DNA of 64,000 bases from an uncultured Acidobacteriota bacterium (lineage in GTDB: Bacteria; Acidobacteriota; Vicinamibacteria; Fen-336), in the NCBI GenBank assembly GCA_963720545.1, contig OY970399.1, positions 736,001 to 800,000 on the forward strand, read 5' to 3'. The notes below the pieces were generated by a model. That model did not search any database. It was not told where the DNA came from and saw only the letters and a list, made by a program, of their open reading frames with translations. The number at the start of each line of letters is the position of its first letter. Position 1 is the first letter of the stretch. Made by a program: the position numbers and the translations under genes. This document shows positions 1 through 64,000 of this stretch, piece by piece.

Positions 1-1517
<1,517 letters not shown>

Positions 1518-1523
1518 GGTTAC

Positions 1524-1553
1524 ACGCTACGAGACGCAGCTGTAACCTGTCAA
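1524..1553 (-). promoter_or_regulatory. sigma70-type promoter TTGACA-N18-TAGCGT
   Basis: Minus strand TTGACA (1548-1553) and TAGCGT (1524-1529), 6 nt before GTG 1517. Overlapped by the inverted repeat GGTTACA/TGTAACC. Confidence 0.5.
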
Positions 1554-1638
1554 CTACCTTTTAGAAGTTACGGCCTAGTCGGAGGAGATCCCTCGGTCGC
1601 AGCGCAAGCGACTACTCCTTCGGGAAAACGACCAAACG

Positions 1639-3060
<1,422 letters not shown>

Positions 3061-3105
3061 GTCCTATGTTACGCGAAACCCCCTAAATTAGCTTGTTTCA
3101 GGGAT

Positions 3106-5037
3106 TTACCAGCCCCCTCCGCCTCCGCCGCCGGACGAACTGCCGCCGCCTCCCCCGCCCCCTCCCGACGAACTCCCGCCGCTGCTGGAACTCGCGGCCG
3201 CCACGCCGGAACCCATCGCCGTTGCTCCCGCGACGAACGCCGCGGTCGCGCCCGCGCCGCCAAACGACCCGCCGCCGCCGGTCCAGCCGCCGGCACTGGA
3301 AGGCACCGACCTGCCGCCTGTCGACCAGCCGCCGGACGATCCCGCCCCGCCGGTGTAAGTCGAGGCCGCGGCAGTGCCGGCACCGCCGAACGCATGCATC
3401 CAGCGATCGACTTCGGGCGCGAGGCCAAGGCCAACGAACCACGGGAACCATCGATCCTGCAGGCGCGGCGTCTCTTTCGAGAGCTCCGCCTCGAAGAAGC
3501 GTCGGGCGAGCAGGTAGTCGCGCCGCTCGCCCAGGCTCTCCGCGGTCTCGTTGCTCGCCATGCGATTGACGAACGAGCGCGCGCACGCCGCGGCCATGAG
3601 GACGATGGCGATGAGGGAGGTCAATGGCAGCGCCGGCTCCGGCACGACGCGAAGCGCGATGAATGCGCCGATGGCACCCACGGTCACGCAGGCGAACAAG
3701 AGGCCGACGATGGGCAGAGCGACGTTCTTCCGCGAGAGCACTGTCGCGATGATCGCGGGCAGCGAGATGAACGCAACGGCGCCGACGCCGAACAGGCCGG
3801 CGCCTTCGTGCGATAGGAACACAGAAACGAAGGCGAGCACCACGGCGCTCACCGCGATGAGGGCTGTGACCTTAGGCGACTCCTTCTTCCCCGGCGCCTT
3901 CGTACCGCGCATGGCCGCGTCTATGCGCTCCACCGGGTTGAAGCCCGACTTGCGATAGTGCGCGCGGATCGACTGCATGTCGGTCGCCTCCCCGCGCCGG
4001 AAGAACAAGCCGTTGATCAGCGGGCGCACGTCGGATTCGATTTCCTTGATCGGCACCAGCAGGTCGAGGAACAGGTTGGAGCGGCCGAGCAGGCCTTTCT
4101 TCGGCGCGACCCGCGAGCGGATCTTGCCCTCCTGCACCAGCCGCGCCAGCACCGCGGCAACTTCGGTGGCGCCAACCTTGCGGTCCCAGACGGCGCCCAC
4201 GACCTCGGGCCGCTGGTGAAAGAGATGCGTCTCGAGCCATTCTTCGTCCACTTCCGAAAGCGGCGGCAGCGGCGCGAAGCGGCCGAGCTGGGCGTCGCGC
4301 CGGAAAAACCAGACGAGCCGTTCGAGGAATACGAGAGCGAGCGCAGCCACCGCGATCCACCCGTAGCGCGCGGGCAGCCGCGGCACCACCGCGCTCGCCG
4401 GCGCCCCGGCGCCGGTGAAACGCAGCGCGGCGCGGTAGACGTAGCCTCGGCCCGGTGCCAGGCGCACGTTCGCCACGGGCTCGAGCGGCGCCGCGGCCTG
4501 CCAGCCCGGACCGAGCTCGAGCCGCGCCGAGAAGCGTTCGATGGGACCCACCCGGTCGGCGAAGGCGAAATCGTGATCGAGCCGATAGGCGCCCGGCTGC
4601 GACGAGGTCAGCGCGCCCGTGTATCGGTACTCGATGCGGTACATCGCTTGCGTATGGTCGAACTCCGGATCGGTCGGCAGGCGGCTCCGCCAGCGCAGCA
4701 CGTTGCTGGAAGTCCAGTCGTAGCCGTTGACGACATCGAGATTGCCTCGAACCATCGGCGTCTCGCTGCCGGTGGCGGGGTCGACGCGCACCATGCTCAC
4801 GAGCTGCACCATCTGGCCCTTGTGAAGAGTGAAGATGCGCTCGCCGCCGTTCCAGTCGCCGGTGAACTCGATCGTCTGCGTTTCGCGCACCGAGAGGCTG
4901 CCGTCGCTCTCGAGGCGCGCTTCGACGTCGATCGCCGGCCAGAACAATTCGCGCGCACTCGCGGGCGCTGCGCCCAGGAGGGTAAAAGCCAGCGCTGCCA
5001 AGCGGACGGCGGGGCGAAGCCATGCTGTCGGGGCCAT
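3106..5037 (-). CDS. DUF2207-family membrane protein
   Basis: Signal peptide, DGSLSVRETQTIEF..GDWNGGER N-domain, several TM segments and a Gly/Ser tail ending GGGGGGW. Confidence 0.8.
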   Translation of the reverse strand: MAPTAWLRPAVRLAALAFTLLGAAPASARELFWPAIDVEARLESDGSLSVRETQTIEFTGDWNGGERIFTLHKGQMVQLVSMVRVDPATGSETPMVRGNLDVVNGYDWTSSNVLRWRSRLPTDPEFDHTQAMYRIEYRYTGALTSSQPGAYRLDHDFAFADRVGPIERFSARLELGPGWQAAAPLEPVANVRLAPGRGYVYRAALRFTGAGAPASAVVPRLPARYGWIAVAALALVFLERLVWFFRRDAQLGRFAPLPPLSEVDEEWLETHLFHQRPEVVGAVWDRKVGATEVAAVLARLVQEGKIRSRVAPKKGLLGRSNLFLDLLVPIKEIESDVRPLINGLFFRRGEATDMQSIRAHYRKSGFNPVERIDAAMRGTKAPGKKESPKVTALIAVSAVVLAFVSVFLSHEGAGLFGVGAVAFISLPAIIATVLSRKNVALPIVGLLFACVTVGAIGAFIALRVVPEPALPLTSLIAIVLMAAACARSFVNRMASNETAESLGERRDYLLARRFFEAELSKETPRLQDRWFPWFVGLGLAPEVDRWMHAFGGAGTAAASTYTGGAGSSGGWSTGGRSVPSSAGGWTGGGGSFGGAGATAAFVAGATAMGSGVAAASSSSGGSSSGGGGGGGGSSSGGGGGGGW

Positions 5038-5210
5038 TTGGCCCGCAGTCTACGCGCGCGGGTTCGGGCCGGCTGGGGGCGAAATCGCCGTAACAGGTGT
5101 GTCACAGGTTTCGTAGACAATGCGGACAGGTGGAGAAATCGTTGACTTTCGTTTTTTCTTCGCTTAGGGTGCTGGCTACGCCACGAGGCATTCAAGAAAG
5201 GACCGATCCC

Positions 5211-5696
5211 ATGAGCAACCTTGCGTTCTGCCTGGAGCGCCGGAAGGCCGAGCTGCCGGCCACCATCAAGGTCATCAAGGCCATCCCCGCCGACAAGATG
5301 GGCCACAAGCCAGAAGAGAAGGCGCGCACCGCGGGCGACCTCGCCTGGGTGCTGGCCGGTGAAGAAGAGAGTCTGGTCGCGTTGCTGGACAAGGGCGAGT
5401 TCGATTGGAAAGAGTCGGCCGCCCCCAAGAGCACAGATGAAATCGCGGCGCACCTCTCGAAGCACCATGAGCTCGTCAACGAGCGGTTGGCGAAGCTCGA
5501 CGAAGCCACGTGGGGCAAGCCGGGCAAGATGCTCTACGAGGGCCAGGTGGTCTGGACCGATACCGTCGGCAACATGGTGTGGGGCATGCTGTTCGACGGC
5601 ATCCACCACCGCGGCCAGCTCTCTACGTACCTGCGGCCGATGGGCTCGAAGGTGCCGGCGATCTACGGCCCGTCCGCCGACGATAGCGGCCAGTAG
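5211..5696 (+). CDS. DinB/YfiT-family protein
   Basis: KPEEKART motif and C-terminal IHHRGQLSTYLRPMGSKVPAIYGPSAD. SD-like GAAAGGA precedes ATG 5211. Confidence 0.85.
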   Translation: MSNLAFCLERRKAELPATIKVIKAIPADKMGHKPEEKARTAGDLAWVLAGEEESLVALLDKGEFDWKESAAPKSTDEIAAHLSKHHELVNERLAKLDEATWGKPGKMLYEGQVVWTDTVGNMVWGMLFDGIHHRGQLSTYLRPMGSKVPAIYGPSADDSGQ

Positions 5697-5719
5697 CGCC
5701 CGTCGTAAGATCGCCGGGA

Positions 5720-7810
5720 ATGGTGCGCAAGCCCGGCGATCTTCCCTTCCCCGGCTGGGCGGTCACGGTGTTCGCCTGCGCCCTCGGCGCGCGCCTCCTG
5801 TTCCTGTTCGCGGCCGACCAGCCGCTGCTCTACACGCACCAGTACGGCTACTTCCACAACGCGCTGCGGATCGCCACCAACCCGCATCCACTCGACTACA
5901 TACTCCGCGACGAAGAGTGGCGGACGTGGGACCGCAACTGGACGATCGCGCCGCTTTACTACGTCTTCGCCGCCGCGGTGCTGAAGCTCTTCGCCTTGCA
6001 CCTCGCGGGGCTGCAGGTGGTGCAGTGCGTGATCGACTCCGCAGTGGCGGTGCTGGTTGCCGCCATGGGCCGCCGCGTCGCCGGACCCTGGGGCGCGGCC
6101 GCCGGCATCGCCTACGCTTTCTACGCGCCAGCGATCGAGATGCCGTCGTGGGTGCTCACCGAGAACCTGCACACGCCGCTCTTCGTCCTCGGCCTGTGGC
6201 TCACGATCCGCGCTTGGGAAGAAACGCCCCGCCGCGGCCCGTACTTCATGGCCGGCCTGGTGCTCGGCATCTCGGCGCTGGCGCGCTCGGTCACCTCGGC
6301 CTTCATGGGTGTGCTCGCAATCGTCTCGCTACTGTTCGGGACCGGGACGACGCGCAGCCGGCTGCGTTGTGTAATCGCACTGACGCTGGGCGGCGCCTGC
6401 GCCATCCTGCCGTGGACCGCGCGCAATGTCTTCGTCGTCGGCGATCCCATCCTCATCGAGAGCACGGCGTTCGAGAACATCTGGTTCGCCAACCGCTTCG
6501 TCGAGGGCGACCGTTTCCTGCGCCAGGAGGCCTACGTCCACTCGCGCCCGACGCCGGCCGAGAAACGCGCCGCCGCATTCCAGTTCGCGAAGGCAGGCAT
6601 CGAACGCCGTCCCGACCTGTTCATTGCCAAGATCGGCCGCAACTTCTGGCACCTGCTGCGGCCCGAGGGCCTGCAGAACCTGCTCGCGGCCGACCGCTCT
6701 GAGCCGCGCTGGCGACAGGTGTTCGCTGTGATCCTCGACGACTTGCCGCTCTTCATCATGACGGCGCTTTTCCCGGTGTTCCTCGTCGTGGGTCCCGTGG
6801 GCCCGACCCGTCGCGCAGTCGTCGCGTGGAGCGCCTACTACCTGCTGATGATCGTGGTGGTGTTCCACAACGAGATCCGCTACCGCAGCGTGCTCGTGCC
6901 GTTCCTGTTCGTCGCCGCGGCCGGCGCCATACCGGTGCTGCGCGGCAAGCGCCTCTTCCACAAATGGTTGGCGCTCGCCGCCGGTGTCGCCGCAGCGAGC
7001 CTGTCGGTGGCACCGTTCATCCCGCTCGCAAGCCAGGTGCTGGCCGCCCGCGCCCAGGCGGGCGCCGCAGGCGCCGCACTGCGTCCGGGCGCAGCCGACC
7101 CCTGGTTCGACGAAGGCAAACAGCTGGCGCGGAAGGGCCAATGGATCGAGAGCGCCGCCGCCTACGAGCGCGGCGAAGCCATCCGCCGCACCGCCAGCGT
7201 CCGCGGCGAAGTGGCGCTGCCGCGCGTCCTGCGCAACGCCGGCAGGACCGACGCCGCTGACGCCGCGCTCCGCGACCTGCACCGCTTCGAGTGGGACTTC
7301 GATCCGTGGCTCCTGCAGCAGGCCGCCTGGCGCGAACTCGAGGCGCCTCGCACCAGCGACCTCGTCATCGGCGGCGACGATTCGGGCGCGGTCCTAGGCT
7401 TCTTCCATCCGCGCGGCGACGACCCGCGCATGAGCGCCCACCGCCTGGAATGGAACAAGTACGCACCGCCCGGCCCCGTTCCGCCGCCGGGCCTGCACCG
7501 CTGGACCCGCCACCGCGCGTTCATCCGCATCGAACCCGAACATCAGGCCGCGGCTTACCGCGTGACCATCACGATGGGCTCGCCGTTCCCGTCGCCGCAA
7601 GCCTCGCCCAACATCACGGTGCGCATCGGCGGACGCAACGAGCCGCGCACGCTGAACACCGAGCTGCGCGACTACGTGTTCGAGAACGTCAAACAAGACA
7701 CGGGTTCACCGGCGATCGTCATCCGCATCGACTGCCCCACCTGGAACGCCGTGGGAGAACCCGCGGAGCAGGGCATCCGCGTTGATCGCGTCCGCGTGGA
7801 ACCGATATAA
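5720..7810 (+). CDS. GT-C fold membrane glycosyltransferase (family 39/PMT-like)
   Basis: Many TM helices with motifs APLYY, LTENL, PWTARN, EIRYR; soluble C-terminal domain. Confidence 0.7.
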   Translation: MVRKPGDLPFPGWAVTVFACALGARLLFLFAADQPLLYTHQYGYFHNALRIATNPHPLDYILRDEEWRTWDRNWTIAPLYYVFAAAVLKLFALHLAGLQVVQCVIDSAVAVLVAAMGRRVAGPWGAAAGIAYAFYAPAIEMPSWVLTENLHTPLFVLGLWLTIRAWEETPRRGPYFMAGLVLGISALARSVTSAFMGVLAIVSLLFGTGTTRSRLRCVIALTLGGACAILPWTARNVFVVGDPILIESTAFENIWFANRFVEGDRFLRQEAYVHSRPTPAEKRAAAFQFAKAGIERRPDLFIAKIGRNFWHLLRPEGLQNLLAADRSEPRWRQVFAVILDDLPLFIMTALFPVFLVVGPVGPTRRAVVAWSAYYLLMIVVVFHNEIRYRSVLVPFLFVAAAGAIPVLRGKRLFHKWLALAAGVAAASLSVAPFIPLASQVLAARAQAGAAGAALRPGAADPWFDEGKQLARKGQWIESAAAYERGEAIRRTASVRGEVALPRVLRNAGRTDAADAALRDLHRFEWDFDPWLLQQAAWRELEAPRTSDLVIGGDDSGAVLGFFHPRGDDPRMSAHRLEWNKYAPPGPVPPPGLHRWTRHRAFIRIEPEHQAAAYRVTITMGSPFPSPQASPNITVRIGGRNEPRTLNTELRDYVFENVKQDTGSPAIVIRIDCPTWNAVGEPAEQGIRVDRVRVEPI

Positions 7811-7839
7811 TCGCCGTTCGTTCGTCCCTGCCTAGGTTC

Positions 7840-7914
7840 GGCTCGCTAGCTCAATGGTAGAGCAAGAGACTCTTAATCTCTGGGTTGAAGGTTCGAGTCC
7901 TTCGCGAGTCACCA
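7840..7914 (+). tRNA. tRNA-Lys (CTT)
   Basis: Cloverleaf: acceptor GGCTCGC/GCGAGTC, D arm GCTC..GAGC, anticodon arm AGAGA-CT-CTT-AA-TCTCT, T arm GAAGG-TTCGAGT-CCTTC, 3' ACCA. TATAAT at 7806-7811. Confidence 0.97.
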
Positions 7915-7937
7915 ACTTACGGGCGCCGCCCTGAAGC

Positions 7938-7958
7938 CGGCAACCAAAACGGCAACCA
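7938..7958 (+). repeat. CGGCAACCA direct repeat (possible integrase arm-type sites)
   Basis: CGGCAACCA at 7938-7946 and 7950-7958; a third GGCAACCA at 8009-8016. Confidence 0.5.
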
Positions 7959-8081
7959 TTTGCGCGCCGGACTATCTAGCGCGGCGTGGCGCGAGTCAAG
8001 GAAAGACAGGCAACCACCTGTCCATACCGCGGCACCGTGTCAGTAGGATGTGTCCTTCAGATTGCGGCAGCAAGAGGGGCA

Positions 8082-8546
8082 ATGACGGAAGGCGACGGTT
8101 TCGAGGCGCGGATTAGGGCGAGTTTTGCGCGGCAGGGTCTGATGGCGACTATCGGCGCTGTGCTTGAAACGGTGGCGCCTGGATCTGTTGCGATTTCTCT
8201 GCGACCGCAAGCGGCTATTTCGCAGCAGCACGGCTTTATTCATGCCGGTGCACTGAGCGCAATCTGCGACTCCGCTGCTGGTTATGCCGCCCTCACGCTC
8301 ATGGCGCCTGGGCGAGGGGTCCTGACGACAGAGTTCAAGATCAACTTTTTAGCGCCGGCAACGGGAGACCGGGTCGTCGCTGTGGCTAAGGTAGTCAAGG
8401 CAGGCCGAACGCTGACGATCGCCCAAACCGAGCTGTTTGCCGAAACTGCTAAGCAAACAACCTTGATCGCGCTACTAATAGCGACACTCATGAGCGTCGA
8501 TGTAGGTCAGTACGTTTCTGACGACGCAAATCGTGCCCTTCAGTAA
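8082..8546 (+). CDS. PaaI-family thioesterase (hotdog fold)
   Basis: SQQHGFIHAG...DSAAGYAA, VLTTEFKINFLAPA, VVKAGRTL. SD GAGGGG before ATG 8082. Confidence 0.9.
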   Translation: MTEGDGFEARIRASFARQGLMATIGAVLETVAPGSVAISLRPQAAISQQHGFIHAGALSAICDSAAGYAALTLMAPGRGVLTTEFKINFLAPATGDRVVAVAKVVKAGRTLTIAQTELFAETAKQTTLIALLIATLMSVDVGQYVSDDANRALQ

Positions 8547-8812
8547 TGGTGCCACGCCGACCAGGAGCTTGACGTGTTCACCTATAAGCCTGTTCACTTC
8601 ACCGGCCCGAAGGCGGCGCGGGTATCGGTGTCGGGGGCTCTGCATCGGGATCTGATGTGCGCGGTTGCATGAACGCTCTTTCTTAGGTTTGTCGTGGTTC
8701 AGCATCTGCATGTTGGATGCCACGGGGAACCTGACCCCTCATCTGCGCGGGCGCCACAAAGGCGGCAGATGGATTAAGGACAAAGGAACGGCAGGCGCTG
8801 CGGCGCCCAACG

Positions 8813-8893
8813 CAAAGAATGCCCGGTCCGTAGCGAGAGCATTCTCTAGGGACCGAGCATCCGGTGGCCGGCCCCTTCAGCAGGCGGCCACCG
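8813..8893 (-). ncRNA. candidate ~80-nt small RNA
   Basis: Minus-strand TTGACT-N17-CAAAGT (8899-8927), then a 9-bp hairpin (8862-8870/8885-8893) and a 15-bp imperfect hairpin (8819-8833/8846-8860) followed by TCTTTG. Confidence 0.35.
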
Positions 8894-9029
8894 CACGCAC
8901 TTTGAATGGCCGTTCGGACAGAGTCAACATAAACCGTATACAGGGAGGACTATGAATCGGGCGCCGATCCGAAATCAGGGAATTCCCCAATAGCGTGCTT
9001 CGGCCTGGACTCAGTAGCGTTGACGGTCG

Positions 9030-9326
9030 ATGGCCAATTCCGGAGCCGGTTCGATGAAGCCAAACGCCCTCGTCGGAACTCGCGTGGAATTTCTTAGTGA
9101 CGTGTCTCCTGCCGCTTGCGGCGATTGGGGTACGGTCGTTAGCGTCAGAACCTTCGACACTGGACTAGAGGTTGTCGTGGTGGAGTGCCGCGGAAAGGCC
9201 ATAGCAACATATCGGTCTGAGATTCGCCCACTCGCCGATCAGTCGGCCACCACGCGTCTATCCAGTCGCGCTCGCGACGCAGCCACGCAAGCTCCGTCAC
9301 ATCAGAGTGCGGACGCTTCCGACTAA
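9030..9326 (+). CDS. hypothetical protein
   Basis: 98-aa ORF with a plausible small beta-rich core, followed by an inverted repeat; no recognised family. Confidence 0.35.
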   Translation: MANSGAGSMKPNALVGTRVEFLSDVSPAACGDWGTVVSVRTFDTGLEVVVVECRGKAIATYRSEIRPLADQSATTRLSSRARDAATQAPSHQSADASD

Positions 9327-9346
9327 CCGCTACTCGCTGTTACAAG

Positions 9347-9385
9347 CGCCCGACCCGAACAGCTAGAACGGGTCCGGGTCGGGCG
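9347..9385. terminator. inverted repeat / possible terminator
   Basis: CGCCCGACCCG (9347-9357) and its exact reverse complement CGGGTCGGGCG (9375-9385); no clear U tract. Confidence 0.4.
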
Positions 9386-9671
9386 AAGGCGTCCTTTGAA
9401 CGAAACCTCACCTCTGCGAGGACCCCTCCGGGTGGACTCCTTGCGCGGGACTTAAGCAACTGAAATGCCAAGGCGAATGACGCTGAAGGCGTGGAATCGA
9501 GTCGAAAGCGTCGGCTAGGGCGCCCCGGGCGTGGAACATTTCTACAAAGGCGAGCAGCGAGCCCTCAGGGGAGTTCTCTAGTAGTGCGCGCCAGCTCCCC
9601 GTCGAGGCGCCTCCGCACAGTTCATTTACGGCGACCCTTGACAGTTGGCTCCCGCGGGAGTTGGATGAGAC

Positions 9672-9983
9672 GTGGACGTTGCTTCGCGAGTGCTCAGCGG
9701 GTTGACCATCGTCGCCGGCCTCGCTTGCTCCAGCTTGGGCACGTGCTGGCTGTACTTCGTACCCGCCGCCCACGGCTGCTGCGAAGAGGCGACGATGCAA
9801 AGCCACCAACAGCCTTGCGGGTCCGGCGTCACGTATGTCACCGGCCCAACGCTGACGCCACCGACAATTGCTCCCCTCTCCATCTACCACGCGCCGGTCT
9901 CGCTGAACTTGTGTTTGGCCGGTCGCGACGCGTTTCGCGGTCCTCGAGTGGATCGTCCACCGCCGTTGGTTCTCCGGATTTAG
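9672..9983 (+). CDS. putative regulatory leader protein (DUF2946/CutF/CruR-like architecture)
   Basis: 103 aa with a hydrophobic N-terminus, 6 Cys including HGCC, and a Pro-rich C-terminus ending RGPRVDRPPPLVLRI. Confidence 0.65.
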   Translation: MDVASRVLSGLTIVAGLACSSLGTCWLYFVPAAHGCCEEATMQSHQQPCGSGVTYVTGPTLTPPTIAPLSIYHAPVSLNLCLAGRDAFRGPRVDRPPPLVLRI

Positions 9984-9988
9984 AGGTC

Positions 9989-10060
9989 TGTCCGTCTCCA
10001 AATATCAGCCGCATTAACGCCGTTATTTGTTGACGGGTAGCCCCCGTCAGGAGACTGACA
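9989..10060 (+). promoter_or_regulatory. SD-sequestering RNA structure (three-way junction)
   Basis: TGTCCGTCTCC (9989-9999) is complementary to GGAGACTGACA (10050-10060) at 10 of 11 positions. Inner helices are AAATA/TATTT (10000-10004/10024-10028) and TGACGGG/CCCGTCA (10031-10037/10043-10049). Confidence 0.65.
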
Positions 10061-10185
10061 TGATGAAGTTCATTCTTGCCGCACTGTTCGCAACGACGCT
10101 GGGCGTCTCAGCGCCGGCTGTGGCTGCCGCCGATTGCTGCGCCGCCGGGACCGCTTGCTGCGAGACCGGATGTTGCTGCTGTTAG
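10060..10185 (+). CDS. 41-aa secreted Cys-rich peptide (metallothionein-like)
   Basis: MMKFILAALFATTLGVSAPAVAAADCCAAGTACCETGCCCC*. SD AGGAG at 10049-10053, Sec-type signal with A-x-A site, terminator directly after. Confidence 0.8.
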   Translation: MMKFILAALFATTLGVSAPAVAAADCCAAGTACCETGCCCC

Positions 10186-10201
10186 TGTTCTAACCAGACG
10201 G

Positions 10202-10235
10202 ACGGCGGGGGCCACGGCTCCCGCCGTTTTTCTTT
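10202..10235 (+). terminator. Rho-independent terminator
   Basis: ACGGCGGG...CCCGCCGT stem followed by TTTTCTTT. Confidence 0.8.
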
Positions 10236-10354
10236 ACGCCGAAGGACGGCGGTGAGAATGCCGGCCCGTCGCCAGGCCACATTCCAACCGAACTCAGGCG
10301 CCGGGTGTCCCACCTTTATCCTGTGGATTGGACCGCTCAGGAGAGGGAGGGTCG

Positions 10355-12778
10355 GTGTGGCCTGACGTTCGGTACGCGCTTCGAAGCATCGCGAAGAAGC
10401 CCCTCTTCTACTCCGTCGTGATCCTGACGCTCGCGCTCGGGATCGGCGCTAACGCGGCGATCTTCACGGTGGTCAACGGCGTGCTGTTGCAGCCGCTCCC
10501 CTATCCCCACTCGGACCGCCTGATGATGGTGTGGACGCACAATCCTCGGCAGGGCTTCGACAAAGACGTCGGCAACTACCCGAATTTCGAAGACTGGCGC
10601 CACGCGAGCCTGTCGTTCGAGCGGATGTCCGCGTACCTCGGGGCGAGCGTGACGCTGACGGGGAACGGCGATCCGGCGCAGCTCCGCGGCGCCCGAGTCA
10701 CGCACGAGTTCTTCGAGACGATGGGTATGGCACCGCTTCTCGGCCGTCCCTTCGGTTTCGCCAACGGTCAGGCGGGCGGTGAGCACGTGGTCATCCTGGG
10801 CGACGGTCTCTGGAAGCGGCGGTTCGGGGCGGATCCGGCCGTCATCGGCCGACTCATAGTGCTGGACGGCATACCGCACGAAGTTATTGGCGTCATGCCG
10901 GCGAGCTTCGCGCATCCGGCGGACGCCGAGCTCTGGCTGCCGCTCGCGCCTGTCGGGGACTTGCAGGCACTTTTCGAGTCGCGCGGCTCCTATTGGCTCA
11001 CGGTCATCGGCAGGCTGAAGCCCGGCGTCAGCCAGGTCGCCGCCCAGTCGGAGATGGACACCATTGCCAGGCGTCTCGAGAAGGAGTACCCGTCAAACGC
11101 CGGCATCGGCGTCCTGCTGGTGACGATGCAAGAGGAGCTGGTCGGCGACGTGAAGCGCCCGCTGCTCATCCTGCTGGGTGCGGTGAGTTTCGTCCTGCTG
11201 ATCGCCTGCGCCAACGTCGCGAACCTGCTGCTGACACGCGCCGCCGCCAGGCAACGCGAGCTCGCGATCCGGGCTGCTGTGGGTGCCGACCGCCGCCGAC
11301 TGGTGCGACAGTTGCTGACCGAGAGCGTCGTCCTCGGGCTTCTTGGCGGCGTCGCGGGACTCTTGCTTGCGACCCTCTGCATCAATCGGCTGCAGGCGCT
11401 CGCGCCGGCCGAGTTGCCGCGGCTCTCGGAGATTGCCATGGGCGGGCCGGTACTAGCGTTCGCCGTTTGCGCCTCGGTATTCACGAGCCTGCTGTTCGGC
11501 GTTGTGCCCGCTCTTCATGCGTCGCGGCGCGACTCGGGTGGACAACTGAAGGAGGGTGGGCGCACGGGGTCCGACAGCCGCCGCGGTGGCCGCGTGCGAA
11601 GCGCGATCGCCGGGGGAGAACTGGCCATCGCGCTCGTGCTGGTCGTCGGTGCCGGCCTGCTGATCCGCAGCTTCATCGCGCTCAACAGCGAAGACCCGGG
11701 TTTTGCCACCAGAGGCGTGCTGGCGCTGCGCCTTGACCTGCCGCGCGCGACGTATGGTGAGCCCGCCCAGATCGCAAACTTCTTCGAGCGGCTGGTCGAA
11801 CGTCTCGATGCGCTGCCGGGCGTCGAATCCGCCGCCGCCGGATCTTCCGTGCTCCTGTCGCGGCTGCCAGCTTCGGCCAGCATCAGCATCGAAGGCAGGC
11901 CACCGCTGCCCGCAGATGCCCCGAACATCCCCGTTCCCTACGACTCCGTCACGCCGGAGTACTTTTCGACACTGCAGATCCCCTTACGCCGGGGACGCAT
12001 GTTCACCGGCGCGGACGGACCGCGGTCCCAGCCCGTCGTGATGGTGAACGAGACGTTCGTCAAACGGTTCTTCCATGGCGAGGATCCGCTCGGCCGGCGC
12101 GTGACGTTCGACGACCCGTCGCGACCCGAAGTTCGGTGGCAAACGATCGTCGGCGTCGTGGCGGATACCAAGCGCGGCGGGTTCGAGCGGCGGCCGTGGG
12201 CGGAAACGTACTTCCCGCTGCGCCAGGCACCCGATCCGCAGACCTTCGTGCTGCTGCGGACTGGCGGAGATCCGATCCCGCTGGTCGCGGCGGCCCGGGC
12301 AGCCGTATGGTCGATCGACCGCAATCAGGCGATCGCCAGCGTCCGCACCGTGCCGGAGCTGCTCGCCCAACAGCAAATGAACCGGCGCTTCACGACGCTG
12401 CTGCTCGGGATCTTTGCCTCGGTCGCCCTCGTGCTCGCGATCATCGGTACCTACGGCGTCATCGCACACGCAACTGCACAGCGCACCCAGGAGATCGGAA
12501 TTCGTATCGCGCTCGGGGCCGACCGCGGGACGATCCTGCGCTTGGTGCTGAGCGGCGGACTCCGCATCGCCGCCGCCGGGCTCGCGATCGGCATCTGCGG
12601 CGCGCTCGCCCTCACGCACGTGCTCTCCGGCCTGTTGTTCGGTGTTGGCGCTCGCGACCCGCTAACGTTCGTCGTCGTGCCTGGGGCGCTGCTGGTCGCG
12701 GCGCTGGCGGCCTGCTGGATCCCTGCGCGCCGCGCCATGCACGTACAGCCGGCAATCGCCTTGCGGGGCGATTCCTAG
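10355..12778 (+). CDS. duplicated MacB/FtsX-type ABC permease (ADOP-like)
   Basis: DVRYALR, LTLALGIGANAAIF, LLIACANVANLLL, QRTQEIGIRIALGA, WIPARRA. GTG start after SD GGAGG. Confidence 0.92.
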   Translation: MWPDVRYALRSIAKKPLFYSVVILTLALGIGANAAIFTVVNGVLLQPLPYPHSDRLMMVWTHNPRQGFDKDVGNYPNFEDWRHASLSFERMSAYLGASVTLTGNGDPAQLRGARVTHEFFETMGMAPLLGRPFGFANGQAGGEHVVILGDGLWKRRFGADPAVIGRLIVLDGIPHEVIGVMPASFAHPADAELWLPLAPVGDLQALFESRGSYWLTVIGRLKPGVSQVAAQSEMDTIARRLEKEYPSNAGIGVLLVTMQEELVGDVKRPLLILLGAVSFVLLIACANVANLLLTRAAARQRELAIRAAVGADRRRLVRQLLTESVVLGLLGGVAGLLLATLCINRLQALAPAELPRLSEIAMGGPVLAFAVCASVFTSLLFGVVPALHASRRDSGGQLKEGGRTGSDSRRGGRVRSAIAGGELAIALVLVVGAGLLIRSFIALNSEDPGFATRGVLALRLDLPRATYGEPAQIANFFERLVERLDALPGVESAAAGSSVLLSRLPASASISIEGRPPLPADAPNIPVPYDSVTPEYFSTLQIPLRRGRMFTGADGPRSQPVVMVNETFVKRFFHGEDPLGRRVTFDDPSRPEVRWQTIVGVVADTKRGGFERRPWAETYFPLRQAPDPQTFVLLRTGGDPIPLVAAARAAVWSIDRNQAIASVRTVPELLAQQQMNRRFTTLLLGIFASVALVLAIIGTYGVIAHATAQRTQEIGIRIALGADRGTILRLVLSGGLRIAAAGLAIGICGALALTHVLSGLLFGVGARDPLTFVVVPGALLVAALAACWIPARRAMHVQPAIALRGDS

Positions 12779-12935
12779 CGCGCCAGGACTCTCCCCTCCT
12801 TCCGAGTCCTTCGCGAGTCACCACCCTACCAAGCGACGACTCCACAGCTGCGAAGCGCGAGCGCCAGCAGCAGGGTGGCCACGATCGAGACCGCGATCGA
12901 ACCCCAGCAACCGAGACGGTTCGAATAGAGGCCGA

Positions 12936-13355
12936 TCACTTCTTTGGTTCAACGACCAGTTCGCTGACGACTTTTTCCTTGCCGACAACGTCTGCGGCCT
13001 TCGCTTCGATCGAGACTTTCTCGGCATCCGATCGGACCGGGCCTTTCAAGGTGACCGTTCCATCCTGCGTAGCGATCTCTACGTGGTGAGCGTATGCGGA
13101 CAACGACTTGTCCTTCATGACCAACTGCCGAATCTTCTTCGTAGTCGCCAGATCCGAGCGGTTGTTCTTCTGGTCGGCCGCCGTCGGTCCCATGGCCCTG
13201 CGGTCACGTCTATTGACCCTCGTGTTGTCCGGTGCCGGCTGTTGGGCGTTTACCGTCGATTCCCGAGCTGCAGCCTCTGGTGCGACGACAGCAATGACAC
13301 CGCCGGCACAGAAGGTAGCCGCGATTGCCCAGGACGCTCTTGCCAATCTATTCAT
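12936..13355 (-). CDS. BON-domain (OsmY-like) periplasmic protein
   Basis: Signal peptide, PDNTRVNRRDR, IRQLVMKDKSLS, GTVTLKGPVRS; SD AAGGAG. Confidence 0.88.
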   Translation of the reverse strand: MNRLARASWAIAATFCAGGVIAVVAPEAAARESTVNAQQPAPDNTRVNRRDRRAMGPTAADQKNNRSDLATTKKIRQLVMKDKSLSAYAHHVEIATQDGTVTLKGPVRSDAEKVSIEAKAADVVGKEKVVSELVVEPKK

Positions 13356-13951
13356 GTATTACTCCTTCAGACTGGCGGGGGTTCACACACCAGTCATAGA
13401 CCTCACCTCCAATATCGGTGCGACCAAAGTGAGAGTCAAGGTCCTGAACGGCAGCGAGAAGCATCCAGATCGTCAGTTCGGGACGATGGCCGCTGGCATC
13501 CTCCTGCAACGAGAACGAAGACGGAGTGGAGTAGTGGCACTGTGTGATCTGGCGTCCGGCCGCCGCTTGGCATAACCAGGGAGGACCCCTAGAGTCAACC
13601 TGGCAAGATCGACGTGCGCCGAAAAGCCTCTTGAGAGGACAACTTGGGATCGACGCCGACGGCAGAGCTAGTGGCGTGGGTGAAATGCGAGGAGTGCGGA
13701 GCTCCGGCCAAACGGTTGCGCCACGCGGCCGGTATGGATTCCCTGGAATGCGCGAAGTTCTCCGACCACGTGTTCCGGACGGACCGAAGTATTCCGGATC
13801 CGCCGGCCTCGAAGGCCATTTAGGGGGACTCCCGTAGAGCGCGTCGCCCGGTTTGTAGAAACACCTGTCGCTTCTTGTCCACTCGCGGGTCGAAAGTCGG
13901 GCAATCCACCGATGTACGCGCCGCGCAGCAAGCACGAGGCGCGGTGGTGGA

Positions 13952-13967
13952 TGGCATTCATCCTGCA
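13952..13967 (+). promoter_or_regulatory. putative sigma54 promoter
   Basis: TGGCATTCATCCTGCA fits GG-N10-GC, ~35 nt before ATG 14002. Confidence 0.45.
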
Positions 13968-14001
13968 AACGCTCTGAGATAAACCAGCAAGGAGCATTTG
14001 C

Positions 14002-14223
14002 ATGAAATTGATATCCCTATCCGCTGCCCTCTTGATCTCAGGCGCGCTCGTCGTTTCGGTCGCGGCGCAGGATCCGACACCGGCCCCCACCGCAAGCCCG
14101 CAGCCGTCGCCGGGCGTCAGCCCGTCGCCCAAGGCGACTCCCAAGCCCAAGCCGAGCGCAAGTCCCACGCCGAGTCCGACCCCGACGCCCTCGCCGACAC
14201 CGACCAACCCGCCGCGCGCGTAG
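14002..14223 (+). CDS. small secreted Pro/Ser/Thr-rich protein
   Basis: SD AAGGAG, signal peptide ending VAA-Q, mature part made of (S/T)P repeats. Confidence 0.65.
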   Translation: MKLISLSAALLISGALVVSVAAQDPTPAPTASPQPSPGVSPSPKATPKPKPSASPTPSPTPTPSPTPTNPPRA

Positions 14224-14229
14224 GGCCCG

Positions 14230-14739
14230 ATGGGCCTTGCGGTCTACAAGCGCAAGCGCGACTTCAAGGCCACGCCGGAGCCGGCACCAACGGCGCGTCC
14301 GTCGCATAAGGCGGGCGCGCCATTGTCATTCGTGATCCAGAGGCACGACGCGAGCAGCCTGCACTACGACTTCCGCCTCGAGCTCGACGGTGTGCTGCTG
14401 AGCTGGGCTGTGCCCAAGGGTCCCAGCCTCGATCCTTCCGAGAAACGCCTCGCGGTTCGAACCGAAGACCATCCGCTCGCCTATGGCGGCTTCGCCGGTA
14501 CTATTCCGAAGGGACATTACGGTGCAGGCAAGGTTGCCATCTGGGACCGGGGCTTGTGGTTGCCGCGCGACGATCCTCATGCGGGGTTGCGCCAGGGAAA
14601 GCTGGTCTTCACGCTCCGCGGCAAACGGCTGAGGGGCAGCTGGGCGCTTGTCCGGACCAGGCTGCGCAAGGGTGCGAAGAAACCAGAGTGGCTCCTGATG
14701 AAGCAGAAGGATGAAGCGGCCGTGACAAAGAAGAAATGA
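14230..14739 (+). CDS. ligD: LigD 3'-phosphoesterase domain protein
   Basis: YKRKRDF..TPEP, FVIQRHDASSLHYDFRLE, SWAVPKGPS, RLAVRTEDHP, YGAG.V.IWDRG. Confidence 0.92.
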   Translation: MGLAVYKRKRDFKATPEPAPTARPSHKAGAPLSFVIQRHDASSLHYDFRLELDGVLLSWAVPKGPSLDPSEKRLAVRTEDHPLAYGGFAGTIPKGHYGAGKVAIWDRGLWLPRDDPHAGLRQGKLVFTLRGKRLRGSWALVRTRLRKGAKKPEWLLMKQKDEAAVTKKK

Positions 14740-15683
14740 CTCGCGAGGCCTTCCCCCCGTTTCCTGCGCCACAGCTGGCCACGCTCGTCAAGAAAGCGCC
14801 GGAAGGCGCCGCGTGGTTTCACGAAACCAAGTTCGACGGTTACCGCATCCTGGCTCACCTCGCGCGCGGCAAGGCGCGCCTCTACACTCGGAGCGGCCAG
14901 GACTGGACCGGCCGCTTTCCGGGCGTAGCGGCAGCGGTGCAGGCGCTGTCGGCACGGAGTGCCTGGCTTGACGGCGAGGTGACGGTGGCGCTGCGCGATG
15001 GGCGGACGAGCTTTGCCGCGCTGCAAAACGCCGGAGCGCTCGCGTCCGGCGCGCAGCTTCTCTATTACGTCTTCGACCTGCTGCTCCTCGATGGATCTGA
15101 CCTACGGGGGGCGCCGCTTGCCGAGCGCAAGGCCGCACTATCGCGCTTGCTGAAGGCGAAAGATCCGGTACTGCGCTACAGCCGCCACACGACCGGCAAC
15201 GGCCCGCGGGCATTCGCGTTCGCGTGCCGCCGCTCGCTCGAGGGCATCGTTTCGAAACGCAGCGACGCGCCCTACCAGTCTGGCCGCGGGCCGACATGGG
15301 TGAAGGTGAAGTGCAGCCGCGAGCAGGAGGTGGTGATCGGCGGGTTCACCGAGCCGCAAGGCACGCGCGCCGGCCTCGGTGCGCTGCTCGTCGGCGTTTA
15401 CGACGACAGCGGTGCGCTCGTCTACGCCGGCAAGGTGGGCACCGGCTTCTCGCAGGCCGCGGCGGTCGAACTGCGGCGCAGGCTCGACGCGCTCGAGCGG
15501 CCGCTGCCGCCTTTCGCGGCTGCGCGCGGCATCCCGCGCGGCCATTACGTCGCGCCGCGCCTGGTCGCGCAGGTGCGCTTCACCGAGTGGACGCGGGACG
15601 GGCGGATGCGCCATCCGGCGTTTCTCGGGCTGCGTGAAGACAAGCCGGCCGTACAGGTGCGCCGCGAGGAACCCGCATCGTGA
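14736..15683 (+). CDS. ligD: LigD ATP-dependent DNA ligase domain protein
   Basis: ETKFDGYR (motif I Lys), LDGEV, YVFDLL, LEGIVSK, WVKVK, GKVGTGF, RHPAFLGLREDK. Confidence 0.92.
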   Translation: MTREAFPPFPAPQLATLVKKAPEGAAWFHETKFDGYRILAHLARGKARLYTRSGQDWTGRFPGVAAAVQALSARSAWLDGEVTVALRDGRTSFAALQNAGALASGAQLLYYVFDLLLLDGSDLRGAPLAERKAALSRLLKAKDPVLRYSRHTTGNGPRAFAFACRRSLEGIVSKRSDAPYQSGRGPTWVKVKCSREQEVVIGGFTEPQGTRAGLGALLVGVYDDSGALVYAGKVGTGFSQAAAVELRRRLDALERPLPPFAAARGIPRGHYVAPRLVAQVRFTEWTRDGRMRHPAFLGLREDKPAVQVRREEPAS

Positions 15684-16615
15684 CACCAACGCCCACACAG
15701 TCGCTGAGCATCGCGGGGGTGCGCATCACCCATCCCGAGCGGGTCGTGTTTCCGGAGGGCGGGTTCACCAAGGAACGGCTCGCGCGCTATTACGAGAAGG
15801 CCGCCGCCGCGATGCTGCCTCATCTCGCCGACCGGCCCCTGACGCTCGTACGCTGTCCGGAAGGTGTGGCCGGCGAATGCTTCTACGTCAAGCATGCCGG
15901 CCCGTGGGCGCCGAAGGCGCTGCGCCGCATCACTATCGCGGAGAAGACCAAGACCGGCGAGTACCTTACGGTCGCGAACCTCGAAGGCTTGATCGGCCTG
16001 GTGCAGATGGGCGTCGTCGAGATCCACACCTGGAATTCGCGCGCGCGCTCCCTCGAAAAGCCCGACCGCATCGTCTTCGACCTCGATCCGGGGCCCGGCG
16101 TCGAGTGGCGCCGCGTTGTCGCGGCGGCTGTGGCGATCCGCGAGCTGCTCGCAAGCATCGACCTCGTGAGCTTCGTCAAGACCACCGGCGGCAAGGGCCT
16201 GCACATCGTCGCGCCGCTTTTGCCGCGCGCCGGCTGGCACGAGTGCGCGGAAGTCGCGCGGGTAATTTCGGCCGTGCTGGTACGGCGCAGCCCGGACGAA
16301 TTCCTCACGGACATGACCAAGGCCAAACGGCCGGGACGCATCCTCCTCGACCACGCTCGCAACAACCGCGGCAGCACGTCGGTCGCCGCCTGGTCGACGC
16401 GGGCAAGGGCGGCAGCGCCCGTGTCGATGCCGGTGGCCTGGAGCGAGCTCGACTCGGTCGCAAGCGGCGACGCCTTCCACCTGGAGGACGCCGAACGGCT
16501 GCTCACCGCGCCGCGCCGCAGCGACCCGTGGCCCGGATTCGATGCCACGCGCCAGAGCATGACGGCCGCCCGCCTGCGTGCGGCCGCAGCGCTCGGCGGC
16601 GGCGCTACGAGTTGA
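15680..16615 (+). CDS. ligD: LigD primase/polymerase domain protein
   Basis: ITHPERV, RPLTLVRCPEG, PDRIVFDLDPG, KTTGGKGLH, RNNRGST. Confidence 0.92.
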   Translation: MTPTPTQSLSIAGVRITHPERVVFPEGGFTKERLARYYEKAAAAMLPHLADRPLTLVRCPEGVAGECFYVKHAGPWAPKALRRITIAEKTKTGEYLTVANLEGLIGLVQMGVVEIHTWNSRARSLEKPDRIVFDLDPGPGVEWRRVVAAAVAIRELLASIDLVSFVKTTGGKGLHIVAPLLPRAGWHECAEVARVISAVLVRRSPDEFLTDMTKAKRPGRILLDHARNNRGSTSVAAWSTRARAAAPVSMPVAWSELDSVASGDAFHLEDAERLLTAPRRSDPWPGFDATRQSMTAARLRAAAALGGGATS

Positions 16616-16804
16616 CGCGCTTCGTGATGGCGGCCGAATTTTTTTGTTGATACGCACGACAACGAGGGCCATCCTGAATTCCTGCGGCGGCCCTCCTTGA
16701 AAGCCTCACACGTGCAGCAGTCCCGTGCCTCTCACTCTCTGCCCACTGCCTGGCCTGTCATCGGACCGCCCTCAAACCCCGATTTTCGGGGAGGAAAGGC
16801 GAGT

Positions 16805-17806
16805 ATGCGTATGGTCAACACCAAACTTTTTCGGTCGTCTGTTGTCTTCAGGTGGGCGCTCCTGAGTGCCGCACTGTTCGTTCCCCAGGTGGCCCAGGCC
16901 CAGGTCGAGTGGCACGCCACTGTCGGCGCGCAGAACCAGGGCATGGGCTTCCAGGTGCTGGCGTTCCTGCCGAATGAAATCTGGATCAACGCCGGCGACA
17001 GCATCACGTGGACCTTCAACGTGGACGAGATCCACACAGTCACCTTCCTGAAGGCGCGGCAGGTACGGCCGCCGTTCAGCGCCGGGTGTCCCGGCTTCGC
17101 CACCGACCCGGCAAGCTTCGACGGCTCGGAGTGCGTGACGACACCGCCGCTCGCATCGGGCGCCACCTTCACCGTGAACTTCCCCAAGGCCGGCAACTAC
17201 AAGCTCGTCTGCCTGGTGCATGAAAACATGACCGCCACGGTGCATGTGTTCCCCGCGGGCCACGCGCTGCCGCACACGCAGCGTTTCTATGACACGGAGG
17301 CAACTGACCGCAAGGCCGACCTATTGGCCACGGGCACCGCCGTCGGCAAGACCGGTGTGAGCAACGACCACGCCGTCACCGCCGGCATCGGCGCCGTGGC
17401 TGCGACGCCGGGCGGCACGGACACCGTCTCGGTGCTGCGCTTCCTGCACGAGAACATCACGATCCACGCCGGCGAAACCATCCAGTGGGCGAACCGCGAC
17501 CCGGTTACGCCGCACACCATCACCTTCGGCGAGGAACCGCCGGACGATGCCCTTTTCGCACCATCCGACGACGTCACGCTGGACGCGGACGGCGCGCGCC
17601 ATGCGACCCTCAACGCACCCGGCGAAAGCACGCACTCGGGCTTCATCCGCGCCGAGCCGCAGGAGCGAACCGGCCTGCGCCAGACGCCGCCCAGGGACAT
17701 CGTGACCCGCTTCCGCATCACCTTCACGCAGCCGGGCACCTATCCCTACATCTGCTCGCTGCACGACGAACTCGGGATGGAAGGTACCGTCACCGTCATC
17801 CCCTAG
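16805..17806 (+). CDS. secreted two-domain cupredoxin (blue copper) protein
   Basis: Signal peptide and two ligand sets: HTVTF...CLVHENM and PHTITF...CSLHDELGM. Confidence 0.8.
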   Translation: MRMVNTKLFRSSVVFRWALLSAALFVPQVAQAQVEWHATVGAQNQGMGFQVLAFLPNEIWINAGDSITWTFNVDEIHTVTFLKARQVRPPFSAGCPGFATDPASFDGSECVTTPPLASGATFTVNFPKAGNYKLVCLVHENMTATVHVFPAGHALPHTQRFYDTEATDRKADLLATGTAVGKTGVSNDHAVTAGIGAVAATPGGTDTVSVLRFLHENITIHAGETIQWANRDPVTPHTITFGEEPPDDALFAPSDDVTLDADGARHATLNAPGESTHSGFIRAEPQERTGLRQTPPRDIVTRFRITFTQPGTYPYICSLHDELGMEGTVTVIP

Positions 17807-17853
17807 CTCGACGAGCGATGCCTTGACCGCTGCGGGTGCGCCGCGGCTGTCCT

Positions 17854-17991
17854 TCAGGATGGCCGCGGCGGCGCCTCGGCGTCCGGTCGCGCGGGCCGAG
17901 GCGGCGGCAGCGCAATCGGCTCTTCCTGCCGGGGCGCCCCACTTCTCGGCGCCTTGGTGCCCTGCCGGGCGTCGTCGTTGTTGTTCGTCAA
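17854..17991 (-). CDS. possible 45-aa Pro-rich small protein
   Basis: SD GAGGAG 7 nt before TTG 17991; fills an otherwise empty gap; no recognisable motif. Confidence 0.25.
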   Translation of the reverse strand: MTNNNDDARQGTKAPRSGAPRQEEPIALPPPRPARPDAEAPPRPS

Positions 17992-18105
17992 GGGTGTTCT
18001 CCTCGGAGAGAGGATCGCAGGGAAAGTCTACCCAAACAGCTGAAGTCCGTCATGGGGCCTGGGCGGCAAGGGTAAGCCACGTCATAGTGGAGGCGTAAAG
18101 TCAGC

Positions 18106-18486
18106 ATGATGAACGACGTGAACGCCTACATCGCCGCACAGCCGGCCGCCATAAGAGCCCGTCTCCGCGCCCTTCGGGCCACCATCCGGAAGGCGGCGCC
18201 GCGGGCCGAGGAATGGATCAGCTACCGGATCCCGGCCTACAAGCTGGACGGCAGCAGGCTCGTGTACTTCGCCGCATTTCGCAACCACATCGGCCTCTAC
18301 CCGGTCACCGGGCTCACGCGCGCGAAGTTCGGGAAGGAACTGGCGCCTTACGACGCCGGACGCGCCCGCGCCACGGCGCGGTTTCCTCACGACCAGCCGA
18401 TCCCGCACCGCCTGATCGCGAGGATCGTGAAGTTTCGCGCCGCGGAGAACGCCGCGGCGAAGCGCGCCGGCAAGCCGCGGCTCTAG
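18106..18486 (+). CDS. DUF1801 (YdhG-like) protein
   Basis: VNAYIA, LRATIRKAAP.AEE.ISY.IPAY, YFAAF..HIGLYP. Confidence 0.85.
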   Translation: MMNDVNAYIAAQPAAIRARLRALRATIRKAAPRAEEWISYRIPAYKLDGSRLVYFAAFRNHIGLYPVTGLTRAKFGKELAPYDAGRARATARFPHDQPIPHRLIARIVKFRAAENAAAKRAGKPRL

Positions 18487-18535
18487 GCCACAGACTCCCC
18501 TTGTTACCGGGGAGGGTTGGTGAGAGAACCACAGC

Positions 18536-19327
18536 ATGAAGCATCTCTGGCGCTGGCGGCGCGGAGTCGGTGCAATGTTCGTGGCGCTCCTGCCGGCCGC
18601 GGCTGGTGCCGCGCCCGTGACCGTGCGCTACGCCGAGGGTCTGGTGCACGGCTTCCTGTCGCTGCGCACGCTCGACGGCAAGACGCTCGCGACCGGCGAA
18701 CTGATCCAGGTGGCGCGCGGCAGCCGCGTCACGGCGCGGCTCGTGTTCCACTTCCCCGACGGTTCGGTGAACGAAGAAACCACGGTCTTCACCCAGCGCG
18801 GGCAGTTCAAGCTCGTCTCCGATCACCTGGTCCAGAAGGGCCCGACGTTCGAAAAGCCGCTGGACGCAACCATCAACGCCGCGACCGGACAGGTGTCGGT
18901 GCGCTACACCGACGACGGCAAGGAAAAAACGGAGTCCGAGCGCATGAAGCTGCCGCCGGACATCATCACGAACGGCATGCTGACGGCGCTCATCAAGAAC
19001 CTCGATCCCAAAGCGCCACCGACGGTCGTTCCGGTCGTAGCGCTCACCCCGAAGCCGCGGCTCGTCAAGCTGCATATCGAGCACGAGGGCGAGGACAGCT
19101 TCACGTTCGGCAGTGCTGCGCGCAAGGCGCACCGCTACGTGGTGAAGGTCGAAATTGGCGGCATCGCCGGCGTTATCGCGCCGATCCTCAACAAGGTGCC
19201 GCCCGACTCGCACGTCTGGGTGATGGGCGGCGAGGCGCCGGCGTTCCTGCGCTCGGAGAACCCCTTCTTTGCCGGCGGCCCGCTGTGGCGCATGGACCTG
19301 CTGAGCCCGGCCTGGCCTGGGGAGTAG
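18536..19327 (+). CDS. hypothetical secreted protein
   Basis: Signal peptide, GC3-rich coding pattern, beta-rich 263 aa; no family recognised. Confidence 0.7.
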   Translation: MKHLWRWRRGVGAMFVALLPAAAGAAPVTVRYAEGLVHGFLSLRTLDGKTLATGELIQVARGSRVTARLVFHFPDGSVNEETTVFTQRGQFKLVSDHLVQKGPTFEKPLDATINAATGQVSVRYTDDGKEKTESERMKLPPDIITNGMLTALIKNLDPKAPPTVVPVVALTPKPRLVKLHIEHEGEDSFTFGSAARKAHRYVVKVEIGGIAGVIAPILNKVPPDSHVWVMGGEAPAFLRSENPFFAGGPLWRMDLLSPAWPGE

Positions 19328-19330
19328 CGC

Positions 19331-20137
19331 CTAGTTACGCACCATCAGGCCGGCCAACTCCTTGGCGAGCTTGGCCGCCGCGACCGCGGTGATGCCGGAA
19401 GGGTCGGCCGAGGGGAGCAGCTCGACGACGTCGGCGCCCACCACCGGTCCACGCAGGCGGTGCAACACGCGCACGATGTCGCGCACCGAGAGGCCGCCGC
19501 CCTCGGGATGGGCAACGCCGGGCGCAAACGCGGGGTCGAGGCCGTCGAGGTCGATCGTCACGTAGACGGGCCCGGTCGGCACCGGCACGCGTCCCACCTC
19601 GAACGCGTTCATCTCGACGACGCGCACGCCGAACTTCTTCGCCTGCGCCTTCTGGTGCGCATTCAAGGTGCGGATGCCCACCTGGACGAGCCTCTGCGCC
19701 AGGCCTTCCTCCATGATGCGCGCGAACGGACACGCGTGCGAGAAGCGGTTGCCCTCGAAGTTGTCGTAGAGGTCGGGATGAGCGTCGAAATGCAGGATGC
19801 TGAGCTTGCGATGCTTGCTTGCGACCGCGCGCAGCACCGGATAGGTGACCGAGTGATCGCCGCCGAAGGAGAGCGGCTTCATGCCCTTCGCCATCACGGC
19901 GGCGACTGCTGCGGTGATGCGGTCGCGGTCGCCGTCGTCCTCGCGCAGCGCGGCGTCGCCCTCGTCATTGAGTACGCCTGGCGCGCCGAGGTCCACGAGC
20001 GACTCGCTCCACATGTTGCTCGACTCGCTGAAGATCGCGCGGCGAATGTAGCCGGGCGCTTGCGCGGCACCGCGCACGTACGACGAGTTGATGTCGGTGG
20101 GCAGGCCCAGGATGCCGATTCGCGTCGTCTTTTTCAT
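19331..20137 (-). CDS. agmatinase/arginase-family ureohydrolase
   Basis: GGDHS, HFDAHPD, FSHAC, DLDGLDPAFAPG, GGL motifs. Confidence 0.9.
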   Translation of the reverse strand: MKKTTRIGILGLPTDINSSYVRGAAQAPGYIRRAIFSESSNMWSESLVDLGAPGVLNDEGDAALREDDGDRDRITAAVAAVMAKGMKPLSFGGDHSVTYPVLRAVASKHRKLSILHFDAHPDLYDNFEGNRFSHACPFARIMEEGLAQRLVQVGIRTLNAHQKAQAKKFGVRVVEMNAFEVGRVPVPTGPVYVTIDLDGLDPAFAPGVAHPEGGGLSVRDIVRVLHRLRGPVVGADVVELLPSADPSGITAVAAAKLAKELAGLMVRN

Positions 20138-20184
20138 TGCAGGGCAATGTAGCACGCGGCCGCACGCGAGCCGCGAGAGCGCGT

Positions 20185-20200
20185 GCTACCGTCGTGCCAA
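20185..20200 (-). promoter_or_regulatory. putative sigma54 promoter
   Basis: Minus strand TTGGCACGACGGTAGC (GG-N10-GC), facing the ureohydrolase gene. Confidence 0.4.
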
Positions 20201-20224
20201 GCCAATGAGAGCCCAAAAGACCGC

Positions 20225-21133
20225 GTGAAGGTGATGGTGGTGCTGAACGCAGGCGCCGGAAACGCCACGTCGAGCGAGGACGACGAACGCGCGGCGCAGC
20301 GCGTGCGCGACGCGTTCGGCAAGGTCGGCGTCACCGCCGAGACCGCCTGCGTGCAGCCCGGGAAGCTCCAGGACGAAGTCAGGAAGGCGCTGCGAAGCAC
20401 ACTCGATGCCGTCGTGGTCGGCGGCGGCGACGGCACGCTGAACGCAGCCGCGCAGTGCCTGGTGGGCGCGACGCTGCCGCTCGGCATCCTGCCCATGGGC
20501 ACCCTCAACCACTTCGCCAGGGATGTCGGGCTGCCGCTTGGCCTCGACGAGGCTGTAGCGGTGATCGCCGCTGGCCACGTGAAAAGAGTGGACGTCGGCG
20601 AAGTGAACGGCTGCTACTTCCTCAACAACTCCTCGATCGGCCTCTACCCGGCCGCCGTTTCCGAACGCGAGGAGCTGCGCCACCGGCACCGCGGCGGCAA
20701 GTGGGTGGCGATGGCCCAGGCCGCCCTCGACGTGCTGCGGCGCTATCCGCTGCTCACGGCGGAAGTGACGATCGACGGCAAGGCCATGCGCCTGCGCACG
20801 CCGTTCATCTTCGTCGGCAACAATCCGTACGAGATGCGCCTCTTTTCACTGGGACGCCGCAAGAGCCTGGAGGCGGGCGAGCTGAGCGTGTACCTCTCGC
20901 GCGACTGCGGCCGGGCCGGCCTGCTGCGCCAGGCGCTGCGCGGGCTGTCGGGGCGCCTCGAACAGGATCGCGACTTTCGCTCGTATGCCGCGCGGCAACT
21001 GTCGATCGCGACCGGACGCCGCCGCATCCGCGTATCGGCGGATGGCGAGATCCTGTGGATGACGCCGCCGATCCGCTACGCCGTGCACCCGGGCGCTCTC
21101 CAGGTGATCGCACCACAGGCCACGCCCGCATGA
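20225..21133 (+). CDS. diacylglycerol/lipid kinase family protein (start uncertain)
   Basis: LNAGAG, GGGDGT, GILPMGTLNHFARD, FLNNSSIG, DGE. Confidence 0.88.
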   Translation: MKVMVVLNAGAGNATSSEDDERAAQRVRDAFGKVGVTAETACVQPGKLQDEVRKALRSTLDAVVVGGGDGTLNAAAQCLVGATLPLGILPMGTLNHFARDVGLPLGLDEAVAVIAAGHVKRVDVGEVNGCYFLNNSSIGLYPAAVSEREELRHRHRGGKWVAMAQAALDVLRRYPLLTAEVTIDGKAMRLRTPFIFVGNNPYEMRLFSLGRRKSLEAGELSVYLSRDCGRAGLLRQALRGLSGRLEQDRDFRSYAARQLSIATGRRRIRVSADGEILWMTPPIRYAVHPGALQVIAPQATPA

Positions 21134-21945
21134 TGAAACAGACCATCGCGCACATCTCCGACCTGCACTTCGGCGCGCTGACTCCGGGCATGGACGAGGC
21201 GCTCCTCCGTGACCTCGCGCAGGTGCAACCGGACGTGGTCACCGTGAGCGGCGACCTGACGCAGCGGGCGCGCGGCGGCCAGTTTCGCGACGCGCGCCGC
21301 TTCCTCGACGCGCTCAAGGCGCCGTGGCTCGCCGTGCCCGGCAATCACGACATCCCGTTGTTCGACGTGTTCCGCCGCTACCTGGCGCCGCTGCGCCGCT
21401 ACCGCCGGCACATCGATGCCGAGGTGGATCCGTTCCTGCGCCAGGCCGGGCTAGCGATCCTCGGCCTCAACACCGCTCGCGGCAGCAGCTGGAAGAACGG
21501 CTCGATCTCGGCGCAGCAGGTCGAGACGATTACAGCGCGCTTCAGCGGCCTGCCGTCGGGCGTCACCAAGGTGCTGGTGATCCACCACCCCGTTGTGGCG
21601 CGGGAAGGCGACCCGTCGCCGCCGATCGTCCACGGCGCGCTCGCGGCGCTGCGCGCCGCCGAGGCCCGCGGGCTCGACCTGATCCTTGCCGGCCACCTGC
21701 ACCACGGCTTCACCGGCGACATCCGCACGCATCACTCGTCCATCAAGCGTTCGATGCTCGTGGCGCAGGCCGGTACCGCGACCTCGCACCGCACGCGCGA
21801 CGAGCCCAACAGCTACAACCTGATACACATCGGTCCCGGTGCCATCGACTTCGAGCTGCGAGTCCACGACGAAACCCGGTCGTTTCATTCAGCCCGACGG
21901 ACGAGTTACGTCAAGGACGCCACAGGCAGCTGGCAACCGGCCTGA
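21130..21945 (+). CDS. calcineurin-like metallophosphoesterase
   Basis: HISDLHFG, SGDLTQR, VPGNHD, HHP, GHLH. ATGA overlap with the kinase gene. Confidence 0.9.
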   Translation: MMKQTIAHISDLHFGALTPGMDEALLRDLAQVQPDVVTVSGDLTQRARGGQFRDARRFLDALKAPWLAVPGNHDIPLFDVFRRYLAPLRRYRRHIDAEVDPFLRQAGLAILGLNTARGSSWKNGSISAQQVETITARFSGLPSGVTKVLVIHHPVVAREGDPSPPIVHGALAALRAAEARGLDLILAGHLHHGFTGDIRTHHSSIKRSMLVAQAGTATSHRTRDEPNSYNLIHIGPGAIDFELRVHDETRSFHSARRTSYVKDATGSWQPA

Positions 21946-21953
21946 ACGCGGCT

Positions 21954-21975
21954 GCACTGTGTCCGGACACAGTGC
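21954..21975. repeat. perfect 22-bp palindrome
   Basis: GCACTGTGTCCGGACACAGTGC. Confidence 0.9.
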
Positions 21976-22010
21976 GTTGGGGGCTGAACGGGGATCCCTC
22001 GGGGCCAGCA

Positions 22011-22115
22011 AACGACACGGCCCTCGGGAAAACGGCGTGGCCTGTGAACGACATGGGCCCCTCGGGAAAACGGGGTGGCCTGTGAACGACATGGGCCCCT
22101 CGGGAAACGGCGGGC
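22011..22115. repeat. ~38-bp tandem repeat, ~2.8 copies
   Basis: Units start at 22011, 22047 and 22085 (AACGACATGGGCCCCTCGGGAAAACGG..TGGCCTGTG); no unique spacers. Confidence 0.85.
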
Positions 22116-22140
22116 AGCCAGGCAACCGGCGTAGGCGCTG

Positions 22141-23100
22141 CTAGCGCAGTTGCAGCGTTTTCAGCGCGATGTCGGGACGGTCGGTGATGAGGCCGTCGAC
22201 TCCCATTGCGACGAGAGCAGTCATCTGCGCCGGGTCGTTTACCGTCCACGGCACCACCTTCAGCTGCAGGCCGTGGGCTTCGTCCACGAGCGCCTTGGTC
22301 AGGTTCTCCGCAGCCGGCGACCAGGTGCCACAGCCGGCTGCCTTGACGAGCCGCGGCACCGAGCCGCCGTAGTCGTCGACGTCTAGGCCGGCGGTCCACG
22401 GTGACGGCTTCTTCTTGCCGCGGATGTTGTTCTCGGCGGCGTTCTCGACGCTCAGGCACACCGTTTCGATCTCGGGCGCCTTCTCGCTGACGCGGCGCAG
22501 CGTGCGCCAGTCGAACGACTGGATGGTCGTGCGCTTCTCCATGTGGGCGCCGCGCACGGCCTCGATCACCGCGTCGGCGAATTCCTTCGGCCCGAGGGTC
22601 TCGATCGGCCGCGTCGGGTCGAGCTTGGTTTCGACGTTGAAGCGCACCGTCTCGTTCTTCCTGCGGCGCGCGAGGTCGTAGACGTCGCGCAGCGTCGGAA
22701 TGCGCACGTCGTCCTCGCCGCGCTGGTCGGGGAACCGCTTCGCGTACTCCGTCCCGGGCTGGATGCGCCCGACGTCGTAGCCGCGGAGGTCCTCGCGGTT
22801 CAGCGACACGATGCGCGGACCCGCGTACTCCAGCCACAGGCCGTGGTCATCGCGGGTGATGTCGGGGTTGAGGAGCGAGTCATGGCTCACCACCACCACC
22901 CCGTCGCGCGTCACCGCGAGGTCCATCTCGAGCGTATCGACGCCGAGCGCCATCGCCTTCTCGAACGCAGGCAGGGTGTTCTCGGGCGCCAGGCCGCGCG
23001 CGCCGCGATGCCCCTGCAGGTCGAAGGGCCGCGAGCCGCCCGCCAGGGAAAGCGAAGACGAGAGAAGCATCAGGGTCGCGAGTCCTCGGGGCCAAGCCAC
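22141..23100 (-). CDS. glycerophosphodiester phosphodiesterase
   Basis: Signal peptide, GHRGARGLAPENTL, LEMD, HD, NVETK, QSFD, WTVN, GLITDRPD. Confidence 0.92.
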   Translation of the reverse strand: MAWPRGLATLMLLSSSLSLAGGSRPFDLQGHRGARGLAPENTLPAFEKAMALGVDTLEMDLAVTRDGVVVVSHDSLLNPDITRDDHGLWLEYAGPRIVSLNREDLRGYDVGRIQPGTEYAKRFPDQRGEDDVRIPTLRDVYDLARRRKNETVRFNVETKLDPTRPIETLGPKEFADAVIEAVRGAHMEKRTTIQSFDWRTLRRVSEKAPEIETVCLSVENAAENNIRGKKKPSPWTAGLDVDDYGGSVPRLVKAAGCGTWSPAAENLTKALVDEAHGLQLKVVPWTVNDPAQMTALVAMGVDGLITDRPDIALKTLQLR

Positions 23101-23347
23101 CCCGGAAGACTAGCGCGCCCTAGCGGCTTGCGCCCAGCGCCGCCGCGGAGCGGGCGGCTGCGTGAACCGGCCAATCGCTGGTGCTGAGGACGGACAGTAG
23201 CGTTGCGACGGCATAGATCAAGAGACGGCGTGCCACCTCGAACCTCCCAGCGATTTGCGCGTGCCGAAGTCGAGGAAGTTACAAGACGCTGCCCCGGCCG
23301 CTGGTGATCGGCGACACGCGAGTGATTCGGCCCTTCGTCTCGAGGGG

Positions 23348-23746
23348 CTACGCCGCCCGTAGCAGTCCGACACCGGTGGCGAGCGTCGCGTAGACGAGTG
23401 CCAGCACGCCGGCGTAGAGCAGGACGCGCAGGGCCGGCACATGCGCAAGGCCGAAGAACCCCGCCGACACGAGAATTGGCGCCGCCAGCGCGGCGACCCG
23501 CACCGGAAACACGCTGCCGCCGACCTCGTCGAGCGCCAGCTGGATGAAGAGGCTGAGGATCGCGAGCACGCCGGCGTGGGCGTGGCCGGCGCGATAGAAC
23601 GCGACCTGTTCGGGAGTGAGCGCGCGCGGGCCGGGGGTGCCGTATGCGCCGCGCGAGACGACGTTCAGCAACGTGGTGCCGCCGAACACGATCGTCGGCA
23701 CGATCACGAGCGTGATACCGCACATGAGTCGGGCATCGGGTGTCAT
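23348..23746 (-). CDS. hypothetical 4-TM membrane protein
   Basis: Hydrophobic helices with an RAGHAHAGVL motif. Confidence 0.75.
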   Translation of the reverse strand: MTPDARLMCGITLVIVPTIVFGGTTLLNVVSRGAYGTPGPRALTPEQVAFYRAGHAHAGVLAILSLFIQLALDEVGGSVFPVRVAALAAPILVSAGFFGLAHVPALRVLLYAGVLALVYATLATGVGLLRAA

Positions 23747-23765
23747 ACCCCGAGGATAGCGCCGG

Positions 23766-25089
23766 CTATCGCAGGATGTCCGTCAGGACCTTGCCGCGGG
23801 CCCGCGGCAGCTCGACGCCCAACAAACGCGCCGCGGTCGGGGCGACATCGATGTTGTCGATCGTGTCCAGGTGACTGCCCGGCTTCACGCCAGCGCCCCA
23901 GGCGATGAAGATCGCCTGCATGCGCGGGTCGTCGCGCAGGTAGCCGTGGCTGCCCGCCATCGATTTGGCGGCACTGTTGTCGGCCGCGGCTTCGGTACTG
24001 TTGGAAAACGCATAGCCGGGCTTCGCCACCAGCACCAGGTCGGCCATGCCGGGATGGTCGGCCGGCTGCGGATAGCCGTGCGCCGCGAAGTCACCCGGCT
24101 CGAGGATCCTTTCGATGCCTTCGACGTCCTTCAGGGCATCGCGCAGCGCGGCCGCGGCGCCGGCCTTGTCGGCGCCCGCGGTGACGAACACCATCGCCGA
24201 GCCACCCTCGGAGACGCTCCAGCCGGTCTTGCCGAGCCCGCGCTGGGCGAGAGCGGCGTTGGGCCGGATCGAGCGGTCGAAGCCGGCGAACCCATGGTCG
24301 GACACGATGAAGAACGTGGTCGTGGCGAGCGCTCCCCCGCGGCGCGCCGCGGCCACCAGGCGGCCCACGTTCGCGTCGGCCAGGGCCAGCGCGGCGTTTG
24401 CCGCCACGTCGTCGGGGCCGTGCGCGTGCTGCACGCTGTCGGTCGTGAGCAGGTGCACGAGCAGCACGTTGGGCCGCTTCCTTTCCAGCAGGTACTCGCC
24501 CGCCCGCACCCACAACTCGTCGTCGAAGGTGATGGGCGCCTTGTCGAAGCGCGCCAGTTCGTCCTTCGAGATGCGGCCCGCGGCCAGCATTTCGGCGCTC
24601 AGCGCACCTGCAGGCTTCGGCCATTCGCCGAACGACCAGGTGATGGTGCTCGCACCCTCGATCGCGACCCAGTCGACTTCCGCGGTCGTCAGTCCCGCCG
24701 CGTGCGCCGCATCGTAGAGAGTGGTGCCGTGAACCAGCTGGCCCTTGGGAACGTGCGGCTCGATGGTGACCGGCGTTGCCGTCGCCGTGGCGCACCGGCC
24801 CGCCGTTATAAAGGACGCCGTGCTCCGCGGGACCCACTCCGGTGACGATCGACGTGTGGTTCGGCCAGGTGACGGTGGGGTTCACGGGCCGCATAGCCGA
24901 GGCGCTCGCGCCTTCGCGGATCAGGCGGCGCAGGTTCGGCAGAGCGTTGTCCGGATTGGCGAGCGCCGCGGCGGCGAAGCCGTCGAGGCTGATGATGACG
25001 ACGTGCCGGTTTCGTGAGGGACGCGCCGCACCGCTCCCGAGCGTGGCCGCGGCAATGAGCAAGGCGAGGGCAGCGCGCGTGATTCGCAT
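23766..25089 (-). pseudogene. alkaline phosphatase superfamily (nucleotide pyrophosphatase/phosphodiesterase) gene with one frameshift
   Basis: N-part ISLDG, PTVTWPNHTSIVTG in one frame; C-part DSVQH, VSDHG, GSHGY, DVAPT in another. The shift is near 24775. Confidence 0.8.
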
Positions 25090-25102
25090 GGAGACCAGCA
25101 AT

Positions 25103-26173
25103 CTATAACAGGCGGATCGAGTGGCTCTTCACGGCGACGTGCACCGGGCAGCCCGGCACCAGGTTCATGGCGGCCTCGGCGGCGGGCGTGATGCGCGCCA
25201 GCCACCCGGCTCCGCGTGGATCGTCATCGAGGCGGCAGCGGACCGTGACGTCGGCGCCGCTGCGCACGGTGTCGACGACCGTGGCCGCGAACAGGTTGCG
25301 AGCCGAAATGCCGCCTGGCGGCCCGCCGAGCAGCAGCACGTCCTCGGCACGGAACGCGGCCGTGACTCGCTCCCCCGCCACGCGGCCGTGTACCAGCGGC
25401 ACCGCCAGCGCCAGGCCGGAATCGAGGACGAGCCGCGTGACGCCGCCCGCCTCGTCCTGCGCCTCGATCGCGCCCTGGAAAATATTCTCGAGCGAGCCGG
25501 CCGACTCGCGCACCACGCTCGGCGCCGACAGCAGCGACTCCGGACGGCCGTGCGCGGCGACGCGGCCCGCCTCCAGCACCACCAGGTGCTCGGCGACCGC
25601 CAGCGCCTCGCCGACGTTGTGCGTGACATAGAGGCACGGCGTCTGCCACTCGTCGCGGATGCGGATGAGGTACGGCAACACGCGCTCGCGCAACGCGCTG
25701 TCGAGCGCCGCGAGCGGCTCGTCGAGCAGCAGCAGCCGCGGACGCGTCGCGAGCGCGCGAGCCAGCGCCACGCGCTGCTTTTCACCGCCCGACAGCGAGT
25801 GCGGATAACGGTGCTGCAGCGGGCCGATGCCGAGCGTGTCGATGGCGGTGGCCACTGCGTCCTGCGCCGCGCGCGCACCGAAGCGCACGTTCTCGCGGGC
25901 GGTGAGATGCGGAAAGAGGCCCGCGTCCTGCGGCACGTAGCCGACGCGGCGCTTCTCCGGCGGCAGGCGAACCGCGCGGTCGCTGTCGAGCCACGCCTCG
26001 CCGGCAAACGCGATGCGGCCCTGCGCGCGGCGCCGCAGGCCGGCGACCGACTCGAGGAGCGATGTCTTGCCGGACCCCGAGGAACCCATGAGCGCCGTCA
26101 CGCCGCCGCCGAGGCGCAGGTCCACGTCCAGCGCGAAGCGCGCGAGAGGCAGCGTCACGCGCACCTCGATCAT
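25103..26173 (-). CDS. modC: molybdate ABC transporter ATPase
   Basis: GSSGSGKT, LSGGEKQR, LLLDEP, VTH; C-terminal TOBE/Mop region. Confidence 0.9.
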   Translation of the reverse strand: MIEVRVTLPLARFALDVDLRLGGGVTALMGSSGSGKTSLLESVAGLRRRAQGRIAFAGEAWLDSDRAVRLPPEKRRVGYVPQDAGLFPHLTARENVRFGARAAQDAVATAIDTLGIGPLQHRYPHSLSGGEKQRVALARALATRPRLLLLDEPLAALDSALRERVLPYLIRIRDEWQTPCLYVTHNVGEALAVAEHLVVLEAGRVAAHGRPESLLSAPSVVRESAGSLENIFQGAIEAQDEAGGVTRLVLDSGLALAVPLVHGRVAGERVTAAFRAEDVLLLGGPPGGISARNLFAATVVDTVRSGADVTVRCRLDDDPRGAGWLARITPAAEAAMNLVPGCPVHVAVKSHSIRLL

Positions 26174-26850
26174 GCCGCGTGCTCGCGCCGCGAACGCCGC
26201 GCCGTCAGCCATTCGGTGGTCCAGAGCAGCAGGAACGCGAGCGCCACCGTGACCGCCGCGAGCATCATGGCGCGGTCGTCGTGGCCGACCTGGTCGGCCT
26301 GGAAGATGGCGAGCGCCAGCGTCTGCGTGCGGCCGGGAATGTTGCCGGCGAGCACGATGGTCGCGCCAAACTCGCCGAGCGCGCGCGCGAACGCCAGCAC
26401 CGCACCGGCCAGCAGGCCGCGCCAGGCGAGCGGCAGGGTGACACGCACGAAAGCGCCGGCCGGACCGGCGCCCAAGGTGCGCGCCAGCGCCGGCAGCCGA
26501 GGGTCGACGCTCTCGAACGCGGTGCGCGCCGAACGCACGAACAGCGGCAGCGACATGACGATTGCCGCCACCGCAACCGCACGCCACGTGAACACGACGC
26601 CCAGCCCATGCCGCTCGAGCAGGCCCCCGAAGGCCGTGCCTCGGGACAGCAGGTGAAGGAGCGCCACTCCCACCGCGGTCGGCGGCAGCACCAGCGGCAG
26701 GGCCAGGACGGTTTCGATGAGGCCGCGGCCGGGGCCGCGCCAACGCGACAGGGAGAATGCGATGGCGGTGCCGACCGGTGCGACGACCAGCGTGCTGAGC
26801 GCCGCGATCTTCAGCGTGAAGACGACGACCGCCCAGTCGGCCGCCGTCAC
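26170..26850 (-). CDS. modB: molybdate ABC transporter permease
   Basis: LPLVLPPTAVG, FARALGEFGAT, AGNIPGRTQT. Confidence 0.92.
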   Translation of the reverse strand: MTAADWAVVVFTLKIAALSTLVVAPVGTAIAFSLSRWRGPGRGLIETVLALPLVLPPTAVGVALLHLLSRGTAFGGLLERHGLGVVFTWRAVAVAAIVMSLPLFVRSARTAFESVDPRLPALARTLGAGPAGAFVRVTLPLAWRGLLAGAVLAFARALGEFGATIVLAGNIPGRTQTLALAIFQADQVGHDDRAMMLAAVTVALAFLLLWTTEWLTARRSRREHAA

Positions 26851-27593
26851 TTCCGCGCGGGCAGCACGATGAAGCCGCGGCGCGCGTAGATCTCGCGTGC
26901 GGCGGACGACGCGAAGAAAGCGAAGGCGCGCGCCGCCGAGGGCGACGGCGCCGCCGTCACCAGCGCCAGCGGATAGACGATCGACGGTCCTTCTTCCCGC
27001 GGCACCTCGAACGCCACCTGGACGCGCTGCGAAACCGCCGCGTCCGTCTTGTAGACGATGCCCGCGTCGGCGTTCTCCGACTCGACAGCCGCGAGCGCCG
27101 CGCGCACGTCGAGCACCGGAACGACGTGCGGCTGCGCTTCCTGCCAGGCGCCCCGCGACTCGAGCCACTGCTTCGCGTAGACGCCGGCTGGCACCGCGGC
27201 AGGATCGGCGAGCGCGAGCCGCGCGACCTTAGCGACCTCCGCGGCGTTCGCCGGCCTGGTTGCGGCGTTCGCGGGCACGATCACTACGAGCTGGTTGGAG
27301 AGCAGCGCGACCACGTCCGCGGCGCGCACCACGTTCGCCGCGACCAGCCCCTCCACCTGGGCAGCATCGGCCGAGAAGAACAGGTCGGCCGGCGCGCCCG
27401 CCTTCAGTTGCTTCGCGAGCGCGCTCGACGGGCCAAAGCTCGCCGTGACCTTGTCGCCCGATTGCGCTTCGTAGGCCGCAGCCACGTCCTTGACGGCTTC
27501 GGACAGGCTGGCCGCCGCGTAGATCGTGACTTCTGCCGCGGCGGCGCCGCGCGGGAGGAGTGCGGCGAGTGCCAGGGCCGCCGTGAGCCACAT
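26847..27593 (-). CDS. modA: molybdate ABC transporter substrate-binding protein
   Basis: AAASL, SSALAKQL..GAPADLFFSA, VPAGVYA, GIVYKTD. Confidence 0.92.
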   Translation of the reverse strand: MWLTAALALAALLPRGAAAAEVTIYAAASLSEAVKDVAAAYEAQSGDKVTASFGPSSALAKQLKAGAPADLFFSADAAQVEGLVAANVVRAADVVALLSNQLVVIVPANAATRPANAAEVAKVARLALADPAAVPAGVYAKQWLESRGAWQEAQPHVVPVLDVRAALAAVESENADAGIVYKTDAAVSQRVQVAFEVPREEGPSIVYPLALVTAAPSPSAARAFAFFASSAAREIYARRGFIVLPARK

Positions 27594-27671
27594 GCGTTGC
27601 GAATTTCATCACGCCATGCTACCCCGCCGGTTTGACGCAGCCGCGACCCGCCCTTTACCCTTGCCACCCGA

Positions 27672-28568
27672 ATGTCCCTCACGCTCGTCGTCATGGCCGC
27701 AGGAATGGGCTCGCGCTACGGCGGCTTGAAACAGGTCGAGCCGGTCGGCCCGAAGGGCGAGACCCTTCTCGACTACTCGCTCTTCGACGCGCGCCTCGCC
27801 GGCTTCAAGCGCGTGGTGTTCGTGATCCGCAAGGACATCGCCGAGGCGTTCCGCCCGGTGGCAGCACCTTACGCATCGCGCATGTCGGTGAGCTTCGCCT
27901 ACCAGGAGCGCGACGTCGCCACCGGCAGCTTCGCGATACCCGCCGACCGCACCAGGCCATGGGGCACGGGGCACGCGGTGCTCGCGGCCGAGAGCGCCGT
28001 CGAGGGACCGTTCGGCGTGATCAACGCCGACGACTTCTACGGCGCCGACGCATTCCGCGCGCTGGCCGCGTTCCTGCCGAAGCAGCAGCCGACGGACGGC
28101 CTCGACGACTACGCGATGGTGGCCTATCGGCTCGGCGCAACGCTCTCGCCAAATGGCACCGTGGCGCGCGGCGTGTGCCGCGCAACCAACGGGCTGCTCG
28201 AGGGTGTCGAGGAGGTCACCGGCATCGGCATCGGTCCCGACGGCATTGCGGCGCCCGGCGGGCGGCGCTTCACCGGCGACGAGCCAGTGTCGCTCAACGT
28301 CTGGGGGTTCGGCCCCACCATCTTCCCGAGGCTGCGCGCGCAGTTCAGCGAGTTCCTCGCGACGCACGGCACCGACCTGAAATCGGAGTTCTTCCTGCCG
28401 TCGGCGGTCACGAGCCTCATCGACCACAAGATCGCGCGCGTCCACGTGCTCCCGAGCGAGGGCGAGTGGTTCGGCGTGACTTATAAGGAAGACCGCGAGG
28501 TGGTCGCGGGCAACATCGCCGCACTCGTGGAATCGGGCTATTACCCGACCCCGCTGTGGCCGCGCTGA
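27672..28568 (+). CDS. sugar-phosphate nucleotidyltransferase
   Basis: MAAGMGSRYGGLKQ, PWGTGHAV, INADDFYG, EFFLP, WFGVTY. Confidence 0.88.
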   Translation: MSLTLVVMAAGMGSRYGGLKQVEPVGPKGETLLDYSLFDARLAGFKRVVFVIRKDIAEAFRPVAAPYASRMSVSFAYQERDVATGSFAIPADRTRPWGTGHAVLAAESAVEGPFGVINADDFYGADAFRALAAFLPKQQPTDGLDDYAMVAYRLGATLSPNGTVARGVCRATNGLLEGVEEVTGIGIGPDGIAAPGGRRFTGDEPVSLNVWGFGPTIFPRLRAQFSEFLATHGTDLKSEFFLPSAVTSLIDHKIARVHVLPSEGEWFGVTYKEDREVVAGNIAALVESGYYPTPLWPR

Positions 28569-29677
28569 GCGGCGACTTCGACCTCGCGGCGATCGGCGCC
28601 CGGTTCGCCATCGACGGCGTCTTCGAGGCGGCCGAGCCGTACGGCAGCGGGCACATCAACGACACGTTCGCGGCAACCTGGCGCGAGCACGCGGCGCGCC
28701 GCCGCTACATCCACCAGCGCATCAACCACGAGGTGTTCCGGGACCCGCCGGCGTTGATGGCGAACATCGATGCCGCCACGCGCCACGTGCGCGACCGGCT
28801 CGAGGCCGAAGGCCAGGACGACATCGACCGGCGCGTGCTGCGGCTGGTTCCGGGAAGGGACGGCGCAACCTTCGTGCAAACGGCGGACGGCTCGTTTTGG
28901 CGCACGTACCTCTTCATCGAGGGTGCTCGCTGCCACGATCTCGCGGAGACGGCGGCGGTCGCCTTCGAGGCGGCGCACGCGTTCGGCGCGTTCACGGCGG
29001 CGCTCGACGACTACTCCGGCCCGGAGCTGCGGGCGACGATCCCACACTTCCACGACACCACGCGGCGCTACGGCGTGTTCGAGGCGGCGGTGGTGGCCGA
29101 CCGCGCTCGGCGCGCCGACGCAGTGCGCGCGGAGATCGCGTTCGCCCGCTCGCAAGGGGCACTCGCCGACGGCCTGCTGAGCCTGCAGCGCAAGGGCGCC
29201 GCCCGGCTGCGCATCACGCACAACGACACCAAGGTCAACAACGTGCTCATCGACGAGCGCACCGGCAAGGCAGTGTGCGTGATCGACCTCGACACGGTGA
29301 TGCCGGGCCTCGCGCTCTTCGACTTTGGCGACCTGGTGCGCACCGCGGCCGCCACCGCGGCCGAGGACGAGACCGACCTGGAGAAGGTCGGCATCGACGC
29401 GGACCTGTTCCGCGCCATAGTGAGCGGCTATCTCGCCACCGCCGGCCCCGCCCTGAGCGAAGTCGAGAAGGACAACCTGGTGCTGGGCGCGCAGGTGATG
29501 ACCTACCAGCAAGGCCTGCGCTTCCTCACCGACCACCTCGACGGCGACCGCTACTTCAAGGTGCACCGCGACGGCCACAACCTCGACCGCGCACGCGCGC
29601 AGTTCGCGCTGCTGCGCCGGCTGCTGGCCGAGGAGGACGGCCTGCGCAGGATCGCGGCCCGCGAGCGCACCGCGTGA
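28556..29677 (+). CDS. APH-fold sugar kinase (N-acetylhexosamine 1-kinase-like)
   Basis: GSGHINDT, QRIN, HNDTKVNN, IDLDTVMPG, DFGD, RFLTDHLDGDRYFK. Confidence 0.85.
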   Translation: MAALSGDFDLAAIGARFAIDGVFEAAEPYGSGHINDTFAATWREHAARRRYIHQRINHEVFRDPPALMANIDAATRHVRDRLEAEGQDDIDRRVLRLVPGRDGATFVQTADGSFWRTYLFIEGARCHDLAETAAVAFEAAHAFGAFTAALDDYSGPELRATIPHFHDTTRRYGVFEAAVVADRARRADAVRAEIAFARSQGALADGLLSLQRKGAARLRITHNDTKVNNVLIDERTGKAVCVIDLDTVMPGLALFDFGDLVRTAAATAAEDETDLEKVGIDADLFRAIVSGYLATAGPALSEVEKDNLVLGAQVMTYQQGLRFLTDHLDGDRYFKVHRDGHNLDRARAQFALLRRLLAEEDGLRRIAARERTA

Positions 29678-31182
29678 CGCTCGCTCCGCTCGACGGCGCG
29701 ATCGTGGGCTTGTACCTGGTCGCAACCATGGCCGCCGGCCTCATGGTGCGGCGCCGCGTCGGCAAGGTGGAAGACTTCCTCGTTGCCGGCAGGGAGATGG
29801 ACGTCTACCTCGGCGTGGCGTCGCTGGCAGCCACCGAGTTCGGCATCGTCACCTGCATGTACACCGCGCAGGCTGGCTATCTTCACGGGTTCGCAGGCGC
29901 CACTCCCGGCATACTCAACGCGCTCGCGATGGCGGTCGTCGGCATCACTGGATTCGGCATCAAGCCGCTGCGCGAGGCGGCGGTGATGACCTTGCCGGAA
30001 CTGTTCCAGCGGCGCTTCGGGGCGCGCGTACGCTTCATCTCCGGCGTCGTCATCGTGCTGGGCGGGCTGCTCAACATGGGCGTCTTCCTGCGCACCGGCG
30101 GCGAGTTCCTCCTGCAGGTTGCCGGCCTGCCGCTTGGCGCCGCGGCCGGCAGCGGCTTCGCCGCGACGCACCGCATCGAGATCATCATGACCGTGCTGCT
30201 GCTGCTGGTCGCGACCTACACCATCCTCGGCGGCATGCTGTCGGTGCTCATCACCGACTTCCTGCAGTTCGTGGTGATGAGCGTCGGCCTGATCGCGGTC
30301 ACGGTGCTGATCCTGGCGCGGGTCGGCTGGACGGCTCTTGTTTCTGCCGTCGAGCGCAACTACGGCGCCGCCGGCTTCAACCCGTTCGCAAACCCGGAGA
30401 TGGGCGTGCCGTACGTGCTGTTCAACGCGTGCCTGCAGCTCGCTGTGGTCCTCACCTGGCAGGCGGTGATCGCGCGGGTGTTGGCGGCAAAGGACGCGCG
30501 CACCGGCCAGCTCGTCTACACGCGCACCGCGTTCTTCTTCGTGGCACGCTTCCTGGTGCCCGGCATCTGGGGCATTGCGGCGCTCGCGGCATTTGGCCCG
30601 TCGTTCGCCGGCGGCAGCCTCGCGGCGATGCCCGCGTGGCTCGCCACCTTCGTGCCAGTCGGGCTGATGGGCATCCTGATCGCGGCGATGCTGGCCGCCG
30701 ACATGTCCACCGACTCGAGCTACATGCTGAGCTGGGCCGGCGTCATCTACAACGACATCCTGGCGCCGTGGCGCAAGGGCTTTACCGAAGCGCGCGGCCT
30801 TCTGTGGAACCGCATGATCGTGGCGGCCATCGGCGTGTTTCTGCTCTTCTACGGACTCTGGTATCCGCTGAAGAGCGACCTGTGGACGTACATGGGCGTC
30901 ACCGGCACGATCTACCTCTCGGCGATGTCGACGCTGCTCGTCGCCTGCTGCTACTGGAAGCGGGCCAACGACTGGGGCGCCATCGGCGCGCTCTTTGTGG
31001 GCGCCATGATCCCGGTGGCCTACCTCGTCTTCGAACAGCTGCCGGCGACGTCGGAGGTCACCCGCCGCACTGTCGGCCCGTACTGGTCGGGCATCGCAGC
31101 CTACGCGGGAGCCGCGCTCGCGATGATCGCCGGCTCGCTCCTCAAGCCCGCGGCCGGCACGCCGGCAGGAACGGCATCGTGA
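29674..31182 (+). CDS. sodium:solute symporter (SSS family)
   Basis: DFLVAGR, SLAATE, LGGM.SV.ITDFLQ, LAADMST; many TM helices. Confidence 0.9.
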   Translation: MTLAPLDGAIVGLYLVATMAAGLMVRRRVGKVEDFLVAGREMDVYLGVASLAATEFGIVTCMYTAQAGYLHGFAGATPGILNALAMAVVGITGFGIKPLREAAVMTLPELFQRRFGARVRFISGVVIVLGGLLNMGVFLRTGGEFLLQVAGLPLGAAAGSGFAATHRIEIIMTVLLLLVATYTILGGMLSVLITDFLQFVVMSVGLIAVTVLILARVGWTALVSAVERNYGAAGFNPFANPEMGVPYVLFNACLQLAVVLTWQAVIARVLAAKDARTGQLVYTRTAFFFVARFLVPGIWGIAALAAFGPSFAGGSLAAMPAWLATFVPVGLMGILIAAMLAADMSTDSSYMLSWAGVIYNDILAPWRKGFTEARGLLWNRMIVAAIGVFLLFYGLWYPLKSDLWTYMGVTGTIYLSAMSTLLVACCYWKRANDWGAIGALFVGAMIPVAYLVFEQLPATSEVTRRTVGPYWSGIAAYAGAALAMIAGSLLKPAAGTPAGTAS

Positions 31183-31310
31183 AGCTCTTCTGGCTGTTCC
31201 TCACGATCGCATGCTTCGCCTGGTATTCCACGGTCACCGTGTACATCGCGTTGCGCGGCGGCCGCGAGGTCCGCGAGATGTTGAAGCGGTTCAAGAACCC
31301 GCGGCGCTGA
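31179..31310 (+). CDS. 43-aa single-TM protein (symporter-associated)
   Basis: MKLFWLFLTIACFAWYSTVTVYIALRGGREVREMLKRFKNPRR; GTGA overlap with the SSS stop. Confidence 0.7.
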   Translation: MKLFWLFLTIACFAWYSTVTVYIALRGGREVREMLKRFKNPRR

Positions 31311-34302
31311 CGATGAGCAGCAGGCCCTTGCCCGGCTCGAGACGCAGCGGCGCGTCTGCCGCGAACGTCTGCGCGTCCTGGAACTTCTCGATCGCCGGCG
31401 CCGCGATGACGACGCGTGCCTGCGCCGGGTCGAGGCCGAGCGCGCGCCAGTCGATCGCGAGGCGCACATCCACCGGCTCCTTGGCCCAGCTGGCCACCGC
31501 AATCACCGAGCGCTTCGGCCCGATGTAAGTGGTCGCGAGCACGTCGCCGCGGCCGGTGCGCACCGGCGGCGCCGCGGACCAGTAGCCCACCATCCTCGTG
31601 TCCGCCATCGGCACGCTGTCCCAGAACTTCCACAGCGGCCGCGGATCGCCGGCCCACGGCAGCCGGCTCGTCATGCCGTAGAGCATGCCGCGCCACGGGT
31701 TGCCGCCCTTCTCCAGCATCTCGCCCATCAGGCCGAAGGGGATGCCGGAGATCTCGGTGAGCCAGTAGTCAGGCTCGGAGTCGTAGTCGAAGTACTCGCC
31801 GAACCAGAGCCGGTCGAGATACGGGAAGTGCTCGAGGTAGAGGTTGGCGCTGCTCGCCCAGCCGTCGCGCGGGTTGAACTGGTTCGCCGAGTGCAGGTCG
31901 ATGAGCGCGCCGCGCCTGCCGGCATCGAGCACCTTGCGCACCCGCTTCATGGTGGTGCGGTCGAACGCGAGGTCGTCGATGTAGAGGCCGTCGATGCCGA
32001 CGTTCTTCACCAGCCATGCGAGGCCCTCGACATAGAAGTTGTGCCAGCGCGAGACGCCGCTCGTCACGAGCGCCGCGTCCTGCAGCTCCGGGACGTACCA
32101 GCCGGCGATGTAGTCCTGCTCGAGATGTTCGCGCAGCCACGGCGGGCCTCCGCCCGGTCCTGGCGCCAGCACCTCGTGCCCGAGGCTCAGGAGTGTGAAG
32201 AGTTCCGGCGCGCGGTTCGTCAGCTCGCGCACCGTGTAATAGATCTTTACCTTCATGCCGCGGCGATGCGCGTCGTCCACGTACGCCTTCATCTGCGCGG
32301 GACGGAAGAAGGGATAGTTGATGTAAGGGTTGATGTCGGTCGCGTGGTGGACGTTCACCACGTTGGCACCGGCTGCCGCGATCTCGTCGAGCGGCTTGTA
32401 GGCGTGGTAGTAACGGCTCGCCCACTGCGCCTTCGGGTCGATGGCGCGGAACGGCGTCAGCAGCAGCCGCAAGCCGAAGTGCAGTGTTTCGCCCGCCGCC
32501 ATGCGCCGCGGGCCGCCCGAGCAGGTGATGAGATACGTGGCGGCATCTTTCCGCGCCTCGAACCGGCAACTGCCTTTGCCGTCGTTCCACCAGCTGCGCG
32601 GCATCACCAGCGGCTTCTGCCCGTAGAAGTTGGTGTTCAGCGGCCGCACATAGTGCTCGTCCTTCAGCGTGAACTGCAGGCCCGCGTTGACGTCGCCGAC
32701 CCACGCCGAGTCCTGGTTGTTCTCGACCTTCCAGTTCCAGGTGAACGAATCGGGGCGCGCCCCACCCTTGCGGCCCATGCCGAGGAAGAAGCGGGCGACG
32801 TCGGCACGCAGCGGAATCGTGAGGCGCGCATCGGAGACGTCGGTTGCGGCGCGCGCGCTGAGCGCGAAGTCGTATTCCATGCAGCCATCCGACTCGAGGC
32901 TGCCCGTGGTCACGAGCTCGAGGCCGCCGCCCAGTGCCGCCTGCCGCCAGGCGCGCCTGCCGGGCGCCTGCACCGTGAGCGTGCGCGGCGCGGCCCGCAG
33001 CGCCACGTCTTTTCCCAGCACCTGCGCCGTGAAGCCGATCGGCGCCGCCAGCAGTTCGCGCGGCACCGCGCCGATGCCGGTCATCTCGGAGGTGAAGAAG
33101 CTGCGCAGGCTCCGCGGCAGCGACAGTGCGCCGAGCGCCACGTCGCGGCCGAGGATCGCGAGGCGGCCATCGGCGCGGGCGCGCACCGGTAGGTACGGCG
33201 CCACCACGGTGTCGTCCTGCGCCAGGCGCGAGTCGAGCCAGCGCAGCCGCGACAGCCGCTCCGGTTCGTCATCTCCGCGTGCGACTGCGGCCGCGCCGCC
33301 AACGGTGATTTCAATCGGCAGGCTGCCGTCGCCGAGGCCCGCTGCGAAGAAGTCGATGCGTCCTTTGTACGTGCCCGGGGCGACCGTGGCGGGAATGTCG
33401 ATGCCGAACCACAGGGACCGTACCTTGCCGGCCTTCACCGAGACGGCGGTTGCGAAGTCCTTGCCGTCGGAGTCGATGCCGCCGGTGTTGAAACAGCGAA
33501 TCGCCCGCGCCGCGATCACGGCACCACCGCTTGCCAGCAGGTCGGAGGGCCGGACCTGCAGCTGCGGCGTGTCGACGACGCCAAGCACGCCGACCTGGAA
33601 CGAGTAGAACTCGCCGCGCTCCGCATTGCCGTGAAACTGCGCGAACGCGCGGCCCTCGGCGAACGCCTGCGGCAGGTCGCCGCGCATGCGGATCGGCCGC
33701 GAGCGGTCTTCGCCGAACAGCAGGAACGAAGCACCCGGATGCTGGCGCACCAGCGCGCGCGTCTCCGCGGCGGTGGCAATCCGGTTCATCGGGTCCAGGC
33801 GATCGAAATCGTCTATCGATTCGAACGCGGTGACGCTCGCTTCGGGGAGCGCAGGATCGGCCGCCCACGTGGTGTCGGCGGCGGCGACCGGCTCGAGGTA
33901 GCGGGTCTGCGGATAGTTCTCGCGGCCCTCGAGGGCGAACGGCATGTAGTAGACCGCGTAGTCGCCGGCGCCGGCCTCGGGAACGAATGCAAGGACGCCG
34001 GTTTCGCGATCGATGCGCAGCCTGGCGACTTTCGCGACACGCTGGCCAGTGGCGAGTGCCACGACTATTGTGTCGACCTTCTGCGGCTCCGGATCGCGCC
34101 GGCGCCAGGGAATCGTGACGCGCACCGCAGGCGCTGCAACAGAGACGTGCACCAGAGCGCGGTGATTGCCGAGCGTCGCCGCGTCCCACCGGCCGGTCCC
34201 GAACCGCACCGAACCCAATCCCGCCGGGGCGGCCGCAGAACCAAAGACCGTCGGGGTCAGGAAGAGGAGAAGGGCGAGGCTAGTCCGGCGCGCCGAAGGC
34301 AT
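31291..34302 (-). CDS. secreted glycoside hydrolase-like protein (DUF6067-like)
   Basis: Signal peptide, ~1000 aa, INPYINYPF, KIYYTVREL, IDGLYIDD, IDLHSAN, LWFGEYFDY. Confidence 0.75.
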   Translation of the reverse strand: MPSARRTSLALLLFLTPTVFGSAAAPAGLGSVRFGTGRWDAATLGNHRALVHVSVAAPAVRVTIPWRRRDPEPQKVDTIVVALATGQRVAKVARLRIDRETGVLAFVPEAGAGDYAVYYMPFALEGRENYPQTRYLEPVAAADTTWAADPALPEASVTAFESIDDFDRLDPMNRIATAAETRALVRQHPGASFLLFGEDRSRPIRMRGDLPQAFAEGRAFAQFHGNAERGEFYSFQVGVLGVVDTPQLQVRPSDLLASGGAVIAARAIRCFNTGGIDSDGKDFATAVSVKAGKVRSLWFGIDIPATVAPGTYKGRIDFFAAGLGDGSLPIEITVGGAAAVARGDDEPERLSRLRWLDSRLAQDDTVVAPYLPVRARADGRLAILGRDVALGALSLPRSLRSFFTSEMTGIGAVPRELLAAPIGFTAQVLGKDVALRAAPRTLTVQAPGRRAWRQAALGGGLELVTTGSLESDGCMEYDFALSARAATDVSDARLTIPLRADVARFFLGMGRKGGARPDSFTWNWKVENNQDSAWVGDVNAGLQFTLKDEHYVRPLNTNFYGQKPLVMPRSWWNDGKGSCRFEARKDAATYLITCSGGPRRMAAGETLHFGLRLLLTPFRAIDPKAQWASRYYHAYKPLDEIAAAGANVVNVHHATDINPYINYPFFRPAQMKAYVDDAHRRGMKVKIYYTVRELTNRAPELFTLLSLGHEVLAPGPGGGPPWLREHLEQDYIAGWYVPELQDAALVTSGVSRWHNFYVEGLAWLVKNVGIDGLYIDDLAFDRTTMKRVRKVLDAGRRGALIDLHSANQFNPRDGWASSANLYLEHFPYLDRLWFGEYFDYDSEPDYWLTEISGIPFGLMGEMLEKGGNPWRGMLYGMTSRLPWAGDPRPLWKFWDSVPMADTRMVGYWSAAPPVRTGRGDVLATTYIGPKRSVIAVASWAKEPVDVRLAIDWRALGLDPAQARVVIAAPAIEKFQDAQTFAADAPLRLEPGKGLLLIVSAAGS

Positions 34303-35752
34303 GCTGGGCGGTGAGCTTCATCGAGACCGGCATCCCGTTCAAGCGCGCCGGGGTGAACTTCCACTTGCCGACGGCTTCGACCACCGCGCTGTCGAGGAGC
34401 GGCCCGGCCGACACCACCACGCGCGCATCCCGCGCGTCGCCGCTCTCGCTCACCCAGAATTCCACGGTCACGGCGCCGCTGACGCCGCGGCTACGGGCAT
34501 CCTCAGGATGCACGGGCGTCTCGCCGGAGATGCGCACCGGTGGAATCACGCCGGGTCCGAACGGCACCAGCTTGCCGGGCCAGGTGGCCGGCGACTGGTC
34601 GGGCGGCAGCGTCGCCATCACCATGCGCACCGGATGCTGGTTCGACAGCTCGGTCTGGATGGTGAGCGGCTGGTGGCCCTTCGCCTGGAAGCGCACCGCG
34701 TGGCCGCCAAGCCGCGTGTCGAGCTTGGCGATCGGCGTCTGGCCGACCTCGTAGCCGTCCACGAACACTGCCGCGCCCGGCGGTTCGCTGTCGAGGATCA
34801 GCACGCCCTCGCGGCGCGCCTCGGCGTCGTGCGAGGAGAAGGTGTGCGGACTGACCAGGAGCGTCCCGCCCTCCGGGGGCGCCGCCTCGCTGGGAGCCGC
34901 GGTTCCGGGCGTCGCGGCCACCAGGTCGAGCACCGGATCGAGGGCCGCGAGCAGGTCGCGCGCGAACTCCGCCGCGGTCGGGTACCGCTTGGCCGGGTTC
35001 GCGGTGAGGCCGCGCTCGAACACGCGGTTGATCGCCTCCGGCAGGCGCGCGTCGCGCGTCCGCGGCGGTTGGAACTTCTCCTGGACGGCGAGCGAAACCA
35101 CCTCGGTGATGGTCTTGCCGGGGAAGGGCGCGCCGCCGGTGAGCATCTCGTAAGCGACCGCCGCGAGCGAATAGACGTCGGCGCGGCCGTCGACGGTGCC
35201 GCCGGTCATCTGCTCGGGCGCCATGTACTGGATCGAACCCATCACGGTGCCGATCACGGTGAGCTTCGAGTCGTCGAGCCGCGCGACGCCGAAATCCATC
35301 ACCTTCACGACGCCATCGTTCGTCAGCATGATGTTCGCCGGCTTCACGTCGCGGTGGATGATGCCGTTCTGGTGCGCGAAGTCGAGGGCGCCCGCGGCGC
35401 CGAGCACCACGGTGGCGATGCGCCGCAGGCTCATGGGTGCGCCGCGCCGCAACGTGGAAGCGAGGGTCTCGCCCTCGAGGTACTCCATGACGAGGAAGTT
35501 CGGGCCGACGTCGAACACCTGCACGATGTTCGCGTGGCTCATGCGGCCGGCGGCCTCGGCTTCGCGGCGGAAGCGCACCTCGAACTCGGCCGGCGCCGAC
35601 TCGAACTCCATCGGCACCTTCAGCACCTTGATCGCGACCGGCCGCCCGAGACGGCTGTCCATCGCGAGGAACACCTCGCCCATCGCGCCGGTGCCCAGCT
35701 CGCCAAGGACCTGGTACCGGCCAAAAGCCGACGGCAGCGACTTCGAAGCCAT
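34280..35752 (-). CDS. Ser/Thr protein kinase-PEGA-TonB C-terminal domain fusion
   Basis: GTGAMG, VAIK, HRDVKPAN, DFG, YMAPE; PEGA (DSEPPGAAVFVDG); TonB_C (P.HPEDAR..GVSGAVTV, LDSAVVEAVGKWKFTP). Confidence 0.88.
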   Translation of the reverse strand: MASKSLPSAFGRYQVLGELGTGAMGEVFLAMDSRLGRPVAIKVLKVPMEFESAPAEFEVRFRREAEAAGRMSHANIVQVFDVGPNFLVMEYLEGETLASTLRRGAPMSLRRIATVVLGAAGALDFAHQNGIIHRDVKPANIMLTNDGVVKVMDFGVARLDDSKLTVIGTVMGSIQYMAPEQMTGGTVDGRADVYSLAAVAYEMLTGGAPFPGKTITEVVSLAVQEKFQPPRTRDARLPEAINRVFERGLTANPAKRYPTAAEFARDLLAALDPVLDLVAATPGTAAPSEAAPPEGGTLLVSPHTFSSHDAEARREGVLILDSEPPGAAVFVDGYEVGQTPIAKLDTRLGGHAVRFQAKGHQPLTIQTELSNQHPVRMVMATLPPDQSPATWPGKLVPFGPGVIPPVRISGETPVHPEDARSRGVSGAVTVEFWVSESGDARDARVVVSAGPLLDSAVVEAVGKWKFTPARLNGMPVSMKLTAQHAFGAPD

Positions 35753-35782
35753 GGGGAGTTGATGGGAGGCTAACATTTTCAT

Positions 35783-36433
35783 ATGTGCGGCCGAGTCACC
35801 CTCTCCACCCCCGCGGACATCATTGCGGCCCTCTACGACATCGAGCTCGGCGAGATGCCGGAGGCCTTGCCGCGCTACAACATCGCCCCGACGCAGCCGC
35901 TGATCACTGTGCGCAACGACGGTGACGGAAATCGTGCCTCGACTTACACATGGGGCTTCCTGGCGAACAAGAAACTGACCATCAACGCCCGCCAGGAGAC
36001 GGTGGCGCGCCTGCCCCTCTTCCGCGACGCGTTCGCCCGGCGCCGCTGCGTGGTGCCGGCCGACGGCTTCTACGAGTGGCAGACGCTCGGCAAGCGCAAG
36101 CAGCCGTTTCACTTTCACAAGCGGGACGGGTCGCTCTTTTCGATTGCTGCGCTCTGGACCCCGGCGGCCGATCCGCGCGAGACGCCGCGCGTCGTGCTCC
36201 TGACGACCGCCGCGCGCGGCGAGATCGCTTCGATCCACGACCGCATGCCGGTGATCGTGCCGCGCATGAACCTCGCGGAATGGCTGTCGCCGGACAGCCG
36301 CCACACGCAGCTTTTCTCGCTGCTGCACGGCAGCGACGCAGAGGTATTCGGCACTTCGGTGAATCCGGCGGTCAACAACGCCGCCTACGATTCGCCCGAC
36401 TGCCTGAAGCCCGCGCCGACCTTCCTTATCTGA
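35783..36433 (+). CDS. SOS response-associated peptidase (SRAP/YedK/HMCES family)
   Basis: N-terminal MCGR, RYNIAPTQ, INAR.ET, RRC..PADGFYEW, HDRMPV. Confidence 0.93.
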   Translation: MCGRVTLSTPADIIAALYDIELGEMPEALPRYNIAPTQPLITVRNDGDGNRASTYTWGFLANKKLTINARQETVARLPLFRDAFARRRCVVPADGFYEWQTLGKRKQPFHFHKRDGSLFSIAALWTPAADPRETPRVVLLTTAARGEIASIHDRMPVIVPRMNLAEWLSPDSRHTQLFSLLHGSDAEVFGTSVNPAVNNAAYDSPDCLKPAPTFLI

Positions 36434-36458
36434 TGGACTGCTAGAGTCCGCCACGAAC

Positions 36459-37475
36459 ATGGCCAAGCCGACACGCCGCCGCCGCCACAAGACGCCGCCC
36501 ATCCTCTTCGAGAAAACGCAGGCGCTGCAGCGGCGCATCGAAAAGCACACCGGCGGCACGTTCCTCACCTACTGGATGTCGCCCAGCGGATCGGTGTGCG
36601 ACAACGACGTGATGGCGATGAGCGAGCTGCTGAACACGATCGGCGGCAGCCGCCCGATCACCTTGTTCGTCAAGTCGGATGGCGGCAGCGGCATGGCCGC
36701 GCTGCGCCTCGTGCACCTGCTGCGCACCCATGCGCGCCGCGTGACGATGGTGGCGCCGCTCAACTGCGCCTCGGCCGCCACCATGCTGGCGCTCGGCGCC
36801 GACGAGATCGTGATGGGTCCGCTTTCGTACCTCTCCGCGGTAGACACCTCGCTGGAACACGAGCTGGGCCCGGTGGACCACACCAACACCCTGGTGCCGG
36901 TGAGCAATGACGAAGTGGAGCGCGTGATCCGCCTGTGGGGCGAAGCCGACGGCCGCCGCGGCGGCGGCGTGAACCCGTACCAGGAGCTCTACAAGTACCT
37001 GCACCCGCTGGTGGTGGGCGCCCTCGACCGCGCCAGCAGCCTGTCGCTGCGCCTGTGCCGCGAGATCCTCGGCTACCACATGAAGGACCGGCGCCGCGCC
37101 GAGAAGATCGCGCGGCAGCTGAACTCGACCTACCCGGCGCACCAGTACCCGATCACGCGCCGCGAGGCGCGCGCCCTCGGGCTGCGGGTGCGCGACCTCG
37201 ACCACACCCTCGACACGCTGCTGCACGAGCTGAACGCGGCGTATTCGGAGATGGGCCAGCGCGCCATCACCGACTACGACGAGGAACATCACCACGACAA
37301 CGAGATCACCAACATCGTCGAGGGCCGTGGCCTGCAGATCCTCTACCAGGTCGAAAAGGACTGGCACTACCGCAAGGAGGAGCGCCGATGGGTCTCGATC
37401 AACGACGTCTCGAGCTGGTACAAGTGCCAGCTCCGCGGCCGCCGCGTGGTGAAGACCAAGTTCCACATCCGCTAG
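36459..37475 (+). CDS. ClpP-fold serine protease (SDH/S49-like)
   Basis: KSDGG, CASAATMLALGADEIVMG, HQYPIT..EA..LGL. Confidence 0.75.
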   Translation: MAKPTRRRRHKTPPILFEKTQALQRRIEKHTGGTFLTYWMSPSGSVCDNDVMAMSELLNTIGGSRPITLFVKSDGGSGMAALRLVHLLRTHARRVTMVAPLNCASAATMLALGADEIVMGPLSYLSAVDTSLEHELGPVDHTNTLVPVSNDEVERVIRLWGEADGRRGGGVNPYQELYKYLHPLVVGALDRASSLSLRLCREILGYHMKDRRRAEKIARQLNSTYPAHQYPITRREARALGLRVRDLDHTLDTLLHELNAAYSEMGQRAITDYDEEHHHDNEITNIVEGRGLQILYQVEKDWHYRKEERRWVSINDVSSWYKCQLRGRRVVKTKFHIR

Positions 37476-37478
37476 GCG

Positions 37479-37700
37479 TCACGCGGTAGTGGTCGCCGTG
37501 AACCCCTTCCGCTCCGCGCGGTGGTAGGCGGTGTAGGCAGCGATCAGGTGGCAGATCCAGCCGAGCGTGCCGCCGCTCCCGATCCAGAAGCCGGGCGTGA
37601 TGATGAGCCAGAAGATTCCCCGCAGGAAGTCTCCGTTGTAGATTTGGCCCACTCCAGGAACGATGAGGCTCAGGACAGCCGCATTCCCCGCCTTGGTCAT
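37479..37700 (-). CDS. small membrane protein (TM2/DUF5683-like)
   Basis: AAVLSLIVPGVGQIYNG motif; SD AGGTGGAG. Confidence 0.75.
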   Translation of the reverse strand: MTKAGNAAVLSLIVPGVGQIYNGDFLRGIFWLIITPGFWIGSGGTLGWICHLIAAYTAYHRAERKGFTATTTA

Positions 37701-37739
37701 CTCCGCTCCACCTTTCACGAGAGGCACACGTTGCCTTCG

Positions 37740-39420
37740 ATGAAAACAACGAAACCGGTCTCGCGGTTGTTCCATCTCACCGCGGCCTCGTTGCTCTTCG
37801 CCGGCGGCACCCCTTTCGCTCGCGCCGCCGATCCGGATCCGCTGAAGCTGTCCCTCTCCCCCGGCAGCGTGGCACTCCTCATTGAGCGCTCCGCGGAACC
37901 TGCCGTGCAGGAGCGCTGGCGGCAGGGCTGAAGACGCGGAGCCCGAAGTGCGGGCCGCGGCGTTGCGCGTCACGGTGACCACGGCGGCGATGGCGCCGAC
38001 GCCCTGCGGCTGCCAGCGGTGAGCGCGGCATTCGCCGCGGAAACCGATACAGATGTCGCGCTATGAAGAGGCGACGAAGTTTCTGAATAGGATCGCGCGA
38101 CCGCCGGGCGATGACGATGCGCGACCGCATTCACCGGTAAGACCAGCGGCGCGCGGCGCGAGGCGCTTCTGTGGGCGCACGTATCGATCGCCGTCCGCGC
38201 CGAGTCGGCATCCAGTTCCGGGTTCCGGGCTGACGCTGACCCCCAAGGAATTCGGAGCTATGCGGTCGCGGCAATTGCACAGGATCCCGAGCTGATGGAC
38301 CCATGGCTCGGGCCGGCGGTCCTGCGCGACGGTCCAGCAACTGTGGTTACAGATCTCAGGTGGGGCGACACCCGGCGCCTGGCCGCGGCGGGGATGCAGC
38401 GAGCGGCGACCCAGTGCAGACGATACGGGCTGGCAACGATTTTCTATCGTCGCCGGCATGCGGCCGGCGACATGCTGGCCGTGATATCCTGGACGGATGC
38501 GTTGCCGCCGACCGATCCAGTGGAGCCTCTCGCCGCGAATTATGCGGCGCTGCCTCTTGAAGCAGGCTCCGCAGGACATTGCAGACGTCCTGTCGCGGAT
38601 GCGCCGCAAGCCGCGCTGCCGGACTTGTTGACTCGCATGGTTGGGCCCGGATCGTGTCGCTGGCGAGCCTTGACGGGATTCGGAGCAACGGCGCTGGCAG
38701 CTGTCCTCGGCGTCGATGAGGTAGCGCTCAGAAGGCGGGCAAGGACCGGCGCCGAAGCGGATGTGGATTCCCGAGGAGTCCGCCGGCCTAAGATCCAAGA
38801 AGCAAGTCGTAAGGCCGGCATCCGCACCGTCGGGCCGTTTCCCGATCGCTTCGTCGCGCGATGTACTGGCAGTTACAGGTTGCAAGGTCAATGACGGCAT
38901 AGCTTTGCAAGGCGCGCTATCGAGGGGCCTGGGCGCGGTCGCGGCGCTGGAGTACGAGTTCCGCGGGGTCTCGGTTCGCAGTGTGAACAAGCGGCGCGTG
39001 TTCTGTTGAAGGCCGACCTGCCGCGGGGCACGAACCGGCGAGATCGTGGTGTTGACCGCGCGGCGGGAATTCCTGTCCTGCCTCTCGGATGCCCGTATCG
39101 CGATGCCGATCGCGCCGACGAATGACGACAACGTGTCATTCAGTCTTGATGGGCCACATGTCGGCCGCCAGATCGGCAGGAACAGCGAAGTCGTGCACAA
39201 GCGTCGAACCGGTATACCCGGAGCCGCACGTCAAACAGGAACCAAGGAGTCGTTATTCTCGGCGCCGACGCGTTGCCACCGGGTGCATCGTCCCTGGAGA
39301 ACGTGCGCGCATCGGCGCCGCCCGACTCAACACCGCCGCATTCTGCGCGGTCAGCCAGTGGACCTATCACAGTCATGCCAACTGTGGCTGTGCCGACGGA
39401 GCGCCGCGGTTACCTGCTCA
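37740..39420 (+). pseudogene. decayed secreted HEAT-like/TonB C-terminal domain gene
   Basis: Signal peptide at 37740, shifted EPEVRAAALR, then TonB_C fragments VEPVYP, AARQTG, QGVVIL and LNTAAFCAVSQWTY spread over three frames. Confidence 0.6.
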
Positions 39421-39539
39421 GGCCCATTGACCCCCAAGACGATCGCTGAATGGCGACGAATTCAAGCTCCAATAAATCCGAACCTTCGGGCGGCCCAAGG
39501 CGTTCCAGCTGGCAAGAACGCATTCGTCCGGGAGGGGCC

Positions 39540-42014
39540 ATGGATTGGTTTAGGCGGGACCTGAGGGTGGCGGCCAGGATGCTGGCCAAGGACCGGGCGT
39601 TTGCGCTGGCGGCGATCCTGACGCTGACCCTCTGTTTCGCGGCCAACATCGCGCTCTTCTCGGTGGTCCACAACGTCCTGCTGCGGCCGCTGCCCACGCC
39701 CGAGTCGGACCGCATCGTCCTGATGGCGAACATCTACCCCGGTGCCGGGGTGGGCGGGGCTTCCGGGCAGAACTCGGGCGTGCCTGACTACTACGACCGG
39801 CTGCGCGATACGAGCGTCTACGAGTCCCAGTCTCTCTCGCGCAACTCCGACGCCAGCGTCGACTTCGGCGGCGTGCCGACACGGACCTCCGGCATGGCCG
39901 TGACGCCGTCCTACTTCCAGGTGCTGCGCGCGGATGCGGAGCTGGGGAGGCTGTTCCTCGCCGAGGAAGGCGAGCCGGGCAACGAGAAGAAGGTGGTCCT
40001 GAGCGATGCGCTGTGGCGCAGCAAGTTCGGCGCGGACCCGGGCGTCGTCGGCCGCGACCTGCGGCTCGACGGCACGCCCTATGCCATCGTCGGCGTGGCA
40101 CCGCGCTCGCTCGAATCGCTGAACCATGAGGCGGCGTTCTACCGGCCGCTGGCGTTCACCGCCGAGGACCGCTCCGACCAGAACCGCCACAGCAACAGCT
40201 ACCAGAACATCGCGCGGATGAAGCCGGGCGCCAGCCTCGAGCAGGCGCAGGCGCAGATCGACGCGCTCAATGCGGCGAACCTGCTGCGCTTCCCCGAGTA
40301 CAAGGAGATCCTGACGAACGCCCGCTTCCGCACGCTGGTGAAGGGCTGGCAAACGCACCTCACCGCCCGCATCCGCCCCACTTTGATGCTGCTGTGGGGC
40401 GGTGCCTTGTTCGTGTTGCTCATCGGCTGCGTCAACGTCGCGAACCTGGTGCTGGTGCGCGCCCGGGCCCGCCTCAAGGAAATGGCGACGCGCCGCGCGC
40501 TTGGCGCCGGCCAGGGCCAGCTCGTCCGCCAGCTGCTCGTCGAAGGCTGGCTCCTGGCGCTGGTCGCCGCCGCCGGCGGGCTGCTGCTCGGCTACTTCGC
40601 GCTGAAGATGGTGGGCACCGCCGCGGTCGAACACCTGCCGTACGGCGCGCAGGTGGGCCTCGACGGCACCGTGCTGCTCTACGCGCTGGCGCTGGTCCTC
40701 ACCATCGGCACGCTCATCGGCGTCATCCCGGTGCTCGGCACCCGCAACGCCCCGCTGAGCGCCGTGCTGCGCGAGGAGGGCCGCTCCACCACCGTGGGTC
40801 GCGGCGCGCGCCGGCTGCGCCGCAGCCTGGTGGCGGCGCAGGTGGCGTTCACGTTCGTGCTGCTCATCGGCGCGGGCCTGCTGAGCGCGAGCCTGCGCAA
40901 GGTGCTGCAGGTCGATCCCGGCTTCAACCCCGACAACGTCCTGACCGCCTCGGTGCAACTGCCGGCGACTCGCTACGCCAACGATCCCGCGATCGTGAAT
41001 TTCGTGGACGAGGCGGTGCGTCGCATCCGCGCCGTGCCGGGAGTGACGGCGGCCGGGGCTACCGACCGCATCCCGTTCGGCAACTCACAGAACGACAGCG
41101 TCATCCTGGCCGAGGGCTACCAGATGCAGCCCGGCGAGTCGCTGATCTCACCGCAGTACGTCAACACCTCACCCGGCTACTTCGAGGCCATGGGCGCGAG
41201 ACTGCGGAGCGGTCGCTTCTTCGACGAACGCGACTCGGCCAAGGCGCTGCAGGTGATCATGGTCGACCGCAGGCTGGCGCAGCGCTTCTGGCCCGGCCAG
41301 GATCCCGTTGGCCGGCGCATGTACCGGCCCACCGACCTCAACGACTTCACGGCGGTCAGCGAGAAGACCGTGTTCCGCACGGTGGTCGGCGTCATCGAGG
41401 ACATCAAGCTCAACGACATGACCGGTGCCGGCGAGGACGTCGGCGCGTACTACATCCCGGTCGCGCAAGACTCCGGGCACCGCTTCACCTTCGCGGTCAA
41501 GACGAGCGTGCCGCCGGAATCGGTCGTCGGCGGCGTGCGTGCCGCCGTCGCCGCGCTCGACAAGGAGCTGCCGGTGTTCGACGTGCGTACCATGAGCCAG
41601 CGGGTGGACGATGCCTTGGTCGGCCGGCGCACGCCCGCCCTTCTCTCGATGGGCTTCGGCATCACGGCGCTGGTGCTCTCCGCCATCGGCATCTACGGCG
41701 TGCTCGCCTACCTGGTGCTGCAGCGGCGCAAGGAGATCGGCATCCGCATGGCGCTTGGCAGCACCACGCAGGCGATCTTCCGCATGGTGCTGCGCGAGGG
41801 CGCCGGCCTCGTGGCCATCGGCCTCGCCATCGGGCTCGGCGGCGCCTTCGTCTTGCGCAAGGCGCTGGACGCGGAGCTCTACGGCGTGCGCGCCACCGAT
41901 CCGCTGGTGGTCGGCATGGTCGGCATCGTGCTGACGCTCGTGGCGCTCGGCGCGTGCACGCTACCGGCGCGCCGCGCCACCCGCATCGACCCGACGACCG
42001 TCCTCTCCGAGTAG
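39540..42014 (+). CDS. duplicated MacB/FtsX-type ABC permease (ADOP-like)
   Basis: DLRVAAR, LLIGCVNVANL, QRRKEIGIRMALG, LPARRATRIDP; SD GGAGG. Confidence 0.92.
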   Translation: MDWFRRDLRVAARMLAKDRAFALAAILTLTLCFAANIALFSVVHNVLLRPLPTPESDRIVLMANIYPGAGVGGASGQNSGVPDYYDRLRDTSVYESQSLSRNSDASVDFGGVPTRTSGMAVTPSYFQVLRADAELGRLFLAEEGEPGNEKKVVLSDALWRSKFGADPGVVGRDLRLDGTPYAIVGVAPRSLESLNHEAAFYRPLAFTAEDRSDQNRHSNSYQNIARMKPGASLEQAQAQIDALNAANLLRFPEYKEILTNARFRTLVKGWQTHLTARIRPTLMLLWGGALFVLLIGCVNVANLVLVRARARLKEMATRRALGAGQGQLVRQLLVEGWLLALVAAAGGLLLGYFALKMVGTAAVEHLPYGAQVGLDGTVLLYALALVLTIGTLIGVIPVLGTRNAPLSAVLREEGRSTTVGRGARRLRRSLVAAQVAFTFVLLIGAGLLSASLRKVLQVDPGFNPDNVLTASVQLPATRYANDPAIVNFVDEAVRRIRAVPGVTAAGATDRIPFGNSQNDSVILAEGYQMQPGESLISPQYVNTSPGYFEAMGARLRSGRFFDERDSAKALQVIMVDRRLAQRFWPGQDPVGRRMYRPTDLNDFTAVSEKTVFRTVVGVIEDIKLNDMTGAGEDVGAYYIPVAQDSGHRFTFAVKTSVPPESVVGGVRAAVAALDKELPVFDVRTMSQRVDDALVGRRTPALLSMGFGITALVLSAIGIYGVLAYLVLQRRKEIGIRMALGSTTQAIFRMVLREGAGLVAIGLAIGLGGAFVLRKALDAELYGVRATDPLVVGMVGIVLTLVALGACTLPARRATRIDPTTVLSE

Positions 42015-42021
42015 CTCGAAG

Positions 42022-42720
42022 TCAGAGACCCAGACGGCGCAGGAGCGTCAGCGCCTGGGTGCGGCTCAGCGGGTCGAGGAAGAAGACGCTGACCCGCATC
42101 GTGCCGTGATCGGCGGGCGCCGCGCCGCAGACGCGGGCTGCGCTGAACACGGCGCCGTTGTCGATGTCGACGTTGATGTCGTCGCCGATCGAGAGCGGCA
42201 GCGCGGTCAGGAGGCGCGCGCCGCCGGCCGACAGGTCTTCGGTGATCGCGAGCTCCGAACAAGGACCCTGGCCGAGCCCCACTTTCACGGTCAGGACCGC
42301 CTGGTGACGCGCGGTGCGGCGCACGTCCGTGGTCTGCGCAGGCAGCATGAACGAACCTGCCGGGCTCGCGGTGAAACCCGCCGGCGCGGTCTTGCCGTGG
42401 AACATCACGCCGACGAGGGGCGGTGCGCCGCGGCGCACGTGGCGGACGATGGCGAACACGTTGTAGGTGGGGGCATCGGCGCCGAAGCGCCGCAGGCTGG
42501 CGGGCACCTCGGTCTGCAACTGCAGCACCTGGCCGGGAAACACGCGGTGCGCGAGCGGGAACGCCAGGCCGCCGCGGCAGCCGTTCACCGTCCGGGTTTG
42601 TTCCGCCCAGCGGGTGGTGAGGTCGTCGAAGCCGAGGACCGCCGTCTGGGCAACCAGTGGCCGCCGCGCCTCCGCCCTCCGTGTCGCCCGGTTTTCTCGC
42701 ATGAGCCTTGTCGTTTGCAT
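42022..42720 (-). CDS. tandem PilZ-domain protein (start 42720 or 42702)
   Basis: RRAEAR..NGCRGG and RRTAR..EDLSAGG, matching RxxxR and (D/N)xSxxG-like motifs. Confidence 0.7.
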   Translation of the reverse strand: MQTTRLMRENRATRRAEARRPLVAQTAVLGFDDLTTRWAEQTRTVNGCRGGLAFPLAHRVFPGQVLQLQTEVPASLRRFGADAPTYNVFAIVRHVRRGAPPLVGVMFHGKTAPAGFTASPAGSFMLPAQTTDVRRTARHQAVLTVKVGLGQGPCSELAITEDLSAGGARLLTALPLSIGDDINVDIDNGAVFSAARVCGAAPADHGTMRVSVFFLDPLSRTQALTLLRRLGL

Positions 42721-42731
42721 CGTGCCTGGCC

Positions 42732-42817
42732 TGGTGCGGAAGGAGGGACTCGAACCCCCACGCCCTTTCGGGCTCATGGTCCTAAGCCATGCGCGTCTGC
42801 CGTTTCGCCACTTCCGC
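42732..42817 (-). tRNA. tRNA-Leu (TAG)
   Basis: Acceptor GCGGAAG/CTTCCGC, anticodon arm CATGG-CT-TAG-GA-CCATG, long variable arm GCCCGAAAGGGC, TTCGAGT, 3' ACCA. Confidence 0.97.
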
Positions 42818-42845
42818 TCGTTTCTTGATCCGATAGTACCGCCGC

Positions 42846-44069
42846 TTACAACGAAGGGGAAAGCGCCCGGTCGAGGTCCGCGCACAAATCGTCGGGGTCC
42901 TCGAGGCCGACCGAGACGCGAAAAACGCCGTCGCCAGCAAAACCGCGGTAGCGCTCGAGGGCCGCTGCGTCGAGGTGGAACGACGCCTGCTGCACTTCGT
43001 CGGTCGCGATGTAGAAGATGAGGCTCTTGTGGTGCCCGAGCGAGACCGTGTAGTGGAACACCTCGAGCGCGCCGCGCAGCCGCCGGGCCGTCTCGGGCCC
43101 GTCGGCGACGCGGAAAGCCAGCATCCCCGACGCGTTCGCCATCTGTCGCGCCGCCAGCTCGCGCTGCGGGTGCGAGTCGAGCCCGGGATAGATCACGCGC
43201 TCCACCGAGGCGTGCCCTTCGAGGAATTGGGCAACCTGCAAGGCGCCGTCGGCATGCGCGCGCATTCGCAGAGGCAGGGTCGCGAGGCCGCGCATGATGA
43301 GCCAGGCGCTCCACGGGCTGAGGATAGCGCCCAGGTGCGCGACGCCTTCCTGGCGCAGCGGCCGCAGCAGGTCCGTGCGGCCGATGACGGCGCCGCCCAT
43401 CGCGTCGCCGTGGCCGGACATGTACTTGGTGAGCGAGTGGATGACGAAGTCGGCGCCGAGGCCGAGCGGCAGCGTCGCCACCGGCGTCGCGAACGTCGAA
43501 TCGACGGCGAAGAGTGCGCCTTGCTCGTGGACGATTGCAGCCGTGGCGGCGATGTCGGTGAGGCGCAGGATCGGGTTCGCCGGCGTCTCGGCGAGCACCA
43601 GGCGCGTGTGCTTGCGCAGCGCGCCGCGCAGCAGGTCCGCATCGGACAGGTCTACCGCCGACACTTCGATGCCGTAGCGCGGCAGCGTCGTCTTCGCAAA
43701 CTCCGCCACGCCCACGTAACAGGCGTCGCTGTAGATGAGGTGGTCGCCGGCGCGCAGGCGCGCGAGCAGGAGCGCCGTGGTCGCGGCCATGCCGCTGCCG
43801 AAGGCGACCGCCGCCTCCCCTTCCTCGAGGTCAGCGAGCTTCTCTTCCAGCTGCCTCACGGTCGGGTTGCCCTCGCGGGCGTAGAGGAAGGGAGCGTTCG
43901 CGAGGTCGCCGCTGGTGGCAAAGCCAGTGTCGGTAGCCGGCACGAAACTGGTCGAAAGCACCACCGAGGGCGCAACGGCGCCCGTCCCGGGCTCGGCCGA
44001 CTCTCCGGCATGCACGGCGCGGGTGCGCAGGCCGAACTTCCTGCTGGATGTTGACGTTGGCGTGGGCAT
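42846..44069 (-). CDS. PLP-dependent trans-sulfuration enzyme (cystathionine gamma-synthase/lyase family)
   Basis: YAREGNPT, FGSGMAA, ETPANP, DSTFATP, HSLTKYMSGHGD, RVSVGLED. Confidence 0.92.
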   Translation of the reverse strand: MPTPTSTSSRKFGLRTRAVHAGESAEPGTGAVAPSVVLSTSFVPATDTGFATSGDLANAPFLYAREGNPTVRQLEEKLADLEEGEAAVAFGSGMAATTALLLARLRAGDHLIYSDACYVGVAEFAKTTLPRYGIEVSAVDLSDADLLRGALRKHTRLVLAETPANPILRLTDIAATAAIVHEQGALFAVDSTFATPVATLPLGLGADFVIHSLTKYMSGHGDAMGGAVIGRTDLLRPLRQEGVAHLGAILSPWSAWLIMRGLATLPLRMRAHADGALQVAQFLEGHASVERVIYPGLDSHPQRELAARQMANASGMLAFRVADGPETARRLRGALEVFHYTVSLGHHKSLIFYIATDEVQQASFHLDAAALERYRGFAGDGVFRVSVGLEDPDDLCADLDRALSPSL

Positions 44070-44144
44070 GTGGCCGATCGTATCCCGTGCGAGGCTTCCG
44101 GCGGACTCACTGTAAAATGGGCGTTTAGAAGCGAGGACGCATTG

Positions 44145-45425
44145 GTGAAAGTCGAGTTGGTCGAGGAGTCGGCGGTGCGCAAGGCCCTGTCGTTCGAGAT
44201 CGAGGCCGAGACCGTCGACCGTGAGATCGAGGCCAAGTCCCGGGAGTACGCGAAGAACGTGAAGCTGCCCGGCTTCCGCCCCGGCAAGATCCCGACCCAC
44301 GTGGTGAAGCAGCGGTTCAAGCCGCAGGTCCTGGAGGAGGTCGCCGAGACCATCATCAATAAGGTGGTGTTCGACGAACTCGAGGGCCGCGGCCTGCGCC
44401 CGCTCAGCAACCCGCAGGTCGCCGACCTCAAGATCGACGAGGGCCAGCCGATGACCTTCCGCGCGGTGTTCGAGACGCTGCCGGTGATCACCAAGCTGCC
44501 CGAATACAAGGGGCTCGCCGCGACTACCCGTACCCCGGCGGTGGCGGATGCCGACATCGACAAGGAAGTGGACGACCTGCGCGAGCAGCAGGCACGCTTC
44601 GAGGACATCGAGCCGCGGCCCGCTGCAAGCCGCGACTTCGCGGTGGTGGACATCGGCTGGAAGCCGCAGGACGGCGGCAAGGGCGGCCGCGACCAGAACG
44701 CAATCCTCGAGATCGGCAGCACCGACAACCACCAGGACATCAACGACGCACTCGTCGGCATGCAACCCGGCGACGAGAAAGCGATCACCGTCTCGTACGG
44801 CGAGGACAGCCCGGTGCCGTCGCTCAGCGGCAAGACGCTCGACTACACGCTGAGCGTCAAGTCGTTGAAGGCGAAGGTGGCGCCCGCGGCCGACGATGCG
44901 TTCGCGAAAAGCCTCGGCGAGTTCGAGAGCCTCGAGGCGCTGCGCAGCGCCATCCGCGAGGGGCTGCACAAGGCCGAAGAGCGCCGCATCGACCGCGAAA
45001 CCAAGGATGCGCTCGTCGCCAGCCTCGTCGAGAAGGCCGACTTCGAGGTGCCCGAGGCGCTGGTGGAGCGGCACATGAGCGCGCGCACCGAAGACATGGC
45101 GCGCGGCCTGGCCATGCGCGGCGTCGACCCGTCGAAGATCAACTTCGACTGGCGCAAGTTCCGCGACGCGCAGCGCGACGAGTCGGTGAAGGCGGCGAAG
45201 GCCGACATCCTGCTGCACGAGATCGCGAAACAGGAGCAGGTCGAGGTGTCGGACATCGATGTGCAGCAGGAACTCGAACGGCTCGCAGCGCGTGCCCGCC
45301 GCCCGGTGGAAACGCTGCGCGCGCAGATGGAAAAAGAGGGCGATCTCGAGTCACTGCGCGGGCGCCTGCGCGAAGAGCGCACCCTTGACTTGATCAAGTC
45401 GGCTGCTAGATTGGAGACCGCCTGA
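44145..45425 (+). CDS. tig: trigger factor
   Basis: LPGFRPGK signature, FKBP-like middle domain, position before clpP. Confidence 0.95.
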
Positions 45426-46024
45426 TGTCCTATTCCGGAACGCTCGTACCGATGGTCGTGGAGCAGACCGCGCGCGGCGAGCGCGCCTACGACATCTACT
45501 CCCGCCTGCTGAAGGACAACATCGTCTTCATCGGCACGCCCATCGACGACAACATCGCGAACCTCATCATCGCCCAGCTGCTGTTCCTCGAGGCGGAAGA
45601 CCCGGAAAAGGACATCCACGTCTACATCAACAGCCCGGGAGGCTCCACCACCGCCGGCATGGCGATCTACGACACCATGCAGCTGGTGCGCCCGGACGTG
45701 CAGACGATCTGCGTGGGCCAGGCCGCCTCCATGGGGGCGGTGCTGCTTTCCGCCGGGCGCAAGGGAAAGCGCTTCGTTTTGCCCAATTCCAGGGTGCTGA
45801 TTCACCAACCGTGGGGTGGCGCACAAGGCCAGGCGTCGGATATTGCTATACAAGCAAAGGAAATCCTGAGGACGCGCGACCGGATCAACCAGATCCTCTC
45901 CCAGCACTGCGGACAGACGCTGGAGAAGATCCAGACAGACACCGACCGCGACTTCATCATGGATGCGGAGCAGGCGAAGGAGTATGGTATTGTGGACCAC
46001 GTGATCTCTCGCCGAGAGAAGTAG
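45425..46024 (+). CDS. clpP: ATP-dependent Clp protease proteolytic subunit
   Basis: [32 protein letters not shown]. Confidence 0.98.
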
Positions 46025-46037
46025 CGAAGGAGAGGCC

Positions 46038-47294
<1,257 letters not shown>

Positions 47295-47364
47295 CCGCAC
47301 CGGCCGGCAGGTGACGGCGCCGCAGCAGGGGCGCTAGAGTGCAGCCAGGGAGAAGGCCCGCAGC

Positions 47365-49779
<2,415 letters not shown>

Positions 49780-49844
49780 CAACCGCAAGCCCGGCCCGCG
49801 CCGGGAAGCCGCTCCAACTGGACGCAGAAGCCGGACGCCACGAC

Positions 49845-51176
49845 ATGGAAACCGAGCAAGCCCCGCCCGCCGCACCCCCCGCGCCGCCCGCGGCAGGGGC
49901 TGCGCCTGTTCCGCCGCCGCCCGCGCTGACGCTTGCCGCGCTGAAGGCGATGCCGATCCGGCAGCTCAACGCGCTGGCAGTGGAATACGGCGTGCCCGAG
50001 GCGGTCGGCATGCGCAAGCACGACCTGATCTTCAAGGTCCTGGGCGTGCAGACGCAGCGCAACGGAGTGGTGCACGCGCGCGGCGTGCTCGAGGTGATGG
50101 CCGAGGGCTACGGCTTCATCCGCTCGCCCGAGTCGAACTACCTGCCGGGGCCCGACGACGTCTACGTCTCGCCGTCGCAGATCCGCCGCTTCGACCTGCG
50201 CACCGGCGACACCCTCACCGGCATGGTGCGCGGCCCTCGCGAGAACGAGCGCTTCTTCGCGCTGGTGAAGGTGGAGTCGGTCAACTTCGAGCCGCCCGAT
50301 ACCGCGCAGAAGGCGCTCTACGACAACCTCACGCCGCTCTATCCGCGCGAGCGCCTGCGCCTCGAGACCACGCCCGACAACTACACCGCGCGCGTGCTCG
50401 ACCTGCTGACCCCGATCGGCAAGGGGCAGCGCGGCCTGATCGTGGCGGCGCCGCGCACCGGCAAGACCTTCATCCTGCAGAACATGGCGAACGCCATCGT
50501 CGCCAACAACCCCGACGTCACGCTGATCGTGCTGCTGATCGACGAGCGGCCCGAGGAAGTGACCGACATGCAGCGCATCGTCAAGGGAGGCGAGGTGATC
50601 GCCTCGACCTTCGACGAGCCGGCCGCGCGGCACGTGGCGGTGGCCGAGATCGTGATCGAGAAGGCCAAGCGGCTGGTGGAGCACAAGCGCGACGTGGTGA
50701 TCCTGCTCGACTCGATCACGCGCCTGGCGCGCGCCTACAACGCGATAGCACCGTCCTCGGGCAAGATCCTCTCGGGCGGCGTCGACTCGAACGCGCTGCA
50801 GCGGCCGAAGCGCTTCTTCGGCGCGGCGCGCAAGATCGAGGACGGCGGCTCGCTCACCATCATCGCCACCGCCCTCGTCGACACCGGCTCGCGCATGGAC
50901 GAGGTGATCTTCGAGGAGTTCAAGGGCACCGGCAACATGGAGATCGTCCTCGACCGCAAGATGTCCGACCGCCGCATCTATCCCGCGGTCGACATCAACC
51001 GCAGCGGCACCCGCAAGGAGGAGCTGCTGCTGCCCAAGGACGAGCTGTCGCGCGTCTGGATACTGCGCAAGGTGATGAGCAGCCTCTCGCCCATCGAGGC
51101 GATGGAGCTGATCCTGGAGCGCATGGCGAAGACGAAGAGCAACAAGGAATTCCTCGACGCCATGAGCATGAGCTAG
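49845..51176 (+). CDS. rho: transcription termination factor Rho
   Basis: [46 protein letters not shown]; short Pro/Ala N-terminal extension. Confidence 0.97.
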
Positions 51177-52639
51177 CCGGCGGCGGCGGCGGCGCGCGCG
51201 TCGTCGAGCACCATCGCCATGTCGTTGCGCGTGGTGCGGTAGTTGGTGACACAGGCGCGCAGTGCGAAGCGGCCGCGGATCGAGGCGTTCGAGATGTAGG
51301 AGCTGCCGCCCAGCTGCATTCGGCCGAGGAGCTGTTCGTTGCAGGCGTCAATCTCGCGTTCATCCCCCGCGCTGCGTTCCGTGCGGCCGCGCTGGGCCTC
51401 GGGCAGGTAGCGGAAGCAGACGATCGAAAGCTCCAGCGGCGCCAGCATCTCGAAGTCGCCGCTCTGCCGCACCAGCGCTTCGCAGTGGCGCGCCGCATCG
51501 AGGTTCGACTCGATCGCCGCCGTCATCCCCCGGGCGCCGACGTGCGCGAGCACCATCCAGAGCTTCAGCGCGCGGAAGCGCCGCGACAGCTCCGGGCCGT
51601 AGTCCCAGAAGGCAAACTGCTCGTCGGGATCCTCGAGCATCACGCGGGTGTAGTCGGCGCCGAGGTTCCAGGCTGGTCGCACCGACTCCGCGTCGCGGTA
51701 GATCAGGCAGCCGCAGTCGACCGGCAGGTACAGCCACTTGTGCGGGTCGAGCGACAGCGAGTCGGCCTCGGCCAGGCCGTCGAACAGGTGCCGCACCGAA
51801 GGGGCCATCGCCGCGACGCCGCCGTAGGCGCCGTCCACGTGCGTCCAGAGGTCGTGCCGGCGCGCCACCGCAAGGATGTCACGCAGCGGATCGACGGCGC
51901 CGGTGACTACCGTGCCGGCGCTCGCCACCACGCAGAAAGGGGTGTGGCCGGCGGCGCGATCGGCCGCAACCTGCCGCTCGAGGTCGGACACGTCCATGCG
52001 CAGCCGCGTGTCGAGCGCCACGCGACGCACGTTGCGGCGGCCGATGCCGAGCACGGCCGCGGCCTTGTCGATCGAGTGATGCGCGTCCTGCGAGACGTAG
52101 ACGCGCAGCGTCCCAGCCGCCTGCATGCCGTCCTCGCTGGCGGTGTCGCCGCAGCGGCGGTGACGGGCGGCGCAGAGCGCGGCGAGATTCGCCATCGAGC
52201 CGCCGCTCATCAGCAAGCCCGAGGCGGCGGGGTCACAGCCGAGCGCTTCCTTGAGCCAGTCGACCACCACCCTCTCGAGCTGCACCGGCGCGGGTGCCGA
52301 GCGCCACGCCGTGAGGTTGGCGCCAAGGGCCGAGGCGAGCAGGTCGGCCACCGCGCCCACCGCGGTGCCGGGCGAGGTGACATAGCCGAGCGCACGCGGA
52401 TGCGCGTTCTGGCGGCTGTTCGGCACGATCACGTCGCGGAACACCGCGAACAACTCCTCGAAACCGCGGCCGGCCTGCGGCAGCGGTTCGCGCAGCAGGG
52501 CATCGAGAGCGCGCGCCGAGGTGCGCGGGTAGACGGCGGCAGCGCGGATGCCGTCGTGGTAACGCGCCATCCATTCGACGGCCAGGCCGCCGATAGCGCG
52601 GATTTCATCGGCGGTCGGATCGAGTGGCGAATCGCCCAT
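51173..52639 (-). CDS. group II PLP-dependent amino-acid decarboxylase
   Basis: [50 protein letters not shown]. Confidence 0.92.
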
Positions 52640-52666
52640 GAGGGCGATGCTAGTACGCGTCTGCGC

Positions 52667-53191
52667 CTAGACGCGCGACTTGCGCTCCGTGAAGATGCGC
52701 AGCAGGCCGTTCACCGCCAGGTGCAGCAGGATGTAGACGACGAGCGCCGCGATGTAGGAAAACATCAGCTGCATGGAGCCGACCGACGGATCGCGGAACA
52801 GGCCGCGGAACGGCGCCAGCAGCGGCATGCTGAGCGCATCGATGAAGCGCTTGAAACCGCTCGACTCGCGCGCACCGAACAGCTCGAGGACGATCTCGAC
52901 GCTGATGAGCCCGTAGGCGAGGTAGAACAGGTAGTCGATGACCTGCGAGGAACGGGTGACGCCGCGCGCCCGGCCCAGTTCGCGCTCGGTCTGCGCCACC
53001 TCGCTGGTCGCCTTGTGGCGCAGGTCGGCAGCCACCGAGCGGATCTCGGCCTGGTCGGCGGGGCTCCCCGCGGCATTCGATTCGCGCGCGATGCTCTGGT
53101 GGACGTCTCCCTCGAGCTTGCTCTTGATGCGCTCGTGCTGCGCGATCCGGCGGGCTTCGTCCTCGGCTACGGCAACCTTGTCAGGTTCCAT
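52667..53191 (-). CDS. YggT-family membrane protein
   Basis: N-terminal helical region then TM-LFGA..GF...[19 protein letters not shown]. Confidence 0.7.
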
Positions 53192-53218
53192 TCATGCGCC
53201 TCCGTGCCCAGGTAGAGC

Positions 53219-53234
53219 AGCAATCGGCGTGCCG
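53219..53234 (-). promoter_or_regulatory. putative sigma54 promoter
   Basis: Minus strand CGGCACGCCGATTGCT, near-consensus -24/-12, ~28 nt before the YggT-like start. Confidence 0.6.
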
Positions 53235-53345
53235 CCGCAATGCGCTGCGGAGAGGCCTTTAGCCGGTTTCGCGGGGCGTTCCAGGGTGTTTTCTACAAAG
53301 TGGGCCCCGGGAGGTTCGCGCGGCCTCTGGTATACTCGAGGAGCT

Positions 53346-53576
53346 ATGAAGCCAGGTATTCACCCCGTTTACAACGCAGTCCCGGTCCATTGCGCCTGTG
53401 GCGCGACCTGGACGGCGCGCTCCACCAAGGGCCCGGAGATCCGTCTCGAGATCTGCTCCCAGTGCCATCCGTTCTTCACCGGCAAGCAGAAGCTCATCGA
53501 CTCCGCCGGCCGCATCGAGCGGTTCAACCGCAAGTTCGGCAAGAAGGAAGTCAAGGCAGCAGACGCCCAGGCGTAG
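53346..53576 (+). CDS. rpmE: 50S ribosomal protein L31 (Zn-binding type)
   Basis: [27 protein letters not shown] and SD GAGGAG upstream. Confidence 0.97.
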
Positions 53577-53583
53577 CCGCGCC

Positions 53584-53638
53584 ACGCCCCGTTCCCGTGC
53601 AGGAGCATTCTCACGGGCACGGGGCGTTTCCTTTTTTG
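53584..53638 (+). terminator. Rho-independent terminator-like hairpin after rpmE
   Basis: ACGCCCCGT.CCCGTG...CACGGG.ACGGGGCGT followed by TTCCTTTTTT. Confidence 0.7.
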
Positions 53639-53672
53639 CGGGCGCAGGACTTTTTTCGAAAGGCGACGGGCA

Positions 53673-54758
53673 GTGGACGCGATCACGTTTCAGAAGCTGC
53701 GGGACATCGAGGCGCGGTTCGGGCAGGTCGAGGCATCCATGTCCGACCCGGCCGTGGTCCAGGACCAGTCCGCCTACCAGAAGCTGGCGCGCGAAGCCAA
53801 GGACCTGACGCCGATCGTCGAGCGCTACCGCGCCTACAAGGACGTGCTCGGCGAGAGCGCCAAGGTGGACGAGATGCTGCGCACCGAGACGGACGCCGAG
53901 CTGAAGGCGATGGCGCATGAGGAATTGCGCGCGTTGCAGCAGCGCCAGGCGGCGCTCGAGGCCGAGATCCCGCCGCTGCTCATCCCCAAGGATCCGAACG
54001 ACGAGAAGAACGTCCTGCTCGAGATCCGCGCGGGCACCGGCGGCGACGAGGCTGCGTTGTTTGCCGGCGAGATGTTTCGCATGTACTCGCGCTACGCCGA
54101 GCGCCAGGGCTGGAAGGTGGACGTCATCTCTTCGAACAAGACCGGCCAGGGCGGCATCAAGGAAGTGATCGCCATGATCGAGGGCGACCGCGTCTACTCG
54201 AAGCTGCGCTACGAGAGCGGCGTGCACCGCGTGCAGCGCGTGCCGGTGACCGAGGGCTCGGGACGCATCCACACCTCGGCGATCACCGTCGCCATCCTGC
54301 CCGAGGCCGAGGACGTGGACGTCAAGATCGAGGCGAAAGACCTGCGCATCGACACCTTCTGTTCGTCGGGGCCCGGCGGCCAGAGCGTCAACACCACCTA
54401 CTCGGCGGTGCGCATCACGCACATCCCGACCAACACCGTGGTCTCGTGCCAGGACGAGAAGAGCCAGATCAAGAACCGCGAGAAGGCGATGAAGGTGCTG
54501 CGCGCGCGCCTCTACGAGGTGGCGCTCGAGGAGCAGCAGAAGGCGATCGCCAGCGACCGCAAGAACCAGGTGGGCTCGGGCGACCGCAGTGAGAAGATCC
54601 GCACCTACAACTACCCGCAGAACCGCATCACCGACCACCGCATCGGCCTGACCGTGCACCAGCTCTCGGCAGTCCTCGACGGCGCGCTCGACGAAGTCCT
54701 CGGCGCGCTCTCCGCGCACTACCAGGCCGAGCGGCTCAAGAAGTCGACCGCGGCCTGA
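53673..54758 (+). CDS. prfA: peptide chain release factor 1
   Basis: PVT (PxT) motif, [14 protein letters not shown]. Confidence 0.98.
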
Positions 54759-54777
54759 AGGCGCGCGGCCGCTGAGC

Positions 54778-55644
54778 GTGCGGGTCCGCGAGGCGCTTTC
54801 ACGGGGCCGCGGGCAGTTGCAGGCGGCGGGCCTCGACGCAGCCGACTTCGAAGCGGAACTGCTGCTGCTGTTCGTCCGCGGGATGGAGCGTGCCGCGCTC
54901 CTGGCGCGTCTCGAAGAGCCACTGCCGCCGGCGGATCTCGAGCGCTTCCTGGCGCTCGTCGCGCGGCGCGCGGCGCACGAGCCGCCGCAATACCTCACCG
55001 GCCGCCAGGACTTCTGGAAGCACACGTTCGCGGTGACGCCCGCCGTGCTCATTCCCCGCCCCGAGACCGAACTGCTCGTCGAGCGCGCCTTGCGCCTGCT
55101 CGATGAAGGCGAAGCCCAAGGTGCAGGTGGCGCGGCGCGGCCGACGCTGATCGACGTCGGCACCGGCTCGGGATGCATCGCCATCAGCCTCGCGCTCGAA
55201 AAGCCGGCGGCGGTGCACGCGACGGACATCTCGCCCGCTGCTCTCGAAGTCGCGCGCGGCAACGCGGCGGCGCTCGGCGCGAACGTTGCGTTCCACGAAG
55301 GCGACCTGCTCGCGGGCGCTGGCTCCTGGGCGCCAGGCGCCGACCTCATCGTGAGCAACCCGCCCTATGTCGATCCCGCCGACCGAGCTTCGCTGATGCC
55401 CGAAGTGCGCGACCACGAGCCGTCCATGGCCTTGTTCCCGCCCGGCGACCCGCTGCACTTCTACCGGCGGCTGGCACAGGAGGCGGGCGCGGTGCTGCGG
55501 CCCGGCGGCGCCATAGCGGTCGAAGTCGGAGCCGGGCAGGCGGCAGCGGTGTCTCAACTGCTGGCAGCCAGTGGCTACGATCATCTCGCGTCGGACCACG
55601 ATTTCCAGGGCATCGCGCGCGTCGTCCACGGCCGGCGCCGGTAG
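54778..55644 (+). CDS. prmC: release factor glutamine methyltransferase
   Basis: LIPRPETE, DVGTGSG, SNPPY; follows prfA. Confidence 0.95.
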   Translation: MRVREALSRGRGQLQAAGLDAADFEAELLLLFVRGMERAALLARLEEPLPPADLERFLALVARRAAHEPPQYLTGRQDFWKHTFAVTPAVLIPRPETELLVERALRLLDEGEAQGAGGAARPTLIDVGTGSGCIAISLALEKPAAVHATDISPAALEVARGNAAALGANVAFHEGDLLAGAGSWAPGADLIVSNPPYVDPADRASLMPEVRDHEPSMALFPPGDPLHFYRRLAQEAGAVLRPGGAIAVEVGAGQAAAVSQLLAASGYDHLASDHDFQGIARVVHGRRR

Positions 55645-55657
55645 ACTCGACCCGCTC

Positions 55658-56911
<1,254 letters not shown>

Positions 56912-56912
56912 C

Positions 56913-58013
56913 GTGAAGGGCGCCGGCGGCAAGGAGCGAAGCGCCGCGCGGCGCGAGCTGCTGCGCTTCTTCCGCGCCAGCAAGCGCGACCTGCCCTGGC
57001 GGCGCACCTCCGACCCGTACCGCATCTGGGTCAGCGAGGTGATGCTGCAGCAGACCACGGTGGCGGCGGCGGCGCCCTACTACGAGCGCTTTGTCGCGCG
57101 CTTCCCCACCGCCGCGTCGCTCGCGGCCGCCGCCGAGGACGAAGTGCTGGCGGTCTGGAGCGGTCTCGGCTATTACCACCGCGCACGCAACCTGCTGCGC
57201 GGCGCGCGCCACGTGCTGGCACGGCACGGCGGCGCCTTCCCGCGCGACCGCAGCGCCGCGCTGGCGGTTCCCGGGGTCGGCCTCTACACCGCGAACGCGG
57301 TGCTCTCGATCGCCTACGGCGAACCGCTCGCGGTGGTGGACGGCAACGTCAAGCGGGTGCTGGCGCGGGTGTTCGCGCTGCGCGGGGCAGCCGCGACGTC
57401 CGATGCCACGTACCACAACCTCGCGGCCGACCTGCTCGACGCGGAGGCGCCGGGAGACTGGAACCAGGCAATCATGGAACTGGGCGCAACGGTGTGCACG
57501 CCGCGCGCGCCGGCTTGCGGTGCCTGCCCATGGCGGGCGCGCTGCCAAGCGCTGGCCCTCGGCCTGCAGGACACGTTGCCGCTCACGGCGAAACGCAAGG
57601 CGCCGGTGGAGGTGACGGTGCAGGCGGCACTCGTCCGCCGCGGCGACAAGTTCCTGTTCGCACGGCGGCCCGAGGGTGCGCTCATGGGCCGCATGTGGGA
57701 GCTGCCGCAGACGCGCCTCGACCGTGCCGATGGCGCGCGCGGCCGCCCGGATCTTGCCGCCGAGGCGCTCGAGCGCTACGGGCTGGAGCTTGCCGTCGGC
57801 AGCCTGCGCACGACGGTCCGGCACGCGATCACCTTCAGGCGCATCCGGCTCGAAGGCTACGAAGCGACGCTGTTGCGGCCGGTGCGCGCTTCGAAAGACC
57901 TGCGCTTCCTCGACCTTGCGGAGCTGGGCTCGGTGCCGACCTCGTCCCTCTCGCGCAAGCTGCTGCGCGGCGCGCTGGCGCCGCAGCTGCCGCTGCCGCT
58001 TGGGGTGCTGTGA
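56913..58013 (+). CDS. mutY: A/G-specific adenine glycosylase
   Basis: WVSEVMLQQT, GLGYY.RARNL, HhH PGVG, DGNV.RV, 4Fe-4S Cys motif, NUDIX-like tail. Confidence 0.95.
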   Translation: MKGAGGKERSAARRELLRFFRASKRDLPWRRTSDPYRIWVSEVMLQQTTVAAAAPYYERFVARFPTAASLAAAAEDEVLAVWSGLGYYHRARNLLRGARHVLARHGGAFPRDRSAALAVPGVGLYTANAVLSIAYGEPLAVVDGNVKRVLARVFALRGAAATSDATYHNLAADLLDAEAPGDWNQAIMELGATVCTPRAPACGACPWRARCQALALGLQDTLPLTAKRKAPVEVTVQAALVRRGDKFLFARRPEGALMGRMWELPQTRLDRADGARGRPDLAAEALERYGLELAVGSLRTTVRHAITFRRIRLEGYEATLLRPVRASKDLRFLDLAELGSVPTSSLSRKLLRGALAPQLPLPLGVL

Positions 58014-58032
58014 GCGGTGTACACTTCCGGCC

Positions 58033-58374
58033 GTGGCGTGCCTTTTCTGCGAGATCGTCGCCGAGCGGATACCCGCGAAGATCCTCTACCAGGATGACGA
58101 CGTGGCGGCGTTCCTCGACATCAACCCGCAGGCGCCCCACCACGTGCTCTTCATTCCCAAACGGCACATCGAGAGCCTGCTGGAGGTGACGCCCGCCGAC
58201 GATGCGCTCATCGGCTCGCTGGTGCGGCGCGCGCGCGACCTGGCCGGGCAGCTCGGCTTCGACGCGCGGGGCTTCCGCTGCGTCTTCAACACCGGCGACG
58301 ACGCCGGCTACAGCGTGCACCACGTGCACCTGCACCTGCTCGGCGGGCGCGCGCTGTCCTGGCCGCCGGGCTAG
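58033..58374 (+). CDS. histidine triad (HIT) nucleotide-binding protein
   Basis: CLFC, DINPQAP.H, HVHLHLLGG. Confidence 0.93.
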   Translation: MACLFCEIVAERIPAKILYQDDDVAAFLDINPQAPHHVLFIPKRHIESLLEVTPADDALIGSLVRRARDLAGQLGFDARGFRCVFNTGDDAGYSVHHVHLHLLGGRALSWPPG

Positions 58375-58383
58375 GCGCAGGCG

Positions 58384-60285
58384 ATGACCACCACACCGCC
58401 GGTTCCGCCGCAGCCGCCCGAACCGGAAGAACTCGCCGGCCGTTACCAGATCGTCAGCAAGCTGGGGGCCGGCGCCTTCGGCACGGTGCACAAGGCGAAG
58501 GACAAGATTCTCGGCCGCATGATCGCGGTCAAGACCATCCGCTTCGACGGCCTGGCCGCTTCCGGCGAGGGCCGCAACGAGCTGATGGCGCGCTTCCGGC
58601 GCGAGGCGCAGGTGTCGGCACAGCTGCGCCACCCGAACGTGGTCACGATCTACGACGTCGGCGAGGATGCGGGCGTCAGCTACATCGCCATGGAGTTCAT
58701 CGACGGCGTCGGCCTCGACAAGGTCATCCAGGGGCACGGCGCGCTGCCGGTGGAGCGTGCGGCGTCGATCGCGGCGCAGGTGGCCGACGCCCTCGACTAC
58801 GCGCACCGCCACGGCGTGGTGCACCGCGACATCAAGCCGGCGAACATCATGATCGAGGACGGCGACCGTGTGAAGGTCGCCGATTTCGGCATCGCCAAGT
58901 CGATGAACTCGGGCGAGAACCTCACCATGACCGGGGGCCTGCTGGGCACGCCGTCCTACATGAGCCCCGAGCAGGCGCGCGGCGGCGAGATCGACGGGCG
59001 CACCGACCTGTTCGCGCTCGGCTGCATCCTTTACGAGATGCTCGCCGGCCACAAGGCGTTCCGCGGCGACTCGGTGACCGCCCTCATCTTCAAGATCCTG
59101 AGCGAGCATCCCGAACCGCTGAGCAAGGTCGGCCCGCATCTGCCGCCCGCGATCATCGCGGCGGCCGAGAAGGCGATCGACAAGGATCCGGCGAAGCGCT
59201 ACCAGACCGGCCGTGAATTCGCCGACGACCTGAAGCGCCTCACGCAGCCCGGCGTGACGCCGACGCTGCGCCAGCGGGAGCTGCCGACGGCGCCGGTGCG
59301 CAGCCTGGCCGGCACTGCCACCTCGCCGGCGTACACGCCGGCGACCATCATCTCGCCGGAGGCGCAGGCGCTGTCGGCCGCGGCGCCTACGGTACTCGGG
59401 GCGGCGCCGACGGTCGTCAGCAGCCCGCCGCCGCTGCCGCGCTCCGATGCCCCGCCGCAGCCCGTGCCCGTGCGCCGCGGCGGGGGTGCAATGCTGGTGG
59501 CCGGACTGGGCCTCGCCGCGCTGCTGGTGCTCGCGGTCATCGGCGCCGTCGCGTGGAAATTCATGAGCGGCCGCGGCGCCTCCACGACCACCACGGCGGA
59601 AGCAAGCCCGGTGCCCGACGCCGTGCCGTCAACCGCACAGGCTGCGCCGGCCGCGCACCCAACCGCAGCCGCAAGCGAAGCACCCGCGCCGCCATCAGCC
59701 GCACCGGGCGTCGCCAATGAGCCCGCCGCCGCTACGCAGCTGCAGCAGCCGCCTGTGCCCGCGGCCGCACCGAGCCGGGCGCCCGTGAGCGCCACCCGGC
59801 CGGCACCGCCGGCCGCGAACGTGAACGACCCGGCGCCGGCTCAAGCCCGCGCCCACACCGCCGAGCCCGAGCCGGACGGCGGCGACGATTTCACCGAGCT
59901 CGATCGCCAACCGGGCGACCTCGTCGACGGTTCGGAGGCCGGCCGGCGCGCAGCCGAGGCATACCGCTCGGGCAGCAGCGGCACCTACCGCACGCCGCTG
60001 CGCGCCAGGAACCCGATCCCGCAGGGGCTGCTTGCGCCCGAGGCCCGGGTCGCAGTCAACCTCTACAACCTGGCGATGCTGCAGGAGGAGTTCCGCCGCC
60101 GTGAGGGCCATTACGCGGCGCTGCCGGAACTGCTTGCTTCGCGCCGCCTGGGTCGCTGGATGCCGCGCGGCTACCGGCTCGACGCGCGCATCGGCGAGGA
60201 AGAGTTCGAGATCACGGCAGAGCCGCAGAGCCCCGGCCTGCGCGCGTTGTCGGTGGACGAAACCCGCCTCGTGCGCCTGCGCTAG
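58384..60285 (+). CDS. membrane Ser/Thr protein kinase
   Basis: Hanks motifs, one TM helix, Pro/Ala linker, small C-terminal domain. Confidence 0.92.
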   Translation: MTTTPPVPPQPPEPEELAGRYQIVSKLGAGAFGTVHKAKDKILGRMIAVKTIRFDGLAASGEGRNELMARFRREAQVSAQLRHPNVVTIYDVGEDAGVSYIAMEFIDGVGLDKVIQGHGALPVERAASIAAQVADALDYAHRHGVVHRDIKPANIMIEDGDRVKVADFGIAKSMNSGENLTMTGGLLGTPSYMSPEQARGGEIDGRTDLFALGCILYEMLAGHKAFRGDSVTALIFKILSEHPEPLSKVGPHLPPAIIAAAEKAIDKDPAKRYQTGREFADDLKRLTQPGVTPTLRQRELPTAPVRSLAGTATSPAYTPATIISPEAQALSAAAPTVLGAAPTVVSSPPPLPRSDAPPQPVPVRRGGGAMLVAGLGLAALLVLAVIGAVAWKFMSGRGASTTTTAEASPVPDAVPSTAQAAPAAHPTAAASEAPAPPSAAPGVANEPAAATQLQQPPVPAAAPSRAPVSATRPAPPAANVNDPAPAQARAHTAEPEPDGGDDFTELDRQPGDLVDGSEAGRRAAEAYRSGSSGTYRTPLRARNPIPQGLLAPEARVAVNLYNLAMLQEEFRRREGHYAALPELLASRRLGRWMPRGYRLDARIGEEEFEITAEPQSPGLRALSVDETRLVRLR

Positions 60286-60302
60286 CTGGCGCGAGGCCGC
60301 GC

Positions 60303-60839
60303 TCAGAACTTTTCCGGCCGCGCGCGCTCCAGGTAGACCGCTACTTCGCTGAACAGCTCCTCGGCCCTCTTCACGTCCGCGGCCGTGAAGTCCGGCCCGG
60401 CCGCGGCGCGGTTCTCGCCCTTGCGGCTGATCTGCGCCACGCCGATGGCGTTACCGTTGCTGATGATCGGCACCGACACCATCTTCTGGATCGGCAGCGG
60501 CCGCTCGCGGATGCGGATGCTCTCGAACAGCGCGAAGTGGCGCACCATCGGCACGTTGTTGTGCGCCTCGCCGGTGCGGCGGTGCAGCGTGGTCACGGCG
60601 ATCGCGTCGCGGTTGGTGAGCGGGATCATCGCGACGTTCGTGAACTGCCGCGGCGCCACGAAGCGCAGCTGGCCGCCGTCAGCGCGCAGCATCATGATGG
60701 CAACCTCGTCGTTCTTCACGCCGAAGGCCTTGCTGGCGCGCTTCACGATCATCTCCGCGACGTCGAAGAAGAGCGCGTCGGGGTCGGTGCTGCCGCGCGC
60801 CTTCGTTATGGCTTCGAGGATCTCGATGAGGTCGTCCAC
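60303..60839 (-). CDS. stand-alone GAF-domain protein
   Basis: LRFVAP, MVSVPI...AIGVAQISRK, FT..D; start GTG 60839. Confidence 0.7.
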   Translation of the reverse strand: MDDLIEILEAITKARGSTDPDALFFDVAEMIVKRASKAFGVKNDEVAIMMLRADGGQLRFVAPRQFTNVAMIPLTNRDAIAVTTLHRRTGEAHNNVPMVRHFALFESIRIRERPLPIQKMVSVPIISNGNAIGVAQISRKGENRAAAGPDFTAADVKRAEELFSEVAVYLERARPEKF

Positions 60840-60858
60840 TGGTGGCTTGCAGCGCTCG

Positions 60859-64000
<3,142 letters not shown>

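Follow-up and report, generated by a model that had tools for sequence, protein, structure and literature searches.

Among the systems closest to the locus described here are those built around two proteins, CutF and CruR. CutF of Rhodobacter capsulatus, a DUF2946 or "CutF-like" protein encoded in the cutFOG operon, is described as acting only in cis, with a stem-loop that shields the next gene's Shine-Dalgarno (SD) sequence and an intergenic region of less than 100 nt (PMC9973294; bioRxiv 10.1101/2025.02.05.636593). Under a rule-based definition (Ozturk et al. 2023, PMC9973294), CutF-like proteins are shorter than 150 aa, carry PP among their final 15 residues and a signal peptide at the N-terminus, and are followed within 1000 nt by a gene on the same strand. 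CruR of Bordetella pertussis (Bp2923), a DUF2946 protein, is described as poorly structured by prediction, with about 45 residues, a conserved length, between its metal motif and its proline motif; it represses a TonB-dependent transporter in a Rho-dependent manner, across an intergenic region of 162 nt (PMC9426467).

We analysed a candidate module of this kind in a window of 64,000 nt (the whole stretch of DNA under analysis) from an uncultured bacterium of the Acidobacteriota. An earlier note on this DNA had proposed that a leader ORF controls an exported Cys-rich peptide, a pairing of which it knew no description, and in the CC-licensed literature of PMC and bioRxiv we likewise found no description of such a leader and Cys peptide pair. 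The module is more than a chance arrangement: homologues of each ORF occur elsewhere, and the two are found together again in the same layout. Both genes are real, conserved and under purifying selection and, as judged by comparison with the family databases, neither belongs to a described family.

Layout of the module

The elements of the module are collected in Table 1. Those listed in the earlier note are all present, namely the TTGACA box, the 103-aa ORF (with a hydrophobic N-terminus, HGCC and further Cys residues, and an end reading DRPPPLVLRI-stop), the 41-aa Cys-rich ORF of a predicted secreted product, with its 8 Cys within the last 16 residues, and the intrinsic terminator. So is the spacer, which is one nucleotide shorter than the 77 nt given there; folded together with its flanks it reaches −36.7 kcal/mol (z = −2.31), a value which 4 of 200 shuffled sequences equalled. 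The module had also been placed inside a tRNA island, which does not hold, as ARAGORN finds two tRNAs in the 64-kb window, and the nearest, a tRNA-Lys at 7840-7914, lies about 1.7 kb upstream of the module.

Table 1 Features of the module in the window, with positions counted from the first nucleotide of the window
Feature	Position	Strand	Remarks
Promoter −35, TTGACA	9638-9643	+	17-nt spacer to the −10-like TTGGAT at 9661-9666
Leader-like ORF, 103 aa + stop	9672-9983	+	GTG start; TAG stop at 9981-9983
Leader C19, S20, G23, C25, W26	9726-9749	+	Invariant in the alignment
Leader HGCC	9771-9782	+	HxCC in 46 of 49 members
Leader C49	9816-9818	+	Lone invariant Cys
Leader C-terminal PPPLVLRI	9957-9980	+	Directly ahead of the stop
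Alternative anti-SD, UCUCC	9971-9975	+	Within the leader Val-Leu-Arg codons; SD partner in the minimum free energy fold of the window
Leader-peptide spacer	9984-10059	+	76 nt
Post-stop C/U-rich tract, GGUCUGUCCGUCUCCA	9985-10000	+	Complementary to the SD..AUG region of the peptide gene
Small GC-rich hairpin, UGACGGG / CCCGUCA	10031-10049	+	Abuts the SD; from folds
SD of the peptide gene, GGAGA	10050-10054	+	GGAG core 6 nt ahead of the ATG
Cys micro-protein gene, 41 aa + stop	10060-10185	+	Signal-peptide-like N-terminus; 8 Cys
Intrinsic-terminator-like element	10200-10238	+	Stem 10200-10229 with 13 pairs (9 G-C), then TTTTTCTTT

In 9 of the 11 loci for which upstream DNA is available, a composite element TTGACN-N17/18-TNNNAT lies 5-10 nt ahead of an in-frame leader start, itself placed 18-19 codons ahead of the leader's invariant Cys; the same pattern has 13 matches on both strands of the 288,030 nt that make up all the DNA scanned. 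The −10 element of the window ends 5 nt ahead of the GTG, and a −10 that ends 5-10 nt before the start of the leader implies that the mRNA is leaderless or nearly so. A generic promoter scan called no promoter at 9638-9666, because it demands an A at the second position of the −10 element. At the other end of the module, a strong GC hairpin follows the stop of the peptide gene in 10 of 10 loci, with a clear U tract in the window and in L013 only. An Rfam scan of positions 7000-12000 at E ≤ 1 returned only the tRNA and, at the terminator, a match to ar35 whose 21.2 bits fall short of the cut-off of 45, and a scan of six related loci at the Rfam gathering thresholds gave no matches.

One soil metatranscriptome library contains a contig of 263 nt which covers 9708-9970, inside the leader, with 6 differences; it is a weak hint of transcription, since DNA carry-over is possible. 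Among the contigs of this same single library, which were the only data used from it, none lies over the peptide gene, an observation that has no bearing either way.

A conserved leader family outside DUF2946

A search of 1.84e9 representative sequences recovered 51 homologues of the leader at E ≤ 1e-3, of which 27 also reach E ≤ 1e-10, and in 50 of the 51 the final position of the profile is also the final residue of the protein. Most of the homologues (45 of 51) are 89-117 aa long, the others being two fragments of 56 and 62 aa, one protein of 130 aa and two longer ones with 237 and 269 aa. The alignment and all motif counts refer to 49 members, in which C19, S20, G23, C25, W26, C37, C49, L101 and R102 are invariant, while H34, C36, P64, P97, P98 and I103 are kept in at least 90%. 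Members of the family begin with an N-terminal helix that carries a lipobox-like LACSGLGxCW, and this is followed by HxCC, a lone Cys, a variable linker and PPLVLRI directly ahead of the stop. All 49 members end in VLR[IV]-stop, and 43 carry a PP about 5-7 residues from the C-terminal end. The conserved terminal element is PPLVLRI-stop; of the RPPP end pointed out earlier the PP is kept and the Arg is not conserved. In 48 of the 49 leaders the last conserved Cys and the PP are separated by 43-49 residues (mode 45), in a stretch that is itself variable.

The N-terminus is a predicted export signal, either a signal peptide or a lipoprotein-like anchor: its n-region contains R or K in 46 of the 49 members, and in 45 a lipobox-like pattern, as in PROSITE, ends at the invariant Cys. 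The AF2 model of the leader has helices at residues 3-21 and 25-29, and the remainder is coil. Selection on the leader is purifying, with a median dN/dS of 0.52 and values below 1 in 54 of 55 pairs. The last 7 codons differ synonymously between loci, with TTG, CTC, CTG and TTA all in use for Leu99, a pattern of selection at the level of the peptide.

The family was found in 2 of 59 genomes of the same taxonomic family as the source, and a species-level genome collection yielded two leader loci, one of them a remnant, in a scan by a single peptide pattern that does not imply absence elsewhere. The two leader loci with named records belong to Acidobacteriota, and the two-gene unit is conserved in related soil metagenome contigs. 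The leader ORF of the window matches no Pfam family at E ≤ 1, and six leaders and ten peptides compared with NCBIfam gave only weak matches at the level of the signal peptide, far under the cut-offs.

The leader, which the earlier note had likened to those of the DUF2946 type, is not a member of DUF2946. None of the 49 members matches PF11162 (DUF2946) at E ≤ 10, and a six-frame search of the source genome with the same model found no match. Alignment of the 49 leaders with 17 acidobacterial DUF2946 proteins by hhalign gave a probability of 0.4% and E = 0.15 over 27 N-terminal columns, where the DUF2946 side is a narrow sample made up of Terriglobales-like sequences only. DUF2946 itself occurs in 1 of 301 sampled genomes of Acidobacteriota. 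The leader has no conserved CXXC, its Cys pattern being CSxxGxCW, HxCC and a single Cys, and RAPP is absent as well; we therefore reject membership of DUF2946.

With neither a DUF2946 match nor a relation detectable by hhalign, the analogy to CutF and CruR is one of architecture. As such it is partly supported: the leader appears to share with these sensors an export signal, a Cys/His motif, a spacing of 43-49 residues and an initiation region downstream that could be sequestered. Together with the Pro motif these features agree with the CruR/CutF-like layout proposed before, and by the rule-based definition given above the leader family is CutF-like.

The Cys peptide and its linkage to the leader

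The window peptide used as a single query found no homologues, and an alignment of the peptides found 25 database proteins at E ≤ 1e-3, none of them labelled beyond "hypothetical protein". The family is of about 40 residues with six to eight Cys, and its consensus is a signal peptide followed by CCxPGAACC-x3/4-CC. In the window the peptide has a putative Sec-type signal peptide ending in APAVA, with a cleavage site that was read from the AxA pattern, and a predicted mature part of about 19 residues with 8 Cys, arranged as CC-x5-CC-x3-CCCC. The median dN/dS of the gene is 0.33, with values below 1 in 44 of 45 pairs. Chance ORFs in GC-rich DNA, which we considered as an explanation of the two reading frames, are ruled out by the homology and the dN/dS of both genes. 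Neither Pfam nor NCBIfam precursor models match the peptide, which would most likely be a periplasmic thiol-rich buffer of metal or redox state. A complex prediction of leader residues 19-103 with the peptide, run without controls, scored 0.02 against a mark of 0.32, and weighs neither way.

The earlier note had named a lack of synteny in relatives as a ground for giving up its proposal. This check favours the proposal: wherever the 3' end of the leader is intact, in 14 loci, the peptide gene lies 72-98 nt downstream of it. The peptide gene is complete in 12 of the 17 loci, and in two more, which stop at the end of a contig, its SD, ATG and first codons are visible. The flanking genes vary from locus to locus, and no neighbour other than the peptide gene is conserved. 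In L013, L015, L016 and the L018/L019/L024 group the next gene recognised by Pfam is convergent, and in the window, L017, L022 and L027 it belongs to four unrelated families. Since the flanks differ in this way, the peptide is the only candidate target of the leader; across the scanned flanks, no metal gene lies consistently near the module.

Complementarity between the post-stop RNA and the initiation region

All 11 distinct loci have, just past the leader stop, a C-rich tract that complements the SD, the AUG and the first codons of the peptide gene and is the conserved partner of the SD, and the 5' arm of this complementarity begins between −2 and +3 nt from the stop. For the window, RNAduplex gives −18.4 kcal/mol between the tract at 9985-10000 and 10049-10065, a value reached by 4.7% of 9025 genomic 33-mers. 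In every one of the 11 loci the corresponding duplex has an energy under the genomic mean; 6 of them fall in the lowest 5% and 5 do not. Fisher's method applied to 9 lineages gives p = 4e-7 for the complementarity, a value that is overstated because the loci are related.

The SD is paired in the minimum free energy folds of 8 of the 11 loci with a pyrimidine-rich box, CUCC or UCUC, 6-25 nt past the stop. In the fold of the window the SD pairs with a probability of 0.78 with the UCUCC inside the leader and of 0.20 with the post-stop CUCC; the former is not conserved at the RNA level, since its codons vary synonymously between loci. The GC-rich hairpin directly 5' of the SD is seen in other loci too, as judged by eye. 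The probability of SD pairing at each locus is barely above that of dinucleotide shuffles, a fraction of 0.05-0.84 of which equal or exceed the observed value. RNAalifold on a MAFFT alignment of the 11 spacers gave a 4-bp hairpin, lying within the Pro..Arg codons, as its sole result, with neither a common long-range helix nor compensatory pairs; the lengths of the spacers are too unequal for an approach by alignment to be productive. For the stem proposed earlier to mask the SD, the complementarity is consistent across the 11 loci, the pairing of the SD is not clearly above that in shuffled sequences and no covariation was recovered. In all 11 loci C makes up 33-57% and G 7-20% of the first 30 nt past the leader stop, and the tract at 9985-10000, being C-rich and G-poor, may alternatively be a Rho-loading tract.

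Proposed mechanism and alternatives

We read the module as a nascent-chain sensor in the style of CutF and CruR that gates the translation of a periplasmic thiol-rich peptide, with a probability of roughly 0.55; export, ribosome arrest, the response to a ligand or metal, the direction of regulation and the function of the peptide are all parts that we infer. A sigma-70-type promoter would drive a leaderless or nearly leaderless bicistronic mRNA, from which the leader would be made as an exported, mostly unstructured sensor of about 100 aa acting in cis. Its Cys/His ligands (CSGLGxCW, HxCC and Cys) would be outside the cytoplasm while the ribosome is still on the final codons, and their ligand state, be it the binding of a thiophilic metal (Cu(I), for instance) or a thiol/disulfide status, would alter the dwell of the ribosome near PPLVLRI-stop. 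A ribosome parked at the end of the leader would keep the post-stop RNA off the SD and AUG, leaving the initiation region of the peptide gene open, and with fast exit of the ribosome this region would close, or Rho would load on the C-rich tract. As output, a secreted peptide about 17-20 residues long would be made, its Cys arranged in three vicinal pairs. Against this reading, PP-Leu is not known to rank among the strongest polyproline stallers in the literature on EF-P. Moreover, a ribosome with PP in its P and A sites would extend roughly to the stop codon, short of the main anti-SD box at +6 to +25, so that pausing at or near termination would be needed.

The rival that we take most seriously, although we think it unlikely, is that the two exported proteins simply function together: for example, a membrane-tethered Cys/His lipoprotein would load, oxidise or anchor the peptide, the stem would be a constitutive coupling that sets their stoichiometry, and PPLVLRI would be a tag for sorting, protease recognition or binding. 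The lipobox-like pattern of 45 of the 49 leaders makes a stable lipoprotein possible, purifying selection on both genes and their strict co-occurrence would be expected equally of partners, and the opening of a sequestered initiation region by upstream translation is described as a generic coupling device (PMC12548453). What speaks against partners is that about 70 of the 103 leader residues are predicted coil, variable in sequence yet conserved in length, which fits a ruler better than a folded protein, and that the conserved C-terminal heptamer lies in every case right next to the stop codon and to the point where the RNA helix begins. A transcriptional variant closer to CruR, in which the post-stop tract is a Rho-loading site that is exposed when leader translation terminates promptly, leaving the peptide gene untranscribed, seems to us improbable. 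It has the precedent of CruR (PMC9426467) and the C-rich, G-poor composition described above in its favour, but a spacer of 72-98 nt and a target of about 126 nt leave little room for Rho to load and terminate, and a pure rut site needs no complementarity to the initiation region.

The other two rivals concern the peptide itself. That it is the precursor of a ribosomally synthesised and modified product (RiPP) like bufferin or methanobactin, matured by enzymes encoded elsewhere in the genome, is to us very improbable: no MNIO, radical-SAM or other maturase domain occurs among 138 flanking ORFs of 10 loci, no precursor model of NCBIfam or Pfam matches, and the one MNIO gene (PF05114) that the genome does have, which could be counted for this reading, is about 1.64 Mb away and adjoins a 12-Cys precursor of its own. 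Bufferins, on the other side, are described as Cys peptides with a signal peptide that chelate copper (PMC11626156, PMC12452194). It is harder still to believe that the Cys-rich ORF has no product and acts as a cysteine-responsive attenuator, in which ribosomes held up on the Cys codons would control readthrough of the hairpin into the genes downstream, as with the polycysteine short ORFs of mycobacteria (bioRxiv 10.1101/834739). The run of Cys codons does stop 15 nt ahead of the terminator hairpin, and the mycobacterial precedent exists, but an SD of its own precedes the ORF, its signal peptide is conserved, its tail is kept as CCxPGAACC rather than as mere Cys codons, and the genes downstream are convergent or unrelated across loci.

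A bolder form of the sensor reading, which we advance as tentative, is that of a transmembrane nascent-chain sensor which would have evolved independently of DUF2946, would be made from a leaderless mRNA and would pause during termination at the invariant PPLVLRI-stop, with an enzyme-free, secreted hexa-cysteine "micro-metallothionein" as its sole regulated output. Such a product could carry Cu(I) in a polynuclear thiolate cluster or act as a buffer against thiol stress in the periplasm. If the sensor reading is true, exported nascent-chain sensing of metal or redox state would have arisen, or diverged past recognition, outside DUF2946 in a major soil phylum. The secreted peptide of about 20 residues with vicinal Cys would be a new class of regulated product, a minimal periplasmic buffer without maturation enzymes, and ribosome studies would gain a new candidate, PPLVLRI-stop, for arrest or for a pause at termination. 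In the bolder form, an entire stress-response circuit would take up about 600 bp and would mostly escape gene callers and family databases; six-frame searches based on synteny recover, as here, genes that match neither Pfam nor NCBIfam.

Comparison with known systems

CutF and the leader are both small proteins with Cys ligands, a C-terminal Pro motif and a short intergenic region, Sec-exported in the case of CutF and by prediction in that of the leader. The motifs of CutF are CxxxC and PPP, whereas here they are HxCC, a lone Cys and PPLVLRI-stop. Targets of CutF-like proteins are a multicopper oxidase, an RND/OEP component, a TonB transporter, PCuAC or CusF, whereas the candidate target here is a Cys peptide of 40 aa. 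The leader also differs from CutF in being unrelated in sequence, in the promoter geometry of a leaderless mRNA and in its occurrence in Acidobacteriota. With CruR it has in common an export signal, a Cys motif, a Pro motif a few residues from the stop, a spacing of about 45 residues and a poor predicted structure. CruR has CXXC and RAPP, both of which the leader lacks, and unlike the intergenic region of CruR, the RNA between the two genes is here complementary to the initiation region downstream.

Like the bufferins, the peptide is Cys-rich, ribosomally made and, here by prediction, secreted, and bufferins are linked to copper stress (PMC11626156, PMC12452194). Bufferins need an adjacent MNIO and a partner protein, neither of which is found in the flanks of any scanned locus of the module, and the peptide described here, with its vicinal CC pairs, is a good deal shorter; the bufferin-like cluster of the genome lies elsewhere. 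In the mycobacterial polycysteine system a leaderless first ORF comes ahead of a duplex that hides the next ribosome-binding site and is controlled by the position of the ribosome (bioRxiv 10.1101/834739), an arrangement which, by our proposal, the module shares. The roles are distributed differently, as in mycobacteria the Cys-rich ORF is itself the sensor of Cys supply, whereas here it encodes the downstream product, and the candidate sensor is a protein of about 100 aa.

Leader and peptide genes

The earlier note had described a TTGACA box, a 103-aa ORF, a structured spacer of 77 nt, a 41-aa secreted Cys-rich ORF and a terminator, all inside a tRNA island. All the parts are present, the spacer having a length of 76 nt, and this description was confirmed except for the island, as ARAGORN finds two tRNAs in the 64 kb, the nearest being tRNA-Lys. 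The N-terminus of the leader ORF is hydrophobic, an HGCC contributes to its several Cys, and the ORF ends ...DRPPPLVLRI-stop. The peptide ORF has a signal-peptide-like N-terminus, its 8 Cys lie in the last 16 residues, and its Shine-Dalgarno sequence (SD), GGAG, is 6 nt from the ATG. The spacer with its flanks folds at -36.7 kcal/mol (z = -2.31; 4 of 200 shuffles are equally stable).

Features of the module and their positions in the window
Feature	Position	Description
Promoter	9638-9666	-35 TTGACA 9638-9643; -10-like TTGGAT 9661-9666
Leader ORF	9672-9983	103 aa, GTG start
Spacer	9984-10059	76 nt
Peptide ORF	10060-10185	41 aa, 8 Cys
Hairpin (terminator-like)	10200-10229	13 pairs, TTTTTCTTT 3' of stem

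Since long ORFs are frequent by chance in this GC-rich DNA, we sought relatives of both. A DNA search of 41 related genomes gave one partial match, in G021, a genome from another genus of the same family, where a 104-aa ORF with HDCC, likewise ending PPLVLRI-stop, is followed by an 85-nt spacer, a 44-aa signal-peptide ORF with the tail DCCAPGADCCNGGSCC, and a hairpin. With a profile built from the leader ORFs of the window and G021, we retrieved 51 of 1.84 billion representative proteins at E<=1e-3 (27 of these at E<=1e-10), almost all of 96-117 aa, and in 50 of the 51 the profile's final position is the protein's final residue. In a 49-sequence alignment, C19, S20, G23, C25, W26, C37, C49, L101 and R102 are invariant and A18, H34, C36, P64, P97, P98 and I103 are at least 90% conserved, the consensus being (R/K-rich)-hydrophobic-LACSGLGxCW ... 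HxCC ... xC(A/G)S ... PP ... PPLVLRI-stop. The final seven codons vary synonymously (Leu99 is TTG, CTC, CTG or TTA), which indicates that the peptide PPLVLRI, and not an RNA motif, is conserved. For the peptide, a search with an alignment of ten sequences found 25 database proteins of 37-59 aa; in their consensus a signal peptide with AxA at its end leads into CCxPGAACC-x3/4-CC. The peptide has no match among Pfam or NCBIfam models. Pairwise dN/dS, with dS near saturation, has a median of 0.33 for the peptide (<1 in 44 of 45 pairs) and 0.52 for the leader (<1 in 54 of 55), which supports selection on both products. Judged by this conservation, both ORFs are real genes.

Conserved adjacency and distribution

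Sixteen further loci with the leader family (L013-L028) were obtained from genome and metagenome collections, making 17 with the window, and 14 of them have an intact leader 3' end. A complete peptide gene lies 72-98 nt downstream in 12 of these 14, and in the other two (L023 and L025) the contig end cuts it after a visible SD, ATG and first codons, so that the adjacency which the earlier note had proposed to check in relatives holds. Because of duplicates (L013/L020, L021/L022, L024/L025), the set comprises 11 distinct sequences from about nine lineages. Of the three loci outside the 14, L026 lies at a contig end and its C-terminus has diverged, L028 breaks off within the leader, and L014, from an Acidobacteriaceae MAG, is a short remnant (~4046-4087) with the first part of a leader-like ORF only, LACSGLGRCWHRASH-stop; no PPLVLRI end or Cys peptide was found in its vicinity in any frame, and it is probably a decayed copy.

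The flanking genes encode DegT, CDF and AcrB (L013), HTH and DUF3592 (L015), glyoxalase and DUF4423 (L016), transglutaminase-like and CHASE3-PAS (L017), histidine phosphatase (the L018/L019/L024 group), DUF3857 and AhpC/redoxin (L022), sortilin/BNR (L027) and, in the window, a MacB/FtsX-type permease. No conserved neighbour besides the pair was found in the flanks examined and the next recognisable gene past the peptide is convergent in four lineages, which points to a self-contained unit with the peptide as its sole possible cis target. In the L013 (G021) lineage, the CDF (cation-diffusion-facilitator) and AcrB/RND-type genes (5045-6612, minus strand) are convergent with the module, a hint of heavy-metal context in this single lineage. 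In L022, identical in sequence to L021, an AhpC/TSA-redoxin (thioredoxin-fold) ORF (3502-4110) starts at the first nucleotide past the peptide stop on the same strand, a possible thiol-redox link that is absent from the other lineages. The window's 816-aa MacB_PCD and FtsX permease (10328-12778), downstream of the terminator, is presumably one of the duplicated orphan permeases that are common in Acidobacteria; soil metagenome contigs pile up very deeply on 10400-10487 and leave many loose ends, the pattern expected of the start of a multi-copy conserved gene.

The pair is sporadic: of 59 genomes from the window's family two have it, and most other copies are on metagenome contigs. Public runs sharing near-identical words with the window are mostly labelled soil or rhizosphere metagenome. 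Four of these runs were compared with the window, and DNA contigs of soil and rhizosphere runs cover the whole module.

Promoter and intergenic RNA

A TTGACN-17/18-TNNNAT composite precedes an in-frame ATG/GTG by 5-10 nt in 9 of the 11 loci with upstream DNA, this start codon being 18-19 codons ahead of the invariant Cys. The composite has 13 matches in 288,030 nt (all DNA examined, both strands), most of which are module promoters. In the window TTGGAT is 5 nt from the GTG, and an SD does not fit between them. Given the usual distance from a -10 element to the transcription start, the mRNA from which the leader is translated is probably leaderless or nearly so. In one soil metatranscriptome library a 263-nt contig matches 9708-9970 apart from 6 differences, which hints weakly at transcription in a close relative, as DNA carry-over is possible.

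Directly upstream of the promoter lies a 240-nt non-coding-looking element (9347-9586), which opens with a 14-nt inverted repeat (9347-9360/9372-9385), has no Rfam match and was not found ahead of the module in the other loci. Its one further genome copy (G000:C1:700056-700295; ~1448-1687 of the extracted region L006; 90% identity) ends ~40 nt ahead of an unrelated 197-aa ORF. In addition, GC falls to 0.53-0.62 in 7800-9100, directly after tRNA-Lys (7840-7914), against 0.65-0.75 in the flanking DNA; this stretch contains a 4HBT thioesterase gene (7986-8546), after which no Pfam-recognisable ORF occurs for ~1.1 kb (8550-9640), and may be an islet acquired at the tRNA gene, module included.

In every locus the tract directly after the leader stop is C-rich (33-57% C and 7-20% G in the first 30 nt) and a GC hairpin abuts the peptide SD. 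We used RNAduplex to pair the stop codon plus 30 nt with the initiation region (-16 to +15), with genomic 33-mers as background. The duplex energy is below the background mean in 11/11 loci and in the lowest 5% of genomic 33-mers in six (fractions: window, 0.047; L013, 0.006; L016, 0 of 332; L018, 0.023; L019, 0.032; L021, 0.002), with 0.09-0.22 in the remaining five. Combining the nine lineages by Fisher's method yields p = 4e-7, which overstates the significance, the loci being related. The 5' arm starts -2 to +3 nt from the stop codon in all 11 loci; its 5' end pairs with the AUG and first codons, its more internal part with the SD, and complementarity is kept as the paired sequences vary between loci. 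MFE folding of the 11 loci gives the SD a pyrimidine-rich partner box (CUCC/UCUC), 6-25 nt past the stop, in eight; the window SD pairs with UCUCC in the last leader codons (probability 0.78) or with the post-stop box (0.20). SD-pairing probability barely exceeds that of dinucleotide shuffles (fraction at or above the observed value, 0.05-0.84), RNAalifold on a MAFFT alignment found no common long-range helix or compensatory pairs, and no Rfam family matches. The SD-masking structure is thus a consistent tendency, not a proven fold. Past the peptide stop, a strong GC hairpin is found in 10/10 loci, with a clear U tract in the window and L013 only.

Proposed mechanism

In 45 of the 49 leader members a lipobox-like pattern, of the PROSITE kind, has the invariant Cys as its last residue, and R/K precedes the hydrophobic stretch in 46, so the leader is likely exported and possibly a lipoprotein. 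The AF2 model from the 49-sequence alignment has helices at 3-21 and 25-29, with the remaining ~70 residues as coil (mean pLDDT 68.9, pTM 0.26). In 48 of the 49, the gap from the last conserved Cys to the C-terminal PP measures 43-49 residues (mode 45), and this stretch is the leader's most variable part.

A leaderless mRNA would be made from the promoter and the leader translated from it. We infer all steps from leader export onward. The N-terminus would be exported co-translationally, and with the ribosome at the last codons ~45 residues would bridge the ribosome tunnel and translocon, placing the Cys/His cluster immediately beyond the membrane. A change in the cluster's ligand state (a thiophilic metal, or disulfide formation) would act on the nascent chain through its folding or a pulling force, and so alter the dwell time on PPLVLRI-stop. 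The putative RNA helix hiding the peptide SD and AUG begins at the leader stop codon, and a lingering ribosome would keep the initiation region open, whereas prompt release would let the helix close. A ribosome stalled with PP in its P/A sites would reach only about the stop codon, which favours pausing at or near termination; this would also account for the unvarying five residues after PP and for the stop position. Alternatively, prompt release may expose the C-rich tract to Rho. The sequence does not fix the sign of the response, in which CutF and CruR differ. The product would be a peptide of ~17-20 residues with three vicinal Cys pairs, buffering soft metals or thiol stress outside the cytoplasm.

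We give this sensor-leader mechanism a probability of roughly 0.55. Its main rival, two co-functioning exported proteins joined by plain translational coupling, seems to us less likely, at a little under half that weight.

Comparison with known systems

The peptide is very probably not a bufferin-type precursor, because none of the flanks scanned (138 ORFs from 10 loci) has an MNIO gene; the genome's single one is ~1.64 Mb from the module, beside its own 12-Cys precursor. That region (L031, G000:C1:2381594-2385379) is a bufferin-like cluster, in which the only MbnB/MNIO-family gene (~1501-2286; PF05114, E = 7.5e-106) is immediately preceded by the gene for a 116-aa signal-peptide protein (ORF 1044-1394) whose repeated CKGK/GGC motifs hold 12 Cys, so the organism probably has a second, enzyme-dependent Cys-peptide metal system. 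The peptide's own SD and conserved signal peptide, and the lack of a conserved downstream gene, also rule out a polycysteine attenuator of the kind described in 10.1101/834739.

CruR is a poorly structured DUF2946 protein, which is recognised by its export signal, a CXXC and a RAPP three residues from the end, and works via Rho (PMC9426467). CutF combines a Sec signal with CxxxC and with PPP at the C-terminus; the cutO SD is masked by a stem-loop, and periplasmic Cu binding prolongs the CutF stall (PMC9973294; bioRxiv 10.1101/2025.02.05.636593). 'CutF-like' genes, mainly of Pseudomonadota and Bacteroidota, were selected by rule-based filters (<150 aa, PP in the last 15 residues, signal peptide, same-strand neighbour within 1000 nt), and their neighbours include OEP, ACR_tran, HlyD, CusF, TonB-like, PCuAC, HupE/UreJ and NosZ/NosR (PMC9973294). 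The leader family here has every filtered feature, and shares the ~45-residue Cys-to-Pro spacing of CruR.

No sequence test places the family in DUF2946 (PF11162): the window ORF lacks Pfam hits at E<=1, PF11162 matches no sequence of the 49-member alignment at E<=10, a six-frame search of the window's genome found no DUF2946, and hhalign of the family against 17 acidobacterial DUF2946 proteins gives a probability of 0.4%. DUF2946 itself was rare in our scans, with one genome carrying it among 78 of the order and one among 301 sampled from the phylum. The sole PF11162 match in these 301 (L030, G171:C4:322323-325601, ORF 1471-1884, minus strand) is a genuine DUF2946 protein of Acidobacteriota; its motifs are CHTH, HCPVC and RGPP, with 43 residues from CXXC to RGPP, and its relatives are Terriglobales/Edaphobacter by protein-database label. 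We found no description of the leader/Cys-peptide pairing in the openly licensed PMC and bioRxiv literature that we searched.

The CruR/CutF-style reading of the earlier note thus stands in its logic, but not in its DUF2946 assignment or its motif, here PPLVLRI-stop. Taken together, the likeness by rule and the failed family tests suggest a module that works like a CutF/CruR leader and is not to be filed in that family. On this purely comparative evidence, leader and peptide are a new family pair and probably a new form of the nascent-chain metal-sensor theme.
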